A stretch of 64,000 nucleotides of DNA from Cenarchaeum sp. (GCA_963692915.1 OY843584.1:800001-864000); one strand, 5' to 3'. Positions 1 through 64,000 are shown, counted from the stretch's first letter. Made by a program: numbers and translations. The notes: generated from the sequence alone by a model not told the origin.

Positions 1-986
1 GAGGCCTCTATGCCGGGCACCTCGCCGGTGACCATCCCCTCGGCTGCGCGTGCCTGTGACTCGCGCTCCCTGACGTTGCGGTCCACAATGCCGGCTATCT
101 CGTCAAGGTTTACGAGCCTCACGCCGTCGATCTGCGCGACGCGCTCATCGACGGTTCGCGGGTTTGAGAGGTCGACTATCATCATCGGGCGCGCCGAGGC
201 GTCAAGCTTGTCGGCGGTGACCATAAAGTAGGGCGCAGTAGTCGCGACGAACATGACCGAGTACGCGCCAAAGTCGCCTAGCGCATCCTCAAACTTCACC
301 GGCTTGCCGCCCACGTTCTCGCAGAACGCCTCGGCGCGCCGGAGCGTGCGGCTCGCGACGCCAAACTCGTACCCGCGCTGGAGGAGCGACTTTGCGACGA
401 GCGTAGAGAGCTCGCCGGTCCCGATGAGGAGCACGCTCTGTCCAGAGAGGCTCCCGCCGTGACCCTCCTCGGCGAGGCGGACTGCCATCGAGCCGACAGA
501 CACGCCGCCACGGCTTATTCCCGTGTCCTGCCGCACGCGCGCGCCGAGGCGAACCGCCCTGTCAAATGCCGTGTTGAGGACATGGCCTGATGCGCCGCAC
601 TCGCGCGCAGCCGCTATTGACTGCCTGATCTGCCCGAGAACCTGCTCCTCGCCCATGACCATCGAGTCAAGGCCCGAGGCGACGCGCAGGAGGTGTCCGA
701 TAGCCTCGGTTCCCTCGCAGAACTCCATGTTCTCACCGAACGTGCGCTCGTCCAAACCCGCTATTGACGCCCATGTCCTCTTTATGCGCTCCTCGCCACA
801 TGACTCAGAAGCGCCGTACACCTCGACCCTGTTGCACGTCTGTACGATGACGCACTCTTCTAGGCCGGCGTGCGCGCGAAAGCCCGAGAGGGCCGAGGCG
901 ATATTGCGAAACGTGAATAGCTCCATGACGTGTATTGGCGACTTGTGAAATGTCACGCGTGCGTTCACTATGCTCCTAGGCGCCAT
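1..986 (-). CDS. hemA: glutamyl-tRNA reductase (3' end outside window)
   Basis: Manual translation from ATG 986: MAPRSIVNARVTFHKSPIH..., then TCNRVE, SGLDSMVMGEEQVLGQIR and GTGE nucleotide-binding motifs; overlaps the stop of the upstream sirC-like gene. Confidence 0.93.
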   Translation of the reverse strand, partial: MAPRSIVNARVTFHKSPIHVMELFTFRNIASALSGFRAHAGLEECVIVQTCNRVEVYGASESCGEERIKRTWASIAGLDERTFGENMEFCEGTEAIGHLLRVASGLDSMVMGEEQVLGQIRQSIAAARECGASGHVLNTAFDRAVRLGARVRQDTGISRGGVSVGSMAVRLAEEGHGGSLSGQSVLLIGTGELSTLVAKSLLQRGYEFGVASRTLRRAEAFCENVGGKPVKFEDALGDFGAYSVMFVATTAPYFMVTADKLDASARPMMIVDLSNPRTVDERVAQIDGVRLVNLDEIAGIVDRNVRERESQARAAEGMVTGEVPGIEA

Positions 987-1635
987 CCCAGGCCTCCAAT
1001 ATCGACATTGCCCTATCTCGCGCCGCGCGTGTGCGCCCGTCTTTTATTAACTGTTTAACCCCTTCATCATCGGCGAGCGCGCGCAAAAAGCGCCTTCTCC
1101 CCGAGGGCGTCGCTATGCGACTGCGCGCAGCCGCCCTCATCTCGGCCTGGAGCGAAATGTGGGCCTCATCACCCTTGTCGACTAGGCCATCGAGCGCACC
1201 GGCGGCGCGCTCGCGCAGGACGCGGGCCATGACGGGGCTCTTGCCGCCCGTGGAGACGGCGAACGAGACCGAGTCAGAGAGGCGCGTTGTGGCAAGATGC
1301 GCATAGTCGCTGTTTGCGGCATCATCTGACGAGTAGGCCAGGCAGTTGGGCTCGCGCCGCGCCGCCTCGACAATGGTGGCGTTTAGCGCAGTGTCATCAG
1401 TGGCCGCAATCACAATGCGCGCGCCGCAGCCGCGTATGGCCGAGGCGTCGCGCACACGCTCTCGTCGCAACTCGAACGAGTCGCCGGCAAGCGCGTCGAA
1501 TCGCGCGTCTGCCGGCTCACCGATAACTAGGACTGCGCAGCCCTCGTCTAGGAGTGCCCGAGTCCGCCGGTAGGCCTCCGAGCCAGCGCCGATGATCACG
1601 GCATGGCATCCGTGCAGGGCGAGGTCGACTATCAA
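976..1635 (-). CDS. sirC: precorrin-2 dehydrogenase / siroheme synthase N-terminal domain
   Basis: GAGSEA Rossmann motif, ATDD..LN, AVSTGGKSPVMAR; in an operon with hemA. Confidence 0.85.
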   Translation of the reverse strand: MIVDLALHGCHAVIIGAGSEAYRRTRALLDEGCAVLVIGEPADARFDALAGDSFELRRERVRDASAIRGCGARIVIAATDDTALNATIVEAARREPNCLAYSSDDAANSDYAHLATTRLSDSVSFAVSTGGKSPVMARVLRERAAGALDGLVDKGDEAHISLQAEMRAAARSRIATPSGRRRFLRALADDEGVKQLIKDGRTRAARDRAMSILEAWDGA

Positions 1636-2027
1636 TGTGGGGGCACGGCGGGATTTTTCTATTTAAGTTGTGGATGCAGACGCGTGCGGCAGCCCACAGT
1701 CGTCAGCACATGCAAAGACCATGTGGGCGCCATCCACTGGCAGTACCCCGCACAGAGCACGCGATCGCTTTTTGCAAGCGCCCAATATGCGTGGCGCGAT
1801 CCTCAGGTTCGGTGGACAGCATGCCGGACTTACACCGGGGCTCTTCCTCGGAGCGCTCAATGTCAGGGCACAGTTCGCTGTAGAGGCACAGTTACAATCT
1901 GACCAGCGCAATATAACGCAAGGCGACCACGGGGTATGTAACAATAGATCTCACTAGCATGCACGAGCTAGCGCCAAGTGCACGCAACAACATATGTGAG
2001 ATGTGATGCCAGATTCTCCAAAATTCG

Positions 2028-2062
2028 CTTTAAATACCGGCCAGGAGAGCTTAAATGTGCGC
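2028..2062 (+). promoter_or_regulatory. duplicated promoter block with two TATA-like boxes (second copy at 2911-2945)
   Basis: ctttaaataccggccaggagagcttaaatgtgcgc vs ccttaaataccggccaaaagggcttaaatgtccgc, each upstream of a paralogous gene. Confidence 0.6.
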
Positions 2063-2078
2063 ACAGATATGACGAGTC

Positions 2079-2702
2079 ATGAAAGCAGCAAATCTCCCTG
2101 TCGTTGAGTCCGAGACACGGCAGATTCATGACAACGAGCCGCGTGACATGGAGTTCACCACGAATGCCGAACAAGAGTCCAAACGGTTCAGCGAGAACGC
2201 ACGTGCAAGACGTAAAAACGCAAAGGCAGATGACAATATTGAACCGTTTCTAAGGATGCTCTGGGATCACAACCTTATCGACTGCAACACAAACCCGAAT
2301 GACGCAACGCTAGAGACCCGCATAAAGATAGAAAAGTTTGTGTATTTTGCCCAAGAGTGCTTTGGGCTGCAATGTCGTTACAGGCACATAAGGTACCTGT
2401 ATGGCCCATTTTCCGCTAGGCTCTCAGCTGACTATTTCCGGATACGAAATATTTGGGACGTTCCAAGTGGTGGACCCAAAGGCTGGAGCAGGCAGGCAGA
2501 ATTTCTCGATTTTGCAAAAAATCACAACGATGTTAAATGGTTAGAGATTGCCAGCACGCTAGCATATTCACGATTTGACGATCATGTAGATGGGGCAGAT
2601 AATCTGGTAAAACGCGTACAGAAAATAAAGCGCAATTTTCCAAAAGAATTTGTTGTGAAGGTACATGATGAGCTAGTCCAGATGGGATTTCTCGAGGAGT
2701 GA
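2079..2702 (+). CDS. SocA/Panacea (DUF4065)/YwgA-like protein, paralog 1
   Basis: RIKIEKFVYFAQ...YLYGPFS...WLEIASTL resembles the KLQKLVY...YGP signature; strongly similar to 3024-3590. Confidence 0.6.
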   Translation: MKAANLPVVESETRQIHDNEPRDMEFTTNAEQESKRFSENARARRKNAKADDNIEPFLRMLWDHNLIDCNTNPNDATLETRIKIEKFVYFAQECFGLQCRYRHIRYLYGPFSARLSADYFRIRNIWDVPSGGPKGWSRQAEFLDFAKNHNDVKWLEIASTLAYSRFDDHVDGADNLVKRVQKIKRNFPKEFVVKVHDELVQMGFLEE

Positions 2703-3023
2703 GGCAATGCCGATGTGGGAGAGGTTTGCATCACACGTACCAGCCACAGTCGGGCCATGCGTGGCACCACGCACCCAGGTTCTGCAATACCTGCCACGGC
2801 ATTCATTTGTTCAGACGCGTTGGGAGTGCTGCCCAGACGATGTTGACGCACAGGCCGACCGCATACGCCAACACTTGTGACGGCCAGGCACACCTAAATT
2901 TCCAAGACCGCCTTAAATACCGGCCAAAAGGGCTTAAATGTCCGCGCCAGCACGCCACGCCATGAAAACGGCAGACAACGCCCCACTGGTGGACAGTCCG
3001 GGACAGAACAGGCTCGCAGCAAC

Positions 3024-3590
3024 GTGTCGAGTGGCGCGGAGGTCACCATGAACCCCGCACCAGAGACCGAACTGGTTAGCGATGACCTACTTGCCAGTCT
3101 CAGGGACATGAAAGTGGATTGCAATATCGAGCCGTTTCTGAGGATGCTTTGGGATCACGGCCTTATCGACTGTAGCACAAACCCGAACGACTCAACGCTG
3201 GACACTCGCATAAAGGTGCAAAAGTTCGTCTATTTTGCCCAAAAGTACTTTGGGTTGCAATTTCGCTATCGACACACAATGTACCTGTATGGTCCATATT
3301 CCACCAGACTCGCAAGTGACTATTTCCAGATACGAAATATTGGCGACGTTCCAAGCGGTGGACCCGAAGGCTGGAGTAGGCAGGCAGAATTTCTCGACTT
3401 TGCAAAAAACCACAACGATGTCAAGTGGCTGGAGATTGCCAGCACGTTAGCACATTCACGGTTTCACGATAACGTAAATGGTGCCGATAATCTAGTAAAA
3501 CGTGTACAGGCAATAAAGCTCAATTTTTCAAAAGAGTACGTTGTGCGCGTGCATGGCGAGCTGGTTCAGATGGGATTTCTCGAGGGGTGA
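3024..3590 (+). CDS. SocA/Panacea (DUF4065)/YwgA-like protein, paralog 2
   Basis: RIKVQKFVYFAQ...YLYGPYS...WLEIASTL; tandem duplicate of 2079-2702; start codon uncertain. Confidence 0.6.
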   Translation: MSSGAEVTMNPAPETELVSDDLLASLRDMKVDCNIEPFLRMLWDHGLIDCSTNPNDSTLDTRIKVQKFVYFAQKYFGLQFRYRHTMYLYGPYSTRLASDYFQIRNIGDVPSGGPEGWSRQAEFLDFAKNHNDVKWLEIASTLAHSRFHDNVNGADNLVKRVQAIKLNFSKEYVVRVHGELVQMGFLEG

Positions 3591-3594
3591 GGCA

Positions 3595-4173
3595 ATGTCT
3601 GCATGGGTGTGGGTAGGGCCATCCATACCAATCGTGGTTAGTATGTGGGCAGCATTCTTAAGTACCGAAATCATCAACCCCGAATCACCAGGACCAGCAT
3701 TAATAACCACAGTGTCACTGTATTTAGCAGCGTTAGGATCCATACTAACGTATGAAGGACGCAAAATTGCACAACAGATGAAAGAGACGGATGAGCGTAG
3801 AGAAAATAAAAGAAAACGCCATATTGCCGAGTATGAAATACCCCACGTTGTGCAGACACTCAATACGTTGATGGTAAGCGTAGACAAAACAATGAAAATA
3901 TGGCACGGTGTAAATAGACTAGATAGTGCTGAACAAACAAATGAGTATAAACATAGACGAGTGATGATGCACATGGAAACAATACGCGCCATACAGGCAG
4001 ATTTTCTTGGAATGGGGCTATCAATGTACCACAAATTCTTAGACGGTGTACTTGCAGATTTAGACGAAATTGATTTTAGTGACGCATATGCGAGTAAAGA
4101 GGTGTTTAATGACGTCATTTGGGCAGTTTTTAATGTGAAAAAGAAGATTGAAAATGCCGCAGAGACAGAATAG
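3595..4173 (+). CDS. hypothetical AT-rich protein with two N-terminal hydrophobic helices
   Basis: ATG 4 nt after the paralog-2 stop (TGAGGCAATG); hydrophobic N-terminus followed by a charged helical region; visibly AT-rich. Confidence 0.65.
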   Translation: MSAWVWVGPSIPIVVSMWAAFLSTEIINPESPGPALITTVSLYLAALGSILTYEGRKIAQQMKETDERRENKRKRHIAEYEIPHVVQTLNTLMVSVDKTMKIWHGVNRLDSAEQTNEYKHRRVMMHMETIRAIQADFLGMGLSMYHKFLDGVLADLDEIDFSDAYASKEVFNDVIWAVFNVKKKIENAAETE

Positions 4174-4276
4174 AGCTAATCATAGCCATCTAGCCCATTA
4201 TGCGCGCAGCACACGTGATAACCAAGCACCATGAATGAAGCATTGTTTTGTTAAAGGACTCCAAGATCCCCCACAT

Positions 4277-4398
4277 CCACGGCTCAGTAACCCCACGGCT
4301 CAGTAACCCCACGGCTCAGTAACCCCACGGCTCAGTAACCCCACGGCTCAGTAACCCCACGGCTCAGTAACCCCACGGCTCAGTAACCCCACGGCTCA
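4277..4398. repeat. perfect 16-bp tandem repeat (CCACGGCTCAGTAACC), 7 full copies + 10 nt
   Basis: Read directly from the sequence; no spacers. Confidence 0.97.
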
Positions 4399-4457
4399 CG
4401 ACCCGGACGCACTACCCACGCTAGGTATTTATCAAAACGCTGCGGCACGCACGCCAG

Positions 4458-5480
4458 ATGGCAAAGATCTCCGACCAGGACGCGCTCATACTAGACGAGC
4501 TCCAGCAGTCGTTTCCGCTCGTGAGCAGGCCGTTCGCTGACATCGCCTCAAGGCTCGGAATGCCCGAGGACGAGGTCATCGAGCGCACTCGCGCGCTCAG
4601 GGAGTCTGGCGTCCTGCGGCAGCTCAGCGCGATATTTGACACCAGGAGGCTCGGCTACAAGAGCTCACTAGTCGCAATGCGCGTGAGCCCCGAGAACATC
4701 GAGCGCGTTGCCGGCATAATCAACGGCCACCCCGGCGTGAGCCACAACTATGAGCGCGACGGCAAGTACAACCTGTGGTTCACCATAGCGGTTCCGCCGG
4801 GCTCCAACCTAAAGGACGAGCTCGCAAAGTTTGACGGCATTGGCGGAATCGAGGCGGTTCGCATGCTCCCGACGATAAAGCTCTTCAAGATCGGCGTGCG
4901 CCTAGAGATGGTCAAAAAGTCCGACGTAAAGCCCGCCGAGACGAAAACCGACGCCCCGCGCGAGGCGTTTGTGCCAACAGAGCGTGACCGCGAGATCATA
5001 CGCGAGACGCAAAAGGATCTCGACTTGTCGGCGCGGCCATTTGAGGCGCCTGCGCGCAGGCTCGGGATGGACGAGGATGGCATGTTTGCGGCCCTGCGCC
5101 ACTACCAGGAGATCGGCGTCATGCGCAGGTTTGCCGGCATACTGCGCCACCGCGACGCCGGCTTTGTTGCAAACGGCATGATAGTCTGGAAGGTGCCCGA
5201 GGGGAGGATAGAGGAGGTCGGCGCGACGCTCGGCGCGTTCCCGCAGGTGAGCCACTGCTACCAGCGCCCGACATATGACGACTGGCCGTACAACGTCTTT
5301 TCGATGATTCACTGCAAGACCAGGGAGGAGGCCGACGCGATGGTGGGGCAGATACGCGAGCAGATAGGCGTAGAGGAGTATCGCGTGCTCTTTAGCCTGC
5401 GCGAGTTCAAAAAGACGCGCGTAGAGTATTTTGTCGAGCAAAAGTTTAGCGTCGCGCAGGCCGCCGCGACTGTCGCGTAG
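4458..5480 (+). CDS. ahbAB: siroheme decarboxylase, fused AhbA/AhbB (Lrp/AsnC-like, NirDL/GH)
   Basis: Two Lrp-like halves with VSHNYER..YNLWFT and VSHCYQRP...WPYNVFSMIH; near hemA/sirC. Confidence 0.85.
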   Translation: MAKISDQDALILDELQQSFPLVSRPFADIASRLGMPEDEVIERTRALRESGVLRQLSAIFDTRRLGYKSSLVAMRVSPENIERVAGIINGHPGVSHNYERDGKYNLWFTIAVPPGSNLKDELAKFDGIGGIEAVRMLPTIKLFKIGVRLEMVKKSDVKPAETKTDAPREAFVPTERDREIIRETQKDLDLSARPFEAPARRLGMDEDGMFAALRHYQEIGVMRRFAGILRHRDAGFVANGMIVWKVPEGRIEEVGATLGAFPQVSHCYQRPTYDDWPYNVFSMIHCKTREEADAMVGQIREQIGVEEYRVLFSLREFKKTRVEYFVEQKFSVAQAAATVA

Positions 5481-6270
5481 CGCGCTTTAGTCCGGCAACA
5501 TACGCGGCAACCTCGCCCTCGATCTTTGGCTGTGGCACAGAAGCTGCCATGCGCACTATGGGGCTGCCGACCACGACAGCATCAGCTCCGGCCCGCACGC
5601 ACTCGCGCACGTCACGGGGCGTGGATATTCCAAAGCCGACGCCGACTGCGGTCCCCCGGGAGACCCTGCGCGCGGCGCGAATTGCGCGAAGCGTATAGGC
5701 GGCAACGCCGCGGCTGACGTGGCCAGTCGTGCCATAGACTGCAACGAGGTACATGAATCCGGACGAGGCGGCCGCTATGCGGGCCATGCGCGCAGGCGAC
5801 GTGTTCGGCGAGGCCAGAAAGACAGTGTCAAGGCCGGCGGCCCTCGAGGCGGCAACATACGCAGATGACTCGTCGACTGGCATGTCTGGCAGTATGACGG
5901 CATCAATGCCGGCCCGAGCCATGCGCGCAGCAAGCCTCCTGACCCCATGGCGCTCAAAGATGTTGGCATATGTCATCGAGACGAGCGGCACGTCGGTTTT
6001 TCGCCGTGTCGCCGATATTGTCTCAAGGTATGTCCCCATCGTCATGCCGCCAGAGAGCGAGACTGTGGCGGCCTCTTGTATGGCCGGCCCGTCAGCCAGC
6101 GGGTCAGAGAAGGGATATCCGAGCTCTATGACATCAGCGCCCCCGCGGACCGCCCCGCGGACTGCAGCGGCTGACGCGCGAGCGCTCGGGTGGCCTGCCA
6201 TGACATACGCGACGAGGGCCGCCTCGCCGGCCCCGCGCAGCGCGTCGAGCCTATCGGCTAGCCGGCCCAT
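5446..6270 (-). CDS. trpA: tryptophan synthase alpha chain
   Basis: [23 protein letters not shown] motifs. Confidence 0.96.
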
Positions 6271-7432
6271 TGGCCTCCACCCAGTCTGCCACAACGTCGA
6301 CGTCCTTGTCGCCCCTTCCGGAGAGCGTGACTATGACGGTGTCAGACTTCCTGCCCGCGCGCGCAACCTTTGCTGCCTCGGCAATCGCGTGGGCCGACTC
6401 GAGTGCCGGTATGATGCCCTCTGTGCGCGCAAGGAGGCGAAACGCCCTGATCGCCTCAACGTCAGTCGCCGAGCGATAGTCGACGCGGCGCGTGTCCTTT
6501 AGCCATGCGTGCTCTGGCCCGACTCCCGGATAGTCAAGGCCGGCAGACACGCTGTGCGTTTCAGAGACCTGCCCCTCGGCGTCCTGCATGACATATGTCA
6601 TCATGCCGTGGAGTATTCCGCGCGAGCCGGCCTTTAGTGGCGCAGAGTGCTTGCCTGATCGAACTCCCCTGCCGGCAGCCTCGACTCCGACGAGCTCCAC
6701 CTTCGAGTCGACAAACTCGTGAAACGTCCCTATCGCGTTGGACCCGCCCCCGACGCACGCTATTATCGTGTCTGGCGTGCGGCCGATCGCGCGCGCCTGC
6801 GAGCGTATCTCGTGGCCGATGACTGACTGAAAGTCGCGAACGATCTCCGGATACGGGTGCGGGCCGACTGCCGAGCCGAGGAGGTAGTGCGTCGTGCGCA
6901 CGTTGGCGAGCCAGTCGCGTATGGCCTCGTTGATCGCATCCTTTAGCGTCTTGGAGCCAGACTCGACGGCATGCACACCGGCGCCAAGGAGGCCCATGCG
7001 CGTGACGTTCAGTCGCTGCCTGACCATGTCACGACTGCCCATGTAGACCTCTGCATCAAGGCCAACGCACGCACACGCCATTGCAGTCGCGACGCCGTGC
7101 TGGCCGGCGCCCGTCTCGGCGACGATGCGCTTCTTTTTCATCCTGCGCGCAAGGAGTGCCTGCCCTATCGTGTTGTTTATCTTGTGTGCCCCACCGTGGA
7201 GCAGGTCCTCGCGCTTTAGGTATATCTGCGCGCCGCCGACCTCCTCGCTGAGATTCTTTGCGTGGTATAGCGGCGTCGGGCGGCCTGCATACTCGGCCAG
7301 GAGGCGCGAGAGCTCGCGCCTAAATGTCGCATCGCGCCGGCACGAGCGGTACGCCGACTCGAGCTCCTCGAGTGCGGGCACGAGCGTCTCGGGAACATAC
7401 CTCCCGCCGTACTCGCCAAACCTGCCCCTCAT
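6251..7432 (-). CDS. trpB: tryptophan synthase beta chain
   Basis: [35 protein letters not shown]. Confidence 0.97.
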
Positions 7433-8202
7433 ATGGCCATCACCAGGCTCCTGACGGACTCGGCTATATTGGCGCTCCTCATTATCGACGTTCCGGCCAG
7501 GAACGCGTCGGCTCCGCACTCGCGCAGGCGCCTGACATCGTCCGGCCCGCCAATCCCGCTCTCCGAGACTATGGGCACGCCGCGCTCGCCGAGGCCGTCA
7601 AGAACGCGGCGCGTCGTGTCGAGGTCCACCTCTAGCGTGTCGAGGTTGCGGTTGTTGACTCCGACCATGTCAGCGCCTGACTCTAGGGCGGCGTCAAGCT
7701 CGGCGCGCGTGTGGGCCTCGAGCAGGACGCCCATGCCGCCGGCGTGTGCCAGGTCGATGAGCTCGTCCCTGTTTGCGGCGAGTCCATGATCAAAGACTGC
7801 CTGTATGAGGAGCACATAGTCTGCGCCCATCTGGCGCGCGGCCTCGAGCTGCCGCGCATCCACGATGATATCCTTCATCAGTATCGGGATGTCGACTGTG
7901 TCCCTGACGAGGGCGAGGTTTGCCGGCGAGCCGTCAAACATGTGCGGTTGCGTGAGAACCGAGAGCGCGACTGCGCCCCCGTCGACCATGAGGCGCGCGA
8001 CGTCTGCCGGATTCGCGCCGCGCAGTATCTCGCCCTCGCTAGGCGAGGAGAACTTTACTTCTGAGATGACCGGCGCATGGGAGTGCTCGCGCACGGCGCG
8101 CACAAGGTCAACGCCAGAGGGCTCGTGGCGCGCGACGCCATCGTACACGCCAGAGTCAATAGCGCTCTGTGAGTTCTTTACGAGCTTTTCTAGCACGCTC
8201 AT
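7429..8202 (-). CDS. trpC: indole-3-glycerol phosphate synthase
   Basis: [31 protein letters not shown]. Confidence 0.95.
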
Positions 8203-9251
8203 GCGCGTCGAGCCTCCTCGAGGAGCGCCGGCTGGCCGCACATTGCGACAAACTCGTCGAGCTTTTTTGATGCGCTACCCGAACGGATCGAGGACATGGC
8301 CATCTCTAGGCCCTCGGCAATGCCTGTGGCCCTGTCGGCGACGACGAGTGCGGCACCGGCGTTGAGTGCGGCCGTCTCGACCATTGCGCGCCGTGCCGAG
8401 CCGTCTATGGCGCCTATGACGGCCGCTAGCGCGTCACGTGCGCCCTCGACGCGCAGGTCTCCGAGCTCAGACTCGCACAGTCCGAGCCCTGATGGGGATA
8501 TGGCCACCTTTTTCACCGCACCGTTGCGCGCAATGACTGCAGTCCCGTCTGACACAGTCGAGAGCTCATCGAGGCCATTGGCAGACCGTACCGCCATGGC
8601 GCACGCCGAGCCGCGCCGCGCGAGTATCTCCGGCAGCATGTCTAGGTGCAGGGACGAGCTGACGCCTACGAGCTGGCGATTCACGCGCGCCGGATTTGCG
8701 AGGGGGCCGAGAAGGTTTAGCGCGGTTCTAGTGCCTGAGATCATCTTGCGCGCCGCCGCCGCTGCCCTCATGGCCGGATGGAACTTGGGCGCAAACATAA
8801 ACCCAATGCCGCACGTCTCGATGGCCGTGGCGACTGTACCAGGGTCAGAGTCGAGATCCATGCCGAGTGACGCAAAGATGTCTGCGCTGCCCACGCCTCC
8901 TGATGATGACCTGTTGCCGTGCTTGGCGACAGTCGCGCCGGCGGCAGCGGCGACAAAGGCCGCTGCAGTCGAGACGTTGAACGTGTGCGCGCCGTCACCA
9001 CCTGTTCCGCACACGTCTATGGCGTCCGGCCTGGAGAGGGTCACGCCAACGCTGCGCTCCATCATCACATCGAGCATCCCCTCGAGCTCGTCGGTGACCT
9101 CGCCCCTAGCCGCAAGCGAGGAGAGAAACTCCGCAATGTCAGCATCACGCGCATCACCAGAGAGAATCTCTCGCATTGCGGCGGCGGCCTCTGCGTGCTC
9201 CAGTGTCGAGCCGGCACTGACGCGTGCGGCCATCTCGCCTAGGGCGCTCAT
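8199..9251 (-). CDS. trpD: anthranilate phosphoribosyltransferase
   Basis: DVCGTGGDG..TFNVST, KHGNRSSS. Confidence 0.96.
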   Translation of the reverse strand: MSALGEMAARVSAGSTLEHAEAAAAMREILSGDARDADIAEFLSSLAARGEVTDELEGMLDVMMERSVGVTLSRPDAIDVCGTGGDGAHTFNVSTAAAFVAAAAGATVAKHGNRSSSGGVGSADIFASLGMDLDSDPGTVATAIETCGIGFMFAPKFHPAMRAAAAARKMISGTRTALNLLGPLANPARVNRQLVGVSSSLHLDMLPEILARRGSACAMAVRSANGLDELSTVSDGTAVIARNGAVKKVAISPSGLGLCESELGDLRVEGARDALAAVIGAIDGSARRAMVETAALNAGAALVVADRATGIAEGLEMAMSSIRSGSASKKLDEFVAMCGQPALLEEARRA

Positions 9252-9841
9252 TTCATGCCCTCCACGATGCGCACAAAGTTTGCTAGTATGCGCTCGCCCT
9301 CGGCAGTCATTATCGACTCGGGGTGGAACTGGACGCCAAATATCGGCAGTGTCTTGTGGCGAACAGCCATGACCTCGCCGTCATCATCGGCGACGGCAGT
9401 CACCTCGAGTGAGTCGGGGATGGTCGTCGACTCGCCGACGAGTGAGTGGTACCTCGTTGCGCGAAACGGGCTGCCAACGCCCTCAAAGAGCGCGTCTCCG
9501 GTGTGGCTCACGGGACTAGTCTTGCCGTGGCGCACGTTTGCCGCATTGGTCACGCGGCCGCCAAACGAGCTGATGATCCCCTGGTGGCCAAGGCACACGC
9601 CTAGGAGCGGCGTGCGCCCGCCTAGCTCCTCTATGGCCTGGCGCGAGACTCCAAAGTCGCGCGCGCTCTCTGGCGTGCCGGGTCCGGGCGATATGACTAT
9701 CGCATCGTATGCGCGACGCGCAATCTCGCCTGCGTCGATCGCGTCATTCCTGATGACGTCAGTCTCGACTCCGAGGCGGCCCAGGGCCTGCGCGATATTG
9801 TAGACGAACGAGTCATAGTTGTCTATTATGAGGAACCTCAT
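9248..9841 (-). CDS. trpG: anthranilate synthase glutamine amidotransferase component II
   Basis: IDNYDSF, SPGPG, GVCLGHQ, QFHPES. Confidence 0.95.
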   Translation of the reverse strand: MRFLIIDNYDSFVYNIAQALGRLGVETDVIRNDAIDAGEIARRAYDAIVISPGPGTPESARDFGVSRQAIEELGGRTPLLGVCLGHQGIISSFGGRVTNAANVRHGKTSPVSHTGDALFEGVGSPFRATRYHSLVGESTTIPDSLEVTAVADDDGEVMAVRHKTLPIFGVQFHPESIMTAEGERILANFVRIVEGMK

Positions 9842-11190
9842 TGCGAGGCCTCCCCTAGCGCCTCGATGAGCGCGCCGGCCTTGTGCTCGGTCTCCTGCAG
9901 CTCGCGCTCGGGAACCGAGTCATAGACGATTCCGGCGCCTGACTGCACGTATCCGCTGCCGTTGCCGAGGAACATGCTGCGTATTGCGATCGCAAAGTCG
10001 CACGAGCCGTTGGACGCAAAATAGCCCACGGCGCCGGCATAGCCCCCGCGCGCCCTGCGCTCAAGTGAGGATATTATCTCCATCGCGCGAACCTTTGGGG
10101 CTCCCGTGACCGTGCCGGCCGGAAAGACGGCGCCAAAGGCGTCAAAGGCATCCGAGTCGGCCGCAAGCGTGCCAGTCACGTGTGTGACCATGTGCTGCAC
10201 GTGGCTAAACCTCTTGACTGACATTAGATCCTCGACTTTGACCGAGCCTGCCTTGCAGACGCGTCCAATGTCATTGCGCCCAAGGTCCACCAACATGACG
10301 TGCTCGGCGACCTCCTTTTCATCGTGCGTCATCTCTTCGCCCAGTGCGCCATCGCGCTCGTCGTCCCCCGTGATGGGTCGCGTTCCGGCTATCGGAAATG
10401 TCTCGACACGATCGCCGGTAACGCGCACGAGCATCTCGGGGCTAGCGCCCATGACGGACCTGTTGCGCAGCTTCATGTGATAGAGGTATGGCGACGGGTT
10501 TAGCTCGCGCAGTCTCTCGTACACGCGCATGGGGTCACCGGAGAACTCAAAGCTAAACCTGCGCGAGAGGACGGCCTGGAATATGTCGCCGTCGCGCACG
10601 TGCCCGCGAGCCTTCTCGACGATGCGCTCAAACTCGCCGGCCTCAGGCGCAGCATGCACACGCGAGTGCGAGAACGGCGCGCGTTTGGGCTCGTCGAGGC
10701 CAATCTCGCCAGACCTGTCCTCGCGCGTAAAGAAATAGTACGGCCTGCCCTCGGCGCTGTCAAACAGAATGCCGTCGCTATACACGCCAAACTCCATGAG
10801 CGGCACGTCTCCCCTCGGCGCGAGTCGCCTCTCCCAGAGGCCGACGGCCTCATAGTCCACAATTCCGACGGCACCACCAAGGTAGCGGTACCTCTGCGAG
10901 CGTGTCCTAGGCAGGATTTTGCGCAGCTCGCCTATTGGGTCATCGGTGCAGATGACGCGCTCGGCGCCGTCGCGCCCCTCGATGACGAGCCTGTCAGCAT
11001 ACCCCGTTATCGTCTCGTCGGGATCAAATCCTATTATCGACGTCTCGGCAAGCGTCTCAGGACCGGTCAGAGACTCAAAGAGGAACGCCTGGTCGCAGGA
11101 GGAGGCGACGCGCCGGTATATCTCAAACTGGGTGCCCTCTACCTCAAGGGGTCGTATCTGCGGCTCGGCCATGTCTCCAAAGGTGCCCAC
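9838..11190 (-). CDS. trpE: anthranilate synthase component I
   Basis: NPSPY, ASPE, PIAGT, EHVMLVDLGRND, PAGTVTGAPK. Confidence 0.95.
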   Translation of the reverse strand: MGTFGDMAEPQIRPLEVEGTQFEIYRRVASSCDQAFLFESLTGPETLAETSIIGFDPDETITGYADRLVIEGRDGAERVICTDDPIGELRKILPRTRSQRYRYLGGAVGIVDYEAVGLWERRLAPRGDVPLMEFGVYSDGILFDSAEGRPYYFFTREDRSGEIGLDEPKRAPFSHSRVHAAPEAGEFERIVEKARGHVRDGDIFQAVLSRRFSFEFSGDPMRVYERLRELNPSPYLYHMKLRNRSVMGASPEMLVRVTGDRVETFPIAGTRPITGDDERDGALGEEMTHDEKEVAEHVMLVDLGRNDIGRVCKAGSVKVEDLMSVKRFSHVQHMVTHVTGTLAADSDAFDAFGAVFPAGTVTGAPKVRAMEIISSLERRARGGYAGAVGYFASNGSCDFAIAIRSMFLGNGSGYVQSGAGIVYDSVPERELQETEHKAGALIEALGEASQ

Positions 11191-11304
11191 CCATGCGATC
11201 CATCACATGGTCATCGGTATTTAAGGGTGGCTAGGCGTCAGGTGCGTCTAGGCGTGCTGGCACCCTCTGAATGATATTTATAGTACCGTACTATACCTGC
11301 TGCC

Positions 11305-11412
11305 ATGCTCAAGTGTGAGTACTGTGAGGGCAACTTTGCGGTGAGCCAGATCGGCCTCGCCGAGAAGCTCCTTCACAAGATTGTCCAGCATCCGGACGAC
11401 ATAAACAGGTAG
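11305..11412 (+). CDS. 35-aa putative zinc-finger microprotein (not in ORF track)
   Basis: MLKCEYCEGNFAVSQIGLAEKLLHKIVQHPDDINR; TATA-like gatatttata ~25 nt upstream; T-run just downstream. Confidence 0.65.
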   Translation: MLKCEYCEGNFAVSQIGLAEKLLHKIVQHPDDINR

Positions 11413-11474
11413 CGCCACGGCGTAGTTTTTTTACCATCTCCTTTTTTATTCCCCCCTTTTTGGAGCGTGTCACG

Positions 11475-13022
11475 ATGGCGACAAGGACGCTCAAAAAAGC
11501 AACCCCCAAGAGGGCCGCCACGGCAGCCCGAAAGGCGGCAAAGCCCAAGGCGGCGCCCAGAAAGCCGGCCGTCAAAAAGGCGGCCTCCAAGAGGGCAGCC
11601 ACGGCCAAGCCCAAGGCTGCGCCCAAAAAGCCGGCCGTCAAAAAGGCGGTGACCAAAAAGGCGCCCTCGAGGACCACGGCAGCGAGCGCACGAACACTAG
11701 AGGCCCTGGCAAAAAAGGTCACGGCCGTCTCAAAGGACACGCATGCGCTCTCTGGTGACCTCAGGTCGATGGCCAAGATATTCGGAGACAACCAAAAGAT
11801 ACTCGTCTCGATGAAGGGCGTCATGGAGGAGATCGCCGACGCGCTAGACGCAATCCAAAAGCAGTCAAAGAGGATCGGCTCACTAGAGACTGACACGCAG
11901 AAAATCTTTGCAGGCATTGGCGAGATGCGCGCGCACGCGCGAATCATAGCAAAGCTTGACTCACAGTCCACAAAGATGGAAGAGACAGTTCGCGGGATCA
12001 AGGAGCGCTCTGACTCGGCAAGTGGGCTAGATGAGATATCCAAAAAGGTCGACGAGAGTTTTGGCTCCATAAAGAACAACTCGGAGATGATAATCAAGAT
12101 CGGCAGGCACATCGACGGCATGCGAGAGGACATTGGCGGCCTCTCGACGCGAGCCTCATCAGTAGAGTCGGTTCAGGACGATCTCGCGAGGCTAAAGGCG
12201 CTCTTTGAGGAGGCCCAGGCAAGCCATTCTGGTGACGCCGACCTTGCCGCCGAGCTGGGCGCGATGTCAAAAAAGGTCTCCGAGCTATCGCAGCTTCCCT
12301 CAGATGTGGGCGCGCTGAATAGGAGGCTCGAGGAGATCTCTGGCGCCTCGGGCACGCTCGGGCCCATCGTCGAGGAGCTCAGGGAGCAGGTCTCGCGTGT
12401 GGCCGAACGCGCAAGCGCAGGCTCGGGGGACATCGAGTCGGTTCGCGCCGAGTTCTCCACGATGCGCGAGGAGGTCACAGGGCGTGCAGGGCGCCTAGAG
12501 TCCGGCATCGCCTCAGTCACCGACGCGCTAGGGCGCTCAGAGGGCGCTGTCGCCGAGGTCCACAAAAAGGCAGACGCGCTCTTTGAGGAGGTGCGTGCAC
12601 TGCGTGGCGAGGGCCAAAAGGCGGCAGGATCGTCATCAAGTGAGATAATGGCCCTGTTGCGCCTTTCTGAGTACCAGTCCGGCGTGCGCATGGTCGCCGA
12701 GTCAAAATACGGCGAGGTCTCTGACCTTGAGCGCATGGCCTCACAGACAGTCGACGTGCTAAACGTCTTTGACAGGCTAGCCGTGGAGACGGGCTCGGAG
12801 GTTCGCCTCCCTCACGGCGTGAGGCAGTGGGCAGTCTCAAAGATACTAGAGTGCGCCGACAGGTGGGAGATACGCTTCTCAGACGTCCTAGGTGTACTGC
12901 GCGACAAGCTTGGCGTCACGCTCCTAAAGGAGGCAGTCAGGATGAGCCAGGTTCGCGAGGTTTACGGCACGCGCGCAGTAGATGAGCTCGAGGGCATTCT
13001 CGCCGAGCACGCCGGCTCCTAG
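11475..13022 (+). CDS. long coiled-coil protein with Lys/Ala/Pro-rich N-terminal tail
   Basis: KAAPKKPAVKK repeats, then heptad-rich helix and a globular C-terminus (WAVSKILECADRWEIRF). Confidence 0.75.
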   Translation: MATRTLKKATPKRAATAARKAAKPKAAPRKPAVKKAASKRAATAKPKAAPKKPAVKKAVTKKAPSRTTAASARTLEALAKKVTAVSKDTHALSGDLRSMAKIFGDNQKILVSMKGVMEEIADALDAIQKQSKRIGSLETDTQKIFAGIGEMRAHARIIAKLDSQSTKMEETVRGIKERSDSASGLDEISKKVDESFGSIKNNSEMIIKIGRHIDGMREDIGGLSTRASSVESVQDDLARLKALFEEAQASHSGDADLAAELGAMSKKVSELSQLPSDVGALNRRLEEISGASGTLGPIVEELREQVSRVAERASAGSGDIESVRAEFSTMREEVTGRAGRLESGIASVTDALGRSEGAVAEVHKKADALFEEVRALRGEGQKAAGSSSSEIMALLRLSEYQSGVRMVAESKYGEVSDLERMASQTVDVLNVFDRLAVETGSEVRLPHGVRQWAVSKILECADRWEIRFSDVLGVLRDKLGVTLLKEAVRMSQVREVYGTRAVDELEGILAEHAGS

Positions 13023-15007
13023 GCTTCGCGCTCGAGCTGTGACTTTTTGCGCTTTAGTGCCGTGAACACAACGAGGAGTCCGGCGATCCAGACGCATGCG
13101 AGGAGGATGTTCGTGATGCTCACGTACATGTAGGGCGTCGCGTTCACAATGTTCTCGCGTATCTCTAGCGCACTCTCCCTTATGCTCGACATGCCCGTAT
13201 GGTATGCAGCACTTGACGTGTCAGCCGAGCCAAGCGAGTCTGCAGTCTGGCGCATCTGCACAAGGGCCGCCTGCATGAGCGCAAAGTCCGTCTCGGCAGT
13301 CGGGAATATCCACACGGGGTTGCCCTCCTCGGGCAGCGCGCCGGCGGCCATGCTCACCATCTCGGAGACCTGTCCCGGAGCCGTCTCGCGCGCAATGTCG
13401 CTCAGGTACCCGCGCGAGAGGTCTAGCGGATAGACTGTTGTGCGGTATCCCTCAAATGAGGCCACGCCGCCGACTATGATGATTGCGATGATGCCCACTA
13501 GTGCCATAGTGTAGGGTCGATTTGCCATCCTCTCGCGTCGGCTCGCCGGTGCTGCTCTTTTAAATCTTGAATGCGCCAGGCTATAGCCGGCCACATACAT
13601 GAATCCGGCCGTCTGTATGCCGATTATCGGGACAAAGACGGGCTGCGAGGAGAATATGGCCACAAAGATGCCCATGACGCCATAGACGGCAAAGAATATC
13701 TCCAAGAGTGTCGTCTTTGTGAAGGGCAGGTTGTACTCCTTGCCACGCCACTCATCAGCAGTGCCCTTGATCCCGTGCTTTGGAGTCCTGAGGAACTCGC
13801 TCCTCTTGCCAAATATCGCGTCCATCACGGCGACTGTGTTAGTCACTGCCATCCCCGCGCTGTAGATAAAGAGGGCCGGCAGGACACGGGCCTTTTTTGC
13901 CCACGACTCGCCATACATGCTCTGAACGACCATGACGTAGGCTGCCGGCCCGAGCGCAAGGTACGCCGCTATCGTTATGGCCGGCAGGCCAACGGCATAG
14001 AGGTTGACGTTGGCCATGAGAAGTATTGGCAGCGCGAGGAATTGGACGAGTGTGAGCGGAAAGACGATGTGGCGAGTCAGCTGCACGAACGCCTGCAGCT
14101 TTGTGCTTAGCGCTATCCCACGCCGCGCGACGATTTCCGTGAGGAGCTTTACTGCGCACTGGATCGAGCCCTTTGCCCACCTGAACTGTTGCCTCTTTAC
14201 TGCGTTCATCTGCGCTGGCAGCTCGGCGTCAACTACGACGTCGGGGAGGAATATGCACCTCCAGCCGCGCATCTGCGCGCGATAGCTGAGGTCAAGGTCC
14301 TCGACTAGCGTCGCGTCATGCCATCCACCCGCGTCGACGATGCACTCGCGCCGCCATATTCCGGCGGTCCCGTTAAAGTTCATGAACAGGCCAGAGTCGC
14401 TCTTTGCGCGCTGCTCGACAAGAAAGTGTATGTCGAGGCTTATGGCCTGCACGCGCGTTATCGACGAGTACCCCTCGTTAAGGTGTCCCCACCTGCACTG
14501 CACAAAGCCGATCTCGGGGCGCGTAAACTGTGGTATTGCGCGGCGCAGGAACCACGGTGGCGGCACAAAGTCCGCATCAAATATGGCCACGAGATCCGAT
14601 GTCGTGGACTTCATCGCGTGGCGGAGCGCGCCGGCCTTGTAGCCCTTTCGTGAGTCACGGCGGACGTGCTCGATGTCCGTGCCAGACTCGCGCCACGTCC
14701 TGACCATGTCTCCCACGAGGGCAGTCGTGTCATCATCCGAGTCATCAAGGACCATTATGTGCAGTCGGTCGCGGGGATAGTCGAGCCTGCAGACGGCATC
14801 TATTAGGCGCGCGGCGACATACTTTTCATTGTATATTGGCAGGTGAACCGTCACGCTAGGCTCGTCATCCGAGTCTAGCACGGCAGCGGGGCGCCGGCGG
14901 CTAGAGATTATGGCGAGGTAGTAAAAGTTCATCGTGTACGCCATGATAAGCACGGCTGACACGATAAAGAGGTCAAAGACCAGCTGCGTTAGGGGATTTG
15001 AGGCCAC
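13019..15007 (-). CDS. membrane GT2 processive glycosyltransferase (cellulose synthase-like/CslA-type)
   Basis: GYKAGAL, FDAD, VEDLD, QQFRW motifs; multiple TM helices. Confidence 0.9.
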   Translation of the reverse strand: MASNPLTQLVFDLFIVSAVLIMAYTMNFYYLAIISSRRRPAAVLDSDDEPSVTVHLPIYNEKYVAARLIDAVCRLDYPRDRLHIMVLDDSDDDTTALVGDMVRTWRESGTDIEHVRRDSRKGYKAGALRHAMKSTTSDLVAIFDADFVPPPWFLRRAIPQFTRPEIGFVQCRWGHLNEGYSSITRVQAISLDIHFLVEQRAKSDSGLFMNFNGTAGIWRRECIVDAGGWHDATLVEDLDLSYRAQMRGWRCIFLPDVVVDAELPAQMNAVKRQQFRWAKGSIQCAVKLLTEIVARRGIALSTKLQAFVQLTRHIVFPLTLVQFLALPILLMANVNLYAVGLPAITIAAYLALGPAAYVMVVQSMYGESWAKKARVLPALFIYSAGMAVTNTVAVMDAIFGKRSEFLRTPKHGIKGTADEWRGKEYNLPFTKTTLLEIFFAVYGVMGIFVAIFSSQPVFVPIIGIQTAGFMYVAGYSLAHSRFKRAAPASRRERMANRPYTMALVGIIAIIIVGGVASFEGYRTTVYPLDLSRGYLSDIARETAPGQVSEMVSMAAGALPEEGNPVWIFPTAETDFALMQAALVQMRQTADSLGSADTSSAAYHTGMSSIRESALEIRENIVNATPYMYVSITNILLACVWIAGLLVVFTALKRKKSQLEREA

Positions 15008-15053
15008 GTGCCACAGGCTGCCGGTCCGCTCACTTATAATCTAGCGCACAGGA

Positions 15054-16013
15054 CTAGGACTTCATCTCGAAGATCTTTATCGCCTTTGGGGGGCAGACGC
15101 CCTCGCAAGCGAGGCAGAATATACAGTCAGGCTCCTTTGACATTAGCGGCTTTTTCCCTGACGCTGCGTTGCCCGGCGTGTCAAACCACTCGTACACGTC
15201 AACGGGGCATGCGTCAATGCACGCGCCGTCTGCAACGCATATGTCAAAGTCAACGGAGACGAACTCGCCCCAGACGCCCATCACCGCATTGTCATCACCC
15301 TTGCGACCCCACGTCTTTATCGTGTGCTCGCCGTCGGCTACCTTGTACGGCGAGGATGCGGGCATGTGCGACTTGTATTCAATGTCTATGGGGCCAGGCT
15401 TTGCGCCTTCAGGAACCTCGACTGCGAGCTCGACTGCCGGAGCCGGCGTGCCGTCAGCTGCTGCAGGTGCCGGAGCGACTGGCTTTGGCTTGCCGCCGGG
15501 AACAATCTTTGCGAGTGGCGTCATCTCCTCGAGCCTCGATATCGCCTCGGCCTTTGTGACCTTTTCGGACTTTGCGAGCGACTCGACCATCTTGTCGGCC
15601 ACGATGGTGTTGCGCATGATCGTGTCTATGACCATCTTTGCGTAATGGTCTGCCTTTTTGCGATAGTCCGTGACCCATTGCGGGTCGCCAAACTTTTCGA
15701 GCGGAAAGACCTGGTATATGATGTCAGTCACCTCGCCGGTGACTATCTCGACTGTGACTGACAGGTCGACTGACTCGGAGTCCTCCCCGTCACGCCTCTC
15801 GGTCCACGAGTGCGTCGCGTAGATGCGGTCTGCATACGTGTCCATGTCGAACGTCTTTTTGAGGCCGTCAGTGATCGACTTTATCTCGGCGGGCTCGTCG
15901 ATCTTTACGGGCAGGCGATAGAGGCCTAGCTTGTAGCCGTGGAGTGGATAGACGCCGCGCTTGGCAGTGGCCGCCTCCATGGTGTAAACTCTGTCCTTTA
16001 GGAGCAGTGACAC
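15054..16013 (-). CDS. ferredoxin-domain protein (C-terminal Zfx-like 7Fe ferredoxin)
   Basis: CVADGACIDACP and CIFCLACEGVCP; long N-terminal domain and Pro/Ala linker. Confidence 0.85.
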   Translation of the reverse strand: MSLLLKDRVYTMEAATAKRGVYPLHGYKLGLYRLPVKIDEPAEIKSITDGLKKTFDMDTYADRIYATHSWTERRDGEDSESVDLSVTVEIVTGEVTDIIYQVFPLEKFGDPQWVTDYRKKADHYAKMVIDTIMRNTIVADKMVESLAKSEKVTKAEAISRLEEMTPLAKIVPGGKPKPVAPAPAAADGTPAPAVELAVEVPEGAKPGPIDIEYKSHMPASSPYKVADGEHTIKTWGRKGDDNAVMGVWGEFVSVDFDICVADGACIDACPVDVYEWFDTPGNAASGKKPLMSKEPDCIFCLACEGVCPPKAIKIFEMKS

Positions 16014-16218
16014 TGGCAGGGCGCACCGTGGGTTTGCTTAAAAACCTTCTCGGAGGTACGCGCCGAGGGCGCCTAGATCGCAAGGAGGCGAAATGGCCGG
16101 GCAGTGGGCGCACCGAACAGGGCGTGAGCAGGGCCGGCATCGGTATGCTTTTGGTATGTCAGGTCACACTCGTCATTTCCGGAAAATGGCTGCAGGCCGC
16201 AACAGATGGGCAGCGGCG

Positions 16219-17742
16219 CTAGACATAGTCGTCAAGCGAGTTGTCCGACTTGCGCCGTGGAGGTGAGCGCGTGGCCGGCCTTGCCGGCCGCCTCTCTATG
16301 CTCATGCCCACACGTGCGGCGGCCTTGATCTTTTTCTTGCCTATCCAGTGGTATGCGACGTCGATCGTCCCCTTTGTGACCAGGCTGACGAGGCGACCTG
16401 CGCTGTGCCTGCCCGTGCGCCCGCGCCGCTGCACGTAGCGTATCGAGCTTGGGACGCTGTCATAGAACACGACGAGGTTGACTGCAGAGATGTCAAGGCC
16501 CTCCTCGCCCACGCGTGTCGTGACGAGAACGCGGTACTCGTCGGCGCGAAACCTCGCGACAGTCTCGACTTGCTTTTTCTGCTTTAGTCCGGCCTCGCCG
16601 GCCTTGCCTATTAGCATCTCGGCGTCAATCCCATTCTCGACAAGCTTGTCACGTATAACCTCCACAGAGTCGCGATAGCTAGAGAACACTATTGCCTTGT
16701 CATCAGATTTCGAGAGTAGCTCGAGGAGCCGCGCCATCTTTGGGTGCTCCATGCCGCTCTTTTGGAGGACGCGCGCACGCGCGACTGCTGCTGAAAAATT
16801 TGGATCATCCTCCATGAGCGCCTTGGCGCCGGCGTTCTTTTTTGCTGCGCGCTCGCAAAAGCGCAGGAATGTCGTCGTTCCGTGGGCCTCGAACATGTTG
16901 AGCGAGTACGTTATGCGTATTGCCGAAAAGAGCGGCTTTATGGCGTTCTTGCGGTGCGATAGGACAAACTGGCGCAGGCGCAAAAGGGCAGAGAGCGACT
17001 TGGTTGAGCCGGTGTCTAGCCCGAGCGCCTTTAGTGCCGCATAGCGTTCGGCGAGTGCCTTTTTGATCAGCGACTGGATCTCGAGCATCGTGGCCGGAAG
17101 CTCTAGCATTATGACATCTGTGTCCGTCTTTTGGATGTATTTTTTGACGTCGGCGCTGGACTCGGAGCGCGTCTCCACGCTCTGCGCGCCTAGCGCATCG
17201 ACTATCTCGTTGACCTTGGCGCGCTCGGCCGGAAGCGTTGCAGTCATTCCAACTAGGCGCGCCGTGGTGCCAGAGAACGCCGACGCTATTGCCGTGTACG
17301 CATAGTTGCCGACTGCCCTGTGCGCCTCGTCAAATATGACGAGGCCAAAGTCCCCTGGCGATATGACGCCACGGACCAGGTCGTTTTGCGCAATCTCCGG
17401 AGTAGCGCACACGACGCTGTTGAACCAGAGCTTTGAGCGCCGCTTTGGCGCCTCCTCGCCGGTCACAAGCGAGATGTCCTCGATGGTCAGGTGCTCCATC
17501 ATGAACCTGCGGTGCTGCTCGGCGAGAACGCGCGTTGGCGCTAGCATGAGCGAGACGCCGCGCGCGCGCTCGAGGAACCCTGCGATGAGCTGCAGCGCAA
17601 CGGCCGTCTTGCCAAGGCCGGTGGGCAGGACCAGGATGCAGTTCTCTGATTCGGCATGGCGCGCGAGGCTGACCTGATAGTCGCGAACCTCGAGGGTGCC
17701 CTGCCTGATGTAGCGTCCCTCCAGGTATTCAGGCTCCCCCAC
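16219..17742 (-). CDS. Hef/FANCM-like DEAH helicase (helicase domain only)
   Basis: RDYQ, LPTGLGKT, FDEAH, TAT, GEEGLDI, QRRGRTGR. Confidence 0.9.
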   Translation of the reverse strand: MGEPEYLEGRYIRQGTLEVRDYQVSLARHAESENCILVLPTGLGKTAVALQLIAGFLERARGVSLMLAPTRVLAEQHRRFMMEHLTIEDISLVTGEEAPKRRSKLWFNSVVCATPEIAQNDLVRGVISPGDFGLVIFDEAHRAVGNYAYTAIASAFSGTTARLVGMTATLPAERAKVNEIVDALGAQSVETRSESSADVKKYIQKTDTDVIMLELPATMLEIQSLIKKALAERYAALKALGLDTGSTKSLSALLRLRQFVLSHRKNAIKPLFSAIRITYSLNMFEAHGTTTFLRFCERAAKKNAGAKALMEDDPNFSAAVARARVLQKSGMEHPKMARLLELLSKSDDKAIVFSSYRDSVEVIRDKLVENGIDAEMLIGKAGEAGLKQKKQVETVARFRADEYRVLVTTRVGEEGLDISAVNLVVFYDSVPSSIRYVQRRGRTGRHSAGRLVSLVTKGTIDVAYHWIGKKKIKAAARVGMSIERRPARPATRSPPRRKSDNSLDDYV

Positions 17743-17828
17743 GCGAGCCGCGCCGGGCCTGCGCGCTTTTAAAGATGGCCATGGTTCCCCCAAAACCAAT
17801 ATTTACACGGGTGCCCCTGATGCGCCCC

Positions 17829-18353
17829 ATGGAGCACGAGCGGCCCACGTGGGACGAGTACTTTATGCTCCAGGCCGAGCTTGCCAAGCTGCGCTCCAAC
17901 TGTATGGCAAAGCGCGTCGGCGCCGTCATAGTCAGGGACAACAGGCAGCTCGCCACCGGATACAACGGGACGCCTCCCGGCGTCAGGAACTGCTACGAGG
18001 GCGGTTGCGCGCGCTGCACCGAGCGCGTCGAGGGCAAGATAGCCTCTGGTGAGGCCCTAGAGCGCTGCCTCTGCAACCATGCCGAGGCCAATGCGATAAT
18101 GCACTGCGCGATACTCGGAATCGGAACCGGCCGGTCCGGCACGTCGCTCTACTCGACGATGGTTCCGTGCCTAGAGTGCACAAAGATGGCAGTGACTGTG
18201 GGCGTTGTCAGGATCGTCTGTGTCGAGGGGTATGCCGAGTCTGACATGGGACTCCTCGCCGACGCGCGCGTCGAGGTCGTCCGCATGGACGCTAGGCGCG
18301 TCGAGCGCTGGGCAAGGGAGCTCGTGGCCGAGTATGGCGCAAAAAAGTCTTAA
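17829..18353 (+). CDS. dCMP deaminase (ComEB family)
   Basis: WDEYFM, TGYNG, HAEAN, PCLEC. Confidence 0.92.
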   Translation: MEHERPTWDEYFMLQAELAKLRSNCMAKRVGAVIVRDNRQLATGYNGTPPGVRNCYEGGCARCTERVEGKIASGEALERCLCNHAEANAIMHCAILGIGTGRSGTSLYSTMVPCLECTKMAVTVGVVRIVCVEGYAESDMGLLADARVEVVRMDARRVERWARELVAEYGAKKS

Positions 18354-18378
18354 AGCCCCCGGTTCGCGCGCGAGGCGC

Positions 18379-18783
18379 ATGGCAAAAGACCGCCGGATAA
18401 AGATACTCGTCGCAAAGATGGGCCTTGACGGCCACGACAGGGGCGCGATGGTTCTCTGCCGCGCGTTTCGTGACGCCGGAATGGAGGTAATCTACTCTGG
18501 CCTCTTTGCGACGCCAAAGCGCGTGGCGCAGATAGCCGAGGACGAGGACGTCGATGCCATAGCGATGAGCCTCCTCAACGGCGCGCACAATACGCTCTTT
18601 CCGCGCGTCGTGAGCGAGCTCGGCAAGAAGGGCATGCGCAACGTCCTCGTCATGGGCGGCGGGATAATACCCGAGTCTGACAGGGGCGCACTGGAGAAGC
18701 GCGGGCTAAATGGCGTCTTTGGTCCGGGAACGCCCTTGCCTGGAATCATAGAGCACATACAAAAGAACGTAAAAAAGCGCTAG
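18379..18783 (+). CDS. methylmalonyl-CoA mutase small (cobalamin-binding) subunit
   Basis: KMGLDGHDRG B12-binding motif, GGGIIP. Confidence 0.93.
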   Translation: MAKDRRIKILVAKMGLDGHDRGAMVLCRAFRDAGMEVIYSGLFATPKRVAQIAEDEDVDAIAMSLLNGAHNTLFPRVVSELGKKGMRNVLVMGGGIIPESDRGALEKRGLNGVFGPGTPLPGIIEHIQKNVKKR

Positions 18784-18785
18784 GT

Positions 18786-19784
18786 CTACTCGGTCGAGTC
18801 TGGCCACATCATCTTGCGCATGCGCCGGCCGACCTCCTCGATCTGGTGTGAATCCAATGCCTTCATGTGAGACTCGAATGAGTCCTTGCCGCCAGACGCG
18901 TATGCCGACACCCATTCAGAGTTGAACGTGCCGTCGCGTATCTCGCCGAGAACGCCGGCCATGCGCTCCTTTGCCTGCGCGTCGATCACGCGAGGCCCGC
19001 GCGTGAGGCCTCCGTATCGTGCCGTCTCGCTGACGCGCCTGTACATTCCGGCGACGCCATAGCGCTGAATCATGTCAACGATGAGCTTTAGCTCGTGGAG
19101 AACCTCAAAGTATGCTATCTCGGGCTGGTATCCGGCCTCAACTAGCGTCTCAAACGCATTGATGACCATCGAGGCCGAGCCTCCGCACAGGTCTGCCTGC
19201 TCGCCAAACCAGTCAGTCTCGACCTCCTCCTGAAACGTCGTGCGTATGACTCCTGCGCGCGTGCTGCCGATCGCCTTTGCCAGGGCAAGCGTGCGATCCC
19301 ACGCGTTGCCGGTGTGGTCCTGGTGGACCGCAACGATTGACGGCGTGCCAAACCCATCAAGGTACGTCTCGCGAACCTTGGAACCGGGCCCCTTTGGCGC
19401 CACCATGATAACGTCAATGTCAGACGGCACGTCTATCCACTTCCAGTGGATCGCCGCCGCGTGCGAAAAGGATAGCGCGTTGCCTGCAGAGAGTCCCTGT
19501 GCAATCTCCTCGCCGTACACCTTGGCCTGGACCATATCCGGTATGAGGACGTGGATGACGTCCGCTGCGGCGCACGCCTCGCGCACGCCCATGACCGTGT
19601 GGCCGTCAGCAGTCGCCTTTTTCCAGCTCGCCCCGCCCTCCTTTAGGCCCACAATGACGTCTAGTCCAGAGTCCTTCATGTTGTTGGCCTGCGCGTCGCC
19701 CTGTATGCCATATCCGATAACTGCGACCTTTTGGCCCTTGAGCGGCTCGAGGCTAGTGTCTGCGTCTCCCCAGGTCTGCACCAT
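18786..19784 (-). CDS. ilvC: ketol-acid reductoisomerase
   Basis: IGYGIQGDAQA, APKGPG, ETDWFGEQ. Confidence 0.96.
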   Translation of the reverse strand: MVQTWGDADTSLEPLKGQKVAVIGYGIQGDAQANNMKDSGLDVIVGLKEGGASWKKATADGHTVMGVREACAAADVIHVLIPDMVQAKVYGEEIAQGLSAGNALSFSHAAAIHWKWIDVPSDIDVIMVAPKGPGSKVRETYLDGFGTPSIVAVHQDHTGNAWDRTLALAKAIGSTRAGVIRTTFQEEVETDWFGEQADLCGGSASMVINAFETLVEAGYQPEIAYFEVLHELKLIVDMIQRYGVAGMYRRVSETARYGGLTRGPRVIDAQAKERMAGVLGEIRDGTFNSEWVSAYASGGKDSFESHMKALDSHQIEEVGRRMRKMMWPDSTE

Positions 19785-19877
19785 TTCAGGGCATGCTCCA
19801 TTATGCGCAAATATTAACCAATGAGCGTGCCATGGGCCATCACTATTTATAAAGACGCTTAGTCTCGCTGTTTCCTG

Positions 19878-19982
19878 ATGAGCGAGGACGAGTCTGATGG
19901 TAAGGCAGAGGCAGCCGAGCCAAAGGAGCCAAAGAAAAAGCCGATTAAGCTGGAGTTCGGCGGCAGCATGCGCTACAATTGA
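19878..19982 (+). CDS. 34-aa peptide (paralog at 41339-41443, - strand)
   Basis: MSEDESDGKAEAAEPKEPKKKPIKLEFGGSMRYN; TATA tatttataa upstream; length and stop conserved in the second copy. Confidence 0.6.
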   Translation: MSEDESDGKAEAAEPKEPKKKPIKLEFGGSMRYN

Positions 19983-20018
19983 CACAAAATTCCCGAGCAG
20001 TGTCCCGGAGGCGCATAG

Positions 20019-20594
20019 TTGAACCCCAAAGACGCATATCGAGAGCTGAGGGAGCAGGTTTACCATCATGACACAGTTTTAGAAGGGCAGAACGGAAGAG
20101 CAAAGTCACTGCTTGCTGTCAGTGCAGTTCTACTCGGGATTATGGGCATTAGTCTAGGAAATTTTGCCGGATTTGTCCATGAAAACTATGTAGTATCTGT
20201 AGACGAGCCAGAGACACTCCCAATCCAGGCAATAGTCGCCACAATGATTCTCGGCATGGCCGGACTTGCCGGGGCGATGATATCAATGATCTTTTCTGTA
20301 CGTGCGCTATATGTGTCACGCATAAACCAACCCATAATGTCTAAAAATTTTGGAAAAGACGGCAACGTGGACAGTGATATGCTGGATGCCTGGATAAAAC
20401 TGCCTGAACGCGAGGCGTACACAGAGCTAATCAAGTCTTGTGTCAGTGCATTACATAGCCGCGAAGAGAACATAGCTAGGATCGGGGCGAGGGCAGGGGT
20501 GGCACAAAGTAGCCTGCTTGCGGGGCTGATCCTCGCCGGTACAGGTGCCATGGTTGCGCTCTCTGTGTTTATCCTGGCGTTCCTGCCCGCATAG
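20019..20594 (+). CDS. hypothetical multi-TM membrane protein
   Basis: About three hydrophobic helices; GGAGG upstream of TTG; paralog at 40911-41300. Confidence 0.7.
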   Translation: MNPKDAYRELREQVYHHDTVLEGQNGRAKSLLAVSAVLLGIMGISLGNFAGFVHENYVVSVDEPETLPIQAIVATMILGMAGLAGAMISMIFSVRALYVSRINQPIMSKNFGKDGNVDSDMLDAWIKLPEREAYTELIKSCVSALHSREENIARIGARAGVAQSSLLAGLILAGTGAMVALSVFILAFLPA

Positions 20595-20636
20595 CACGCG
20601 CGCTAGTGGGGCACGCTGCCCAACTTTAATATAATT

Positions 20637-21317
20637 ATGAACGGCGGCAGGCGCTTAGATAGGCCGTTGCTTGCGATCTTTGACGTCGAGGGTGTGCTCT
20701 TTGATGCCGAGTACCTTCCCATGCTCGCCGAGGAGCGCGGCAAGGAGGACGAGATTTGGGAGATCACGAGGCGCGGCATAGAGGGCACGATCAACTGGGA
20801 GGAAGGCCTGCAAAAGAGGGTCGACATATTGCGCGGCATAGACTATGGCACATGCGAGCGCGTTGCTGACGCGCTGCCCATAATGACAGGCGCGCACGAG
20901 CTCTGCTCGACGCTAAAGGCCGCTGGATGGCGCATCATGGCAGTCTCTGGCGGATTTACGATAATGACTGATCGTCTAAAGCGCGAGCTCGGCCTAGACG
21001 CGATACTCTCCAACGAGCTCGTCTTTGAGGACAACCAGCTTGACGGCGTCCGGATAAAGGTCGGCTCGGACAAGGCGTACGCGGCATCTGCTGCAATCGC
21101 CGAGATGGGCGAGCGTGTCGAGGACACAGTTGCCATAGTCGACGGAGCCAACGACATAAAGCTCTTCGAGATATGCGGCCTCGGAATCGCGTTTCGGGCA
21201 CAGGATATCGTCAGGGAGCAGGCAAGCGCGGTACTCGAGAAAAAGGACCTCATCGACGCGCTCGACGTGATAAACAAGCACTACGGACTGGCCCTCAAGG
21301 CGCCATCCCGCGCCTAG
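20637..21317 (+). CDS. serB: phosphoserine phosphatase (HAD)
   Basis: FDVEGVL, VSGGF, VDGAND. Confidence 0.88.
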   Translation: MNGGRRLDRPLLAIFDVEGVLFDAEYLPMLAEERGKEDEIWEITRRGIEGTINWEEGLQKRVDILRGIDYGTCERVADALPIMTGAHELCSTLKAAGWRIMAVSGGFTIMTDRLKRELGLDAILSNELVFEDNQLDGVRIKVGSDKAYAASAAIAEMGERVEDTVAIVDGANDIKLFEICGLGIAFRAQDIVREQASAVLEKKDLIDALDVINKHYGLALKAPSRA

Positions 21318-21329
21318 GGCGTCGGCGCA

Positions 21330-22079
21330 ATGTCCACACGTGAGCTCTGCGCCGTGCCGGTCAGCATTGACGGCGAGGTTACGCGCGGCCAGAGCCTCGG
21401 TGCTGCCCTGGCGCGCTCGGGCGCAAAGGTGGTCGACGGTGACGTCCTCGTCGTCTCGCAAAAGGCAGTCTCAAAGTCAGAGGGGCGCGTCGTGGAGCTT
21501 GACACCGTCAGCCCGTCTGCGCTTGCGCTCGGCATCGCCGCCGAGTATGGCAAGGACGCGCGCGTCGTGGAGCTCGTCATGGCCGAGGCAAAGCGCATAG
21601 TGCGCATGGGCCATGGCGTCATCATTACAGAGACGCATGGTGGACTCGTGTGCGCCAACTCGGGAGTCGACGAGAGCAACATGCTCGAGGGGCACGCCGC
21701 GCTCCTGCCCGAGGATCCCGACGCGTCTGCGCGGCGCATAAGGGCAGAGATCGCCGAGTCCTGCAGGGCCGATGTCGGCGTCATAGTGTCAGACACGTTT
21801 GGGCGGCCATTTCGAACCGGCCAGGTTGACTGCGCCATAGGGTCTGCCGGAGTCGGCGCCTCACTCGACTATGCCGGGAAACCAGACGCGTTTGGGCGCA
21901 CGCTGCAGACCACAATGATTGCAGTCGCAGACGAGATCGCCGGTGCGGCCGAGCTCGTCATGGGCAAGCTCAACAGGTGCCCCATGGCCATAGTCAGGGG
22001 AGCCGGCCTTGCCATATCGGGGCAGGCCGAGTCGGCATCCACACTCATCAGGCCTGATGACGAGGATCTGTTCAGGTAG
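21330..22079 (+). CDS. cofE: coenzyme F420-0:L-glutamate ligase
   Basis: SKSEGR, ANSGVDESN, LLPEDPDASA, DTFGRPFR. Confidence 0.93.
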   Translation: MSTRELCAVPVSIDGEVTRGQSLGAALARSGAKVVDGDVLVVSQKAVSKSEGRVVELDTVSPSALALGIAAEYGKDARVVELVMAEAKRIVRMGHGVIITETHGGLVCANSGVDESNMLEGHAALLPEDPDASARRIRAEIAESCRADVGVIVSDTFGRPFRTGQVDCAIGSAGVGASLDYAGKPDAFGRTLQTTMIAVADEIAGAAELVMGKLNRCPMAIVRGAGLAISGQAESASTLIRPDDEDLFR

Positions 22080-22158
22080 ACGCGGGTTTGTGCCCTGTTG
22101 CCAGAATCCCTAAACTCTTAAAAGCCAGCCGTCTGTGCGCGTGATCACATTGCGGCAA

Positions 22159-23067
22159 ATGAGGACAGAGCTACACTGCCACAATGTATTTTCCAACTTT
22201 AATGTCGGACCCTTGGAGGCGCCGTATGACTGCAGCGTGGGCGTGCGCGAGCAGCTCGACGGCGCCCTTGCGGCCGGACTAGACGCGATATTTGTCACAA
22301 ACCACAACACGCTTGACGGGTATGAGCAAGCCCGAGAGTACGCCTCGACGCACGAGCGCCATGCCGGCATTGCAGTATATCCGGCCGAGGAGATTACGCT
22401 CGATGACGGCTCGCACGTCATCGCGTACGGCATATCGAGCCGCGTGCGTCCCGGCAGGAACCTCGGAGAGACGCTTGATGCGATTCGCGCGCAGGGCGGC
22501 GTCTCGTCTGCACCCCACCCGTTCAGCATACTAGATGCGCTGCGCGAGCGCGCCGCCGAGTGCGACATCATGGAGGTCTTTAACAGCAACAATGCTGACG
22601 TCATATCCAACGCGCGAGCCGCGTCGTTTGCCGATGAGCGATCCATGATCGGCGTTGCCGGAAGCGACTCGCACGTGGCATCCACGATCGGCAGGTGCGT
22701 GAATGTCATTGACGCCGAGGAGAGCCTCGACTCGGCGCTCGACTCGCTGAGGCGCGGGCGCGTCTCGATATGCGAGGCCGGATATGCGACAGGGAGCGAG
22801 GCTATCGACCACATACGCTACAAGATCGAGAACTCGGCCGAGTATATCGACGAGTACATGGCGCGCTTTTATCCGCGCTCGCGCCACTTTTTTGCGCTAT
22901 TGCTGCGCGCGTTTCGCAAAAACCCCGACAGCCGCCTGTGGATACTCTTGTACCGCATAGCCGTGGCCGGAATGAGGCGCATATCTCGAAAGATAAACCT
23001 CGAGGGGCATGACGCCGAACCGATGGCCGCGCGCAGCCTAGGCGGCATGGCCCGCATGGCGATCTGA
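22159..23067 (+). CDS. PHP-domain metallophosphoesterase
   Basis: ELHCH, TNHN, PHP, GSDSH. Confidence 0.85.
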   Translation: MRTELHCHNVFSNFNVGPLEAPYDCSVGVREQLDGALAAGLDAIFVTNHNTLDGYEQAREYASTHERHAGIAVYPAEEITLDDGSHVIAYGISSRVRPGRNLGETLDAIRAQGGVSSAPHPFSILDALRERAAECDIMEVFNSNNADVISNARAASFADERSMIGVAGSDSHVASTIGRCVNVIDAEESLDSALDSLRRGRVSICEAGYATGSEAIDHIRYKIENSAEYIDEYMARFYPRSRHFFALLLRAFRKNPDSRLWILLYRIAVAGMRRISRKINLEGHDAEPMAARSLGGMARMAI

Positions 23068-23159
23068 GCGGCAAGGGCTGCAGTGTCGCGCACACAACGC
23101 GCCCACACCTTGCCGCCATCACAGAGTTTAATATACACACGGCTCGGCATTGGCAACGT

Positions 23160-23387
23160 ATGGCAGACAAGGAGCTTGACGCGACGGGGCTGTTCTGCCC
23201 CGAGCCGGTCTTTCGCACAAAGATAGAGATTGAGCGCATGCAGGCCGGCTCCACTATTGCAGTAAAGGCCGACGATCCGGCAGCCGAGGACGACATATCA
23301 AAGTGGGCCACGCGTCACGGCCACGAAATCCTCTCGATGAAAAAGGACGGCAACGTCATAGAGTTTGAGATCAAAAAGGGCAAGTGA
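23160..23387 (+). CDS. tusA: TusA/SirA-family sulfur carrier
   Basis: LDATGLFCPEP motif. Confidence 0.9.
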   Translation: MADKELDATGLFCPEPVFRTKIEIERMQAGSTIAVKADDPAAEDDISKWATRHGHEILSMKKDGNVIEFEIKKGK

Positions 23388-24385
23388 GCATGCAAAAATC
23401 GGCTAGCGCGCAGGACATACTCGCAAAGGTGGGCAACACGCCACTCGTGCTCCTTGACTCGCTCTCTGATGACACCAAAAAGTTTCACGCAAAGCTCGAG
23501 GGTCACAACCCGTTTGGCTCAGTCAAGGACAGGGCCGCATACTGGATGATACGCGAAGCCGAAAAGGAGGGTCTCATCAACCGCACACGCCGCACGATAA
23601 TAGAGCCCACATCAGGCAACACCGGAATCGCGCTGACCGGAATCGCGCGCCTTCTCGGCTATAACGCCGAGATTGTCATACCCGAAAAGGCCAGCGACGA
23701 GACAAAGCGCATAATCAGGGCGATGGGCGCCGCAGTCCACGAGACGAGTGATGACCTGTGCCCAAAGGTCGGGGCAGGAACCGACCAGAGCATCGCGCTG
23801 GCCACGTCGATAGCATCAAACCGGCCCACCGAATACTATTCGCCAAACCAGTACGCAAACGAGGCCAACTTTGCCGGCCACTATCGCGGAACCGGACCGG
23901 AGCTCTGGGAGCAGACTGGCGGCAAGATCACGCACTTTTTCACCGGAGTCGGAACCGGCGGCACGATAACTGGCGTCGGGACATTCCTAAAGGAGAAAAA
24001 CCCCGACATCCGCATAGTCGGCTGCCAGCCGCAAAAGGACCACCTCATCCAGGGGTGGCGCAACTTTGACGAGTCAGCCAAGCCCGACCTGTTCCTAAAG
24101 CGCCAGGACGTCGTCGACGAGTGGGCGCACGTGACTAATGCCGAGGCCTTTGGCGTCGTTCGCGAGATACTCGAGGCCGACGGCATGCTAGTCAGCCCGT
24201 CCTCGGCCGCAGTGTATGCGTGCATGAAAAAGCACGATGTGAACCCTGGCGCGTGCGCCGTTGGCCTCTTTGCCGATGACGGGCGCAAGTTTGAGAGCGT
24301 GTATGTGGGGCAGAAGATAATGACCAAGGCCGAGTTTGATGACGCGCTTGCGCGCTCGTCGAACATGTCCGAGACGTTCTACTAG
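23384..24385 (+). CDS. PLP-dependent cysteine synthase family protein
   Basis: GNTPLV, KLEGHNPFGSVKDR, TSGNTG, GTGGT. Confidence 0.9.
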   Translation: MSMQKSASAQDILAKVGNTPLVLLDSLSDDTKKFHAKLEGHNPFGSVKDRAAYWMIREAEKEGLINRTRRTIIEPTSGNTGIALTGIARLLGYNAEIVIPEKASDETKRIIRAMGAAVHETSDDLCPKVGAGTDQSIALATSIASNRPTEYYSPNQYANEANFAGHYRGTGPELWEQTGGKITHFFTGVGTGGTITGVGTFLKEKNPDIRIVGCQPQKDHLIQGWRNFDESAKPDLFLKRQDVVDEWAHVTNAEAFGVVREILEADGMLVSPSSAAVYACMKKHDVNPGACAVGLFADDGRKFESVYVGQKIMTKAEFDDALARSSNMSETFY

Positions 24386-25410
24386 GCGCTCTCGGCGAGA
24401 TAGCGGTCTGCGCTGATTGCGGCCATGCAGCCAAATCCCGCCGCCGTGATCGCCTGCCTGTACGTGTGGTCATGGACGTCACCGGCCGCAAAGACGCCCT
24501 CGACGCTCGTCTGCGCGCCGTCCTTGAGGACGACGTACCCGCGCGCGTCAAGCTCGACCTGGCCCACAAAGAGCGCCGTCGTAGGATCGTGGCCAATGGC
24601 CACAAAGACACCGCCTACATCAACGCGCTTCTCAGAGCCTGACGAGTCGCGCATCATCACGCTCTCCACGCGCGAGTCACCCGATATGTCGCTAACCGTG
24701 GTGTTTAGGTGCATGTCAATCTTTTCGTCTGCCCTGGCGCGCTCTTGCATTATCGTGCTGGCCCTAAAAGAGTCCCTCCTGTGCACGAGGTGAACGCGAC
24801 TGGCAAACTTTGTCAAAAATGTCGCCTCCTCCATGGCCGAGTCGCCTCCGCCGACTACGACTAGCTCCTTGCCGCGAAAGAACGGCCCGTCGCATGTCGC
24901 ACAGTACGACACTCCCTTGCCGGCGAGTGTCTCCTCACCAGGGATTCCGAGCTTTCTGGGGCTCGCCCCAGTCGCTATGATGACCGTGCGCGCGACATAC
25001 TCTTCAGACGCCGTCATTACCCTGAACGGCCTGCGCCTAAAGTCGACATTGGTCACCTCGTCATCGACAATAGTCGCGTCCATCCTCGCAGTCTGCGCGC
25101 GCATGGCGATCATGAGGTCAGGTCCCATGATGCCCTTTTCAAAGCCCGGATAGTTCTCCACGTCAGTCGTGTTGACGAGCTGCCCGCCGGGGAGTATGCC
25201 AGAGAGTATGAGCGTGTCGCGCCGCGCGCGCGACGTGTATATTCCGGCCGTGTATCCGGCCGGACCGGCCCCTATGATAATCACGTCAAATGACGTCTTT
25301 TTTTTCGCCGGCGCATCGGGGCGCGCCTTTGGGGTAGCTGCCTCCCCAGGGCTGCCCTTGACCCCGTCATCCCTCTTTTCTAGCACCTGTGCTGCGGATC
25401 CCGACATCAT
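24382..25410 (-). CDS. trxB: thioredoxin reductase
   Basis: GAGPAG, CATC, GGGDSA, AAGDV..YRQA. Confidence 0.96.
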   Translation of the reverse strand: MMSGSAAQVLEKRDDGVKGSPGEAATPKARPDAPAKKKTSFDVIIIGAGPAGYTAGIYTSRARRDTLILSGILPGGQLVNTTDVENYPGFEKGIMGPDLMIAMRAQTARMDATIVDDEVTNVDFRRRPFRVMTASEEYVARTVIIATGASPRKLGIPGEETLAGKGVSYCATCDGPFFRGKELVVVGGGDSAMEEATFLTKFASRVHLVHRRDSFRASTIMQERARADEKIDMHLNTTVSDISGDSRVESVMMRDSSGSEKRVDVGGVFVAIGHDPTTALFVGQVELDARGYVVLKDGAQTSVEGVFAAGDVHDHTYRQAITAAGFGCMAAISADRYLAESA

Positions 25411-25437
25411 TCGCACCGGCGGCGAGCGCACGCAGAT

Positions 25438-26193
25438 TTAAGTCAAACCGCCATCGATGAGGCCCGAGTGCCTTGCGCACAGCGACCCGGCGACGTTCAG
25501 CCGAATCACGTCGGCCTGCCAGTGCGAGTCGGCAAGCCTGCATTCAGGCTCGGCGCAGAACGCCTCTCCGGTCAGCGCATAGGCGACTGCCTGCATCGCG
25601 TATCCCTCGATGACGGTGCGCATGCGAGCGTCGCCGGCGACTAGGTGGTCGGCCGCATGGGCCGCCTCGACGGGATCCTCGTCGTCGCCTGCGGCCCTGC
25701 ACGCCATGATATCGGCATAATAGCGCCTAGAGCGCGCCGGTCCCCACACTGCGCCGGCAGTCGAGAGGAGTGACGGGTTTGATGCGACGACTGGGCGCGC
25801 GTGATACCTTGCGTCAGCGTCATCATACGTGCCGACTAGGAGGTCAGTCACCATGATGTGCAGCGAGCCTCCGGGAACCGCTCCGGGGCCGGCCACCGCA
25901 AGGGCCGCGCGCAGGAGCTCGTGGCCGTCATGGAGTCCGGGCACGGCGCGCGCGTCTTTGTCATCACGCTGGCGCCAGAACGGCCTAGTCGTGTCAGTCA
26001 CAATGCATGACTCTGTTGGCCCTCCGGCACCTGCGCGCAGGATGCCGGCCCCGCCGCGAATTGGCGCTGTGTCAATTCCAAACGTCGAGGAGAGAGACTG
26101 CGCGAGGAGGCCGATGTCTATGCCAACTTGTGCCTGCCAGTCATGGACGACGATCTCGCGCGGCCTGCGCGCGACACCAGCCCTACCTGCCAA
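25438..26193 (-). CDS. conserved archaeal hypothetical protein, possible metallopeptidase fold
   Basis: D.RYHAR, NPSLLS, C..P.CRL..SHWQ...LC..H Cys cluster. Confidence 0.6.
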   Translation of the reverse strand: MAGRAGVARRPREIVVHDWQAQVGIDIGLLAQSLSSTFGIDTAPIRGGAGILRAGAGGPTESCIVTDTTRPFWRQRDDKDARAVPGLHDGHELLRAALAVAGPGAVPGGSLHIMVTDLLVGTYDDADARYHARPVVASNPSLLSTAGAVWGPARSRRYYADIMACRAAGDDEDPVEAAHAADHLVAGDARMRTVIEGYAMQAVAYALTGEAFCAEPECRLADSHWQADVIRLNVAGSLCARHSGLIDGGLT

Positions 26194-26998
26194 TCTCCTT
26201 TAGCTTTGTCGCAGTGACCTGCGCGGCCTTGCGTCCCGAAAAGAGCATCGAGCCAAACGTCGGACCCATGCGCGCCAATCCAAACGTCTCGGTGACGGAC
26301 ATTCCGGCTACGACGAGTCCGGGGTATATCTCGCCGGTCTTTTCGACGACGGCGTCCTCCTCGTTGACATGCATTGGCTGCATGCCCTTCCACTCGACGA
26401 GTCCGCGATCCTCTAGCCTCTTTACGGCAACAGAGTCATGTCCGGACGAGTCGATGACCATCTTTGCCTCCAGCGCGACAGGGTCGACGCACGTGATGTT
26501 GCGCGGCAGTGCCGAGACTGGCATCCAGTTGACAACTAGGCCACAGACGCGGCCGTGCTTTAGGACAAGATCGTCGAACTTTGTGAGCTGTAGAAACTTT
26601 ACCCCCGCGTCACACGCGTTGGCGATGAGCTTTGAGACCGCATGCGGGCCCGGTGTCAGGTAGAGTCCCTCGCTGACCTGCTTGTAGGGTATTCCAAGCT
26701 CCTCCCACATCTTTTGGGCAGGCGCGCGAACCGTCACGGGGTTCATCATGTATCCGCCAAGCCAGTACCCGCCCCCGAGATAGTTGTTCTGCTCTACGAC
26801 GAGAACCTTGTGGCCCATTGCGGCAAGCTCGCCGCTAGCCGTCAGGCCCGCAGGGCCGGCACCGATAACGATAACATCAGACTCTGCGCACTCCATGAGC
26901 ACGGTGTGGAACTCTGTTGCGATTGCACGCGTGATCTCGGCCTCGTTCACGCTTGCAAACATGGTCGGCGTGTCGCTGACTCCCACTGATCTCTGCAC
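26183..26998 (-). CDS. thi4: thiazole synthase Thi4
   Basis: GAGPAGL, GGGYWLGG, CVDPV, RMGPTFGSM; start GTG 26998 or ATG 26962. Confidence 0.93.
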   Translation of the reverse strand: MQRSVGVSDTPTMFASVNEAEITRAIATEFHTVLMECAESDVIVIGAGPAGLTASGELAAMGHKVLVVEQNNYLGGGYWLGGYMMNPVTVRAPAQKMWEELGIPYKQVSEGLYLTPGPHAVSKLIANACDAGVKFLQLTKFDDLVLKHGRVCGLVVNWMPVSALPRNITCVDPVALEAKMVIDSSGHDSVAVKRLEDRGLVEWKGMQPMHVNEEDAVVEKTGEIYPGLVVAGMSVTETFGLARMGPTFGSMLFSGRKAAQVTATKLKEIGR

Positions 26999-27191
26999 GA
27001 GCCAAAGTGCCGCTCGCGTGCCTTTAATACCTTCGCGGAAGGAGCCGGTCGCATTCAGGCTAAAACCGGCCTGCTGCTGCATTCCTGCGATCCGGCGCTG
27101 TGCAGCAGACCGCCGGGACGCGCGATTGTGCCAGCGTCGGGAGACCATGCCATACAAGCTTTAAAGTGATCCCTGTTGCGCGCGCGCGGCG

Positions 27192-28475
27192 GTGGCGCGT
27201 GTGGTCGACAGCGGCGTTCGCATGGTCTATGTGCTCCTTGACGGCGTGGGAGACCTTCCAAACCCCGATCTTGGCGGCAAGACGCCCCTAGAGGCCGCGC
27301 ATACGCCATCGATGGACTCGATGGCCCGCAACGGCTCACTAGGCGACGCGATCACGGTGGGTCGCGGGATCGCCCCCGAGTCTGACATTGCAGTTTTCAA
27401 CATGCTAGGCTACACGTTTGGCTCCGAGTATCCCGGCCGCGGCGTCATCGAGTCGATAGGCTCTGGAGTCGACTTTGCTGACGGGGATCTTGCGCTGCGC
27501 GGAAACTTTGCGACGCTAGGCGAGGGCGGGATCATCACGGATCGCCGCGCGGGACGCACAATCAACAGGGAGGACGCCATGGCCGTCGCGCGCGAGATCG
27601 AGGAGGGCGTGCGCTTTTCGCATCCCGGCGCGAGCGTTGTCATCAGGCCCACGGTAGGCCACAGGGTGAGCGTGCGCATACGCGTCAAGGGCGAGGGTCT
27701 CCTGCCCGAGATCACCAACACCGACCCCGCCTACGAGCGCGTCGGCGGCATGGGAGTCGCGCGCGATGCTGCCGCCGAGATGAGGATTGCCGCAGCATCG
27801 GCCATCTCATCAGAGCCCGGTGCTGCCCTTGCCGCACGCCTTGTCAACGACCTTGACTGCGAGTCGCGCCGCATAATGGCGGCGAGTCGCACGAATGCAG
27901 GGCGCAGGGAGCGCGGCGAGAAGGAGCTCGGGTGCATACTCTTGCGCGATGCGGGCTGTAACCGGCCGCGCGTGCGCCCCATAGGCGATGTCCACTCGCT
28001 CTCGTTCTCGTGCATCGTCGACATGCCAGTGGAGATCGGCATTGCGCAGGTTCTCGGCATGAAGGCGTATGAGGCCGGCGACGGGACAGACTATGCAAAA
28101 AAGGCCAAAGTAGCAGCTGAGGCGATGGAGCGCCACAACGTGATGTATGTCCACCTAAAGGGACCTGACGAGTTTGGCCATGACGGTGATGCGGCCGGAA
28201 AGGTTCGCAGCATTGAGGATATTGACTCTGGGTTTTTTGCGCCGCTCCTCGAGCGCATCGGTGACAATGTTGCAGTAGCCGTGTCCGCTGACCACTCGAC
28301 GCCATGCACGCTGCGCGGCCACAGCGATGATCCTGTTCCCGTCCTAGTCTCGGGCAGCATGGTCAGTCGCGACTCGTCATCTAGGGTGACAGAGGCCGAG
28401 GCGCGCAACGGCGCCATTGGCCACATTGCCGGCTCCAAGGTCCTCAAGACCGCGCTGTCGATGGCCGGATCATGA
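27192..28475 (+). CDS. apgM: archaeal 2,3-BPG-independent phosphoglycerate mutase
   Basis: LLDGVGD, TPLEAAHTP, DEFGHDG, ADHSTP, HSDDPVP. Confidence 0.92.
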   Translation: MARVVDSGVRMVYVLLDGVGDLPNPDLGGKTPLEAAHTPSMDSMARNGSLGDAITVGRGIAPESDIAVFNMLGYTFGSEYPGRGVIESIGSGVDFADGDLALRGNFATLGEGGIITDRRAGRTINREDAMAVAREIEEGVRFSHPGASVVIRPTVGHRVSVRIRVKGEGLLPEITNTDPAYERVGGMGVARDAAAEMRIAAASAISSEPGAALAARLVNDLDCESRRIMAASRTNAGRRERGEKELGCILLRDAGCNRPRVRPIGDVHSLSFSCIVDMPVEIGIAQVLGMKAYEAGDGTDYAKKAKVAAEAMERHNVMYVHLKGPDEFGHDGDAAGKVRSIEDIDSGFFAPLLERIGDNVAVAVSADHSTPCTLRGHSDDPVPVLVSGSMVSRDSSSRVTEAEARNGAIGHIAGSKVLKTALSMAGS

Positions 28476-29031
28476 ATGGTTCAACGCTGCGCGAGGACAC
28501 CATGGACGAGACTGCATCGCGCACTGCGGCAATATTGATCCCGCCATACTCGGATGGCGCACCGTGCAGCTTTTTTGCCGCGCGTGCCAGTATCGACAGC
28601 GATATGCTATCCTCGTCCTTTTGGTGATGGACTAGCGCAGCAGCAGCAAGTATGATTCCCTGGATGGTGTCGCGCTCGACGCTCTGCTGCGCGCATGATG
28701 CCCAAAGACCTTCGAGTGCCTCGTGTGACTCCCAAAAGCGCTCGCCGTTAAAGTGATCCACGCCCTCGCGAATGGCCGCAGTCGCACCCGCATAGCCCTC
28801 GACGAGGTGGCGCGCGCGCACTAGGGCGCCGATGGGCTCGAGGAGGCCGACCAGCTCGTCGATGTGCGGCTGATCGACGCTAATGTCGAGCTCCACGTGC
28901 GGCGTGGCAACCCTCACGTCGCGAACCGTGCGCTTAAGGCCAGAGGTCAGCTCGCGTGCACGGGCCAGTATGTCGTGCGCCTCGCGTGGGGAGTGCCCGC
29001 GGTTCTCGAGATGAACCATGAACCTGTCCAT
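28444..29031 (-). CDS. DUF309-domain protein
   Basis: FNGERFWESHEALEGLW motif. Confidence 0.85.
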   Translation of the reverse strand: MDRFMVHLENRGHSPREAHDILARARELTSGLKRTVRDVRVATPHVELDISVDQPHIDELVGLLEPIGALVRARHLVEGYAGATAAIREGVDHFNGERFWESHEALEGLWASCAQQSVERDTIQGIILAAAALVHHQKDEDSISLSILARAAKKLHGAPSEYGGINIAAVRDAVSSMVSSRSVEPFMIRPSTARS

Positions 29032-29091
29032 GGAGGGCTCGGTGCCGTCATGGCCAATTAAGGTTTATATCCACGCATGAGCCGGTGCGCC

Positions 29092-29634
29092 GTGTTGCCA
29101 TCCATAAAGACGCTAAGCGACGTCAAGAACGAGTTTCTTGCTAGGCGCGAGCTCGTGTGCGACTTTGAGGACGCCTCTGGCAGGATAAAGAGGGCAGAGG
29201 CGATCGAGGCAGTCTCCAAGGAGCACGGCCTAGACGGCAAGCTCGTCATACCGGTCAGGCTGCAAAACCACGTGGGCCGGACACACACGACAGGGACGTT
29301 CTTTGTGTACGATGACGAGACTGTCGCAAAGGCCCACATCGACCACTCCATCATGGAGCGGATTGAAAAGTCAAAGGCCGCCGGCAAGGGAGCAGCAGAC
29401 GATCAGGGCGACGGCAAGGCCGACGCGTCAGGCGGTGAAGAAAAGCCCGAGGCAGCAGAGAGCGCCGGCAAGGGAGCTGCAGACGATCAGGGCGACGCCA
29501 AGGCCGACGCGTCAGGCGGTGAAGAAAAGCCCGAGGCAGCAGAGAGCTCCGGCAAGGGAGCTGCAGACGATCAGGGCGACGCCAAGGCCGACGCGTCAGG
29601 CGGTGAAGAAAAGCCCAAAGGGGACGGCGAGTGA
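29092..29634 (+). CDS. rps24e: 30S ribosomal protein S24e with repetitive acidic tail
   Basis: N.FL.RRE motif; adjacent to rps27ae. Confidence 0.85.
29380..29616 (+). repeat. 84-bp (28-aa) in-frame tandem repeat, about 2.8 copies
   Basis: [11 protein letters not shown][GA][16 protein letters not shown] units start at 29380, 29464, 29548. Confidence 0.95.
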
Positions 29635-29807
29635 TGGCAGGCAGAAAGGGATCAAGCCCCAAGATTCACACATACTACAAGATAGAGTCAGACAAGGCGA
29701 CGAGGCTCAAAAAGGTCTGCTCGCGCTGCGGCAAGGGCGTCTTTATGTCCGAGCACAAGGGTCGCCACACGTGCGGCAAGTGCGGCCTGACCGAGTTTGG
29801 TCAATAG
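29634..29807 (+). CDS. rps27ae: 30S ribosomal protein S27ae (not in ORF track)
   Basis: [16 protein letters not shown]...[26 protein letters not shown]. Confidence 0.95.
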
Positions 29808-30505
29808 CGGCGCCGCGAACGTATGCTCGTGCTGCGCTCCACAATCTCATCCATCTTTGCCAAAAGTGCGGGATCAAAGCGTATCTTTGATATCGACTCG
29901 GCTGACAGGCGCAGCGTGTTGGAGTCAAGCTCGACGCCGGTTCGCGGCAGGCCGCGCTTGATCCACAGGCGCGTCACCTTTTCTTCTAGGCGCATGTCAT
30001 GGAACCCCTCTGGAAAGCGCTTTGTGATGTGCGCGAGTATGTTGCGGTCACGAAAGACGGCGCGCGGCTCAAAGAGGCGCATAGAGTCAGAGTATGCCCC
30101 CTCAAAGAGGTTGCCAGAGACTTCATCGGACACGATGTCCATGGTCGATATGCGCCGCACGAGCTCGAGATAGTGGAGGAATTCGTGCGCTAGTATGGCG
30201 TGGATTGTGCCCTTTAGGCCATAGGCGACGAGGGGCGCGCAGACCTGGATGACGACGCGCAGGCTGTTCTCGACTACCAGTGGAACCGTGCGTGCATAGA
30301 GAATGCCATAGCCGTAAGAGTCACGTGTGCCGGCGATGACGATCGACGGTTCGACATACGCGACAGGATATGCGATTCCCGTGGCCGCCTCTATGCGGTC
30401 AATCCCCGAGACGACACGATCAAAGCGCGACTCGGCGAGCTCGGCGACATCCTTTGGGACGGTTCCCCCCGAGGCGGCCTCACGAAGCCTTGCGAGCGGG
30501 TCCAA
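29801..30505 (-). CDS. conserved hypothetical protein with HEXXH motif
   Basis: ILAHEFLHY zincin-like motif; coding-like composition. Confidence 0.7.
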
Positions 30506-30675
30506 TGCGGGATCGCATGGCGTGCGCGCGTAAAAACCTTGAGCCGCATGGCGCGCGCCGGCACGCCCTCAGGAGACTTTGTGCCGTGTGTGCCAGTTGG
30601 CTCTCCGGCGGTGCAGTCGCGCATGACTGCCACGGAGACTAGAACCAATTAATTGGGAGGTGTGCGCAGCCGAGC

Positions 30676-30777
30676 CTAGCGCCTGCCGCGCTTGCCGCTC
30701 TTGGATTTTTTCAACTTGCGGCGATTCTCGCGCTGGTCTGCCCATCGCATGTGCTTGCCGGCCTTTCGCGTCGACAT
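30676..30777 (-). CDS. 33-aa highly basic small protein
   Basis: MSTRKAGKHMRWADQRENRRKLKKSKSGKRGRR; AT-rich box ~25 nt upstream. Confidence 0.6.
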   Translation of the reverse strand: MSTRKAGKHMRWADQRENRRKLKKSKSGKRGRR

Positions 30778-30999
30778 GGCAGGCGCTCCCCTCGCAAGAG
30801 TAGTTAATTGTTCGCATTGGGGTCGGCCATCTAGACGCGCAAGGGCATGAACGTCGAGGGCAGCCATGGCCACAGCAGGCTCACGACCCCGATAGTCCAG
30901 AGGGGCACGCATGGTCACGGCAGGAACGTGCCATCATGCGCCGTCCTGTCAGGTATGCAGCACGCCATCTAATATAGCGGCGCGGCCGGCAGGCGTCGC

Positions 31000-31932
31000 A
31001 TGGCCATGCTAGAGGTCGACTCGCTGTTCGTCGAGTATGCGACTGCCGGCGGACGCCTCAGGGCAGTAGATGGCGCGACGTTCTCACTAGAGGCCGGCGA
31101 GTCCCTCGGGATCGCCGGCGAGAGCGCGTGCGGCAAGAGCACACTTGGCATGGCGCTCATGCGCAGCCTGCCGGCCGGCACGTCAGTCACCGGAAGCGCG
31201 AGACTTGATGGCACCGACATGCTCGCAATGGAGGAGCGCGACTATGACGCAACGCACAGGTGGAAGCGCGTCTCGATGGTCTTTCAGGCCGCAATGAACT
31301 CCCTTGATCCAGTGTACACGATAGGCGACCAGCTCACCGAGGTTCTCGAGGAGCACGGACGCGCGCGTGGAGCCGATGAAGCCATTGCCTCAGCAATGCG
31401 CGATGTCGGCCTTGGGAGCAGCATCCTGCGTCAATATCCCCACGAGCTTAGTGGCGGCATGAGGCAGAGGGCAGTTATTGCCATGGCCCTACTCCTCGAG
31501 CCGCGCCTAGTCATTGCCGACGAGCCGACAACTGCACTTGACGTGCTCGTCCAGTCCCAGGTCATCGGCGTCCTGCGTCGCTTGCGGCAGCGCGGGACGT
31601 CAGTCATTACCATAACGCACGACCTAGCCCTCCTCTCCGAGATTGCCGACGTGGTTGCCATAATGTATGCCGGACAAATAGTCGAGCTCGGCCGCGCGCG
31701 AGAGATATATGACAGGCCAAAGCACCCCTACACGCAGGCACTCATAGCCGCAACGCCGACGATCCACGGAGACGCGCCGCAGCACATATCCGGCAGGCCG
31801 CCAGACATGGCTCGTCCTGGTAAGGCGTGCAGGTTTATGCCGCGCTGCGCGCATGCGATGGAAAAATGTAATGTGGATCCACACGCGTTCGGCGATCCTG
31901 CAAAATACACTAGATGCTGGCTCTACGAGTAG
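31000..31932 (+). CDS. oligopeptide/dipeptide ABC transporter ATP-binding subunit
   Basis: GESACGKS, YPHELSGGMRQR, ADEPTTALD, HPYT. Confidence 0.93.
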   Translation: MAMLEVDSLFVEYATAGGRLRAVDGATFSLEAGESLGIAGESACGKSTLGMALMRSLPAGTSVTGSARLDGTDMLAMEERDYDATHRWKRVSMVFQAAMNSLDPVYTIGDQLTEVLEEHGRARGADEAIASAMRDVGLGSSILRQYPHELSGGMRQRAVIAMALLLEPRLVIADEPTTALDVLVQSQVIGVLRRLRQRGTSVITITHDLALLSEIADVVAIMYAGQIVELGRAREIYDRPKHPYTQALIAATPTIHGDAPQHISGRPPDMARPGKACRFMPRCAHAMEKCNVDPHAFGDPAKYTRCWLYE

Positions 31933-32306
31933 CGTCGCACGACGGGAAGGCACGCATCAACGATCCGGAGAACCTCGCTTCGCACGACTTTTTTGTCGAT
32001 CGATATCCAGACGCGGTGTCGCTTTATCGCAAACGAGATTATCTGGGCCTTTGTGCGCTCTTCCCAGATAAACTCGATCGGCCCGAGGCTCTTGTCAAAG
32101 TATGTCTCGAGGTCTGTCCTCATCGCAATGTGCGAAAACTGATAGTGCGTGTCGCGCTCGTTGAGCAGCGGGCGCAGGTTTGAGCGGCGGTTGTACGCGA
32201 GGAGCTCGCCGCTCTCGCCGATCATGCCGACAAAGCGGATGACAGGGCTTATCGAGGCGATCGCATTGCATATCAAGCCATACTTTTTCTTGAGGCGGGC
32301 CGACAT
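31923..32306 (-). CDS. hypothetical protein (roadblock-like thaumarchaeal family)
   Basis: IRFVGMI...G.L....R....PLL pattern. Confidence 0.6.
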   Translation of the reverse strand: MSARLKKKYGLICNAIASISPVIRFVGMIGESGELLAYNRRSNLRPLLNERDTHYQFSHIAMRTDLETYFDKSLGPIEFIWEERTKAQIISFAIKRHRVWISIDKKVVRSEVLRIVDACLPVVRRYS

Positions 32307-32522
32307 GGCGCACGCTCGCCATGCCGAGCTATATTTGCGTGTCGGCGCCTGCATACACGGATCGCGCACTCAGGCGCAAGATCGCCGTGCGCGCCAGCTG
32401 CGGCGCCCTGCAGGCCCGCATCCTGGCACTAGGACGCGTGCGCCAGGGGACACGCCGTGCCAGAACGAGCCCCCACAGACCCTTAACACATATTTAACTT
32501 GGCCCGAACCAGTCGTGCCAGA

Positions 32523-34235
32523 ATGGTCGAGAACCTCGAGTACGACCTTGTTATATGCGGATCCGGCCTAGCCGGCCTACGCGCAGCCATCGCCGCCGCA
32601 ACCAGGAAGCCCTCGCTAAAGATAGGCGTCGTCTCAAAAGTCCAGGTCATGAGGTCGCACTCGGTCTCAGCCGAGGGAGGCACGGCCGCGGCGATCTTTG
32701 AGGATGAGGGCGACAGCATAGAGTCGCACATCTATGACACCGTAAAGGGAAGCGACTTTTTGGCAGACCAGGACGTAGCCGAGAGGCTCTGCCGCGAGAT
32801 GCCGCACGAGATCTACCAGCTTGAGCACTGGGGCATGCCATGGTCACGCAGAAAGGATGGGAGGATTGACCAGCGCGCCTTTGGCGGGTATAGCTTTCCG
32901 CGCGCAACGTACGCGTCTGACAAGGTGGGCTTTTTCGAGATGCAGACGCTCTATGACACGTGCCAGAAACATGAGAACATAGAGTACCTCAACGAGTGGT
33001 TTGTCAGTGCCATCATACACGATGGCAAGAGGTTCCTCGGCGTCACGGCAATAGAGCTCGCGACTGGCACGTTCTATGCGATAAAGGCAAAGGCCCTAAT
33101 CATAGCCACAGGGGGTGCCGGAAGGCTCTATAGCTTTTCAACGTATGCGCACTCGTCGACTCCGGATGGGCTTGACATGGCGTTTCGCGCCGGCATGGCA
33201 CTAAAGGACATGGAGTTTGTCCAGTTTCACCCAACGGGCATAATGCCGTCTGGCATACTAATCACGGAGGGTGCGCGCGGCGAGGGCGGACACCTCCTCA
33301 ACAGTGAGGGTGAACGCTTCATGTCCGCGTATGCGCCCTCAAAGATGGAGCTTGCGCCGCGCGACATCGTGTCAAGGTCCATAATGACCGAGATTGCCGA
33401 GGGGCGGGGCCTCAAGAGCATGACTGGTACTGACTGTGTAAAGCTCGACTTGCGCCATGTTGGAGACGCCACGATACGCGAAAAGCTTGGCGCAATACGC
33501 GAGATTAGCATAAAGTTCTCCGGCGTGGATCCGTCCAAAGAGCCGATCGACGTGAGACCCGTCTGCCACTACATGATGGGCGGCATACACACGGACATTG
33601 ACGGCAAGACCGAGCTCGCCGGAGTGTGGGCCGCCGGCGAGGCCGCATGCAACAGCACTCACGGGTCAAACAGGCTTGGGGCCAACTCGACGTCTGAGTG
33701 CATAGTGTGGGGCAAGATAGTCGGCGAGCTCGCCGCCGACTATGCTACTGCCGGCGTCGCGCAGACGCCCTGGCCACACCACCTCGTGGCCGCCGAGGAG
33801 AGCCGGATATATGGCGAGATATTTAGGGGGAGTGGTGACGTAAACCCCTATGAGGTCCGGCAAGAGCTGACAGACACGATGAACGAGTTCGCCTACGTGT
33901 ACCGCGATGAGGGCGGCTTGGCCGAGGGCCTGCGCAGACTTCGCGAGCTGCGCTCAAGGCCATGGAAGCACGTAGAGGACAAGGCCAGCGAGTACAACAC
34001 CAACTTTGTCAACGTCATGGAGCTCGACTCGATGTTTCGCGTGGCCGAGGTCGTCCTAGTCGGCGCGCTAAACCGCAAAGAGTCGCGCGGTGCGCACGCG
34101 CGCACTGACTATCCAAGGCGCGATGACGAGTCGTTCCTCCACCATACGCTGGCGTACCATGGCGCCGAGGAGCCCATAATGAGGACGTCGCCAGTCACGA
34201 TAACGAACTACCAGCCAGTGGAGAGAAAGTACTGA
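32523..34235 (+). CDS. sdhA: succinate dehydrogenase flavoprotein
   Basis: GSGLAG, RSHSVSAEGG, QFHPT, HGSNRLGANS, ESRGAH. Confidence 0.96.
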   Translation: MVENLEYDLVICGSGLAGLRAAIAAATRKPSLKIGVVSKVQVMRSHSVSAEGGTAAAIFEDEGDSIESHIYDTVKGSDFLADQDVAERLCREMPHEIYQLEHWGMPWSRRKDGRIDQRAFGGYSFPRATYASDKVGFFEMQTLYDTCQKHENIEYLNEWFVSAIIHDGKRFLGVTAIELATGTFYAIKAKALIIATGGAGRLYSFSTYAHSSTPDGLDMAFRAGMALKDMEFVQFHPTGIMPSGILITEGARGEGGHLLNSEGERFMSAYAPSKMELAPRDIVSRSIMTEIAEGRGLKSMTGTDCVKLDLRHVGDATIREKLGAIREISIKFSGVDPSKEPIDVRPVCHYMMGGIHTDIDGKTELAGVWAAGEAACNSTHGSNRLGANSTSECIVWGKIVGELAADYATAGVAQTPWPHHLVAAEESRIYGEIFRGSGDVNPYEVRQELTDTMNEFAYVYRDEGGLAEGLRRLRELRSRPWKHVEDKASEYNTNFVNVMELDSMFRVAEVVLVGALNRKESRGAHARTDYPRRDDESFLHHTLAYHGAEEPIMRTSPVTITNYQPVERKY

Positions 34236-34669
34236 TGGCCGACACAGACGAGAACAGGGGCGGCATTCGCGACATGGCAAGCCCGCGGCGCTATGGCATA
34301 GAGCGCGTCGCGTACTGGCTCATGAGGCTCTCAGGCCTGGGACTCCTTGCGTACTTTGTCGGGCACATTTACGAGACGAGCGCAATACTGCGCGGGCGTG
34401 CCGGCTGGGACGAGCTTTTAGCCATGACGCAGAGCACCGAGGGCCATGCGCTCCTTGCGCTAGTCATCGGCATGTGTGTCTTTCACACTGCAAACGGCAT
34501 ACGCCTCATGCTAGTCCAGGGCGGCGTGTGGGCCGGCAAGCCTGGGCGGGCAGACTATCCGTACACGCCGCGCTCGCAGAACGCGCGCAACAAGATTGCA
34601 ATATACTCCTCCATAGTGATGGCCGCCGTCGCGATGGTATACGGCCTGACGGTGATGTTTGGTGAGTGA
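34235..34669 (+). CDS. sdhC: succinate dehydrogenase membrane anchor
   Basis: Three TM helices, RLSG, FHTANGIR; operon position. Confidence 0.85.
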   Translation: MADTDENRGGIRDMASPRRYGIERVAYWLMRLSGLGLLAYFVGHIYETSAILRGRAGWDELLAMTQSTEGHALLALVIGMCVFHTANGIRLMLVQGGVWAGKPGRADYPYTPRSQNARNKIAIYSSIVMAAVAMVYGLTVMFGE

Positions 34670-34672
34670 GCG

Positions 34673-35017
34673 ATGAGGGAGAGCCACATTATAAGAATCC
34701 ACTATGCGACGGCCCTGGCCGCCGTCGCCCTAGTCGCCGTCCACGTCCTCATGCGCGTGACGCAGGGGTTCGCCGAGTCCCTCGAGTACGAGAGCGTCGT
34801 GGCCAACTATCGCTTCCTCCCGTATGCCGGCCTCCTTGAGATCATACTCGTCCTCCTCTCGATACACGGCTTTAACGGCCTGCGCGTCATACTCCTCGAG
34901 CTCCGCCAGGGTCGCACGTACGAGAGGGCAGTCACGGTCATATGCGTGGCGGCCATGGTAGCAGTTATAGCGTATGGCTCGCGCACGATATTCATGATGA
35001 ACGCGGGGGTGCTCTAG
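34673..35017 (+). CDS. sdhD: succinate dehydrogenase hydrophobic anchor
   Basis: TM helices, HGFNGLR; operon position. Confidence 0.82.
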   Translation: MRESHIIRIHYATALAAVALVAVHVLMRVTQGFAESLEYESVVANYRFLPYAGLLEIILVLLSIHGFNGLRVILLELRQGRTYERAVTVICVAAMVAVIAYGSRTIFMMNAGVL

Positions 35018-35021
35018 GGAA

Positions 35022-35789
35022 ATGTCAGCGGCCGCAGTGCAGCAGACAGGGAACGCAGAGGCGCCGCAGGCCGATTCGCGTGTCGCGCGCAGGCTCCGCA
35101 TAAAGCGCTCAAACCCGTCAACCGGAGAGGCGGGGTCATACTCGGAGTTTGACGTCGAGGCCGATCCATGGACGACTGTCCTCGACGTCATACTAGAGGC
35201 AAAAAAGAACGTGGACCATTCTGTCGGCGTGCGCTACTCTTGCAGGCAGGCGACATGCGGCTCGTGCGGCATGATGATAAACGGCAAGCCGCGCCTTGCG
35301 TGCTTTACAAAGGTGAGCGAGCTTGACAGTGACACGATAACAGTCGAGCCGATGCAGAACTTTCCGGTCGTTCGCGACCTCGTCGTCGGCTTTGATCGCC
35401 TGTTCAGATCGCATCATAGGGTAAAGCCGTACATCATTAGCGATGAGGCTGACATTACAGAAGGGGTGCGCGAGACGCCGCAGACTCCCGAGGAGGTCGA
35501 ACGCTATATCCAGTTTGCCGGGTGCATAAAGTGCGGCTTGTGCAACTCGGCGTGCCCCACGATGGCAACAGACTCGCAGTTTATCGGGCCACAGTCCCTA
35601 GCGCAGGTGTACAGGTATGTTGCTGACACGCGCGACCACGGCAAGGACGAGCGCCTAAAGATTATCGACGACTCACACGGCATATGGAGGTGCCACTATG
35701 CGGGCTCGTGCAGCAAGGTGTGCCCAAAGGGTGTCGATCCAGCCATGGGAATACAGCTCCTAAAGGGGCACATGCTCGGCCTCAGGTAG
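35022..35789 (+). CDS. sdhB: succinate dehydrogenase iron-sulfur subunit
   Basis: SCRQATCGSC, CIKCGLC..ACP, CHYAGSC..VCP. Confidence 0.96.
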   Translation: MSAAAVQQTGNAEAPQADSRVARRLRIKRSNPSTGEAGSYSEFDVEADPWTTVLDVILEAKKNVDHSVGVRYSCRQATCGSCGMMINGKPRLACFTKVSELDSDTITVEPMQNFPVVRDLVVGFDRLFRSHHRVKPYIISDEADITEGVRETPQTPEEVERYIQFAGCIKCGLCNSACPTMATDSQFIGPQSLAQVYRYVADTRDHGKDERLKIIDDSHGIWRCHYAGSCSKVCPKGVDPAMGIQLLKGHMLGLR

Positions 35790-36189
35790 TGCCATCAGGG
35801 CGCGTACCCTGCGCCGCAGTTGACTTGCCGTCACCGGGTTCTTCGCTGGCCGTGTCAGCCTGTGGCGCTCCGTCTTTTGGCGGCTTTGGGCTGCTGTTGA
35901 CCTGGTTGTTTATCTGCTCGGCCATAAAGTGGTTTGACACGTTTACCGTGACATTGTCGACGGTGTCTATCTTTAGGAGGTAGTCATGGATGTCCTGGCA
36001 TATCTTGAACCCAAAGACGGCAGGGCAGAACGGGCTCGTCAGGTGGAGGTCGACCTTTATGTCGCTGCCCTCGATGTCCACATTGTCTATGAGCTCGAGG
36101 TCAGTTATCGACGTGTTTATCTCGGGATCCACGATCTTTGAGAGCTCATCAAAGATCCGCACGCGAAGCTGCCTTGTCTCCTCGGACAC
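35782..36189 (-). CDS. DUF59/SufT-like Fe-S cluster assembly protein
   Basis: VDPEI...LT.PFCP motif. Confidence 0.87.
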   Translation of the reverse strand: MSEETRQLRVRIFDELSKIVDPEINTSITDLELIDNVDIEGSDIKVDLHLTSPFCPAVFGFKICQDIHDYLLKIDTVDNVTVNVSNHFMAEQINNQVNSSPKPPKDGAPQADTASEEPGDGKSTAAQGTRPDGTT

Positions 36190-36232
36190 GCCTTGCGCAC
36201 ACCGTTGACGCTATATATAACCACTGCGGAGG

Positions 36233-37714
36233 GTGCGCGTGTACCGCGCAAGGATGGGCGAGGGTCTCGATGATGCCGTCGCCTCGTACGTCTCCTCAGC
36301 CGACGATGATGCAGTGATTGCGCAGTATGACATTCTTGGCAGCATGGCCCATGTCGTCATGCTCCATGACCGCAAGATCATCTCGCGCGCCGATGCTGGG
36401 GCCATACTTGCCGCACTTTCGAGAATTTCGGCGAGTCCGCCTGAGCCACACGATGGCGCCGAGGACATTCACGAGCTCATAGAGGCCGACGTGATCAGGA
36501 AGGCCGGCAAGGGCGCAGGCGGACGCATGCACACGGCCAGGTCGCGCAACGACCAGGTGTCCCTTGACATCCGCCTAAAGCTGCGTGATGACGTCAATGA
36601 CGTCTGCACGCTGGCCATAGGGCTTGCAGAGGCGATGGCCGCCGTCGCAAGTGCACACAAAAAGACTGTCATGCCGCTCTACACGCATATGCAGCAGGCT
36701 CAGTACGGGACGCTCTCACACTATATGATCGCCCACATTGATGCCCTCATGCGCGACGTTGAGCGCCTCTCCTCGGCGTACACGCGCATCAACCAGTGTC
36801 CCCTAGGCGCCGGCGCAGTCGGCGGAACGAGCCTAAACATCGACAGGCGGCAGGTCGCCAGGCTTCTCGGGTTTGGCGGCATAGTCGAGAACGCCCTTGA
36901 TGCGACAGGCTCACGCGATCACGTCGCCGAGTACGTTGCGGCCATAGCCATAATGATGTCAGGCCTGAGCAGGATTGCCGAGGACATTGCGATATGGTCA
37001 ACGAGCGAGTTTTCGTTCGTCGAGCTTGGCGGCTCGGTGTCATCACCATCAAGTGTCCTGCCGCAAAAAAAGAACCCCGACGTGCTAGAGCTCACGCGTG
37101 GCAAGGCTGCCGAGACTCTCGGCGGGCTCGTCACGACGATTGCGGCGACAAAGGGCCTTGCGTCCGGATACTCGCGCGACCTACAGCAGTCAAAGCTCGC
37201 CGCATGGGCCGCGACACGGACCGCAGTCGGCGCGCTTGCGATCCTGCGCACGGCAATATCCGGAATGAGCGTGAATGTCGATCGCATGGCCGAGGCGGCC
37301 AGGTCAGGCGACCTTGACGCCCTAGAGATCGCCGAGATCCTAGTCGCCGGCGGCAATGTGCCCTTTAGGTCGGCCCACATGATCGTCGGCCGGCTCGTAA
37401 AGAGCGCGCACGCCTCTGGCGTGGGCCTGGGCGAGGTTGGCGACAGGGCAGTCAGCATTGCAGTCAGGGGGACAGGCGTGAGCGTCAAGGATCTGCGTAG
37501 CGCAATCGGGCGCTGCGGGGCCCTCGCGTCGCTGCGCCGGCGCGGCTCGATGGGCTCATCAGGATATGCCGAGCAGGCAAGGATGACGCGGGCCAGGCTG
37601 CGCTCGATTCCAAAATACCGTCGCGAAGTGGATATGCGCCGGAGCGCAGTCAGCGAGGCGTATGCGGTTCTCGGAAAGAGGGTTCGCGCCCTAGGGGCGC
37701 GCCGCAAGTCCTAG
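36233..37714 (+). CDS. argH: argininosuccinate lyase
   Basis: EDIHE, HTARSRNDQ, SSVLPQKKNPD. Confidence 0.94.
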   Translation: MRVYRARMGEGLDDAVASYVSSADDDAVIAQYDILGSMAHVVMLHDRKIISRADAGAILAALSRISASPPEPHDGAEDIHELIEADVIRKAGKGAGGRMHTARSRNDQVSLDIRLKLRDDVNDVCTLAIGLAEAMAAVASAHKKTVMPLYTHMQQAQYGTLSHYMIAHIDALMRDVERLSSAYTRINQCPLGAGAVGGTSLNIDRRQVARLLGFGGIVENALDATGSRDHVAEYVAAIAIMMSGLSRIAEDIAIWSTSEFSFVELGGSVSSPSSVLPQKKNPDVLELTRGKAAETLGGLVTTIAATKGLASGYSRDLQQSKLAAWAATRTAVGALAILRTAISGMSVNVDRMAEAARSGDLDALEIAEILVAGGNVPFRSAHMIVGRLVKSAHASGVGLGEVGDRAVSIAVRGTGVSVKDLRSAIGRCGALASLRRRGSMGSSGYAEQARMTRARLRSIPKYRREVDMRRSAVSEAYAVLGKRVRALGARRKS

Positions 37715-37760
37715 TGGGCAAAAAACTCTGCAATGGTTCCAGGATTGTGCGCGCAGGTCC

Positions 37761-38228
37761 CTAGTGAAGAAATCGAGGCAGGCTGCGAATCTTGTGGGCA
37801 AGCGATAGGCTTCCCGGACCGGCGACGATGACGAGAAGCGAGACGGCCAGGAGCATGAGGTCATACTCGTACGCGTCGGCCCCCTCGGCGCCGGCGTATG
37901 AGGCCAGGCCCTTTATGACTATCATCGCGGCGAGCATGATGACTGCGATTATCGAGGCCGATATGCGGCTCAGGACGCCGATGACTAGGAGTATGCCGGG
38001 TATAAACTCGCCGGCTGCGATAAGCATCGCAAACTCGGGCGATATGCCATATGTCGACATCCAGCCGATAAAGCCCTCGTTGCCAAACTTGCCATACCCG
38101 TGGACGATGAACGCCACGCCTAGTGCGATCCTGATGCCACAGTAGGCGATATCCGTGAGCCTCTTTGGGCGCAGTGCGGCTCCCTCGAGCTTTTCTCCGG
38201 CCATGCCTGGTCTAGGCGTCTCTTCCAC
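37761..38228 (-). CDS. DoxX-family membrane protein
   Basis: RIALG..FIVHG.GK, G.E, GPG..SL. Confidence 0.85.
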   Translation of the reverse strand: MEETPRPGMAGEKLEGAALRPKRLTDIAYCGIRIALGVAFIVHGYGKFGNEGFIGWMSTYGISPEFAMLIAAGEFIPGILLVIGVLSRISASIIAVIMLAAMIVIKGLASYAGAEGADAYEYDLMLLAVSLLVIVAGPGSLSLAHKIRSLPRFLH

Positions 38229-38337
38229 GCGTCATGGCCCCAACGGGCACTATTTAACTCAAGCGGGCACGGCCGCACGAGCCATGCCGCAGGCACGGTG
38301 ACCCTTTATTATATTGCCACGCGCCCTAGGACGAGTC

Positions 38338-40452
38338 ATGTGCGGTTCGGAGAGGCGCGGTGCGGCCATGCCCGAGTGGAGGGTTGCGATGCTGCCGGCG
38401 CTTGCAGTCTCCTTTGCGCTCATCGCCGTGTCGATCACGGCGATGGCCATAATATCAGACAGCGTGACGAAGGGGTCGATAAACTCGCTTGTCGGCGAGC
38501 AGTCGACGTTCGCCTCGCACGCGGCCCTGGCTAGAATCGACGAGGAGATCAATGACCGGATAGGCGAGCTGCGCGTGCTGGGAACCGAGCCGAGGATCCG
38601 CGCCGCCCTGGCGCACCACAACTCTGGTGGTGACGGGCCGCGGGGGCTTGTGCATGCGCGAGCCGAGGCGCTGCTAGGGGAGAGGGTCGGCTCGCAGGGG
38701 GCGCCGTTTGCCGCAATTGCGCTACTGGGGGAAGACGGGCGCACCGTCGCCAAGGGCGGCGTGGGCACAGACACCGTCACATCCGGCGAGCGCGACGTGC
38801 TAGTGTCTGATGCGCACTATGACGCGACGATCGGCAGGGATGTCATCAGGATCAGCACCACGCTGAGGGACGCAGGGGGCGCAGTCTCCGGCGAGCTCGT
38901 CGCGTTCATGGAGATGCACGAGGTCTATCGCATTGCCCTAGAGACGCAGAACAGCGTGCGCCTCGGCATGGCGACTGTGGACATTTACAGGCTCGACGGC
39001 CGTCCCGTCTACTCGTCCTCCCCACACGGGAACTTTGGCTCCCTTGAGCTAGTCGCGCCGGGCTTTGCGCAGGTTCCCGAGGGCGTCAGGGACGAGCTCG
39101 AGAGGCGCTTTGGCGAGATCGACGCCGAGTATGATCGCGTTTTAGCCGAGTACGGCGTTGAGGTGCCCGTTCTAGACGAGGATGAGGCCCACGAGTACAC
39201 GGCCCGCGTCAGGGAGCTCGACGAGCGCTATATGGGAATCATCTCCGGTGTGGACGGCAGCGTCGATGGCCTCGGGGCCGATGAGCTCAGGTGGGCCATG
39301 GAGGGCGCGCTCTCTGATGCCGTGATCATCGGCGAGATTGAGGGCATTATCGACGAGGCTAGCGCCGGCTCCCTAGAGGGCGTCTTTGAGGCCTATGACG
39401 TCGAGTACCGCGAGATCGCCGCAGACTATGGCATAAGCGAGCCCATACTGACTGAGGACGAGGAGATCGCACTAGCCGCCGAGACTGCGCGCATAGACGA
39501 GATGTCCTCAAGGGTCTATGACGGCCTTGATGTCGACTATACCTTTGGCGAGCGCGGGTTTGTCGTTGTGGGCCACGGCGAGGAGGAGACGCTCCACTCG
39601 TTCTCGCGGCAGGCCGGATACGGCGACTTTGACGGCCTTGGCTGGACGCTAGTCATCCACACAAACCTCAACGACGCCCTCGTCGAGGCCAACTCGCAGC
39701 GCAACGCGCTCCTCGCGCTAGCCGCCGTTATCGGCATTGTCGCCGGCGCGCTGAGCGCATACCTTGCGCGCACAATGTACTTTCAGTCAAGGCGGCTTCG
39801 CCAGACCGAAAAGATCGGCGCAATAGGGCACCTTGCCTCAAACATCGCGCACGACCTGCGCAACCCACTCGGGATCATACGCAACTCGACTGAGCGCATC
39901 AGGAGGCAGGTCGGAGGCGGGGACGGCATCGTCGACGGCGAGCTCGACAGGGTGAACCGCGCGATATCCAGAATGTCGCACCAGATCGAGGGTGTCCTAA
40001 ACTATGTTCGCACGACTCCGGTTATAGCAAAGGAGTGTCGCGTGAGCGAGATGCTAAAGTATGCCGTAGAGTCAATCGAGATTCCGGCCAACGTGTCTGT
40101 CGACCTGCCGCACGAGGACGTAGTCATCGAGTGTGACCGCGAAAAGATAGAGATCACGTTTGCGAACCTGCTCCTCAATGCGGTTCATGCGATCGGCGAG
40201 CAGGACGGTAAGATAGCGGTTCGCATGGCCGAGCGTGGCGATGCGATACACATGGAGTTTGAGAACACGGGGCCGGCCATACCAGAGGGCGACCTGCCGC
40301 ACATATTTGAGCCGCTCTTTACGACAAAGCTAAAGGGCACTGGCCTTGGCCTGTCAGGCTGCCGCAACATTGTCGAGCAGCACGGCGGCACGATAGGCGC
40401 GTCTGCGAGCCCCGTCGTGTTTGCCGTGATGCTGCCCAAAAGGCAGCAATAG
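38338..40452 (+). CDS. membrane sensor histidine kinase
   Basis: Two TMs; AHDLRNPL H-box, NLLLNA N-box, FEPLFTTK, GTGLGL. Confidence 0.92.
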   Translation: MCGSERRGAAMPEWRVAMLPALAVSFALIAVSITAMAIISDSVTKGSINSLVGEQSTFASHAALARIDEEINDRIGELRVLGTEPRIRAALAHHNSGGDGPRGLVHARAEALLGERVGSQGAPFAAIALLGEDGRTVAKGGVGTDTVTSGERDVLVSDAHYDATIGRDVIRISTTLRDAGGAVSGELVAFMEMHEVYRIALETQNSVRLGMATVDIYRLDGRPVYSSSPHGNFGSLELVAPGFAQVPEGVRDELERRFGEIDAEYDRVLAEYGVEVPVLDEDEAHEYTARVRELDERYMGIISGVDGSVDGLGADELRWAMEGALSDAVIIGEIEGIIDEASAGSLEGVFEAYDVEYREIAADYGISEPILTEDEEIALAAETARIDEMSSRVYDGLDVDYTFGERGFVVVGHGEEETLHSFSRQAGYGDFDGLGWTLVIHTNLNDALVEANSQRNALLALAAVIGIVAGALSAYLARTMYFQSRRLRQTEKIGAIGHLASNIAHDLRNPLGIIRNSTERIRRQVGGGDGIVDGELDRVNRAISRMSHQIEGVLNYVRTTPVIAKECRVSEMLKYAVESIEIPANVSVDLPHEDVVIECDREKIEITFANLLLNAVHAIGEQDGKIAVRMAERGDAIHMEFENTGPAIPEGDLPHIFEPLFTTKLKGTGLGLSGCRNIVEQHGGTIGASASPVVFAVMLPKRQQ

Positions 40453-40456
40453 CGCC

Positions 40457-40738
40457 TCAGGCCGTGCGCTTTATGATGTGGTATCCATACTCGGTCTTTA
40501 CGGGCGCCGAGGTCTCGCCCGGTGTTAGCGTAAAGGCAATCTCCTCAAAGGGCTTTACCATCTTGCCTCGCGCAAAATAGCCGAGGTTGCCGTCGCGCTT
40601 TGCGCTTCCCGTGTCAAGGGACGCCTCGCGCGCCAGGCGGCCAAACTTCTCGCCTGACTCTAGGCGCTCGAGGATTGTGATTGCTTCGCCGTGCTTTTTG
40701 ACGAGTATGTGCGAGCACTTTATCTTGGCTGCTGCCAT
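40457..40738 (-). CDS. parvulin-type peptidyl-prolyl isomerase
   Basis: HILVK, G.LG.F..G.MVKPFE, YGYHII. Confidence 0.93.
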   Translation of the reverse strand: MAAAKIKCSHILVKKHGEAITILERLESGEKFGRLAREASLDTGSAKRDGNLGYFARGKMVKPFEEIAFTLTPGETSAPVKTEYGYHIIKRTA

Positions 40739-40910
40739 GGTGCACATGGGCGGATAAAGGGTAAAAAACTGTTTTGGGCGCCCACAGGAGTGGGAAGGTC
40801 AGGGCCGCGCCGCGCAGTGCGGCGATGGCACATGGCGTGTTCGAGCGGCGCCTGCTGCCGATCATAATCATGCCAAAGTTGGGCAACGTGCAGCCACAAT
40901 GCGCGATCCA

Positions 40911-41303
40911 CTACATGGGCAGGAAGGGCAGGACAAACAGAGAGAGCGCAACCATGGCTCCCGCACCGGCAAGCACAAGTCCGGACAGGAGGCTCAGCTG
41001 TGCCATGTGCGCCCTGGCCCCAATCCTGGCCATGTCCTGCTCGCGGCTGGACAGCGCCAGAAAACATGACCTGATTAGCATCACGTATCTCTTGTGATCT
41101 GACATTTTTATCAGTGTGTCTAGCATACCGTCATCCACCTTGCCGCCTTTTACCAAGTTTTCAGACGATATGGGCTGGTATATGTATGACACAGATAGCG
41201 CCCGTGCAGAAAAGATCATCGATATCATCGCCCCTGCAAGTCCGGCCATGCCGAGCATTATTGTGGCCGCTATTGCCTGAACTGGCAGCATTTGAGGATC
41301 AAC
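40911..41303 (-). pseudogene. 5'-deleted, frameshifted paralog of membrane protein 20019-20594
   Basis: QAI.ATMILGMAGLAGAMISMIFS...GAMVALS shared; the conserved GGAGGCGCATAGTTG start is now out of frame and about 60 codons are missing. Confidence 0.65.
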
Positions 41304-41338
41304 TATGCGCCTCCGTGATGTCACTTGTGGGTATTGCC

Positions 41339-41443
41339 TCAAACGGCGCGCACATAGCCGCCAATCTCCAAGAGCTCTGGCTTTTTCTTTCTCTCCTTTG
41401 GCTCGGCTGCCTTGGCCTTACCATCAGACTTGTCCTTGCTCAT
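41339..41443 (-). CDS. 34-aa peptide, paralog of 19878-19982
   Basis: MSKDKSDGKAKAAEPKERKKKPELLEIGGYVRAV; TATA atatttataa upstream. Confidence 0.6.
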   Translation of the reverse strand: MSKDKSDGKAKAAEPKERKKKPELLEIGGYVRAV

Positions 41444-41677
41444 CAGATGGCCGGAGACTCGCCGTCGTTATAAATATTCCAAAGTCATGCGCGAATGAGG
41501 TCAGCACCTCTCCGCCCATTTGGACAAATGGGCGCGATCTCGCCCAATCCATTTACCGCTGCGGCGCCTGCCTGGGCATGAGCGGTGGCGGTGCTGAGCT
41601 CGTAATGTGCCAGTGCCGGCAAGGCGTAGACAGCAATGCTGGTGCCACGCGTGGCGAGGTTAGCCCTCGTCATCTGA

Positions 41678-42016
41678 CATGTAGGGATAGAGCCTGGCGA
41701 ACTCGAGCTCGGCGGCGGGGCGCCCCACGTTGCCGGGATCGGGCGCGAGGAGCGCCTGAGCAACCGCGGCGAGTGGCTGCGGGACAGCGGCTACGGCCGG
41801 AGTCCGTCAGGAGAGACGGCGTTCTCCACGATCAAGCTGGTGTTCCGCGACCACGTGAGGGCGCTGAACTGGGGCCAGGTGGTCCGCGAGGTGGCATTCA
41901 TGGCGTACGCGTACAACCGGCTGATCGACATGGCGGGCGGTCCGGGGTGAGCCGCGGGGGGCGCGGCCTGGGGCGCCATGCGTGGCACGCGCGGTCACCG
42001 GTTATGAAACAACGCC
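41678..42016 (+). mobile_element. IS5-family (IS903-like) transposase C-terminal remnant with right terminal repeat
   Basis: Frame ending 41950: EWLRDSGYGRSPSGETAFSTIKLVFRDHVRALNW..VREV...YN (Y..R...E..FS..K-type DDE C-terminus); 42002-42016 reverse-complements to GGCGTTGTTTCATAA, resembling IS903-type ends. Confidence 0.7.
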
Positions 42017-42097
42017 GTACACGATACCCTGCCATACCACCTTGAGGCATAAGAAACCTCATGGCATCATGGAACAGGCCAGTCATGCGCGTTCCCG

Positions 42098-43078
42098 TCA
42101 CCCAACCCTGCGTATTCTCTCAGAGCGCTGACCGGGAATGTCAATCACGTACCTTCCGGCGCCGAGCTGCTCAAACCACTCATAGAGAACCTGCACGTTT
42201 CCCGTGAGATCCCGCCGGCTAGGAACCGGCACGTCAGTGCAGTTGTCCTGTATCCACTCCTTTACACGTCCAAAATACGTCTCTGGGTCTATGAATGAGT
42301 CCATCTTTTGCACAAACGGGTGCGCAAAGAATCGTGATGCCAGCTGTGCGCGAAACTCTGCCTCTGACAGGCCCCGCTCTATCCCATAGTTTGCCAGGTC
42401 ATGAAACACACAGGCGGCTATCTCGTCGTTATCAGACGGTTCTAGTCCCTGCTCCATCCTAGTGTATCCGGACACGAGGTCATCAACTATTTCAGTCATC
42501 GGCAGTGCCGATATCAGAAACTTGTCCGGCTGTACACTCACAAGCGAGTCAAGCTCATCCTCTGTCTTTGGTGGCTGCGGCTGTTGCTTGACCCATTTAG
42601 AAAGAGTGCCATACATGTCATCGTCCACAAGCCGTGACTCGCAACGTATGCGCTCAAAGTACACACGGTCATCCGGTGACGCCTCTTTTACAAGCACGCC
42701 CATCTCATGGTTGCCGCCCTTGTGCATTCCCCTGTGCGACATGTTTCCCGTGCAGAGCACATAGTGGCGCAGTCCGGCCGAGACCACCTTTAGGTGGATT
42801 TTAGAGTTCACGTAGAGCCTGATGTCCTGCTCCTTGCAGTACGGGTACAGGGACAGCTCGGATGAGCCTGACACGAGATCCCTAGTGTCCCACGTCGTGA
42901 TGATCACCACCTTGGAGTCGATGCCGTCTAGGAGCTCCCTGAGCACGTCTGTCCGGATATAGGGGACGATGATGTGGATCGTCTCGCCGCTGCGCGAGTG
43001 CTCCTCGATATAGGCCCTGACGGGCGCATAGAGGGGGCTCTGAAACGTGGGCTGCTCGTCGGCCAATCCGGCGCGCAC
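42098..43078 (-). CDS. phospholipase D-family (HKD-type) putative nuclease
   Basis: PYI..., IHLK....(x)TGNMSHRG....NHE resembles the HxK...GSxN...N.E motif; start uncertain. Confidence 0.7.
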   Translation of the reverse strand: MRAGLADEQPTFQSPLYAPVRAYIEEHSRSGETIHIIVPYIRTDVLRELLDGIDSKVVIITTWDTRDLVSGSSELSLYPYCKEQDIRLYVNSKIHLKVVSAGLRHYVLCTGNMSHRGMHKGGNHEMGVLVKEASPDDRVYFERIRCESRLVDDDMYGTLSKWVKQQPQPPKTEDELDSLVSVQPDKFLISALPMTEIVDDLVSGYTRMEQGLEPSDNDEIAACVFHDLANYGIERGLSEAEFRAQLASRFFAHPFVQKMDSFIDPETYFGRVKEWIQDNCTDVPVPSRRDLTGNVQVLYEWFEQLGAGRYVIDIPGQRSERIRRVG

Positions 43079-43376
43079 GCGCGGGGTTCCCGTATATCAC
43101 TGGGCGGACGGCAGGCGACCCTTTTCCATGGTGTCTGCAGGCGATCAGGCCACATGGCCTGTTTTGCCCCAAATCTGCCCCAATATCCTAGACCATGATG
43201 AGGCGCGTTCCTAGCGGCAGTCCTGAGCGGTTCGACAAGACCTCAAGACAGACCTTCAGGCACGACGCAAGGAAATCAGGTTAAAGAGCACCAGCCGCAG
43301 GTTAACTGTGGCTCAACCCAAATTAATTTAAACTCCCAACACCTCGCCGGGGCATGGCAAGGCCGGAGTTGATCGC

Positions 43377-44232
43377 ATGACGCGTCACGTGTGTGGCATA
43401 TCAGGCGGCAAGGACTCTAGCGCTCTGGCCGTCTACATGAGGGACAAGGTTCCGGACATGGAGTATTTCTTTTGTGACACTGGGGCAGAGCTGCCCGAGA
43501 CATATGCATACATCTCAAAGCTAGAGGTCGTCCTGGGCAAAAAGATCGCACGCCTCAACTCTAGTCGTGGGTTTGACCACTATTTCGAGGTCTTCAAGGG
43601 GTGCCTGCCGTCCCCGCAGATGAGATGGTGCACAAAGCTCCTAAAGATAAAGCCGCTAGAGGAGTGGCTCGGCGATGACGAGTCCGTGTCATATGTCGCA
43701 ATACGCGCTGATGAAAAGAACCGCAAGGGGCACGTCTCATCACGCCCAAACATAACAACACAGTACCCGTTCATTGACGATGACATTGACCTCGAGGGCG
43801 TAAACCGCATACTTGACGAGGCAGGCATTGGCCTGCCCGACTATTACAAGTGGCGCACGCGCTCTGGATGCTACTTTTGCTTTTTCCAGCGAAAGGCCGA
43901 GTGGGTTGGTCTTGCCCAAAACCACCCAGAACTCTTCAAGCAGGCCGTCGCCATCGAGAACAAGGTCCTAAAGGACGCCGGGGCCGGCGGTGACGCGTCA
44001 TTTGCGGATCACGCAATGGAGGGCAGGCAGTACACGTGGTCACAGGGCGAGACGCTCATACAGCTAGTTGGCCGAAAGGACCAAATCCTCGCAAGGCATA
44101 AAATGGCAATAGAGAGAGAGAGAGAGAGAGAGAGCTAATTCGCGCCTAAAAAACCTTCCGCTTGTTGACGTTTTAGCCGGGGCACTAGACGAAGAGGAGG
44201 ACACAAAGGCGTGTACCATGTGCCATTTGTGA
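43377..44232 (+). CDS. sspD: PAPS-reductase family SspD/DndC-like protein, frameshifted at (AG)12 (current frame stops at 44138)
   Basis: ISGGKDS, DTG.ELPETY, RWCT..LK, RSGCYFCF; +1 frame continues ANSRLKNLPLVDVLAGALDEEEDTKACTMCHL to TGA 44232. Confidence 0.8.
44111..44134. repeat. (AG)12 dinucleotide microsatellite within CDS
   Basis: Read directly from the sequence. Confidence 0.97.
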
Positions 44233-44241
44233 GGGAATGCC

Positions 44242-45852
44242 ATGAACTTTGAGAATATCTTTGCGAGAATCAGTCCAGAAACACTCTGTAATGACTTTCT
44301 TGGAAAAATAACTGTCCAACTTTTAGAAGCGAGAGAGCCAGACATACTCCAAAGAGCCGGCAAGCTGCATAAAGCAACATTAGAGTTAATCACACCATAT
44401 GAAATGCTAACAAACAAAAAGCTACGAAAGAAGATAACCAGTGTGTTGCTGAAAACTGATGCGGAAAAACTAGCACATAGCTTAAACATAAAAATTCAAG
44501 ACGTGTACAAAGACCTTGAACGTACGCAGATTAACAAAGGGACAAAATCAGAAGAGAGCCTATTAAGATTTTTTGAAATAGACATACCAGAGATAGAGAC
44601 TGTTGCAACACGCCCTGATTCTGAAAAGATTGAACCAAGTGTGGGATTATTTGAACATCAACGCCAAGTGGTTAGAGATGCCATGCAAAATCTAGAGTCC
44701 GAACCGCACAGAACTATAATTCACATGCCCACCGGTGCCGGTAAAACGAGAATAGCAATGAGGATCATAACACACCACTTGCTCAAAAATGAACCAGTAT
44801 TTGTTATATGGTTAGCATATAGCGAAGAATTGTGTGAACAGGCGATAGATGAATTTAACAAAAATTGGAGATCTGTAGGCAACAGAATTGTTAACGTGCA
44901 TAGATTTTTCGGGAAATATACCATGAAATTAACAGATAAAACACCATATGACGGGTTGCTTGTTGCTAGCTTGAGCAAAATGTACAAGGCAGACACTAAA
45001 GCTGATAATGACGTATTTTTGTCAAAATTAGCAGACAAGGCCACGCTGGTTGTCATGGATGAAGCTCACCAAGCAGTTGCAGAAACATATAGTTATGTTC
45101 TAGAACAGCTAGTAGAAAAACACGATGGTCGGTTATTGGTAGGATTGACAGCAACGCCCGGACGTACATGGAATGATCCAAGTGTTGACAAAAAACTGTC
45201 AGATTTTTTTGGGCACAAAAAAGCCACACTAAATAAGAAAAATCCCATAGAGTTTTTAATCAATGAAGGATATTTAGCAGATACAAAAATTGAATCTTTG
45301 GATTACGATAAAATAGACTACACCAACAAAGAAAAGAGTGACATCATGTCAGATCTAGACATTCCAAAATATATATTAGAAAAGCTAGCAAAAGATGTGC
45401 AACGCAGTTTGATCATTTTACAAAAAATTCGAGAGCTTATCAGAGAAGGCCACTTAAGAATAATTATTTTTGCGTCAACTGTGGAACATGCGAAAGCACT
45501 AACCATTGCATTAAAAACAAAAAAGATCAACGCACAGTGCATAACATCAGAAACGCCATCAGCTATACGCAACATAGAAATCAACAAATTCAAAGAAAAT
45601 AGCAATAAACCTATGGTGTTATGTAATTACGGGGTATTGACAACAGGGTTTGATGCACCAAAAACATCAGCAGCCATCATCGCGCGTCCAACAAAATCAT
45701 TAGTCTTGTACAGTCAAATGGCCGGAAGAGCAATGCGCGGGCCAAAAGCTGGCGGAAATAAAAAGGCCAAGATAATAAGCGTGGTAGACAGCAATTTGCC
45801 AGGGTTTGATGATTTTGGAAAGGCATTTCTAAACTGGGAGGACATATGGTAA
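44242..45852 (+). CDS. SF2 DEAH-box helicase (Res/YejH-like), AT-rich
   Basis: HQ, MPTGAGKT, MDEAH, TATP, LTTGFDAP, QMAGRAMR. Confidence 0.9.
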   Translation: MNFENIFARISPETLCNDFLGKITVQLLEAREPDILQRAGKLHKATLELITPYEMLTNKKLRKKITSVLLKTDAEKLAHSLNIKIQDVYKDLERTQINKGTKSEESLLRFFEIDIPEIETVATRPDSEKIEPSVGLFEHQRQVVRDAMQNLESEPHRTIIHMPTGAGKTRIAMRIITHHLLKNEPVFVIWLAYSEELCEQAIDEFNKNWRSVGNRIVNVHRFFGKYTMKLTDKTPYDGLLVASLSKMYKADTKADNDVFLSKLADKATLVVMDEAHQAVAETYSYVLEQLVEKHDGRLLVGLTATPGRTWNDPSVDKKLSDFFGHKKATLNKKNPIEFLINEGYLADTKIESLDYDKIDYTNKEKSDIMSDLDIPKYILEKLAKDVQRSLIILQKIRELIREGHLRIIIFASTVEHAKALTIALKTKKINAQCITSETPSAIRNIEINKFKENSNKPMVLCNYGVLTTGFDAPKTSAAIIARPTKSLVLYSQMAGRAMRGPKAGGNKKAKIISVVDSNLPGFDDFGKAFLNWEDIW

Positions 45853-47609
45853 TGACTCAAAGAAGAAAACCAATGATACCACACAGAAAAGCAATGACGG
45901 CGTTACGTGACATAGGATATAAAAATACCACGTATGCCATTGCAGAATTAATCGATAATTCAATCCAAGCAGGCGCAAAAAATATTGAGCTGCTTTGCTG
46001 TGATCGAGTGATACCCGTCAACAAACGAGAACGAAGGACAATACACCAGATTGCCGTTGCTGATGATGGCTGTGGCATGAACGAACAAGTACTAGAAAAC
46101 TCATTGCAATATGGAAATGGCACAAGATTAGAAGATCGTAGTGGTATTGGCAGGTGGGGCGTAGGGCTACTAAATTCTTCAATATCACAGGGCAAATTAG
46201 TGGAAGTGTACACATGGAAAGACGGCAATGATCCACTATATTCATATGCTGCAGTTGAAGATGATGAGGAAGATGTACCAGTTCCCAAACAAAGTGAGAT
46301 TGATAAACGTTGGAAGAAGTTTTCTGAATGTGTAAAACGACCATCTGGTACATTGGTTGTATGGTCACAGCTCGACAGATGTAGATGGAGAAAATCTAAA
46401 ACAATAATTGATAGATCAGAGCACACAATTGGAAGAATATATAGAAATCTCATTGCGGCGAAAAAAATAAACATTAGTGCAATTTCGTTCACCGATGAAT
46501 TAGAAGAGTATGAAAAACGAGATATAATTATCAATGATCCATGTTATCTCAAAGTCCCTTCATCAACTCCAAAACCATACGACAAAGAAGCCATGTTTGT
46601 GCCAGACGGAGACGGCGATCTAATTGAAACAGTAACTAAAGATGAACAGGAGCATCAGATCAGGGTCAAGTTTTCTCTAGCAAAAGCAAAAGCACGTAGC
46701 GGAATCAAAAAGGTAGACGGTGGTGATGAAGAGTGGGGGCGTCACGCTGCAAATAATGTGGGAATTTCTTTAATGCGAAGTGAACGAGAGTTAGAATTGA
46801 CAACTGCTCTTAACACAAATGATACAAGAGAGCGATGGTGGGGAGTTGAAGTATCATTTTCCCCAACATTGGATGAAATGTTTGGGGTCACAAACAATAA
46901 ACAGAGCGCAACAAATTTTGTAGAATTAGCGACAGCAGTACGGGCAAAAAAACGTTCAAGCAAGGAAGAGGAAGAAGATAGTGATGATAAAGAATTGTTA
47001 CGAATTATTGAAAAAATACAAAAAAGATTAAATCTGATTCGTAAAAAAATACATAACCAAAAAATAGATGCTAGATCAAAAGACCGATATGTGAAAATAT
47101 CCGAGGACATAGGCACTGACGCCATAAAGAAACGTCAAATGGATGAACATGTGGGAGCGAGTGACAAAGGCGAAGAAGGCACCCCAGAAGAACGTGTTGC
47201 CGGACTAACCAAAGCCTTAGAAGAACAGATGTCAAAAGAAGAAGCAGCTGTTGAGGCCAAAAACATAATTTCAAAAAATTCAAAATGTAAGATCATGCCA
47301 AGTCCACTTTCTGGATCTATGTTATTTGACATACAAAGAAGTAATGGAGTATTAATTGTAAAAATAAATCAAAATCATCCAGCATACAATAATTTAATTG
47401 AAGTCGTAAGAGATGTCCCTGACAGCACTAATGACATAGAAGAATTAAAAAGTAGGCTTCAAAGAGCCAATAATGGACTAGAGCTGCTGTTGCTATCATG
47501 GTCCAGATTTGAAGATGAAGAGACGGATATGGACAAACTTCGAGAAATGCAAGATATTAGAATGGAGTGGGGAAAATTTATTGCTGAATTTTTGGAGCAA
47601 AACAAGTAG
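45846..47609 (+). CDS. MORC-like GHKL ATPase, AT-rich
   Basis: GY......AELIDNSIQA, DDGCGM, GRWGVGL, SGTLVVW GHKL motifs; coiled-coil C-terminus. Confidence 0.85.
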   Translation: MVMTQRRKPMIPHRKAMTALRDIGYKNTTYAIAELIDNSIQAGAKNIELLCCDRVIPVNKRERRTIHQIAVADDGCGMNEQVLENSLQYGNGTRLEDRSGIGRWGVGLLNSSISQGKLVEVYTWKDGNDPLYSYAAVEDDEEDVPVPKQSEIDKRWKKFSECVKRPSGTLVVWSQLDRCRWRKSKTIIDRSEHTIGRIYRNLIAAKKINISAISFTDELEEYEKRDIIINDPCYLKVPSSTPKPYDKEAMFVPDGDGDLIETVTKDEQEHQIRVKFSLAKAKARSGIKKVDGGDEEWGRHAANNVGISLMRSERELELTTALNTNDTRERWWGVEVSFSPTLDEMFGVTNNKQSATNFVELATAVRAKKRSSKEEEEDSDDKELLRIIEKIQKRLNLIRKKIHNQKIDARSKDRYVKISEDIGTDAIKKRQMDEHVGASDKGEEGTPEERVAGLTKALEEQMSKEEAAVEAKNIISKNSKCKIMPSPLSGSMLFDIQRSNGVLIVKINQNHPAYNNLIEVVRDVPDSTNDIEELKSRLQRANNGLELLLLSWSRFEDEETDMDKLREMQDIRMEWGKFIAEFLEQNK

Positions 47610-47611
47610 AC

Positions 47612-48880
47612 ATGAAAAACCCAAACACAGCATCGATCACCTACCTAGACTACAACTCCACAACTCCCATGGATGACAGAATTATCAAAGAGTTGAACCC
47701 CCTGTTTAGCACATGGTTTGGCAACCCCTCAAGCGAACACCATGGCTATGGCAGGGATGCCGAGGCCAGAGTAGAGCACGCAAGAGCGCAGGTCGCAGAG
47801 CTTGCCGGAATGCATCCCCCCGATGTCATATTCACGTCGGGCGCAACAGAGGCAAACAACCTGGCGCTGCGCGGCATCGCAGAGGGCGCATGCAGGAGGG
47901 TGAGCGTGCTGGTGGGCGCGACAGAGCACAAGTCCGTGCTAGAGGCCGCCGACAGGCTAGGCGAGCTTGGACTCGCCACAGTATCCAGGGTTCCCGTCAA
48001 GCAGGACGGCACGATCAGCGCAGACACGCTGAAAGGCGCCATATCCGACAATGGTGCCGACATTGTCTCGATCATGGCGGCCAACAGCGAGACTGGCGTC
48101 ATTCACCCCACCGCAGAGCTCGCCGAGGTGACCCACACGGCAGGCGCCCTGTTCCACTGTGACGCGACGCAGGCGCTCGGGCGCGTGCCCTTTGATGCCA
48201 CAAGCCTCAGAGTCGACATGGTCTCAATGAGCGGCCACAAGATGTACGGGCCAAAGGGCACGGGTGCGCTCGTGGCCAGCAGGGACACCCGCAGGAGGCT
48301 AAAGGCGATCATCTGCGGCGGCGGGCAGGAGGGCGGCCTGCGCAGCGGAACGCTCAACGTGGCAGGCATTGTCGGGCTCGGCAGGGCGTGTGAGATCGCC
48401 TCAGGCGAGGGCATTGCCGACGGCTCCCGCCAGGCGGCCCTAAGGGACAGACTGGAGAGCCGGCTCGCATCACGGCTGGCCGGCGTGAGCGTGAACGGCC
48501 GGGGTGCGCCGCGCCTCCCAAACACGTCGAGTGTCAGGTTTGAGGGCGCCTCGGCATACGAGACTATCGCAAACGCGCCTGCACTAGCAGTGTCATCCGG
48601 CAGCGCGTGCTCGGCATCAACGATAGGGCCCTCACACGTCCTGGTCGCCATGGGCATGAGCCATGATGCGGCCGACGAGTCCGTCAGGTTCTCCATCGGG
48701 CGCCCCACAACAGAGGGCGACATTGACATTGCGACAGACTGCATTGTTGCTGCGGTGAGTCGAGTGAGGGATTTGACAATGGCGCACACGGCCAAAAATG
48801 TGCGCACAGGAGACATGATGGCCACCACGGGACACGGGCACAGTCACGCAAGCACTGGGGGAATTGCGCATGCGAGTTGA
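47612..48880 (+). CDS. sspA: cysteine desulfurase (SspA/DndA/IscS-like)
   Basis: YLDYNSTTP, FTSGATEANN, SGHKMYGPKG, SSGSACS. Confidence 0.88.
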   Translation: MKNPNTASITYLDYNSTTPMDDRIIKELNPLFSTWFGNPSSEHHGYGRDAEARVEHARAQVAELAGMHPPDVIFTSGATEANNLALRGIAEGACRRVSVLVGATEHKSVLEAADRLGELGLATVSRVPVKQDGTISADTLKGAISDNGADIVSIMAANSETGVIHPTAELAEVTHTAGALFHCDATQALGRVPFDATSLRVDMVSMSGHKMYGPKGTGALVASRDTRRRLKAIICGGGQEGGLRSGTLNVAGIVGLGRACEIASGEGIADGSRQAALRDRLESRLASRLAGVSVNGRGAPRLPNTSSVRFEGASAYETIANAPALAVSSGSACSASTIGPSHVLVAMGMSHDAADESVRFSIGRPTTEGDIDIATDCIVAAVSRVRDLTMAHTAKNVRTGDMMATTGHGHSHASTGGIAHAS

Positions 48881-49868
48881 GCAGGCGGTTCCAAGCCCCG
48901 GATTTGCGAGGCATGAGACATTCCATCTCCGGTTTGGCTGGCTCAAAAAATGCCATGACGCAGTGAAAAAGGACGCGCGCGTGTTTCAGCGCGAGGACGC
49001 GCTAGTCAGGCTCGGCGTGGGCAAGAACATGGTCAGGTCGATTCGCTTTTGGGGAATTGCCACAAAGGTGATCAGGCAGACAGTGGAGCCTGGAGAGTCA
49101 GGCAGGCGCGGCGGCCAAGAGGTCGAGGTCACCGACATGGGAAGGCGCATATTTGACGAGCGCCACGGATGGGATCCCTACCTAGAGAGGCCAGAGACGC
49201 TCTGGCTGCTCCATTGGCGCCTATATGCCCCACCCTCGTCGATCCCCGCGTGGTGGATACTCTTGAACGACCTCAACGCAGTCAGGATAAGGGCAGACGA
49301 GCTTTCAAGGCACGTGCTAGGCAAGGTGAGCATGGTCTCGACATGGGCAATTCCCAACGAGAGCTCGATCAAAAAGGACACCGACGTGTTTGTCCACACG
49401 TACGCCTCTAGGAGGGGGCATGTCGGTGACATTGAGGACTATATGGACTGCCCATTTAGGGCGCTGCGCATTCTGCGAGCCGACGCCTCGGCAAAGTCTG
49501 GCCTGCAGTTCGCCATTGGGAAAAAGCCCGGCATGAGCGCCGGCATTGTCGCCCACATATGCCTGGACTTTATGGCAAGGCGCGGGACGGGAGCGCGCAC
49601 GGTCTCGATAGGCTCCCTGGCCGGCGAGCCCGGCGGGCCGGGGCATGTCCTAAAGGTTGGCGAGGCCGAACTTGCCGAGCTCCTAGCAGAGGCCGCCGAG
49701 GAGCACGGCGGGATCATTGGCGTGCGTGATGTCAATGGCATGGCACACCTCTCGTTTCCAAAAAATGTCGGCGATGCCGCAGTCGAGATCCTGGATCGCA
49801 TGTACGCGCAAGACGGGCACAGGGCCAAAAGGCCGCGCGCGCTGGCCACGGCGAGGGGAAAGAGATGA
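48870..49868 (+). CDS. sspB: DUF4007 protein (SspB-like nickase)
   Basis: FARHETF.LR.GWLKK, LGVGKNMVRSIRFW, DPYLE...TLWLLHW. Confidence 0.85.
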   Translation: MRVEQAVPSPGFARHETFHLRFGWLKKCHDAVKKDARVFQREDALVRLGVGKNMVRSIRFWGIATKVIRQTVEPGESGRRGGQEVEVTDMGRRIFDERHGWDPYLERPETLWLLHWRLYAPPSSIPAWWILLNDLNAVRIRADELSRHVLGKVSMVSTWAIPNESSIKKDTDVFVHTYASRRGHVGDIEDYMDCPFRALRILRADASAKSGLQFAIGKKPGMSAGIVAHICLDFMARRGTGARTVSIGSLAGEPGGPGHVLKVGEAELAELLAEAAEEHGGIIGVRDVNGMAHLSFPKNVGDAAVEILDRMYAQDGHRAKRPRALATARGKR

Positions 49869-52800
49869 GGCGCAAGAGGGTCGCCAAGGCCACAAGACCA
49901 GTCAAGTCCACCAGATCAGCAAAGAGCGCCACAGTGCGCACAGAGCCGCTCTCAAGGCTCGTCACGCCGATAGAGTCGTTCATGCGCTCGACGAACGTAG
50001 AGAGGGACACGGCAGGGGCCGGATCACTTGGCACATACATCGCAAACGCCTCGGCCCTGGACACGGTGCAGAGGCTTGCTGACTCGATGGCAGGCGGCGG
50101 GAGGGCATTCTCGATAACTGGCCCGTACGGATCGGGCAAGTCGACCCTGGCCGTCTTCCTCGGGGGTCTCCTCGGGCCGTCATCAGACGCTGACTGGAAG
50201 TACGCGCACCGCCTCCTCCACGGAATTGCGCCAGACATGGCACGAAATGTCACTGACGGGCGCAAGGGGCTTGGGGCCCACAGGGGCGGCTTTGCCAGGT
50301 GTACAGTCGTGGCCGGAAAGGAGCCGATATCGGCGACCATAATACGCGCACTCGACAAGGGGGCAAGGGACAGGTTTGGAACGAGATATTCGGCAAGGGA
50401 CTTTGCCACTGCAGGGCAACTGCGCCGCCTGTACGGCGAGATTCGGCAGGCCAGCGGGGCTGCAGCGCACGGCGCGTCGCACACTGGGGCAATAATGGAG
50501 ATTGTTCGCGGAATGTGCTCCAGGGTGCCAGTTGTCATTCTAGTCGACGAGTTTGGCAAGAACCTGGAATATTTGGCAGAGGGCGGCGCAGGCGACGGTG
50601 ACGTGTTCTCCCTCCAGTCAATGGCCGAGGCCGGCACTGGCCCCGGCGCACTGCCGCTGTTTGTCGTGACGATGCAGCACATGTCATTTGAAGAGTATGG
50701 GACCAGGATGTCAGGCGCGCACCGCAGGGAGTGGGCAAAGGTCCAGGGAAGGTTTGAGGACATTCCGTTTGAAAACTCGGCCGAGCAGACAAGGCTCCTG
50801 GTCTCCAGGTCACTCTGCGCACGAGGAGGCGCATCGGGAAGAAAGGCGGTGGACTCGTGGTCAGCAGCGCACATGGCCAGCCTCACAAGGCTGGGCCTGG
50901 CAGACGGCCTGGGCAATGGACTTCTTGCCTCGTGCTATCCGCTCAATCCGCTTGCGCTCCTGGTCCTGCCAGAGCTGTGCGCCAGGTATGGCCAGTACGA
51001 GAGAACGCTCGTCTCCTTTGTGGCCGGAGCCGGCAGGGATGCCGTGCCGGCGTTCATCGACAGGAGCAGGTGGTCTGCCGGTGCGCTCCCGTCCATGGAC
51101 GTCGAGTCGCTGTACGACTATTTTGTCTCTAGCCACCAGTCAGCCGGCTCGGCGTCAGCTGCAAACGTGACGCGCCTAATGGAGATCACGACTGTGATAC
51201 GCGACTCGCACGGCCTCTCAAGGGCGGCGATAAAGGCCCTCAAGACCATAGGCGTCCTAAACCTCGTCTCGACGTCAGGATCCCTGCGCGCCTCCAGGGA
51301 CGTCATGCGCTATGCGGTGGGCCCGGAGGCCGAGGCGGCCCTCGAGGAGCTCGAGGAAAAGTCGATCATCACGCACAGGGCGTATGCTGACGAGTACCGC
51401 GTGTGGCGCGGCACGGACGTGGACATACAGGCGCACACTGAGATTCTGCGCGCAAAGTATGCCGACATGCCCCTGGCCCGCACGCTGGCCATCGTGTCCC
51501 CACTGGAGCCAATGATGGCAGCCAGGCACGGGATAAAGACGGGCACGATGAGAATGTTTGGGCGCAGGTTCCTCGGTGACGGCATCGACGAGGCCGCATC
51601 AGGGCAGGATCACGACGGAGTCATCATGTACATGACAGACCAGTTCGCTAGCCTGCCGCCAGTCAGCGCAGGTGCGCTGCCCACCATAGTGGTGAGGCCC
51701 ACGGTGGACATGGAGGACGTCCGGAGTGTTGCGCTGGAGACGGCCGCAATAAGGGAGATGCTAGAGACTGATGATGCCATAAAGGGAGACTGGGTCGCAC
51801 GCCGAGAGCTCTGGGACCGCATGGTCCACGGGATCACCGGCATAGAGACGGGGCTTGAGCGCGCGTATGGCGATGACGCAGAGTGGTGGCTAGTTAATGT
51901 CGGGGCAAGGCCGCGTCGACTTGACAAAAGCGGCGGGGTTGCCGTGTCAGCAGCAGCCGACATTGCGTATCCAAAGACGCCACATGCGCACAACGAGATG
52001 GTGAACCGGACAAGGCTCTCAACGCAGGCCTCGCGCGCAAGGCTCACCCTGATCAACGCGATGGTCATGCGCCACGGCGAGGAGAGCCTCGGGATGACCG
52101 GATGGGGGCCAGAGCGCGCAATGTACGAGTCGGTCCTCAAGAGGACAGGCATGCACGCACGCAGCGGCAGGTCATGGGGCATAGCCAGGCCGCGCTCCGG
52201 ACTGTGCGCGGCATGGGATTTGGTCATGTCCTCGATAGCGCGATCGAGGCGGCACCGCGTGAACGTAAGCGAGGTCTACTCTGCGCTAAAGGCGCCCCCC
52301 ATAGGCGCAAAGGCCGGCATAATGCCGATCCTCCTAGTCGCAGCACTGCTCACAAAGCGCGATGACGTTGCGCTCTATGAGCACGGGACGTACAAGCCGA
52401 CGATGGCACCAGAGGTGATCGAGCGCCTCCTAAAGAATCCCGGCCATTTTGAGATAAAGCACCTCGCAAGCCGAACGGGGCACAAGGCCAAGGCGATCAG
52501 GGGCGTCGCGGCGGCACTAGGGGCAAACGCGAGCCTCCTAGGCGTGATAGGCGAGCTGGTAAAGGCCGCATCCAGGCTGCCCGCATACACCAGGGTGACA
52601 AAGACCATGGGGAGGCACGACACGGCAGTCAGGGACGCGATACTAAGATCGACAGAGCCAGACGTAATGCTCTTTGAGGCACTGCCGCGCGCGCTGGGAG
52701 TCGACCTGTCATCAAGCCAGTTTGGCACCAGGCTGGCAAAGTCAGTCAAGGCGCTAGAAAAGTTTCATCCGGACATGCTCGATGCCCTGCGCGCCGCTCT

Positions 52801-53314
52801 GCTAAAGGCCACGCGCGTAAATGACCGCAAGCGCCTGGCCACCATTGCAGTGTCGCTCTCCGAGAGGGCGACAGGTGCGGATTCCGGAATGCGCGGGTTT
52901 CTGAACGCCATTGCCACCAGTGCCCTTGATGACGATGAGTGGATAGGGTATGTGGCAATGGTCCTGACAGAAAAGCCAGTTGCTGACTGGACTGACGAGA
53001 CTAGAAGGGTGTTTGACACAAACCTCAAAGATCTGGCCAGCAGGTTTCTTCGTCTCATGGCACTAAACTTTGACGAGTCCGCAAGGCACCTTAGCGCATC
53101 ACCGCCACCGTACAGGATCACGGTTACAAACAGGGACGGGACAGAGAGCATTAACGTGGCCATTGCAGGTGGCGGCAAGGACAAGATGGCAGACAGGGTG
53201 GTCGACGAAATGGTCAGCATTATGGACAAAAAGGGCATGGCTCGCCAGGACGTGATCCTGGCACTAATGGCATCACTTAGCAAGAGGCTGCAGGACAAAA
53301 AGTCCAGTGGATAG
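49865..53314 (+). CDS. sspC: large P-loop ATPase (SspC-like)
   Basis: ITGPYGSGKS Walker A, LVDEFGK Walker B, EWAKVQGRF, YPL.P; coupled to DUF4007. Confidence 0.8.
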   Translation: MRRKRVAKATRPVKSTRSAKSATVRTEPLSRLVTPIESFMRSTNVERDTAGAGSLGTYIANASALDTVQRLADSMAGGGRAFSITGPYGSGKSTLAVFLGGLLGPSSDADWKYAHRLLHGIAPDMARNVTDGRKGLGAHRGGFARCTVVAGKEPISATIIRALDKGARDRFGTRYSARDFATAGQLRRLYGEIRQASGAAAHGASHTGAIMEIVRGMCSRVPVVILVDEFGKNLEYLAEGGAGDGDVFSLQSMAEAGTGPGALPLFVVTMQHMSFEEYGTRMSGAHRREWAKVQGRFEDIPFENSAEQTRLLVSRSLCARGGASGRKAVDSWSAAHMASLTRLGLADGLGNGLLASCYPLNPLALLVLPELCARYGQYERTLVSFVAGAGRDAVPAFIDRSRWSAGALPSMDVESLYDYFVSSHQSAGSASAANVTRLMEITTVIRDSHGLSRAAIKALKTIGVLNLVSTSGSLRASRDVMRYAVGPEAEAALEELEEKSIITHRAYADEYRVWRGTDVDIQAHTEILRAKYADMPLARTLAIVSPLEPMMAARHGIKTGTMRMFGRRFLGDGIDEAASGQDHDGVIMYMTDQFASLPPVSAGALPTIVVRPTVDMEDVRSVALETAAIREMLETDDAIKGDWVARRELWDRMVHGITGIETGLERAYGDDAEWWLVNVGARPRRLDKSGGVAVSAAADIAYPKTPHAHNEMVNRTRLSTQASRARLTLINAMVMRHGEESLGMTGWGPERAMYESVLKRTGMHARSGRSWGIARPRSGLCAAWDLVMSSIARSRRHRVNVSEVYSALKAPPIGAKAGIMPILLVAALLTKRDDVALYEHGTYKPTMAPEVIERLLKNPGHFEIKHLASRTGHKAKAIRGVAAALGANASLLGVIGELVKAASRLPAYTRVTKTMGRHDTAVRDAILRSTEPDVMLFEALPRALGVDLSSSQFGTRLAKSVKALEKFHPDMLDALRAALLKATRVNDRKRLATIAVSLSERATGADSGMRGFLNAIATSALDDDEWIGYVAMVLTEKPVADWTDETRRVFDTNLKDLASRFLRLMALNFDESARHLSASPPPYRITVTNRDGTESINVAIAGGGKDKMADRVVDEMVSIMDKKGMARQDVILALMASLSKRLQDKKSSG

Positions 53315-53410
53315 GCCGTCATGGGCGACGGGGCAGAATTTGCCGTGCCACAGAAACAGGTATCCAGTGTGCGCAAGACGCAAATGTCTCCCGACCATGC
53401 CACATCTGCC

Positions 53411-53471
53411 ACGTATTTAAAAACCAGAGATAACGCTTATACGATCAGCGGCCAGCTCCAAGGCCAATGTC
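53411..53471 (+). promoter_or_regulatory. duplicated promoter block (second copy at 54196-54256)
   Basis: acgtatttaaaaaccagagataacgcttatacgatca identical in both copies, directly upstream of each paralog ATG. Confidence 0.7.
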
Positions 53472-54138
53472 AGGACAAGAGCATGCCACGCCATGCCCTA
53501 CTTGCGGGAGCACCAGGGCCGCAGCGGAGGCCGACAGGGTGCCAAAAAAGGAGATCAGCGCGTATGAAAGCCGGATGATTCGGCTCAGGCTAGAGGCCGA
53601 GGGCGGGCCACTCGCCCCCATACCGGGATCCGCTGTCCCCATATTCCACGTCCTCTGCAACGCAGGCGTGATTGACTGTGACATGTCCCCAAAGGACGAG
53701 GACAACGACACTCGCCTGTCCCTGAACATGCTGGTATACTTTGCAAAGCACAGGTTTGGGTGTCCGGGGCTGGAGAGGTATGTCTTTGATTGGAGCGCGG
53801 TGAGCACATTCTCGATGAGGCTAGAGCTCGACTTTGATGACATGAAGGGATTTCATTCAGAGCCGGCCCAAGAGTGGGACAGAAAGGACGAGTTTGTAGA
53901 GTTTGCGCGCAAGCACGGCAACGACGTCGAGTGGCTCCAGATAGCCTCGGCTATATGTTACATAGATGACGAGATGATGAAGGATTCCGTGACGCTCACG
54001 CGGGAGGAGATGATCGACGAGGCGTGCCAGTGGTACATATTCCATCCCGAGGCCGTGCCAGGGGTGTACGACGACATTGCCGACATGCTAGCAAGGACAC
54101 GGGGTGACGCGCAGCCCAGGGCGCCGGACACTGCATAA
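53467..54138 (+). CDS. divergent SocA/YwgA-like family protein, paralog 3
   Basis: IDC..P.D...DTR...VYFA...FG and W.R..EF..FA.KH.ND.EWLQIA shared with 2079/3024. Confidence 0.6.
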   Translation: MSGQEHATPCPTCGSTRAAAEADRVPKKEISAYESRMIRLRLEAEGGPLAPIPGSAVPIFHVLCNAGVIDCDMSPKDEDNDTRLSLNMLVYFAKHRFGCPGLERYVFDWSAVSTFSMRLELDFDDMKGFHSEPAQEWDRKDEFVEFARKHGNDVEWLQIASAICYIDDEMMKDSVTLTREEMIDEACQWYIFHPEAVPGVYDDIADMLARTRGDAQPRAPDTA

Positions 54139-54251
54139 GTGCCACATGGGGCGCACATTAGGCAGCAGGAGTCCATAGGCCATGCTACGCCTACCACGTA
54201 TTTAAAAACCAGAGATAACGCTTATACGATCAACGGCCCGCTCCAAGGCCA

Positions 54252-54884
54252 ATGTCCGAGCAAGAGCACGCCATGCAGTGTCCGACCTGCGGGAGTCCCC
54301 AGGCCACATCAGAGGTCGTCAAGGTGCCAAAAGCGGACACCGGTGCCCACGATGGCCAGAGGAAACGGCCCAGGCTAACCTCCAAGATCGGAGCCCCGCC
54401 TCCAGGATCCGCTGTCCCCATATTCCATGTCCTCTGCGACGCCGGCGTGGTTGGCTGCGGCATATCGCCTAGCAAGGGTAGCGTCGCGGAGCGCCTGGCA
54501 CTGAACATACTGGTATACTTTGCAAAGCACAGGTTTGGGTGTCCCGGACTAGAGAGGTTTGACTACGAGTGGAGCATATCAAGTCCCCACTCGATCAGGC
54601 TCGAGATCGACCTTGATGACATTACTGATCTCCATTCAGAGCCGGCCCAAGAGTGGGACAGAAAGGCCGAGTTTGTCAAGTTTGCGCAAAAGCACGGCAA
54701 CGACGCCGAATGGCTCCAGATAGCCGCGACGATATGCCACATAGATGACGAGATGAGAAAAGACTCCGTGACGCCCACGCGAGAAGAGATGATCGACGAG
54801 GCGCGCCAGTGGTACATATACAATTCCAAGGCAGTTCCAGGGGTGTATGACGACATTGCCGACATGCTGGTGCGGGGCAGGTGA
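54252..54884 (+). CDS. divergent SocA/YwgA-like family protein, paralog 4
   Basis: Tandem duplicate of 53467-54138; N-terminal CPTCGS. Confidence 0.6.
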   Translation: MSEQEHAMQCPTCGSPQATSEVVKVPKADTGAHDGQRKRPRLTSKIGAPPPGSAVPIFHVLCDAGVVGCGISPSKGSVAERLALNILVYFAKHRFGCPGLERFDYEWSISSPHSIRLEIDLDDITDLHSEPAQEWDRKAEFVKFAQKHGNDAEWLQIAATICHIDDEMRKDSVTPTREEMIDEARQWYIYNSKAVPGVYDDIADMLVRGR

Positions 54885-54893
54885 CATGCAGAT

Positions 54894-55472
54894 ATGGACA
54901 TGCCAAGAGTTCTCACGCTGTCGCTCATGCTTGTCGTAGTCATAGGCGGAGGACTAGTCACAATTCATGCAGGTTCCCTGATCGCCACAGGAAATCTCTA
55001 TAATGCCGTCTCGCTGCTCTCGTCTATCATTGCCCTAACAGTGGCCACGGTATACGGATATTATGCATATATGCTAGGCGTGTTTAATTACCTAACGATT
55101 CGGAAGGCAGAAAAATTCCGGCTTTGCGAGGAGACTGACTCGCTTCTGCGCTCACTTGGCATCCTGTCCAACATATGCAAGCGCATGATTATGGCATATG
55201 AGGCAAGAATTCCAGACACGTCAAAGATCACGATCTCAGATAGTGACAAGGCGACTGTTGAAAAGCACGTATACATGGTAAAAGACGCCATAATTAGCGC
55301 CAGGGCAGAGAGCAGCACCAAGATTCGCCCATTGGATCAGGCCGATCGGATGGCATCACTGATGCAAAAAAATACTCTTGACACCATTGACGTTCAGAAT
55401 GTGAGAGGCATCGCATTGAGCATAGCAGAACATATCACAGACACAAGACTCCAGGCCAAATCGCGCGCCTAG
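54894..55472 (+). CDS. hypothetical protein with two N-terminal TM helices
   Basis: Starts right after the paralog-4 stop; hydrophobic N-terminus; lower GC than the flanks. Confidence 0.65.
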   Translation: MDMPRVLTLSLMLVVVIGGGLVTIHAGSLIATGNLYNAVSLLSSIIALTVATVYGYYAYMLGVFNYLTIRKAEKFRLCEETDSLLRSLGILSNICKRMIMAYEARIPDTSKITISDSDKATVEKHVYMVKDAIISARAESSTKIRPLDQADRMASLMQKNTLDTIDVQNVRGIALSIAEHITDTRLQAKSRA

Positions 55473-55567
55473 CCCTGCCCTGCACGCCATGCCACACAGG
55501 GCCGCCGAATGCAGCACTGCCCTAGACCCCTAGCGCCAGTGTGCGGCCGGCGCGCCAATGTTAATTA

Positions 55568-56602
55568 ATGAAGGAGCGCCGCACCGTCGCATTGCGCGTG
55601 ATACTCTGCGGCTTTGGCGTCGTGGGCCAGAGCCTCGCTAGGCTCCTCGAGTCGAGGGCAGGCGACCTGTACTCTAGGTTTGGCGTAAAGCCGCGCATAG
55701 TCGGAGTTGCTGACAGCGGCGGGGCCGTGGCCGACTCTGCGGGGCTTGACGCATCAACGCTAGTGGCCGCAAAGGGGCGCGGCAGGTCAGTTGCCACGTG
55801 CGAGGGCGGCGTGGCCGGCCGCACCGGCACCGAGATGATCAAGGACGCCGAGGCCGACGTCCTAGTCGAGACGACTAGCAGCAACTATACTGACGCCGAG
55901 CCCGGCATGTCACATATCATGACTGCGATGGGCCGCCGCATGCACGTGATATCTGCCAACAAGGGCCCGCTCGCCCTAGCGTTCCCCTCGCTCATGGAGC
56001 TTGCCGGCCACAACGGCGTCTCACTCAGGTTTGGCGGCACAGTCGGCGGCGGCACGCCGATACTCGACTATGCAAAGAACAGCCTGCGCGGCGAGCGCAT
56101 CGTCTCCTTTAGGGGAATACTCAACGGGACGACAAACTATATCCTCACGGGCATGGCCGGCGGCATGTCATTTGATGACGCGCTGGGTGACGCGAGGTCA
56201 AAGGGCTACGTCGAGGCCGACGAGTCACTCGACCTAGACGGCCTCGATGCGGCAGCAAAGCTCGTCATACTCGCAAACTGGGTCATGGGCATGAAGGTCA
56301 CGATGCCTGACATTGACCGCACGGGCATACGTGACGTCAGCGGCGAGGACGTCAGGCGCGCAGAAGGGGCAGGAAGCGCGATAAAGCTCATAGCGTCATG
56401 CGACGGCGTCCTCAGCGTGGGCCCGCGCGAGGTCGGCACTGATGATCCCCTCTGCGTGAACGGGACGCTCAACGGAATATCATTTGTCTCCGAGCACTCG
56501 GGCACGCAGACGATAATCGGGAGGGGTGCCGGCGGGACAGAGACTGCAAGCTCCATAGTGCGCGACCTCATTGACATACGGCGGGACATGACGCGGCAAT
56601 GA
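55568..56602 (+). CDS. hom: homoserine dehydrogenase
   Basis: GFGVVG, ANKGP, GILNGTTNYIL, G.GAG..ETA. Confidence 0.94.
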   Translation: MKERRTVALRVILCGFGVVGQSLARLLESRAGDLYSRFGVKPRIVGVADSGGAVADSAGLDASTLVAAKGRGRSVATCEGGVAGRTGTEMIKDAEADVLVETTSSNYTDAEPGMSHIMTAMGRRMHVISANKGPLALAFPSLMELAGHNGVSLRFGGTVGGGTPILDYAKNSLRGERIVSFRGILNGTTNYILTGMAGGMSFDDALGDARSKGYVEADESLDLDGLDAAAKLVILANWVMGMKVTMPDIDRTGIRDVSGEDVRRAEGAGSAIKLIASCDGVLSVGPREVGTDDPLCVNGTLNGISFVSEHSGTQTIIGRGAGGTETASSIVRDLIDIRRDMTRQ

Positions 56603-57072
56603 GGACAGACACGCTCTCAAAGAGCGACACTGCCGGACTGGTCTCAAGGATTGCCGAGCAGTGGCACGGTGTTGGGGCGCCCTCGGCGCGCAACGCAAGG
56701 GTCCACCGCCTAGAGGGCTCGCTACTCTACGAGCTAGACGGTGTGCGCGTCCTAGAGGTCGACGGCGCGCTCTTGCCGTTTCTCGGGCAGGACGAGACGC
56801 TCGCCGCATTCCCAAGGGTCACAGTCGACACGGGTGCGGTGAGGTTCATGTGCAACGGCGCAAACCTCATGCGCCCAGGCATAACAGGCAACACAGAGTT
56901 TGCCACAGATGACATTGTGTGCATTGCCGAGGAGGCCCATGGCAAGTACCTCGCAGTCGGCCGCGCGCGCGTCGCTAGCGCCGAGGTCGAGACGATGAAG
57001 CGCGGCGAGGTCGTCACAAACATGCACTATGTGTCTGACAGGCACTGGAATGCGGCCAAGGCCATATCCTAG
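56599..57072 (+). CDS. PUA-domain RNA-binding protein (MCT-1/Tma20-like)
   Basis: VD.GAV.F..NGANLM.PGI, HYVSD..W. Confidence 0.87.
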   Translation: MRTDTLSKSDTAGLVSRIAEQWHGVGAPSARNARVHRLEGSLLYELDGVRVLEVDGALLPFLGQDETLAAFPRVTVDTGAVRFMCNGANLMRPGITGNTEFATDDIVCIAEEAHGKYLAVGRARVASAEVETMKRGEVVTNMHYVSDRHWNAAKAIS

Positions 57073-57665
57073 GGCGCTTCGCTAAACTCGCGCGCGCCTG
57101 ATGCGTTGACCACCATGACGTCAATGCCATCACCGCTCGCCGTGTCCCTCATCGAGGCCGAGCGGATCGACTTTTTGGCGAGCGTGACTGCGTCATCCTC
57201 GGACATGCCTTCACGGAACTGTGGATCCAGCACGCCGAGTGCCATCTCGGCGCCGGTTCCCACTGCGGCATACCTGTCGGGGAGGACCGAGCCTAGCGGG
57301 TCTAGCGTGTATATCGACGGCTCGCCGACGACTCCGCCCACGATGACCTGCGTGAGGAGCGGAAAGAAGCGCCTCTCGTACATCATGTTTGACATCATCT
57401 TTGCGACCGTGTTGGGCGGCACGTCCCTCTGTATCTCCATGGCCCGAATCCTCGAGAGGGCAGCTATCTGGAGCGAGAGTATCTGCATGTCGGCCACGAG
57501 GCCCGCGCACGTCGCGCCGACCTTTGGGGTGATCTGGAAGACCTTTTTGGTCGACTTTGAGACTAGGAGGTTGCCGTAGGCTATGCGCTTTTCGCTCGCA
57601 AAGACGACACCGCCGTCAAATATCATGCCGACTGCAGTCGCGCCTGGCATATACATGTAGGACAC
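57069..57665 (-). CDS. psmB: proteasome beta subunit
   Basis: GATAVG, GVV.ASEKR, AGLVAD.Q, RD.ASG. Confidence 0.92.
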   Translation of the reverse strand: MSYMYMPGATAVGMIFDGGVVFASEKRIAYGNLLVSKSTKKVFQITPKVGATCAGLVADMQILSLQIAALSRIRAMEIQRDVPPNTVAKMMSNMMYERRFFPLLTQVIVGGVVGEPSIYTLDPLGSVLPDRYAAVGTGAEMALGVLDPQFREGMSEDDAVTLAKKSIRSASMRDTASGDGIDVMVVNASGAREFSEAP

Positions 57666-57950
57666 GCCCAAGCGGGCCGGGGGGCACAATAAAGGGGTTT
57701 CTGCCTGCGCACGACGCTGTGCGCGCAGGGCGCGCCCCTGATCGCAGGGTCCTGGCGCGGATCGTGGGGCGCAGCCGGCACGAGGCAGCAGGTGGCGCCG
57801 CACGGCAGGCCATCATGCAGCCCCTGCCGGGGGCACTCGTGTGAGCACGAACCCCCTCGAGCGGATTGCGGCGCGCCAGGGAGGAGGCAGGGGACGACCC
57901 TGCCGTCCTAAGGCGCGAGTCAGCAGGCGATCCCTGCGTGTGCGTGATCG

Positions 57951-58811
57951 CTACTCGTACCGGTCAAACTGGACCATCACGCCGGGCAGCTCGTCGATAA
58001 TGTCAGTTGCGAGCATGTGCGCACCCAGGCGCTCCTGGATGCGCTCGCCGGCTGACGCGTTGACAAAGGCCGCAGCGGTGGCCGCCTCACGTGCGTTACG
58101 GTTTCGCGCGAGTATCGAGGCGGCGATTCCAGAGAGGACATCGCCGGTTCCGCCGACGGTCATGGCCGGCGCGCGCTTTTTGCACACCACAGTCACGCTG
58201 CCGTCTGATATCACGTCAGTTGGCCCCTTTAGGAGTATGGTCGTCGAGCAGGCCGCCGCGCGCGATTCTACAGCCGCAATGCGCGACTCGAGGTCCACGG
58301 GCGGTGCCTCGCCAAAGAGGCGCGCATACTCGCCGGCATGCGGCGTGAGCAGGCAGTTCTTGCCCGATATTGCCGGCAGGATCGCAGCAGAAAGGGCACC
58401 GGCGTCAAGGACCAGGCGGGTGTCGGCGGCGACGAGCGATGAGACGAGGAGCTCGAGGGCTCCATCCTCGGCGACTGTGAGTCCCATGCCGATGGCTGCA
58501 GAGTCTATACCGACAGGGGCAGCTCCGACGAGCTTTCTTGCCGCGCCGCGCGTGAGCTTTTGGTCGGCGAGCGGGATGACGATGAGATTGGGCGAGATGG
58601 ACCGGATCGCCGTGGCGTGGTGCGGCGGAACTGCAGTGTACACTAGGTCAGAGCCGGCCCTTAGTGCGGCGAGTGACGAGAGCGCAGGCGCGCCATGGTA
58701 TGTCGTGCCGCCGCCGACTATGAGAACCTTGCCGTTCTGCCCCTTTCTTGAGGTGATTTTGCGCGGCGGGATGCATGTTCCCGCGTCTGCGGCAGTTATG
58801 GTCGACGCCAA
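57951..58811 (-). CDS. nnrD: ADP-dependent NAD(P)H-hydrate dehydratase
   Basis: KG.NG.VLIVGG, LTPHAGE, GGTGDVL.G. Confidence 0.9.
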   Translation of the reverse strand: MASTITAADAGTCIPPRKITSRKGQNGKVLIVGGGTTYHGAPALSSLAALRAGSDLVYTAVPPHHATAIRSISPNLIVIPLADQKLTRGAARKLVGAAPVGIDSAAIGMGLTVAEDGALELLVSSLVAADTRLVLDAGALSAAILPAISGKNCLLTPHAGEYARLFGEAPPVDLESRIAAVESRAAACSTTILLKGPTDVISDGSVTVVCKKRAPAMTVGGTGDVLSGIAASILARNRNAREAATAAAFVNASAGERIQERLGAHMLATDIIDELPGVMVQFDRYE

Positions 58812-58837
58812 CGTGACCCCACGGCGACACCAGGGCG

Positions 58838-59659
58838 TTAAGTCCCTTTCGCGCCATCGGTGGCCGCCTGCGCGCGTGCGCGCCCAAAGTGCGCCTTGCG
58901 CGCGTGGCAGAGGTACGCCGTGTGCCCTATGGGCTGGAACGCGTGCCTCGTCTTGCCCTCCCTGGCGTTTATCGGCCGCAGTATGTGCTCGCTGCACTCG
59001 ATATCGGTAAACTCGTTCTGAACTAGCTCGGCGACGAGGCGCTCGAGCTGGTTGACCGTTGGGCACACGGCAAAGAGAGCGCCGCTGTCGCGCAGCATCT
59101 TGCGCGCCTGCGGCAGGACCGTCCACGGATCGCCAAGATCCACTATGACGAGGTCTGCACCCGAGACTGGCATCCTCTTGGCAGACTTTAGGTCCACCTT
59201 GTTGAGCGTGACATGGTCGGACATGCCGGCGCGCGCAATGTTCTTTGCTGCAATCTTCATAAACTCCTCATCGACGTCAAACGAGTGGACATGGCCATCA
59301 GGCTTTACGATGCTGGCCGCAAATATCGTGAGCGCGCCGCTTCCGGTTCCAATCTCGACGACTGTCTGCCCGCCCATGAGTCCAGAGCGGGCCGCGATAT
59401 AGCCCAGGTCCTTTGGATACACGATCTGCGTGCCGTGCTGGAGCTTCATTATGTGGTCGTGTGTCGTTGGCCTCAGGAGATAGACATACTTGTCCTTGTT
59501 TGTCACAAGCCTGGTCCCGTAGCGCCGGCCGATCGCATCACGGTGGTCGATGACCCCAATGTGCGTGTGGAGCTGCCCCCCATCAGACACCCTGACTAGC
59601 CACTTTTTTGTCCCGTTATAGTAAAAGAGGACGTCATCGCCGGCTTCTATCTTTTCCAT
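58838..59659 (-). CDS. trmI: tRNA (adenine-N1)-methyltransferase
   Basis: TQIVYPKD, EIGTGSGALT, D..DPW, HTAYL. Confidence 0.92.
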   Translation of the reverse strand: MEKIEAGDDVLFYYNGTKKWLVRVSDGGQLHTHIGVIDHRDAIGRRYGTRLVTNKDKYVYLLRPTTHDHIMKLQHGTQIVYPKDLGYIAARSGLMGGQTVVEIGTGSGALTIFAASIVKPDGHVHSFDVDEEFMKIAAKNIARAGMSDHVTLNKVDLKSAKRMPVSGADLVIVDLGDPWTVLPQARKMLRDSGALFAVCPTVNQLERLVAELVQNEFTDIECSEHILRPINAREGKTRHAFQPIGHTAYLCHARKAHFGRARAQAATDGAKGT

Positions 59660-59711
59660 CTGCGCGCGCGCGATGCGCACGGTGTAATATATCCACGCCG
59701 CGCGATATGGC

Positions 59712-61598
59712 CTACATGCGGCCAGGAAGCGGGATTCCGAGGTGGGCCGCGACGCCCTCGAGTGTGACCCTGAACGAGGTGACCAGCTCGACTCGTGCGG
59801 CCGTAGCTCCGCTGCCCCCGTCCCCGCCGGCAACCCTGACATGCTCATAGAACGAGTTGAACGTGACGGCGAGATCGTGGGCGTATCGCGCAAGAACCTT
59901 GGGTGAGAGGCCAGCAGCCGCACCGCGCAGTGCGACCCCAAGCGAGCCTATCGCCATGACGAGGGCGCGCTCGTGGGAGCCTGCGAGTGCCCCATAGTCT
60001 GCCTTGCCGTGGTCGATCCCCGCCTTTTCAAGCACGCGGATCGCGCGCGCGTGGGAGTACTGGAGGTATGCGGCCGTGTCGCCATCGAGGCTGAGCGAGC
60101 GCGCAAGATCAAACGTGATGGCCCTGTCGAGATCCTGCCGGACCATCTCATAACGGATTGCGCCGACGGCGATCTGCTCGGCGATCGTGCGCACCTCGGC
60201 AGCATCCATCCCCTCGTTGCGCCCAGAGGTCTCGGCCATTGCGCGCTCGAGGAGCGAGTCGAGGACAGAGTCAGCGCCCACATAGAGTCCCCTCCTGCCA
60301 GACATCTGGACGCTCTTGCCCCCCGTGGCCAGGCCAATGCCCTGTGCGGTCTCGGCGCTCAGAGTGACTGACTCGTATGCGAGGTGCACGTATGCGCCCT
60401 CGGCGATGCCAAAAAAGCGGCGCAGGAGCGACTCGATGATCGCCTGGAGGCGCGACTGGCGCGAGTCTATGACCGTTATGACGCGCCCTGCTGACAGGTC
60501 GTGCGCCCTGCCGCCCGAGCCGCGCAGTGCCGTGCAGAGCAGCGCACGATCAGGCTGATCCTGCGCATACGCGACGTACTCAAAGGGGTCATCGACGAGG
60601 CCCAGCTTCCATGCGGCATACGGTATGTCCTTGGCCATGTACGTTGCCGTCCCGCCGCTCCTGACGAGAACCTTGTCATCATCGTCCTCGCCTGCCCCCG
60701 GAACCGTCCAGCATCCGGCGTTCTTGCCGTCTGTCTCGAGGCGAACCGTGCCCGCATCCTTGAGGCGCGCAAATATCTCGTCCCACATGCCAGAGCGCAG
60801 TATGTGCGACTCAAAGTTGAGGCAGTCATACCGTGCTCCCACACGCCAGCACGTCTGAAGCTGCGAGTCGAGGATCATGCGCGTCAGCCTGTCGGCAAGT
60901 CGAGCCTCCTCGGTTCCGTCACGCTCCATTGCTGTCAGTATTGCCCCTGCCTCCCGCTTTAGACCCTCATCCTCCTCTATGCGAGCCATTGCGCCCACAT
61001 ATACCGTGTCGCCACAGTACGCGTCAAACTTTTGACCCTCCGGTGGCGACTCGTCAAAGCCAAGGCGCGTGAATCCCAGTATGAGGTTTGCCACCTGCAG
61101 GCCAGAGTCATCCACATAGTTGAGCGTGTGCACGTCATGGTTTGTTGCTGCAAGTATGCGCGCCACGGTGTCTCCCACGATGACGTTGCGCAGGTGCCCT
61201 ATGTGGAGAGCCTTGTTTGGGTTTACGCTTGTGTGCTCGACGGTGACGCGTTCCCCGTGGCCAATGTCGGCCCTGCAGTACGTCGCCTGCTGTGATGCGG
61301 TGATCGTCTCGGTGGCCAGTGCTGCAGCATCGGCAAAAAAGTTGACGTGACCAGAGGCGTGAGCCTCAACTCTCCCAACGAGTCGGCGCGGTTTGCACAA
61401 GCGCGCAATGTCTGTGGCAATCTCGCGCGGCGCGCGATGCGCAGAGCGCGCAAGTAGGAATGCCACGTTGGAGGAGACGTCGCCAAACCCTGGCCTAGCC
61501 GAGGGCTCGACGCCATAGTCGAGCCCGTCGAGGCCGAGCGCGCCCATGGCCGAGTCGACCATTGCGCGAGCCTCAGAGACGAGCGCATCAAGGGTCAT
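59712..61598 (-). CDS. argS: arginyl-tRNA synthetase
   Basis: EHTSVNPNKALHIGH, MSGR.G, YLQYSHAR, RM C-terminus. Confidence 0.95.
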   Translation of the reverse strand: MTLDALVSEARAMVDSAMGALGLDGLDYGVEPSARPGFGDVSSNVAFLLARSAHRAPREIATDIARLCKPRRLVGRVEAHASGHVNFFADAAALATETITASQQATYCRADIGHGERVTVEHTSVNPNKALHIGHLRNVIVGDTVARILAATNHDVHTLNYVDDSGLQVANLILGFTRLGFDESPPEGQKFDAYCGDTVYVGAMARIEEDEGLKREAGAILTAMERDGTEEARLADRLTRMILDSQLQTCWRVGARYDCLNFESHILRSGMWDEIFARLKDAGTVRLETDGKNAGCWTVPGAGEDDDDKVLVRSGGTATYMAKDIPYAAWKLGLVDDPFEYVAYAQDQPDRALLCTALRGSGGRAHDLSAGRVITVIDSRQSRLQAIIESLLRRFFGIAEGAYVHLAYESVTLSAETAQGIGLATGGKSVQMSGRRGLYVGADSVLDSLLERAMAETSGRNEGMDAAEVRTIAEQIAVGAIRYEMVRQDLDRAITFDLARSLSLDGDTAAYLQYSHARAIRVLEKAGIDHGKADYGALAGSHERALVMAIGSLGVALRGAAAGLSPKVLARYAHDLAVTFNSFYEHVRVAGGDGGSGATAARVELVTSFRVTLEGVAAHLGIPLPGRM

Positions 61599-61717
61599 GC
61601 GAGCCTGCCCCGCGACCCGCGTGGCCGTGTCCTGCCATACCCACATGATCTCCGCAATGCCTGTCGCGCGCGGCGCGCACGGCAACAATATTAAGAATAG
61701 CCCCACGCGCGCGCCGT

Positions 61718-62824
61718 GTGGGAATCCCCGAAAAGATCAAGGCCATACAGGACGAGATGGCACGCACGCAGATCAACAAGGCCACCGAGCACCACCTTGG
61801 CCTCCTGCGCGCAAAGATAGCGAGGCTCAAGCGCGAGCAGGAGGACTCGGCATCTGGCGGGGCCCAGGATTCTGAGGGCTTTGACGTAAGGCGCACGGGG
61901 GACGCGACAGTCGTCTTTATCGGCCTTCCAAGCGTCGGCAAGTCGACGCTGCTCAACGCGCTCACCGGCGCCAAGTCAACAGTTGGCGCATTCCAGTTCA
62001 CGACACTCACTGTAGTTCCCGGAATGATGGAGTACAAGGGTGCGCGCATACAGGTTCTTGACCTGCCCGGAATAATAAAGGGCGCATCAACAGGGCGCGG
62101 CATGGGAAAACGAATGCTCGCCGTTGCCAGAAATGCCGACCTTGTGCTGCTTGTGCTCGACGTGTTCCAGCCATACCATGAGGATGTCCTAGTCAACGAG
62201 CTTGGAAACGTTGGCATTCGCCTAAACCAGGATCCGCCAAACATAACTATTGAAAAGACGCACAGTGGCGGGATAGCCATTGCGCAGCAGGTTCACCTCA
62301 CAAAGACGACGGAGCGTCTCCTTACTGACGTCCTGCACGTGTATGGCATCAACAGTGCGCGCGTCGTCATAAGGGAGGACGTGACCTCAGACCAGATCAT
62401 AGACCGCATATCAGGCAACAGGACGTACGCCAAGGCCCTCACCATCGTCAACAAGATAGACCTCGTCGACGCGGATTTCCTTGATGCCATGCGAAAAAAG
62501 GTAAAGGCCGGACACCTCGAGGTCTCAGCAGACACTGGAGCCGGAGTCGAGGAGCTCAAGGATCGCATATACGCCGAGCTCAGGTTCATACGCATCTACA
62601 TGAGGCCAAAGGGCGGCAAGGCCGACTATGTAGAACCGCTCATAATGAGGGAGGGCGACACGGTTGGTGACGTGTGCGACAAGCTCCACCGGACGATGAG
62701 GCGCAAGTTCCGCTATGCGATGATCTGGGGCAGCAGCGTAAAGTTTGGCGGCCAGCGCATAGGCATAGAGCACAAGCTCCATGACGAGGACGTCCTGACC
62801 ATAATCAAGGCACAATGGGCGTGA
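61718..62824 (+). CDS. DRG/Rbg-family OBG GTPase with TGS domain
   Basis: NKATEHH, GLPSVGKS, FTT, DLPG, NKID. Confidence 0.93.
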   Translation: MGIPEKIKAIQDEMARTQINKATEHHLGLLRAKIARLKREQEDSASGGAQDSEGFDVRRTGDATVVFIGLPSVGKSTLLNALTGAKSTVGAFQFTTLTVVPGMMEYKGARIQVLDLPGIIKGASTGRGMGKRMLAVARNADLVLLVLDVFQPYHEDVLVNELGNVGIRLNQDPPNITIEKTHSGGIAIAQQVHLTKTTERLLTDVLHVYGINSARVVIREDVTSDQIIDRISGNRTYAKALTIVNKIDLVDADFLDAMRKKVKAGHLEVSADTGAGVEELKDRIYAELRFIRIYMRPKGGKADYVEPLIMREGDTVGDVCDKLHRTMRRKFRYAMIWGSSVKFGGQRIGIEHKLHDEDVLTIIKAQWA

Positions 62825-63002
62825 TTCTGTCGACCCACGTGCACAAACACGCGTAAAATGCGCCATTTTGGGCGCCAATTTGCGCAGTGAACGTGGTCAC
62901 AGTGCTGCGATCTTGTGCCAAATTTCGTTTACTATTTGTTATCAAATTGTGTAATAATGTTTAGTATTGCTTTAGAAAAACTATGAGTTGCTCGCAGATG
63001 TA

Positions 63003-63425
63003 ATGGCTACCAAGAGAAAAGCAGTCTCTAGGAAACGCACCTCAACGAAGAGAAGGACTACTAGGAAGACGACAAGGAAGACAACTAGGAAAACGACTAG
63101 GAAGACAACTAGGAAAACGACAAGAAAGACGACAAGAAGGAAGACCACGACGAAGAGGACCGCTACCAAGAGGCGTACAACACGACGCAAGACAGCTGCA
63201 AAGGCAAAGCCCACAAGGAGGCGCAGACGAAAGTCGGCAACTTCGGCAAAGCCCAAGCGCACAGTCAGGAGGCGCAGACGAAAGTCGGCAACTTCGGCAA
63301 AGCCCAAGCGCACGGTGAAGAGGCGTAGACGAAAGTCAACGACCGCAAAGCCCGCAACGCGCAGGCGTCGTCGTACGACCAAGACTGCTGCAGCCCCAAA
63401 GAAACGCAGGCGAAGACGCGCATAG
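63003..63425 (+). CDS. extremely basic Arg/Thr/Lys-rich protamine/H1-like protein
   Basis: (TTRK)n and RRRRRKSATSAKPK repeats with synonymous codon variation; AT-rich upstream region and downstream terminator. Confidence 0.75.
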   Translation: MATKRKAVSRKRTSTKRRTTRKTTRKTTRKTTRKTTRKTTRKTTRRKTTTKRTATKRRTTRRKTAAKAKPTRRRRRKSATSAKPKRTVRRRRRKSATSAKPKRTVKRRRRKSTTAKPATRRRRRTTKTAAAPKKRRRRRA

Positions 63426-63445
63426 CCGTCATCACCTAAATCAGG

Positions 63446-63467
63446 GTCGCCTTTGGCGACTTTTTTT
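63446..63467 (+). terminator. hairpin + U-tract terminator
   Basis: gtcgcc-ttt-ggcgac followed by T7. Confidence 0.7.
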
Positions 63468-63516
63468 CCAATTATTTTAGATTCAATCCCCTATAGGGTC
63501 TGCCCAGAATATCTGC

Positions 63517-63810
63517 CTACTTGAACATCTGTCTTGGTGGAGGCGGAGACTCGACCTTGCCCTTTATGTTGCCCCTTGGAACGGTGAACGTTCTCTCGGC
63601 CGGAAGGACGGATATCTTTACTGACGTGTTTATCGCATAGTGTGGAGTCCCGTCAGGGTTTGTGTAGTTGGTTGCCTTGCCGACCCTGTCGAGATCTACT
63701 TTTACCTTTACAACCGTGTCATCCTCAAGCTTGAAGGACATGTACTCGTTCTCGAGGCGCGCATGGTCCAGCATGCGAAACTCGACCTTGTCGTCAGGAG
63801 GCATCAACAC
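63517..63810 (-). CDS. conserved hypothetical protein
   Basis: F.LED.T.VKVKV...RV.....NPDGTP.Y pattern. Confidence 0.65.
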   Translation of the reverse strand: MLMPPDDKVEFRMLDHARLENEYMSFKLEDDTVVKVKVDLDRVGKATNYTNPDGTPHYAINTSVKISVLPAERTFTVPRGNIKGKVESPPPPRQMFK

Positions 63811-63885
63811 GCGTGGCGGGGCTCGAGCTATTTCAACATAACGGCCTGCGCGCGCACTTTGAGCCAGGCAGAATCCACACGTACG

Positions 63886-64000
63886 CTAGTACAGGTAGCT
63901 CATGAGGCGGATCTGCTCCTCGGTCGTGATTATGTCCTTTGCCTTTAGGGTGTCGAGGAGATCCTTAAAGATCGCCTTTTGATCCTCTGACATTGCACCA
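63886..64000 (-). CDS. hypothetical protein, small or 5'-truncated by the window edge
   Basis: MSEDQKAIFKDLLDTLKAKDIITTEEQIRLMSYLY*. Confidence 0.5.
   Translation of the reverse strand, partial: GAMSEDQKAIFKDLLDTLKAKDIITTEEQIRLMSYLY

Follow-up and report, generated by a model that had tools for sequence, protein, structure and literature searches.

A phosphorothioation island of Cenarchaeum with a probable helicase, MORC ATPase and nuclease partner module

Introduction

What acts together with a phosphorothioation (PT) writer when none of its described effectors lies beside it? According to the accessible part of PMC8092258, about 85% of the sspBCD loci have neither SspE nor SspFGH alongside, and most PT writers therefore have no known effector. 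The question is raised by an island in a stretch of 64,000 nucleotides of Cenarchaeum sp. (GCA_963692915.1, OY843584.1:800001-864000; the whole stretch is called the window below, and positions are counted from its first letter), where the genes of an Ssp-type writer are accompanied by those of an SF2 helicase, a MORC-type GHKL ATPase and a PLD-like nuclease, called the trio below.

Results

Organization of the island

All seven genes of the island were located where a preliminary description, made from the sequence alone, had placed them:

42098-43078, minus strand: gene for a PLD-like single-HKD (PLD/Nuc-type) nuclease (326 aa; C-terminal helical/winged-helix region at about residues 182-326)
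43079-43376: intergenic stretch between the divergent PLD gene and sspD, read from the sequence
43377-44138, plus strand: sspD, PAPS-reductase-fold PT synthesis protein (253 aa as assembled; PADLOC SspD, 7.3e-102)
44111-44134, plus strand: (AG)12 tract, read from the sequence, which throws the sspD tail out of frame
44139-44232, plus strand: conserved C-terminal tail of sspD in the +1 frame, ending in ...KNLPLVDVLAGALDEEEDTKACTMCHL, stop TGA at 44230-44232 (frame translations)
44242-45852, plus strand: SF2 helicase/translocase (536 aa; N-terminal region of about 130 aa without family, then a ResIII/Helicase_C core)
45846-47609, plus strand: MORC-type GHKL ATPase (587 aa; GHKL and S5 transducer at about residues 9-410, then a helical/beta C-terminal region)
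47612-48880, plus strand: sspA, cysteine desulfurase (PADLOC SspA 8.3e-128, DndA 8.9e-125; Pfam Aminotran_5 9.4e-70)
48864-49868, plus strand: sspB (DUF4007; PADLOC SspB 1.2e-87; Pfam DUF4007 1.5e-77, full length)
49865-53314, plus strand: sspC, BrxC-like ATPase (1149 aa; PADLOC SspC 8.1e-283, HMM 1-1103 of 1104; BrxC 7e-96)

The genes sspD, helicase, MORC, sspA, sspB and sspC form a single tightly packed operon on the plus strand, with overlaps of 7 nt (helicase/MORC), 17 nt (sspA/sspB) and 4 nt (sspB/sspC) and a gap of 2 nt between MORC and sspA, and the PLD gene is divergent from it. The tightly coupled, co-oriented operon with a divergent PLD-family gene that had been described is thus borne out by the coordinates. 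The MORC-sspA junction is bridged by Logan contigs of the runs X1 and X2. A TTTAAA at 43327-43332, some 45 nt before the start codon of sspD, may be the archaeal TATA box of this gene. PADLOC analysis of the 13 window proteins placed the SspA/B/C/D writer set in this one operon, and SspD also matches Pfam PAPS_reduct (5.2e-11). The SspABCD module proposed earlier therefore stands as far as its four families are concerned, all matched at very strong E-values, but its sspD is not intact as assembled. The host had also been taken for an ammonia-oxidising archaeon, and its genome, a single contig of 1.64 Mb, does encode amoA (E 2.4e-117).

The reading frame of sspD

As assembled, the reading frame of sspD stops at 44138, at the (AG)12 tract, its conserved tail lies in the +1 frame, and the PADLOC SspD model is covered at HMM positions 1-242 of 277. 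The frame would be restored by one additional AG unit or by the loss of two. The tract is the longest dinucleotide repeat of the 1,644,826-bp genome (the runner-up is (GC)8) and the only AG/GA run of at least 6 units in it. In the same-genus genome G001, a sister Cenarchaeum, sspD is in frame (279 aa, 95% identical to the window sspD) and has no repeat at the matching site. Moreover, an acidic stretch followed by CxxC forms the C-terminus, in frame, in 50 of the 50 listed SspD homologues (46 from the type-1 loci described below and 4 from archaeal relatives). The out-of-frame tail of the window is stop-free throughout its length until the TGA, which sits 9 nt ahead of the helicase ATG, and it differs at 2 positions from the 27-residue tail of G001, which suggests that the shift is very recent or reversible. 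Logan contigs of all four runs are broken or masked at 44100-44142 and hence uninformative for the length of (AG)n.

The frameshift may represent phase variation, decay or an assembly error. A break in the genome's sole long AG repeat is the mark classically left by slipped-strand switching or an assembly slip, and not by random decay. Since sspD is frameshifted at this unique tract, the sequenced population probably either does not write PT or can switch the writing. If sspD does vary in phase, the switch could also tune translation of the effector, because the in-frame stop of sspD lies so close to the helicase start.

Composition of the helicase and MORC genes

The helicase and MORC genes have a GC content of 38% (38.2% and 38.3%) and a GC3 of 29-35% (29% for MORC), and the flanking ssp genes 55-63% and 67-73%, respectively. 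The change falls exactly at the gene borders. By their composition, the two genes are a foreign low-GC cassette; being foreign to the local ssp genes in this respect, they may not be the matched partners of these. Proteins 70-93% identical to the window MORC exist, and a metagenome scan with the MORC protein (search patterns from one sequence) returned no close relative.

Proteins of the trio

The helicase matches ResIII (9e-24) and Helicase_C (1.8e-13) in Pfam, and 17 sequences share its motifs PTGAGKT, DEAH, TATPGR and QMxGRxxRG without variation. In PADLOC its core is closest to restriction helicases, namely PbeA and those of type I and type IV restriction enzymes; the match to PbeA (2.2e-27) comprises the helicase part only (HMM 236-627 of 672).

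The second protein matches HATPase_c_3 (9.8e-20). In its AF2 model (pLDDT 79.4), the fold is similar to SMCHD1 (Z 21.9), MORC3 (Z 20.5) and MORC2 (Z 18.3), in each case over residues 9-413, and to MutL (Z 17.7). E34, N38, D73, G75 and G77 (D73xGxG) and G100-G107 are invariant in the family alignment. Read directly against the S5 motif GhXhhpXXRhl in the accessible part of PMC2292703, residues 306-316 (GISLMRSEREL) agree at 10 of 11 positions, with E at one hydrophobic site. By its fold and invariant residues, the protein has the GHKL nucleotide-binding motifs followed by an S5-fold domain, and an SF2 helicase as operon partner, as in the prokaryotic MORC family.

For the PLD protein, the match to Pfam PLDc_2 is weak by sequence alone (E 0.0061, under the Pfam cut-off), but 29 of 30 members of its family match PLDc_2, and H95, K97, N112 and E125 are invariant in the alignment of the 30 sequences. 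Furthermore, the N-terminal domain of its AF2 model (pLDDT 89.9) resembles SauUSI (Z 16.9), Nuc (Z 14.3; rmsd 2.9 over 140 residues), BfiI (Z 13.9) and NgoAVII R (Z 11.6), and it carries the HxK...GSxN...E catalytic motif of the HKD nuclease superfamily on a PLD fold. The assignment is firm from family alignment and fold together. The C-terminal part gave nothing besides PLD families in the protein atlas and Pfam; its fold matches are N.BspD6I (Z 7.3), BrxA (Z 6.2) and FokI (Z 6.0), and with Z values only middling the winged-helix match is just a lead. Pfam and PADLOC showed no known PT-binding domain, whether DUF262/ParB-like or SBD, in any of the three proteins. Apart from sspD, the six genes of the island are full length, and the catalytic residues of the trio are invariant.

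Recurrence of the trio beside PT writers

Relatives of the MORC protein are encoded in 503 genome-contig stretches, of which 79 loci, mostly from Actinomycetota, Cyanobacteria and Chloroflexota, were fetched. In 64 of the 72 loci with enough upstream DNA, MORC is directly preceded by a co-oriented helicase gene, and in a profile search a PLD gene follows MORC directly in 39/72 loci and is not adjacent in 33/72 (helicase>MORC>PLD, type 1). The PLD nuclease, previously regarded as an optional member, is instead a regular third one, and the commonest third gene is a nuclease with intact HKD residues. Among the 46 type-1 loci flanked by 9 kb or more at both ends, 42 have at least one of SspB/C/D and 40 at least two; four (L019, L043, L064 and L075) lack any ssp gene within 10 kb. 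The order sspD>helicase>MORC>sspA recurs, with the trio genes between sspD and sspA in many cyanobacterial loci. Because kin genomes are not independent, these locus counts overstate the number of independent events.

In 250 sampled cyanobacterial genomes (centre genome excluded), 45 have DUF4007 and four a full-length MORC orthologue; these four are all DUF4007-positive, with both genes on the same contig and 8-10 kb apart, and none of the 205 DUF4007-negative genomes of the sample has the orthologue. The one MORC orthologue among 300 sampled Actinomycetes lies 6 kb from DUF4007. The trio occurs in Cyanobacteria, Actinomycetota, Chloroflexota, Bacteroidota, Planctomycetota and Nitrosopumilaceae. 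Pairwise identities are correlated for helicase and MORC (rho 0.75), MORC and SspD (0.63) and MORC and SspC (0.58), and PLD identity shows a rho of about 0 with SspB/C identity; for DndCD-DndFGH, a value of 0.582 was read as co-evolution in the accessible part of PMC6459918. In a Nostoc subset of the family the helicase is N-terminally truncated, which we regard as decay; the HNH gene of the Nostoc loci was considered as a divergent helicase N-terminus and rejected.

A paralogous, type-2 trio (GHKL>helicase>PLD) is present in G001, where it is located behind sspC and not between sspD and sspA; a split GmrSD-like gene and a transposase also occur at this locus. Between the window genome and G001, PLD and sspD are 92-95% identical (PLD 92%) and sspA/B/C 59-69%. 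Type-2 loci were gathered with an alignment query, a single-protein scan with the G001 GHKL having matched only itself. Of the 29 loci with both genes, 21 carry SspB/C/D and seven DndB/C/D, and one, with a short flank, has neither. The sister version of the trio thus also pairs with Dnd writers, and a neighbouring Dnd-linked locus of this kind gave PADLOC matches to DndC (5.8e-177), DndD (8.4e-157) and DndB (3.6e-132). With 42/46 type-1 and 28/29 type-2 loci beside PT writer genes, the arrangement is not chance. At 12 loci of more distant GHKL relatives (31-33% identity; L138-L142, L145-L147, L149-L152), 10 of which are Clostridia-type, neither a helicase nor an ssp gene is in the vicinity, and one (L149) has DndC/D, so the wider GHKL family works outside PT contexts too. 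Among family relatives of the host, helicase, GHKL and PLD occur together in G005, G011, G019, G021, G022 and G031 (the PLD being 45-56% identical), beside ssp in G005, G022 and G031 and beside dnd in G011; the loci in G019 and G021 are short. The co-occurrence of helicase and MORC with sspBCD elsewhere, on which the proposal of a new architecture depended, is therefore found in several bacterial phyla and in other genomes of the Nitrosopumilaceae family. That architecture was not found described, but it is no speciality of ammonia-oxidising archaea, considering the 503 stretches that encode relatives.

Discussion

Proposed function and alternatives

Considering gene content, folds and neighbourhoods together, we put at about two in three the probability that the island is an Ssp-type PT defence island with a three-protein partner module, in which the trio is a PT-coupled ATP-dependent restriction machine; the trio is probably an undescribed DNA-cutting arm. 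By homology with characterised Ssp systems, SspA would supply sulfur, and the site-recognising DUF4007 protein SspB, the AAA+ ATPase SspC and SspD with its PAPS-reductase fold would write single-strand PT marks, which would separate self from foreign on host DNA. From its domains and gene context, the trio would act like an ATP-dependent restriction enzyme whose functions lie on three separate genes. In it, the HKD nuclease would dimerise for cutting and read DNA with its FokI/BrxA-like winged-helix part, the helicase would translocate, and the MORC-type dimeric clamp would gate or license cleavage. The PT sensing proposed earlier for the trio is putative. The trio would further be a swappable cassette, here recently acquired from a low-GC donor and placed in the canonical slot after sspD. 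An out-of-frame sspD beside intact effector genes speaks against this reading; it fits a model of killing unmarked DNA poorly, unless PT is required for the effector to fire, the effector is silenced along with the writer, or the frameshift is artefactual. The foreign composition of helicase and MORC, the four type-1 loci without ssp, the distant GHKL relatives outside PT contexts, the loci without adjacent PLD, the PLD identities that do not follow those of SspB/C, the lack of a recognised PT-binding domain and the middling winged-helix match weigh in the same direction.

Seen without its neighbours, the trio resembles operons of MORC, SF2 helicase and HKD or other nuclease that were predicted as restriction systems without a PT link (accessible part of PMC2292703), and it could be an autonomous MORC-type restriction or type IV-like cassette of the kind of Iyer et al. 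(2008), which shares Ssp/Dnd islands and for whose action PT is irrelevant. The recent low-GC arrival of the local copy, the four full-flank loci without ssp inside 10 kb, the PLD identities uncorrelated with those of SspB/C, and the G001 locus, which its split GmrSD-like gene and transposase mark as a general defence hotspot, agree with this. We nevertheless consider it unlikely, as the co-occurrence (42/46, 28/29, and 4/4 vs 0/205 in cyanobacteria) far exceeds island hitch-hiking, the helicase and MORC genes lie inside the ssp operon, overlapping or spaced by 2 nt, in the window and many cyanobacteria, and two paralogous cassette types have kept the association. The embedding among modification genes could conversely mean that helicase and MORC assist or control PT writing as accessory factors (through DNA remodelling for SspBCD access, or DndB-like regulation) and are no restriction arm, with which the recurring gene order, the 33/72 loci without adjacent PLD and the tracking of SspD and SspC by MORC identity (rho 0.58-0.63) are consistent. 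However, most sspBCD systems do without them (MORC in just 4/45 DUF4007-positive cyanobacterial genomes), and published Ssp writers function as SspABCD alone (accessible part of PMC8092258); the commonest third gene is a nuclease with intact HKD residues, the same type of trio joins the mechanistically different Dnd writer, and restriction helicases are the closest matches of the helicase core, which makes an accessory role very unlikely.

The local island might, on the other hand, be in decay: the insertion of the foreign helicase and MORC genes and the frameshift of sspD would then be loss-of-function steps, with nothing active or switchable. This would be compatible with a restriction role of the family. 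Small-genome sponge-symbiont lineages are prone to gene loss, the Nostoc subset of the family decays, and sspD is without the CxxC tail, which none of the 50 listed homologues has lost. Six other genes of full length with invariant catalytic residues, the stop-free tail with 2 differences from G001, and the position of the break in the AG repeat argue the other way, and we regard local decay as possible, though doubtful.

If the trio is the PT-coupled restriction machine that we prefer, it would be a new effector class for PT-based immunity with a sister form attached to Dnd, and its presence beside roughly a tenth of the ssp loci in the sampled cyanobacteria (4/45) would fill part of the effector gap. 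Prokaryotic MORC ATPases, kin of the eukaryotic MORC and SMCHD1 silencers, would gain a concrete role, open to testing, that is linked to a chemical mark on DNA. A comparison of the two Cenarchaeum genomes shows that effector cassettes are exchanged within one conserved locus, and the (AG)12 break offers a direct handle on phase variation in an archaeal symbiont. A bolder version, which we advance tentatively and think improbable, is that MORC clamp, SF2 translocase and HKD nuclease with a FokI/BrxA/SspB-like reader constitute a new cross-domain class of PT-reading restriction, served by Ssp writers (single-strand PT) or Dnd writers (double-strand PT), and that sspD is in addition switched by AG slippage; an archaeon would then possess an epigenetic defence system whose phase variation is driven by a repeat.

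Comparison with known systems

Known partners were sought with PADLOC, Pfam and NCBIfam scans, the 13 window proteins being scanned by PADLOC and Pfam. As the preliminary description had it, no known partner is recognisable: in PADLOC, helicase, MORC and PLD match no model of SspE, SspF/G/H, PglZ, BrxL or PbeC. The SspABCD-SspE system, reportedly described by Xiong et al. in 2020, shares with the island the SspA/B/C/D writers (E 1e-87 to 1e-283 here) and the logic of a PT mark with a linked effector. SspE is a single DUF262+DUF1524 protein in the accessible parts of PMC8092258 and PMC11662687, whereas the effector of the island comprises three proteins in which no ParB-like PT-sensing domain was found. 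This system was rejected, since such a protein does not adjoin the writer genes, and SspE, GmrSD_N and GmrSD_C were absent among the 13 window proteins in Pfam and PADLOC. SspABCD-SspFGH likewise has a three-gene effector cassette beside sspBCD in a minority of ssp loci (196/2,678 for SspFGH in the accessible part of PMC8092258, vs 4/45 DUF4007-positive sampled cyanobacteria for the MORC of the trio). It was rejected because no window protein matched SspF/G/H at E <= 0.01, provided that the PADLOC copy holds those models (the PADLOC web-server paper cites the SspFGH paper), and because the domain make-up differs: where described in that text (Wang et al. 2021), SspF carries a Walker A motif and SspH has an FtsK-like C-terminus, and SspFGH has no helicase, GHKL or HKD.

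BREX type 4 shares homologues of SspD, SspB and SspC with the island, namely a PAPS reductase, a DUF4007 protein and a BrxC-like ATPase, and in the accessible parts of PMC12914056 and PMC12839542 it is defined by PglZ and BrxL. Both are absent among the 13 window proteins in PADLOC, and SspD matches BrxP at 5.4e-10 vs its own model at 7.3e-102, so BREX type 4 was rejected. DISARM was rejected too, as PADLOC gave weak DrmC matches of the PLD protein (5.3e-6) and no DrmA, DrmB or methylase.

Closer in parts is DndCDEA-PbeABCD (Xiong et al. 2019, PMC6459918; reinterpreted by Rakesh, Aravind and Krishnan 2024, PMC10853773), in which, according to the accessible text of both papers, an HKD nuclease, an SF2 helicase and a large dimeric ATPase stand beside a PT writer in archaea and bacteria. 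There, however, PbeA fuses HKD and helicase, and PbeC is a CxC-type ABC ATPase. In the island, HKD is a separate gene on the opposite strand, only HMM 236-627 of 672 of PbeA is matched, the ATPase is a MORC-type GHKL protein, PbeB and PbeD are absent, PADLOC found no PbeC in the window, and the trio is mostly with Ssp, not with Dnd alone; PbeABCD was therefore rejected.

The operons of Iyer, Abhiman and Aravind (2008, PMC2292703) likewise have a GHKL+S5 MORC beside an SF2 helicase and a nuclease, sometimes HKD, and in the accessible part of that paper they are sporadically distributed via lateral transfer. They are linked to DNA methylases there, and that text does not mention PT writers (PAPS reductase, DUF4007, Dnd). 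A literature search across the main texts of searchable papers found no paper that links ssp, DUF4007 or PT with MORC/GHKL.

The restriction enzymes SauUSI, BfiI and NgoAVII/CglI share with the island a single-HKD domain (Z 16.9, 13.9 and 11.6) and a DNA-reading domain, together with an SF2 ATPase. SauUSI has this ATPase fused, whereas NgoAVII/CglI has it as a subunit of its own. The sequence identity of the island PLD to SauUSI, BfiI and NgoAVII is just 12-14%, and its reader domain looks FokI/BrxA-like and not B3-like. Moreover, the island has an extra MORC subunit, and it is linked to PT and not to base methylation.

Genes and composition of the island

The gene list of the preliminary description was borne out by an ORF map and three HMM libraries, and the locus comprises the following features:

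42098-43078, minus strand (divergent): PLD-like gene, assigned from its HKD domain (fold and invariant residues)
43377-44138, plus strand: sspD (PADLOC SspD, 7.3e-102)
44242-45852, plus strand: SF2 helicase (ResIII, 9e-24; Helicase_C, 1.8e-13)
45846-47609, plus strand: MORC-like GHKL ATPase (HATPase_c_3, 9.8e-20)
47612-48880, plus strand: sspA (SspA, 8.3e-128)
48864-49868, plus strand: sspB (DUF4007, 1.5e-77)
49865-53314, plus strand: sspC (SspC, 8.1e-283)

Within the operon the genes overlap or are separated by a 2-nt gap, the sole exception being the spacer between sspD and the helicase gene. Since the rest of the window is filled with housekeeping genes, such as those for tryptophan synthesis, succinate dehydrogenase and homoserine dehydrogenase, the locus is an 11-kb island within the core genome. 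The genome is complete (1.64 Mb) and contains amoA, and the host is thus an ammonia oxidiser. It also carries about 13 scattered copies of a family of ~200-aa proteins without Pfam or PADLOC match, two of which lie in tandem directly beside the island (53467-54138 and 54252-54884) and two others (2079-2702 and 3024-3590) within a low-GC patch at 2–4 kb of the window.

The helicase and MORC genes have a GC content of 38% (GC3 29–35%), against 55–63% (GC3 67–73%) in every neighbouring gene, and the change coincides exactly with the borders of the pair. Judged by this composition, the pair is a foreign cassette. No partner of the SspE, SspFGH, PglZ or Pbe kind had been recognised before, and this held for the 13 window proteins scanned using PADLOC: SspE, SspF/G/H, PbeC, PglZ and BrxL had no match among them, and the window helicase matches just the helicase half of PbeA (2.2e-27). 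The match of the GHKL protein to MzaB is confined to its first 113 residues (1.1e-13), and the PLD protein matches DrmC weakly (5.3e-6).

The type-1 trio beside phosphorothioation writers

Helicase, MORC-type GHKL ATPase and PLD nuclease, in this order, form the type-1 trio. Relatives of the window GHKL protein numbered 2601 (E <= 0.001) among 7999 candidates scored, and when a single genome of each species was scanned, 503 stretches containing such relatives came up; 79 of these formed the type-1 set, in which genes were called by tblastn and with a PLD profile derived from the same loci. The helicase adjoins MORC upstream on the same strand in 64 of the 72 loci with enough upstream DNA, and by tblastn and the PLD profile the PLD gene follows MORC directly in 39/72. 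The recurrence of helicase and MORC with sspBCD in other genomes, proposed earlier as a check, was found: with at least 9 kb of flank on each side, 42 of 46 loci have one or more of SspB/C/D and 40 have two or more, while the remaining four (L019, L043, L064 and L075) have none. The usual bacterial orders are sspA-B-C-D-helicase-MORC-PLD and sspB-C-D-helicase-MORC-(PLD)-sspA, and the window order, D-helicase-MORC-A-B-C, is a rotation of the latter.

Samples drawn independently of the trio agree. Among 250 cyanobacterial genomes, the centre genome left out, DUF4007 occurs in 45 and a full-length MORC orthologue in four, all DUF4007-positive, with both genes on the same contig 8–10 kb apart; there is none in the 205 genomes without DUF4007. 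Because at most five candidates were scored per genome, a few orthologues in this sample may be missed. The single orthologue in 300 Actinomycetes lies 6 kb from DUF4007.

Individual type-1 loci show further variation. In Nostoc sp. (L040:7774-9983) the helicase is cut to 364 aa, its N-terminal ATP-binding part being gone, and is preceded by a 383-aa HNH_4 ORF unrelated to it; this pattern reflects either locus decay or a nuclease swap, and similarly short helicase matches occur in about a dozen Nostoc-type loci. In Anabaena sp. (L035:6982-8322) a 446-aa DndB-family ORF (PF14072, ParB-like) lies between sspD and the helicase, and in some type-1 loci such an ORF may serve as a PT sensor or a regulator. 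The Rhodococcus genome that is the source of L006 carries an intact MORC orthologue, a TAG-interrupted second copy and a C-terminal fragment within 5 kb (G062:C1:1719981-1725427), which is a local duplication with decay.

Cassette exchange and the type-2 trio

A second Cenarchaeum genome (G001, locus L101) shares the locus frame of the window, with PLD 92% and sspD 95% identical and sspA/B/C just 59–69%. In G001, sspD and sspA are direct neighbours, and a helicase and a GHKL that differ from those of the window (34% and 29% identity) are found after sspC, encoded on the opposite strand and likewise low in GC. Together with the GC borders in the window, this shows that effector cassettes are exchanged within a conserved locus frame. 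Between PLD and sspD of G001 there is also a low-GC split GmrSD/DndI-like gene (L101:4204-6027; GmrSD_N ORF of 341 aa and GmrSD_C ORF of 243 aa; PADLOC HEC-06/Orf5, SspE weak), and an rve-family transposase lies just outside the locus (L101:17271-18413). In this genus the site is a defence hotspot of variable content.

An alignment of three GHKLs of the G001 kind retrieved 80 loci. Left out were two type-1 loci, 33 distant or partial matches, four loci of the same GHKL type without helicase match (three on contigs below 5 kb; in L112 the contig ends inside the GHKL match) and 12 whose GHKL has merely 31–33% identity, 10 of them labelled Clostridia-type. The 29 loci kept, with this GHKL and its helicase, define the type-2 trio (GHKL, helicase, PLD), PLD being present in 22. 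SspB/C/D accompany it in 21 loci, DndB/C/D instead in seven, and neither in one with a short flank; DndB/C/D/A were verified in two Dnd-linked loci (PADLOC). The family relative G011 has a Dnd-linked trio and DUF4007 nowhere in its genome, and in a rough FastTree tree of 81 GHKL sequences the Dnd-linked ones fall at no fewer than four places among the Ssp-linked ones. Thus, the trio follows both kinds of PT writer. A distant GHKL clade (23–26% identity) stands beside DndB/C/D and a DndA/SspA-like desulfurase in three Alphaproteobacteria (L158, L163 and L168), and the linkage of GHKL ATPases to PT writers may be wider than the two trio types.

Residues and predicted folds

The model of the MORC-like protein (pLDDT 79) aligns over residues 9–413 with SMCHD1 (Z 21.9), MORC3 (Z 20.5), MORC2 (Z 18.3) and MutL (Z 17.7); its ATP-binding residues are invariant among relatives, and the MORC S5 motif is matched at 10 of 11 positions. 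The helicase keeps every core motif, and its first ~130 residues matched no family in the HMM libraries. The nuclease model (pLDDT 90) has an N-terminal HKD domain of the Nuc/BfiI/SauUSI type (Z 13.9–16.9), with H95, K97, N112 and E125 invariant. Residues 182–326 align with the DNA-recognition parts of N.BspD6I (Z 7.3), BrxA (Z 6.2) and FokI (Z 6.0), and also with ArsR-type winged helices (Z 6.8). Because these Z values are middling, a DNA-recognition-like domain in the modelled C-terminal region is a lead; the match deserves note since sections of two papers describe SspB/DUF4007 as a module of this kind (PMC10853773, PMC12839542).

The sspD frameshift

The window sspD stops inside an (AG)12 repeat (44111-44134), and the 31 codons that follow contain, in the +1 frame, the sspD tail ...KNLPLVDVLAGALDEEEDTKACTMCHL, which is nearly identical to the in-frame tail of G001 and fits the acidic-plus-CxxC ending of all 50 homologues listed. 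The frame would be restored by one additional AG unit or by the loss of two, which would place the stop 9 nt upstream of the helicase ATG. Every other dinucleotide repeat in the genome is shorter than this one, and no other AG run reaches six units. Contigs from four public runs break at it and are hence silent on its length. The frameshift may be phase variation, may be very recent decay, or may be an assembly slip. Contigs from these runs also carry a second allele of the sspD region (43348-43823) with dozens of substitutions, which makes up the smaller share of the summed contig depth (43348-43424 in 4/4 runs, 43688-43823 in 3/4). A related strain or species co-occurs in the same samples.

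Proposed mechanism and comparison with known systems

Full-text literature searches and passages of related papers, supplements aside, gave no account of a module of GHKL/MORC, helicase and HKD proteins next to Ssp or Dnd. Restriction operons of MORC and helicase, without a PT link, are predicted in the pertinent part of the 2008 MORC paper (PMC2292703), and the terms MORC, GHKL, MutL and Hsp90 are absent from the main text of the 2024 reappraisal of PT systems (PMC10853773). The archaeal copies are new here, as are the second gene-order type, the Dnd link, the cassette swap, the frameshift of sspD at its repeat and the reader-like domain in the nuclease.

The trio resembles a split ATP-dependent restriction enzyme to which a MORC clamp has been added, and PT marks would be its self label. 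From sequence, two firing modes are possible: attack on unmarked DNA, as by DndFGH, DndI and SspFGH, or a requirement for PT, as for SspE and PbeABCD (PMC8092258, PMC6459918, PMC11662687). In its make-up the trio (helicase, GHKL and HKD) differs from SspFGH, which, as far as the section on its composition goes, has one Walker-A and one FtsK-like protein (PMC8092258). To PbeA, SauUSI and NgoAVII-type enzymes it would be alike in ATP-dependent restriction, with the MORC clamp as its extra component.

Follow-up and report, generated by a model that had tools for sequence, protein, structure and literature searches.

A frame-shifting AG repeat in an archaeal sspD gene as a candidate slippage-driven switch of DNA phosphorothioation

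Introduction

Does a dinucleotide repeat that breaks the reading frame of a DNA phosphorothioation gene act as a reversible switch, or does it mark a gene that is damaged, decaying or wrongly assembled? This question is raised by a locus in a stretch of 64,000 nucleotides from Cenarchaeum sp. (GCA_963692915.1 OY843584.1:800001-864000; hereafter the window), in which the sspD gene contains a perfect run of AG units. The window belongs to a thaumarchaeal genome that consists of one contig of 1,644,826 bases with 59.4% G+C. A sequence-only reading had proposed that slippage at this run might toggle phosphorothioation. A 2018 review of phosphorothioation states that dnd genes and their promoters had shown no simple sequence repeats and that phase variation of phosphorothioation would need another mechanism (PMC6435447). 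The literature that we searched on phase variation with phosphorothioation and on SspD with phosphorothioate, in the portions of article text covered, describes no repeat switch in a phosphorothioation gene.

Results

An AG repeat separates the body of sspD from its C-terminal frame

The tract of 12 AG units lies inside sspD, where it is translated as (ER)n (Table 1). This frame ends in ...KMAIERERERES, directly followed by TAA. The +1 frame, followed from 44134, reads ANSRLKNLPLVDVLAGALDEEEDTKACTMCHL without an internal stop until TGA at 44230-44232, and this displaced tail of 32 residues ends in CTMCHL. Its stop codon lies exactly 9 nt before the ATG of the downstream helicase gene at 44242. 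By simple arithmetic on the sequence, the two frames fuse when the tract has 10 or 13 units. The sequence-only reading had made each of these points (a tract that shifts the sspD frame ahead of its tail, a tail that ends 9 nt before the helicase, fusion at 10 or 13 units). All of them agreed with the DNA in tract, frames and stops, and two relatives, P0002 and P0123, encode proteins with exactly the two fused read-outs. Its remark that this is the sole long dinucleotide run in the window also held, as Tandem Repeats Finder listed no other dinucleotide array.

In the whole genome of 1,644,826 bases, the next-longest AG/GA/CT/TC run has 4 units, and a first-order Markov model predicts 1.5e-8 AG-type runs of 12 units per genome. 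The tract is therefore unique in the genome and far beyond what chance would produce. An antisense open reading frame at 44064-44489 had no Pfam match and was taken as spurious.

Table 1. Features of the sspD locus and its neighbours, in window coordinates
Feature	Position	Strand	Basis
PLD-like protein, divergent from sspD	42098..43078	-	weak Pfam PLDc_2 and PADLOC DrmC matches
sspD 5' frame, proposed OFF allele, 253 aa (P0001)	43377..44138	+	PADLOC SspD, Pfam PAPS_reduct
(AG)12 simple sequence repeat, proposed slippage site	44111..44134	+	sequence; Tandem Repeats Finder
Displaced SspD tail (+1 frame): NLPL helix, acidic linker, CTMCHL	44134..44232	+	translation
Premature TAA due to the 12-unit length	44136..44138	+	sequence, translation
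Helicase, ResIII/DEAD-type, 536 aa	44242..45852	+	Pfam ResIII 9e-24, Helicase_C; weak PbeA match 2e-27
GHKL-type ATPase, 587 aa, overlaps helicase stop	45846..47609	+	Pfam HATPase_c_3 1e-19; MzaB-like 8e-17
sspA, cysteine desulfurase	47612..48880	+	PADLOC SspA 8e-128, profile 1-374/374
sspB (DUF4007)	48864..49868	+	PADLOC SspB 1e-87; Pfam DUF4007 1.5e-77
sspC, large ATPase, 1149 aa, intact	49865..53314	+	PADLOC SspC 8e-283, profile 1-1103/1104

The displaced tail is a conserved part of SspD

The open reading frame of the window matched the PADLOC SspD profile (E 7.3e-102) over positions 1-242 of 277 only, and in-frame relatives covered positions 1-276 of the same profile. Its match to Pfam PAPS_reduct had an E-value of 5e-11. 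The part that is missing from a full-length SspD match is encoded in the +1 frame, where the tail was 90% identical to residues 245-283 of the in-frame relative P0002 (E 4.9e-17). Since the profile match is cut at position 242 and the +1 frame supplies the rest, the window gene is, by these matches, an SspD gene with a frameshift. It is the single sspD copy in the genome. Near its N terminus the protein reads CGISGGKDS (residues 6-14), which is invariant in 53 aligned sequences and contains the PP-loop motif SGGxDS (SGGKDS here).

A homologue search of a collection of 5.8 billion proteins scored 7648 relatives. The best 120 of these 7648 were 275-307 aa long and all ended in CxxCxx (120/120), most often as CTVCHL, CTMCHL or CVVCAL; not one of these 120 ended at the upstream stop, an outcome that the sequence-only reading had named as counting against it. 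Seven cysteines were invariant in the 53-sequence alignment (C6, C33, C85, C165, C168, C280 and C283). In the window the C-terminal CxxC is encoded, but out of the sspD frame. The suggestion that CxxCH is a genuine C terminus thus stood as far as the conserved tail is concerned, but the motif is better described as CxxC[H/A/S][L/I/V] than as CxxCH. Because the tail is present family-wide, the profile coverage is shortened and the +1 frame matches P0002, we conclude that the frameshift removes a conserved part of the enzyme. Searched alone against PADLOC, the 32-aa tail is too short a query and gave no match.

An AlphaFold2 model of the in-frame relative P0123 had a mean pLDDT of 76. Residues 262-285 were below 50, which predicts a flexible SspD tail; at such values the model does not show where the CxxC lies with respect to the active site. 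A search of solved structures returned one distant match only, chain C of 21fy (named PptA; E 3.6e-8, residues 16-197).

Tract length varies among near-identical relatives

The cluster of proteins at 90% identity or more has 33 members, 16 of which were seen. Thirteen of the 16 contain the ER repeat, 12 as complete proteins and one cut at a contig end, and the other three are without it, reading ..MERTKKKQKNLPL or ..MERSKGKRKNLPL. The 12 complete tract-bearing proteins had only three types of ending, as predicted from the three frames of the window DNA: ..(ER)n ANSQLKNLPL...CTMCHL (in frame), ..ES stop, and ..ELIRN or ..ELIRA stop. For the relatives, tract lengths were inferred from these protein ends with the same flanking DNA assumed. 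On this basis P0135 has 9 units, P0002 has 10, P0128, P0130 and P0132 have 11, P0124, P0126 and P0134 have 12 (as does P0001, the window protein), P0123 has 13, and P0127 and P0133 have 14. Only the 10- and 13-unit alleles are in frame; the OFF lengths make up 10 of the 12 complete distinct alleles seen among these 16 of the 33 cluster members.

These lengths vary on nearly constant protein backgrounds. An identical core of 245 residues is shared by P0002, P0123, P0124 and P0127, with inferred lengths of 10, 13, 12 and 14 units, and P0128 (n=11) and P0135 (n=9) are each one residue off this core. Likewise, P0126 and P0132 have one core at an inferred 12 and 11 units, respectively, and P0001 and P0133 are 3 residues apart at 12 and 14 units. 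The perfect tract is also retained in four backbones that are 9-27 residues apart. An invariant tract would have spoken against a switch; what we found among proteins at least 90% identical was an inferred range of 9-14 units in 12 complete alleles, ON and OFF lengths alike, including the predicted in-frame lengths of 10 and 13. Whether the SspD product keeps or lacks its final 30 or so residues depends on the number of AG units, and both forms occur among natural relatives. The same core is found at two in-frame lengths, and each of the lengths in between was also seen, so the simplest account of the series is that alleles switch to OFF states and return.

Two metagenome searches added no further alleles. 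A DNA pattern of 6 AG units plus 9 flank bases gave 0 matches in a search from which records very near the window were possibly excluded, and a protein-guided scan with P0002 gave 80 loci, none above 70% identity (one partial match had 76%). We examined 4 of 9 sequencing runs, with 44100-44142 masked as repeat. Contigs of two runs from different studies (X1 and X5) end 31 letters past 44099 and resume 28 letters before 44143. No contig in the runs examined spans 44100-44142. In run X6, contigs are lacking from 44042 to 44193, and a single read came from X7, the one run of raw reads. Assuming a word size of 31 letters for the X1 and X5 contigs, their breaks would fit 10-unit and longer alleles that branch in a 31-mer graph; we did not count them as evidence.

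The tract is a recent gain in a gene under purifying selection

The representative genome of the same genus has an sspD without the repeat (GCAATGGAGCGCTCCAAGGGAAAAAGG...), compared with which the window is 16 nt longer at this place. Given this repeat-less gene, the repeat is, on the sequence comparison, a recent gain of one sub-lineage. It sits in a linker rich in lysine and arginine, the sequence of which varies freely across the family.

We compared the six tract-bearing backbones, which differ at 32 variable sites, with 51 tract-less homologues. None of the 32 sites fell on the 105 columns that are invariant in the homologues (13.7 expected; hypergeometric P 3e-9, a rough value for related, non-independent sequences, with a clear direction), and only 2 of the 32 fell on the 145 columns with conservation of at least 90%. 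As substitutions in the tract-bearing lineages avoid all 105 invariant columns, these comparisons clearly point in the direction of purifying selection on sspD since the tract was gained, with the protein evolving like an enzyme still in use. Both the tail and the operon are likewise intact.

sspD belongs to an Ssp cluster with a candidate restriction partner

The genes of the cluster are ordered sspD-helicase-GHKL-sspA-sspB-sspC; the usual order in related loci is sspA-B-C-D. SspA, SspB, SspC, the helicase and the GHKL ATPase are all full length. The adjacent sspA, sspB and sspC match their PADLOC profiles nearly end to end, and by these matches the locus is an SspABCD phosphorothioation cluster. 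It resembles the SspABCD-SspE and SspABCD-SspFGH systems of Vibrio and E. coli in having all four modification genes with end-to-end profiles, save for the shifted SspD tail. It differs from them in its gene order and in that a helicase-GHKL(-PLD) module follows sspD in place of SspE, SspF, SspG or SspH.

Profiles of SspE, SspF, SspG and SspH gave no match to the proteins of the cluster. A helicase homologue lies 3' of sspD in at least 12 of 102 related loci, a set that includes many truncated ones, often together with a GHKL gene, and a PLD homologue stands beside the helicase-GHKL pair in two loci (L078 and L115). Considering this recurrence beside sspD and the lack of an SspE, SspF, SspG or SspH match, the helicase-GHKL(-PLD) set is a candidate for a restriction partner that has no name as yet. 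The PLD-like protein encoded divergently from sspD is possibly part of this module.

Long repeats at other modification and surface-protein genes

The genome contains 15 G/C runs of 10 bases or more (10-26 bases), compared with 1.7 expected. Six of the 15 lie in or at DNA-modification or restriction genes. The longest, C26, comes immediately after the ATG ATG in a Type III methylase frame of 863 aa (PADLOC MTase_III 1.2e-119), and its length puts the start out of frame with the body of the gene. A run of C11 has the corresponding position in another methylase frame (852 aa), and runs of 11 and 12 bases lie at two more N6_N4 methylase genes; in the second of these genes the frame changes at the run. 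C15 lies in frame inside an HKD-Snf2 nuclease-helicase gene, and G10 lies 5 to 13 codons into dndB. A further four of the 15 runs (17-19 bases) are upstream of giant frames of 2962 to 25,698 codons; the three giant frames that were scanned have Ig-like or CopC domains, two of them with a signal peptide, and two of the giant-gene runs end about 30 nt upstream of a TATA-like box. Five of the 15 runs fall in neither group.

dndB heads an intact dndBCDEA cluster elsewhere in the genome, which, with the Ssp cluster, makes two phosphorothioation systems. Of the 5 members of the dndB protein cluster, 3 begin ahead of the G run (363 aa) and the other 2 begin at M47, one of these on a 79-kb contig. These different starts hint at run-length variation; differences between gene callers could also explain them. 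For the C26 methylase, a search for an ortholog in genomes of the same genus found only the flanking gene conserved.

Repeat instability in Campylobacter and Helicobacter is due to missing mismatch repair. We found no MutS_V, MutL_C or NucS_C domain in the 99.86%-complete single contig, and the same search detected the positive-control genomes.

Repeats and sspD across the family

G/C runs of 14 bases or more were present in 28 of 201 family genomes and clustered in a handful of genera, namely g1 (4/4), g2 (4/5), g14 (4/5) and g18 (5/10). SspD was present in 17 of the 201 genomes, counting matches of at least 69% identity only, and the run-rich genera overlap with the SspD-holding ones. A repeat scan of 102 SspD loci (718 kb) found G13 in one genome of the related genus g2, where it precedes the sspD start by about 60 nt and a TATA-like TTTATTAA by about 32 nt, and a (GA)6 run inside sspD of a g16 genome. 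Taken with the window tract, these two loci indicate on sequence grounds that repeats are associated with sspD more than once in the family.

Discussion

We consider it probable that (AG)n in sspD is a slippage-driven ON/OFF switch of Ssp phosphorothioation, which is OFF in this assembly. Twelve perfect units are long enough to slip and are placed where a change in their number alters the frame. Slipped-strand mispairing during replication would add or remove AG units, presumably often and in both directions, at a high slippage rate that the missing repair genes may favour. Lengths of 10 or 13 units (n = 1 mod 3) would yield a full-length SspD of 283 or 285 aa with a flexible C-terminal arm that is composed of the NLPL helix, the acidic linker and the invariant CxxC. 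Any other length would bring a stop 1 or 5 codons past the repeat, and the arm would be lost.

SspD has been described as a PP-loop ATP pyrophosphatase that pulls down with SspA, and has been proposed as a sulfur acceptor (PMC7188994). In sulfonucleotide reductases, the most C-terminal cysteine is reported to be an essential nucleophile on a mobile tail (PMC1175818), and by analogy the CxxC arm may be a sulfur acceptor or relay. SspD resembles APS/PAPS reductases in its Pfam fold (PAPS_reduct) and in a C-terminal cysteine on a mobile tail (a tail predicted to be flexible in SspD); by contrast, it has a CxxC pair after an acidic linker and acts on DNA with a cysteine desulfurase. The acidic linker and CxxC might therefore work as a swinging arm that carries persulfide sulfur from SspA to an activated DNA phosphate. 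Tail-less SspD would then be expected to make no phosphorothioate; truncated SspD might keep some activity. An OFF allele would leave the cell without Ssp-type phosphorothioate and Dnd-type marks would persist, so that, given the intact dndBCDEA cluster, only the Ssp layer would be toggled. What this does to defence would depend on the partner: OFF is described as harmless with an SspE-like, phosphorothioate-stimulated effector and as toxic with an SspFGH-like effector (PMC8092258). If the helicase-GHKL module attacks unmodified DNA, the OFF state could be harmful. The switch may be a form of bet-hedging for modification-based defence, as in phase-variable Type III mod genes.

The same tract could instead be a non-adaptive hotspot that expanded by chance in a tolerant linker, with the Ssp system being lost and the length variation neutral. 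The excess of out-of-frame alleles (10 of the 12 complete distinct ones seen) agrees with decay, the second, intact system (dndBCDEA) could make Ssp dispensable, and another family genome, G083, has an sspD interrupted by about 1.6 kb, so that loss of ssp genes does happen in this family. Decay, however, does not readily account for 32 substitutions that avoid every invariant column, for a displaced tail and five other operon genes that are all intact, or for a perfect tract kept across four divergent backbones. It is also at odds with two in-frame lengths on one core with their intermediates, and with the concentration of the genome's long repeats in gene classes that are phase-variable in bacteria. 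For these reasons we regard decay as rather unlikely.

Two further explanations were considered. If the true tract had 10 or 13 units, the frameshift would be an assembly or consensus error; a single 1.64-Mb contig is what a long-read assembly would probably give, and such assemblies can miscall repeat lengths. We find this very unlikely, as the 12-unit read-out (..ERERERES stop) recurs on three other backbones (P0124, P0126 and P0134) from other sources, on 5, 2 and 1 contigs, respectively. Out-of-frame read-outs of 9, 11 and 14 units occur too, and errors of whole AG units across independent assemblies are unlikely. Recoding, by RNA-polymerase slippage or ribosomal frameshifting, might restore some full-length SspD in out-of-frame alleles, with tract length tuning the dose instead of acting as a switch. 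The tail frame does stay open, and long repeats can provoke transcriptional slippage, as is established for homopolymers; to our knowledge, such slippage is not established on dinucleotide runs. As for programmed frameshifting, AGC-TAA is by inspection not a known +1 shift site, and an Rfam scan of 41000-47000 found no element that might stimulate one. We therefore judge recoding highly improbable.

The slippage-driven switch that we favour would have close parallels in phase-variable Type III mod genes of Haemophilus, Neisseria and Helicobacter, the mechanism of which is summarized in a review (PMC6435447). The likenesses are a perfect repeat inside the coding region of a modification enzyme, frameshift ON/OFF states with several tract lengths among near-identical strains (inferred lengths in our case), further repeat-bearing modification genes and no detectable mismatch repair. 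The sspD case differs in its mark (phosphorothioate, not methyl), its archaeal host and its AG unit. It also differs in that the repeat is near the 3' end and removes only a tail of about 30 residues. The repeat lies about 87% along sspD, an unusual position for contingency loci, in which repeats are mostly near the 5' end. Another DNA-marking defence switched by a repeat in its modification gene is the Pgl/BREX system of Streptomyces coelicolor, in which pglX is phase-variable; its gene family, mark and host domain all differ from those of sspD.

Campylobacter and Helicobacter have multi-locus poly-G contingency repertoires. The genome described here is like them in having many G/C runs in restriction-modification and surface-protein loci and no MutS or MutL detected. 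It differs in being archaeal, in that giant-gene runs can lie about 30 nt upstream of TATA-like boxes rather than inside genes, and in that run variation is so far a hint at dndB only. It is possible, and we suggest it tentatively, that the lineage runs a multi-locus repeat contingency repertoire, a kind regarded as typical of bacterial pathogens, and that it takes in both phosphorothioation systems, Type III and other methylases, a nuclease-helicase gene and promoters in front of giant surface-protein genes. In such a repertoire, cells without detectable MutS, MutL or NucS would vary both their epigenetic self-marks and their surface at random. The sspD switch would then be the first repeat-driven ON/OFF control of phosphorothioation and among the first documented phase-variable genes of archaea.

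The (AG)n in sspD resembles the reversible on/off repeat switches of bacterial pathogens. Phosphorothioation is partial and heterogeneous in populations, and the repeats in sspD and dndB offer a testable genetic cause of this cell-to-cell heterogeneity. A 2025 review of phase variation, which gives a general picture of its multi-locus form, asks in its discussion of such genomes whether they are restricted to pathogens and calls for surveys of archaea (PMC11868660). The present genome, together with the run-rich related genera (28 of 201 family genomes), would be an archaeal case of multi-locus phase variation.

Homopolymer runs in the genome holding the window

Four N6_N4 DNA methylase genes of the genome that holds the window (G000) carry G/C homopolymer runs, of 26, 11, 11 and 12 bases, in or at the gene. 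The 26-base run follows two successive ATG codons, and together they head the 863-aa frame of a Type III methylase (PADLOC MTase_III, 1.2e-119). With the runs at their present lengths, neither of the two large methylases has its start in frame with its body, and the fourth methylase gene changes frame at its run. The run-bearing methylase genes are candidate archaeal phasevarions.

Runs of this kind were also observed at other genes. One locus (L106) encodes an HKD–Snf2 nuclease–helicase with an internal C15 run and has a G21 run some 490 nt upstream. Giant frames of 3062, 2962, 5233 and 25,698 codons have G/C runs of 16–19 bases upstream; all three of those scanned have Ig-like domains (Big_5 or CopC), and a signal peptide is present in two. 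Near-identical flanks are common to two pairs of these runs, and in two cases a TATA-like box is found about 30 nt downstream of the run end. Across the family, G/C runs of at least 14 bases were present in 28 of the 201 genomes surveyed, clustered in a few genera. We detected no MutS_V, MutL_C or NucS_C domain in G000, a 99.86%-complete single contig, and control genomes were positive.

Tandem repeats with longer units were also observed. A perfect 16-nt repeat in the window (7.6 copies of the unit CCACGGCTCAGTAACC, whose length is not divisible by three) stops 27 nt short of the start of an AsnC/NirDL-like regulator gene (4425-5480); the others are listed below.

Positions of runs, repeats and gene clusters (L-numbers, extracted loci with local coordinates)
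Feature	Locus or window position	G000 position
26-base G/C run, N6_N4 methylase gene	L105:3082-3107	280081-280106
11-base G/C run, N6_N4 methylase gene	L110:2808-2818	
11-base G/C run, N6_N4 methylase gene	L111:1308-1318	
12-base G/C run, N6_N4 methylase gene	L112:722-733	
C15 run, mid-gene, in frame, 1123-aa HKD–Snf2 nuclease–helicase	L106:3092-3106	
G21 run between TATA-like box and ATG of small ORF (minus strand)	L106:1140-1160	
G/C run upstream of giant frame	L107:5453-5471	
G/C run upstream of giant frame	L109:734-750	
G/C runs upstream of giant frame	L108:5851-5869 and 9658-9673	
G/C run upstream of giant frame		656965-656981
dndB, C, D, E, A cluster and GmrSD-like neighbour	L124:5640-11687	
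G10 run, 5-13 codons into dndB	L124:5678-5687	1309677-1309686
G13 run near sspD (G052)	L009:2397-2409	
(GA)6 run in sspD (G016)	L017:1795-1806	
Helicase and GHKL ATPase genes, directly downstream of sspD	window 44242-47609	
PLD-like protein gene, occasional third member of the module	window 42098-43078	
Module recurrences	L025, L026, L031, L032, L078, L115	
16-nt repeat	window 4277-4398	
CTCCGAG 7-nt unit, 17 copies, inside 129-aa frame without Pfam match	L114:945-1069	895444-895568
8-nt unit, 5 copies		87668-87709
84-nt repeat, 2.8 copies, 98% identity	window 29379-29616	
12/24-nt and 51-nt repeats, near window end	window 63056-63353	

Repeats and gene neighbours of phosphorothioation systems

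The dnd cluster, a second phosphorothioation system of G000, is intact and contains a G10 run early in dndB. Three of the five members of the dndB protein cluster start before this run (363 aa). The other two, including one from a 79-kb contig, have M47 as their start (317 aa), which hints at variation in the length of the run.

At sspD, the PAPS-reductase-like gene of SspABCD phosphorothioation, genome G052, from a related genus, has a G13 run that precedes the GTG start by about 60 nt and a TATA-like TTTATTAA by about 32 nt. It represents a second, independent case of a repeat at an sspD operon. The (GA)6 run of another family genome (G016) lies inside sspD and is read as ERER. In a further family genome (G083), the sspD match is split into two parts separated by about 1.6 kb (L018 and L023), as if an insertion had interrupted the gene.

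In 12 of the 102 SspD loci of relatives compared, sspD is followed directly by a homologous helicase, in a recurring association with a GHKL ATPase and sometimes a PLD-like protein. None of these proteins matched the SspE, SspF, SspG or SspH profiles. The helicase–GHKL(–PLD) set is a candidate for an unnamed restriction module of Ssp systems.
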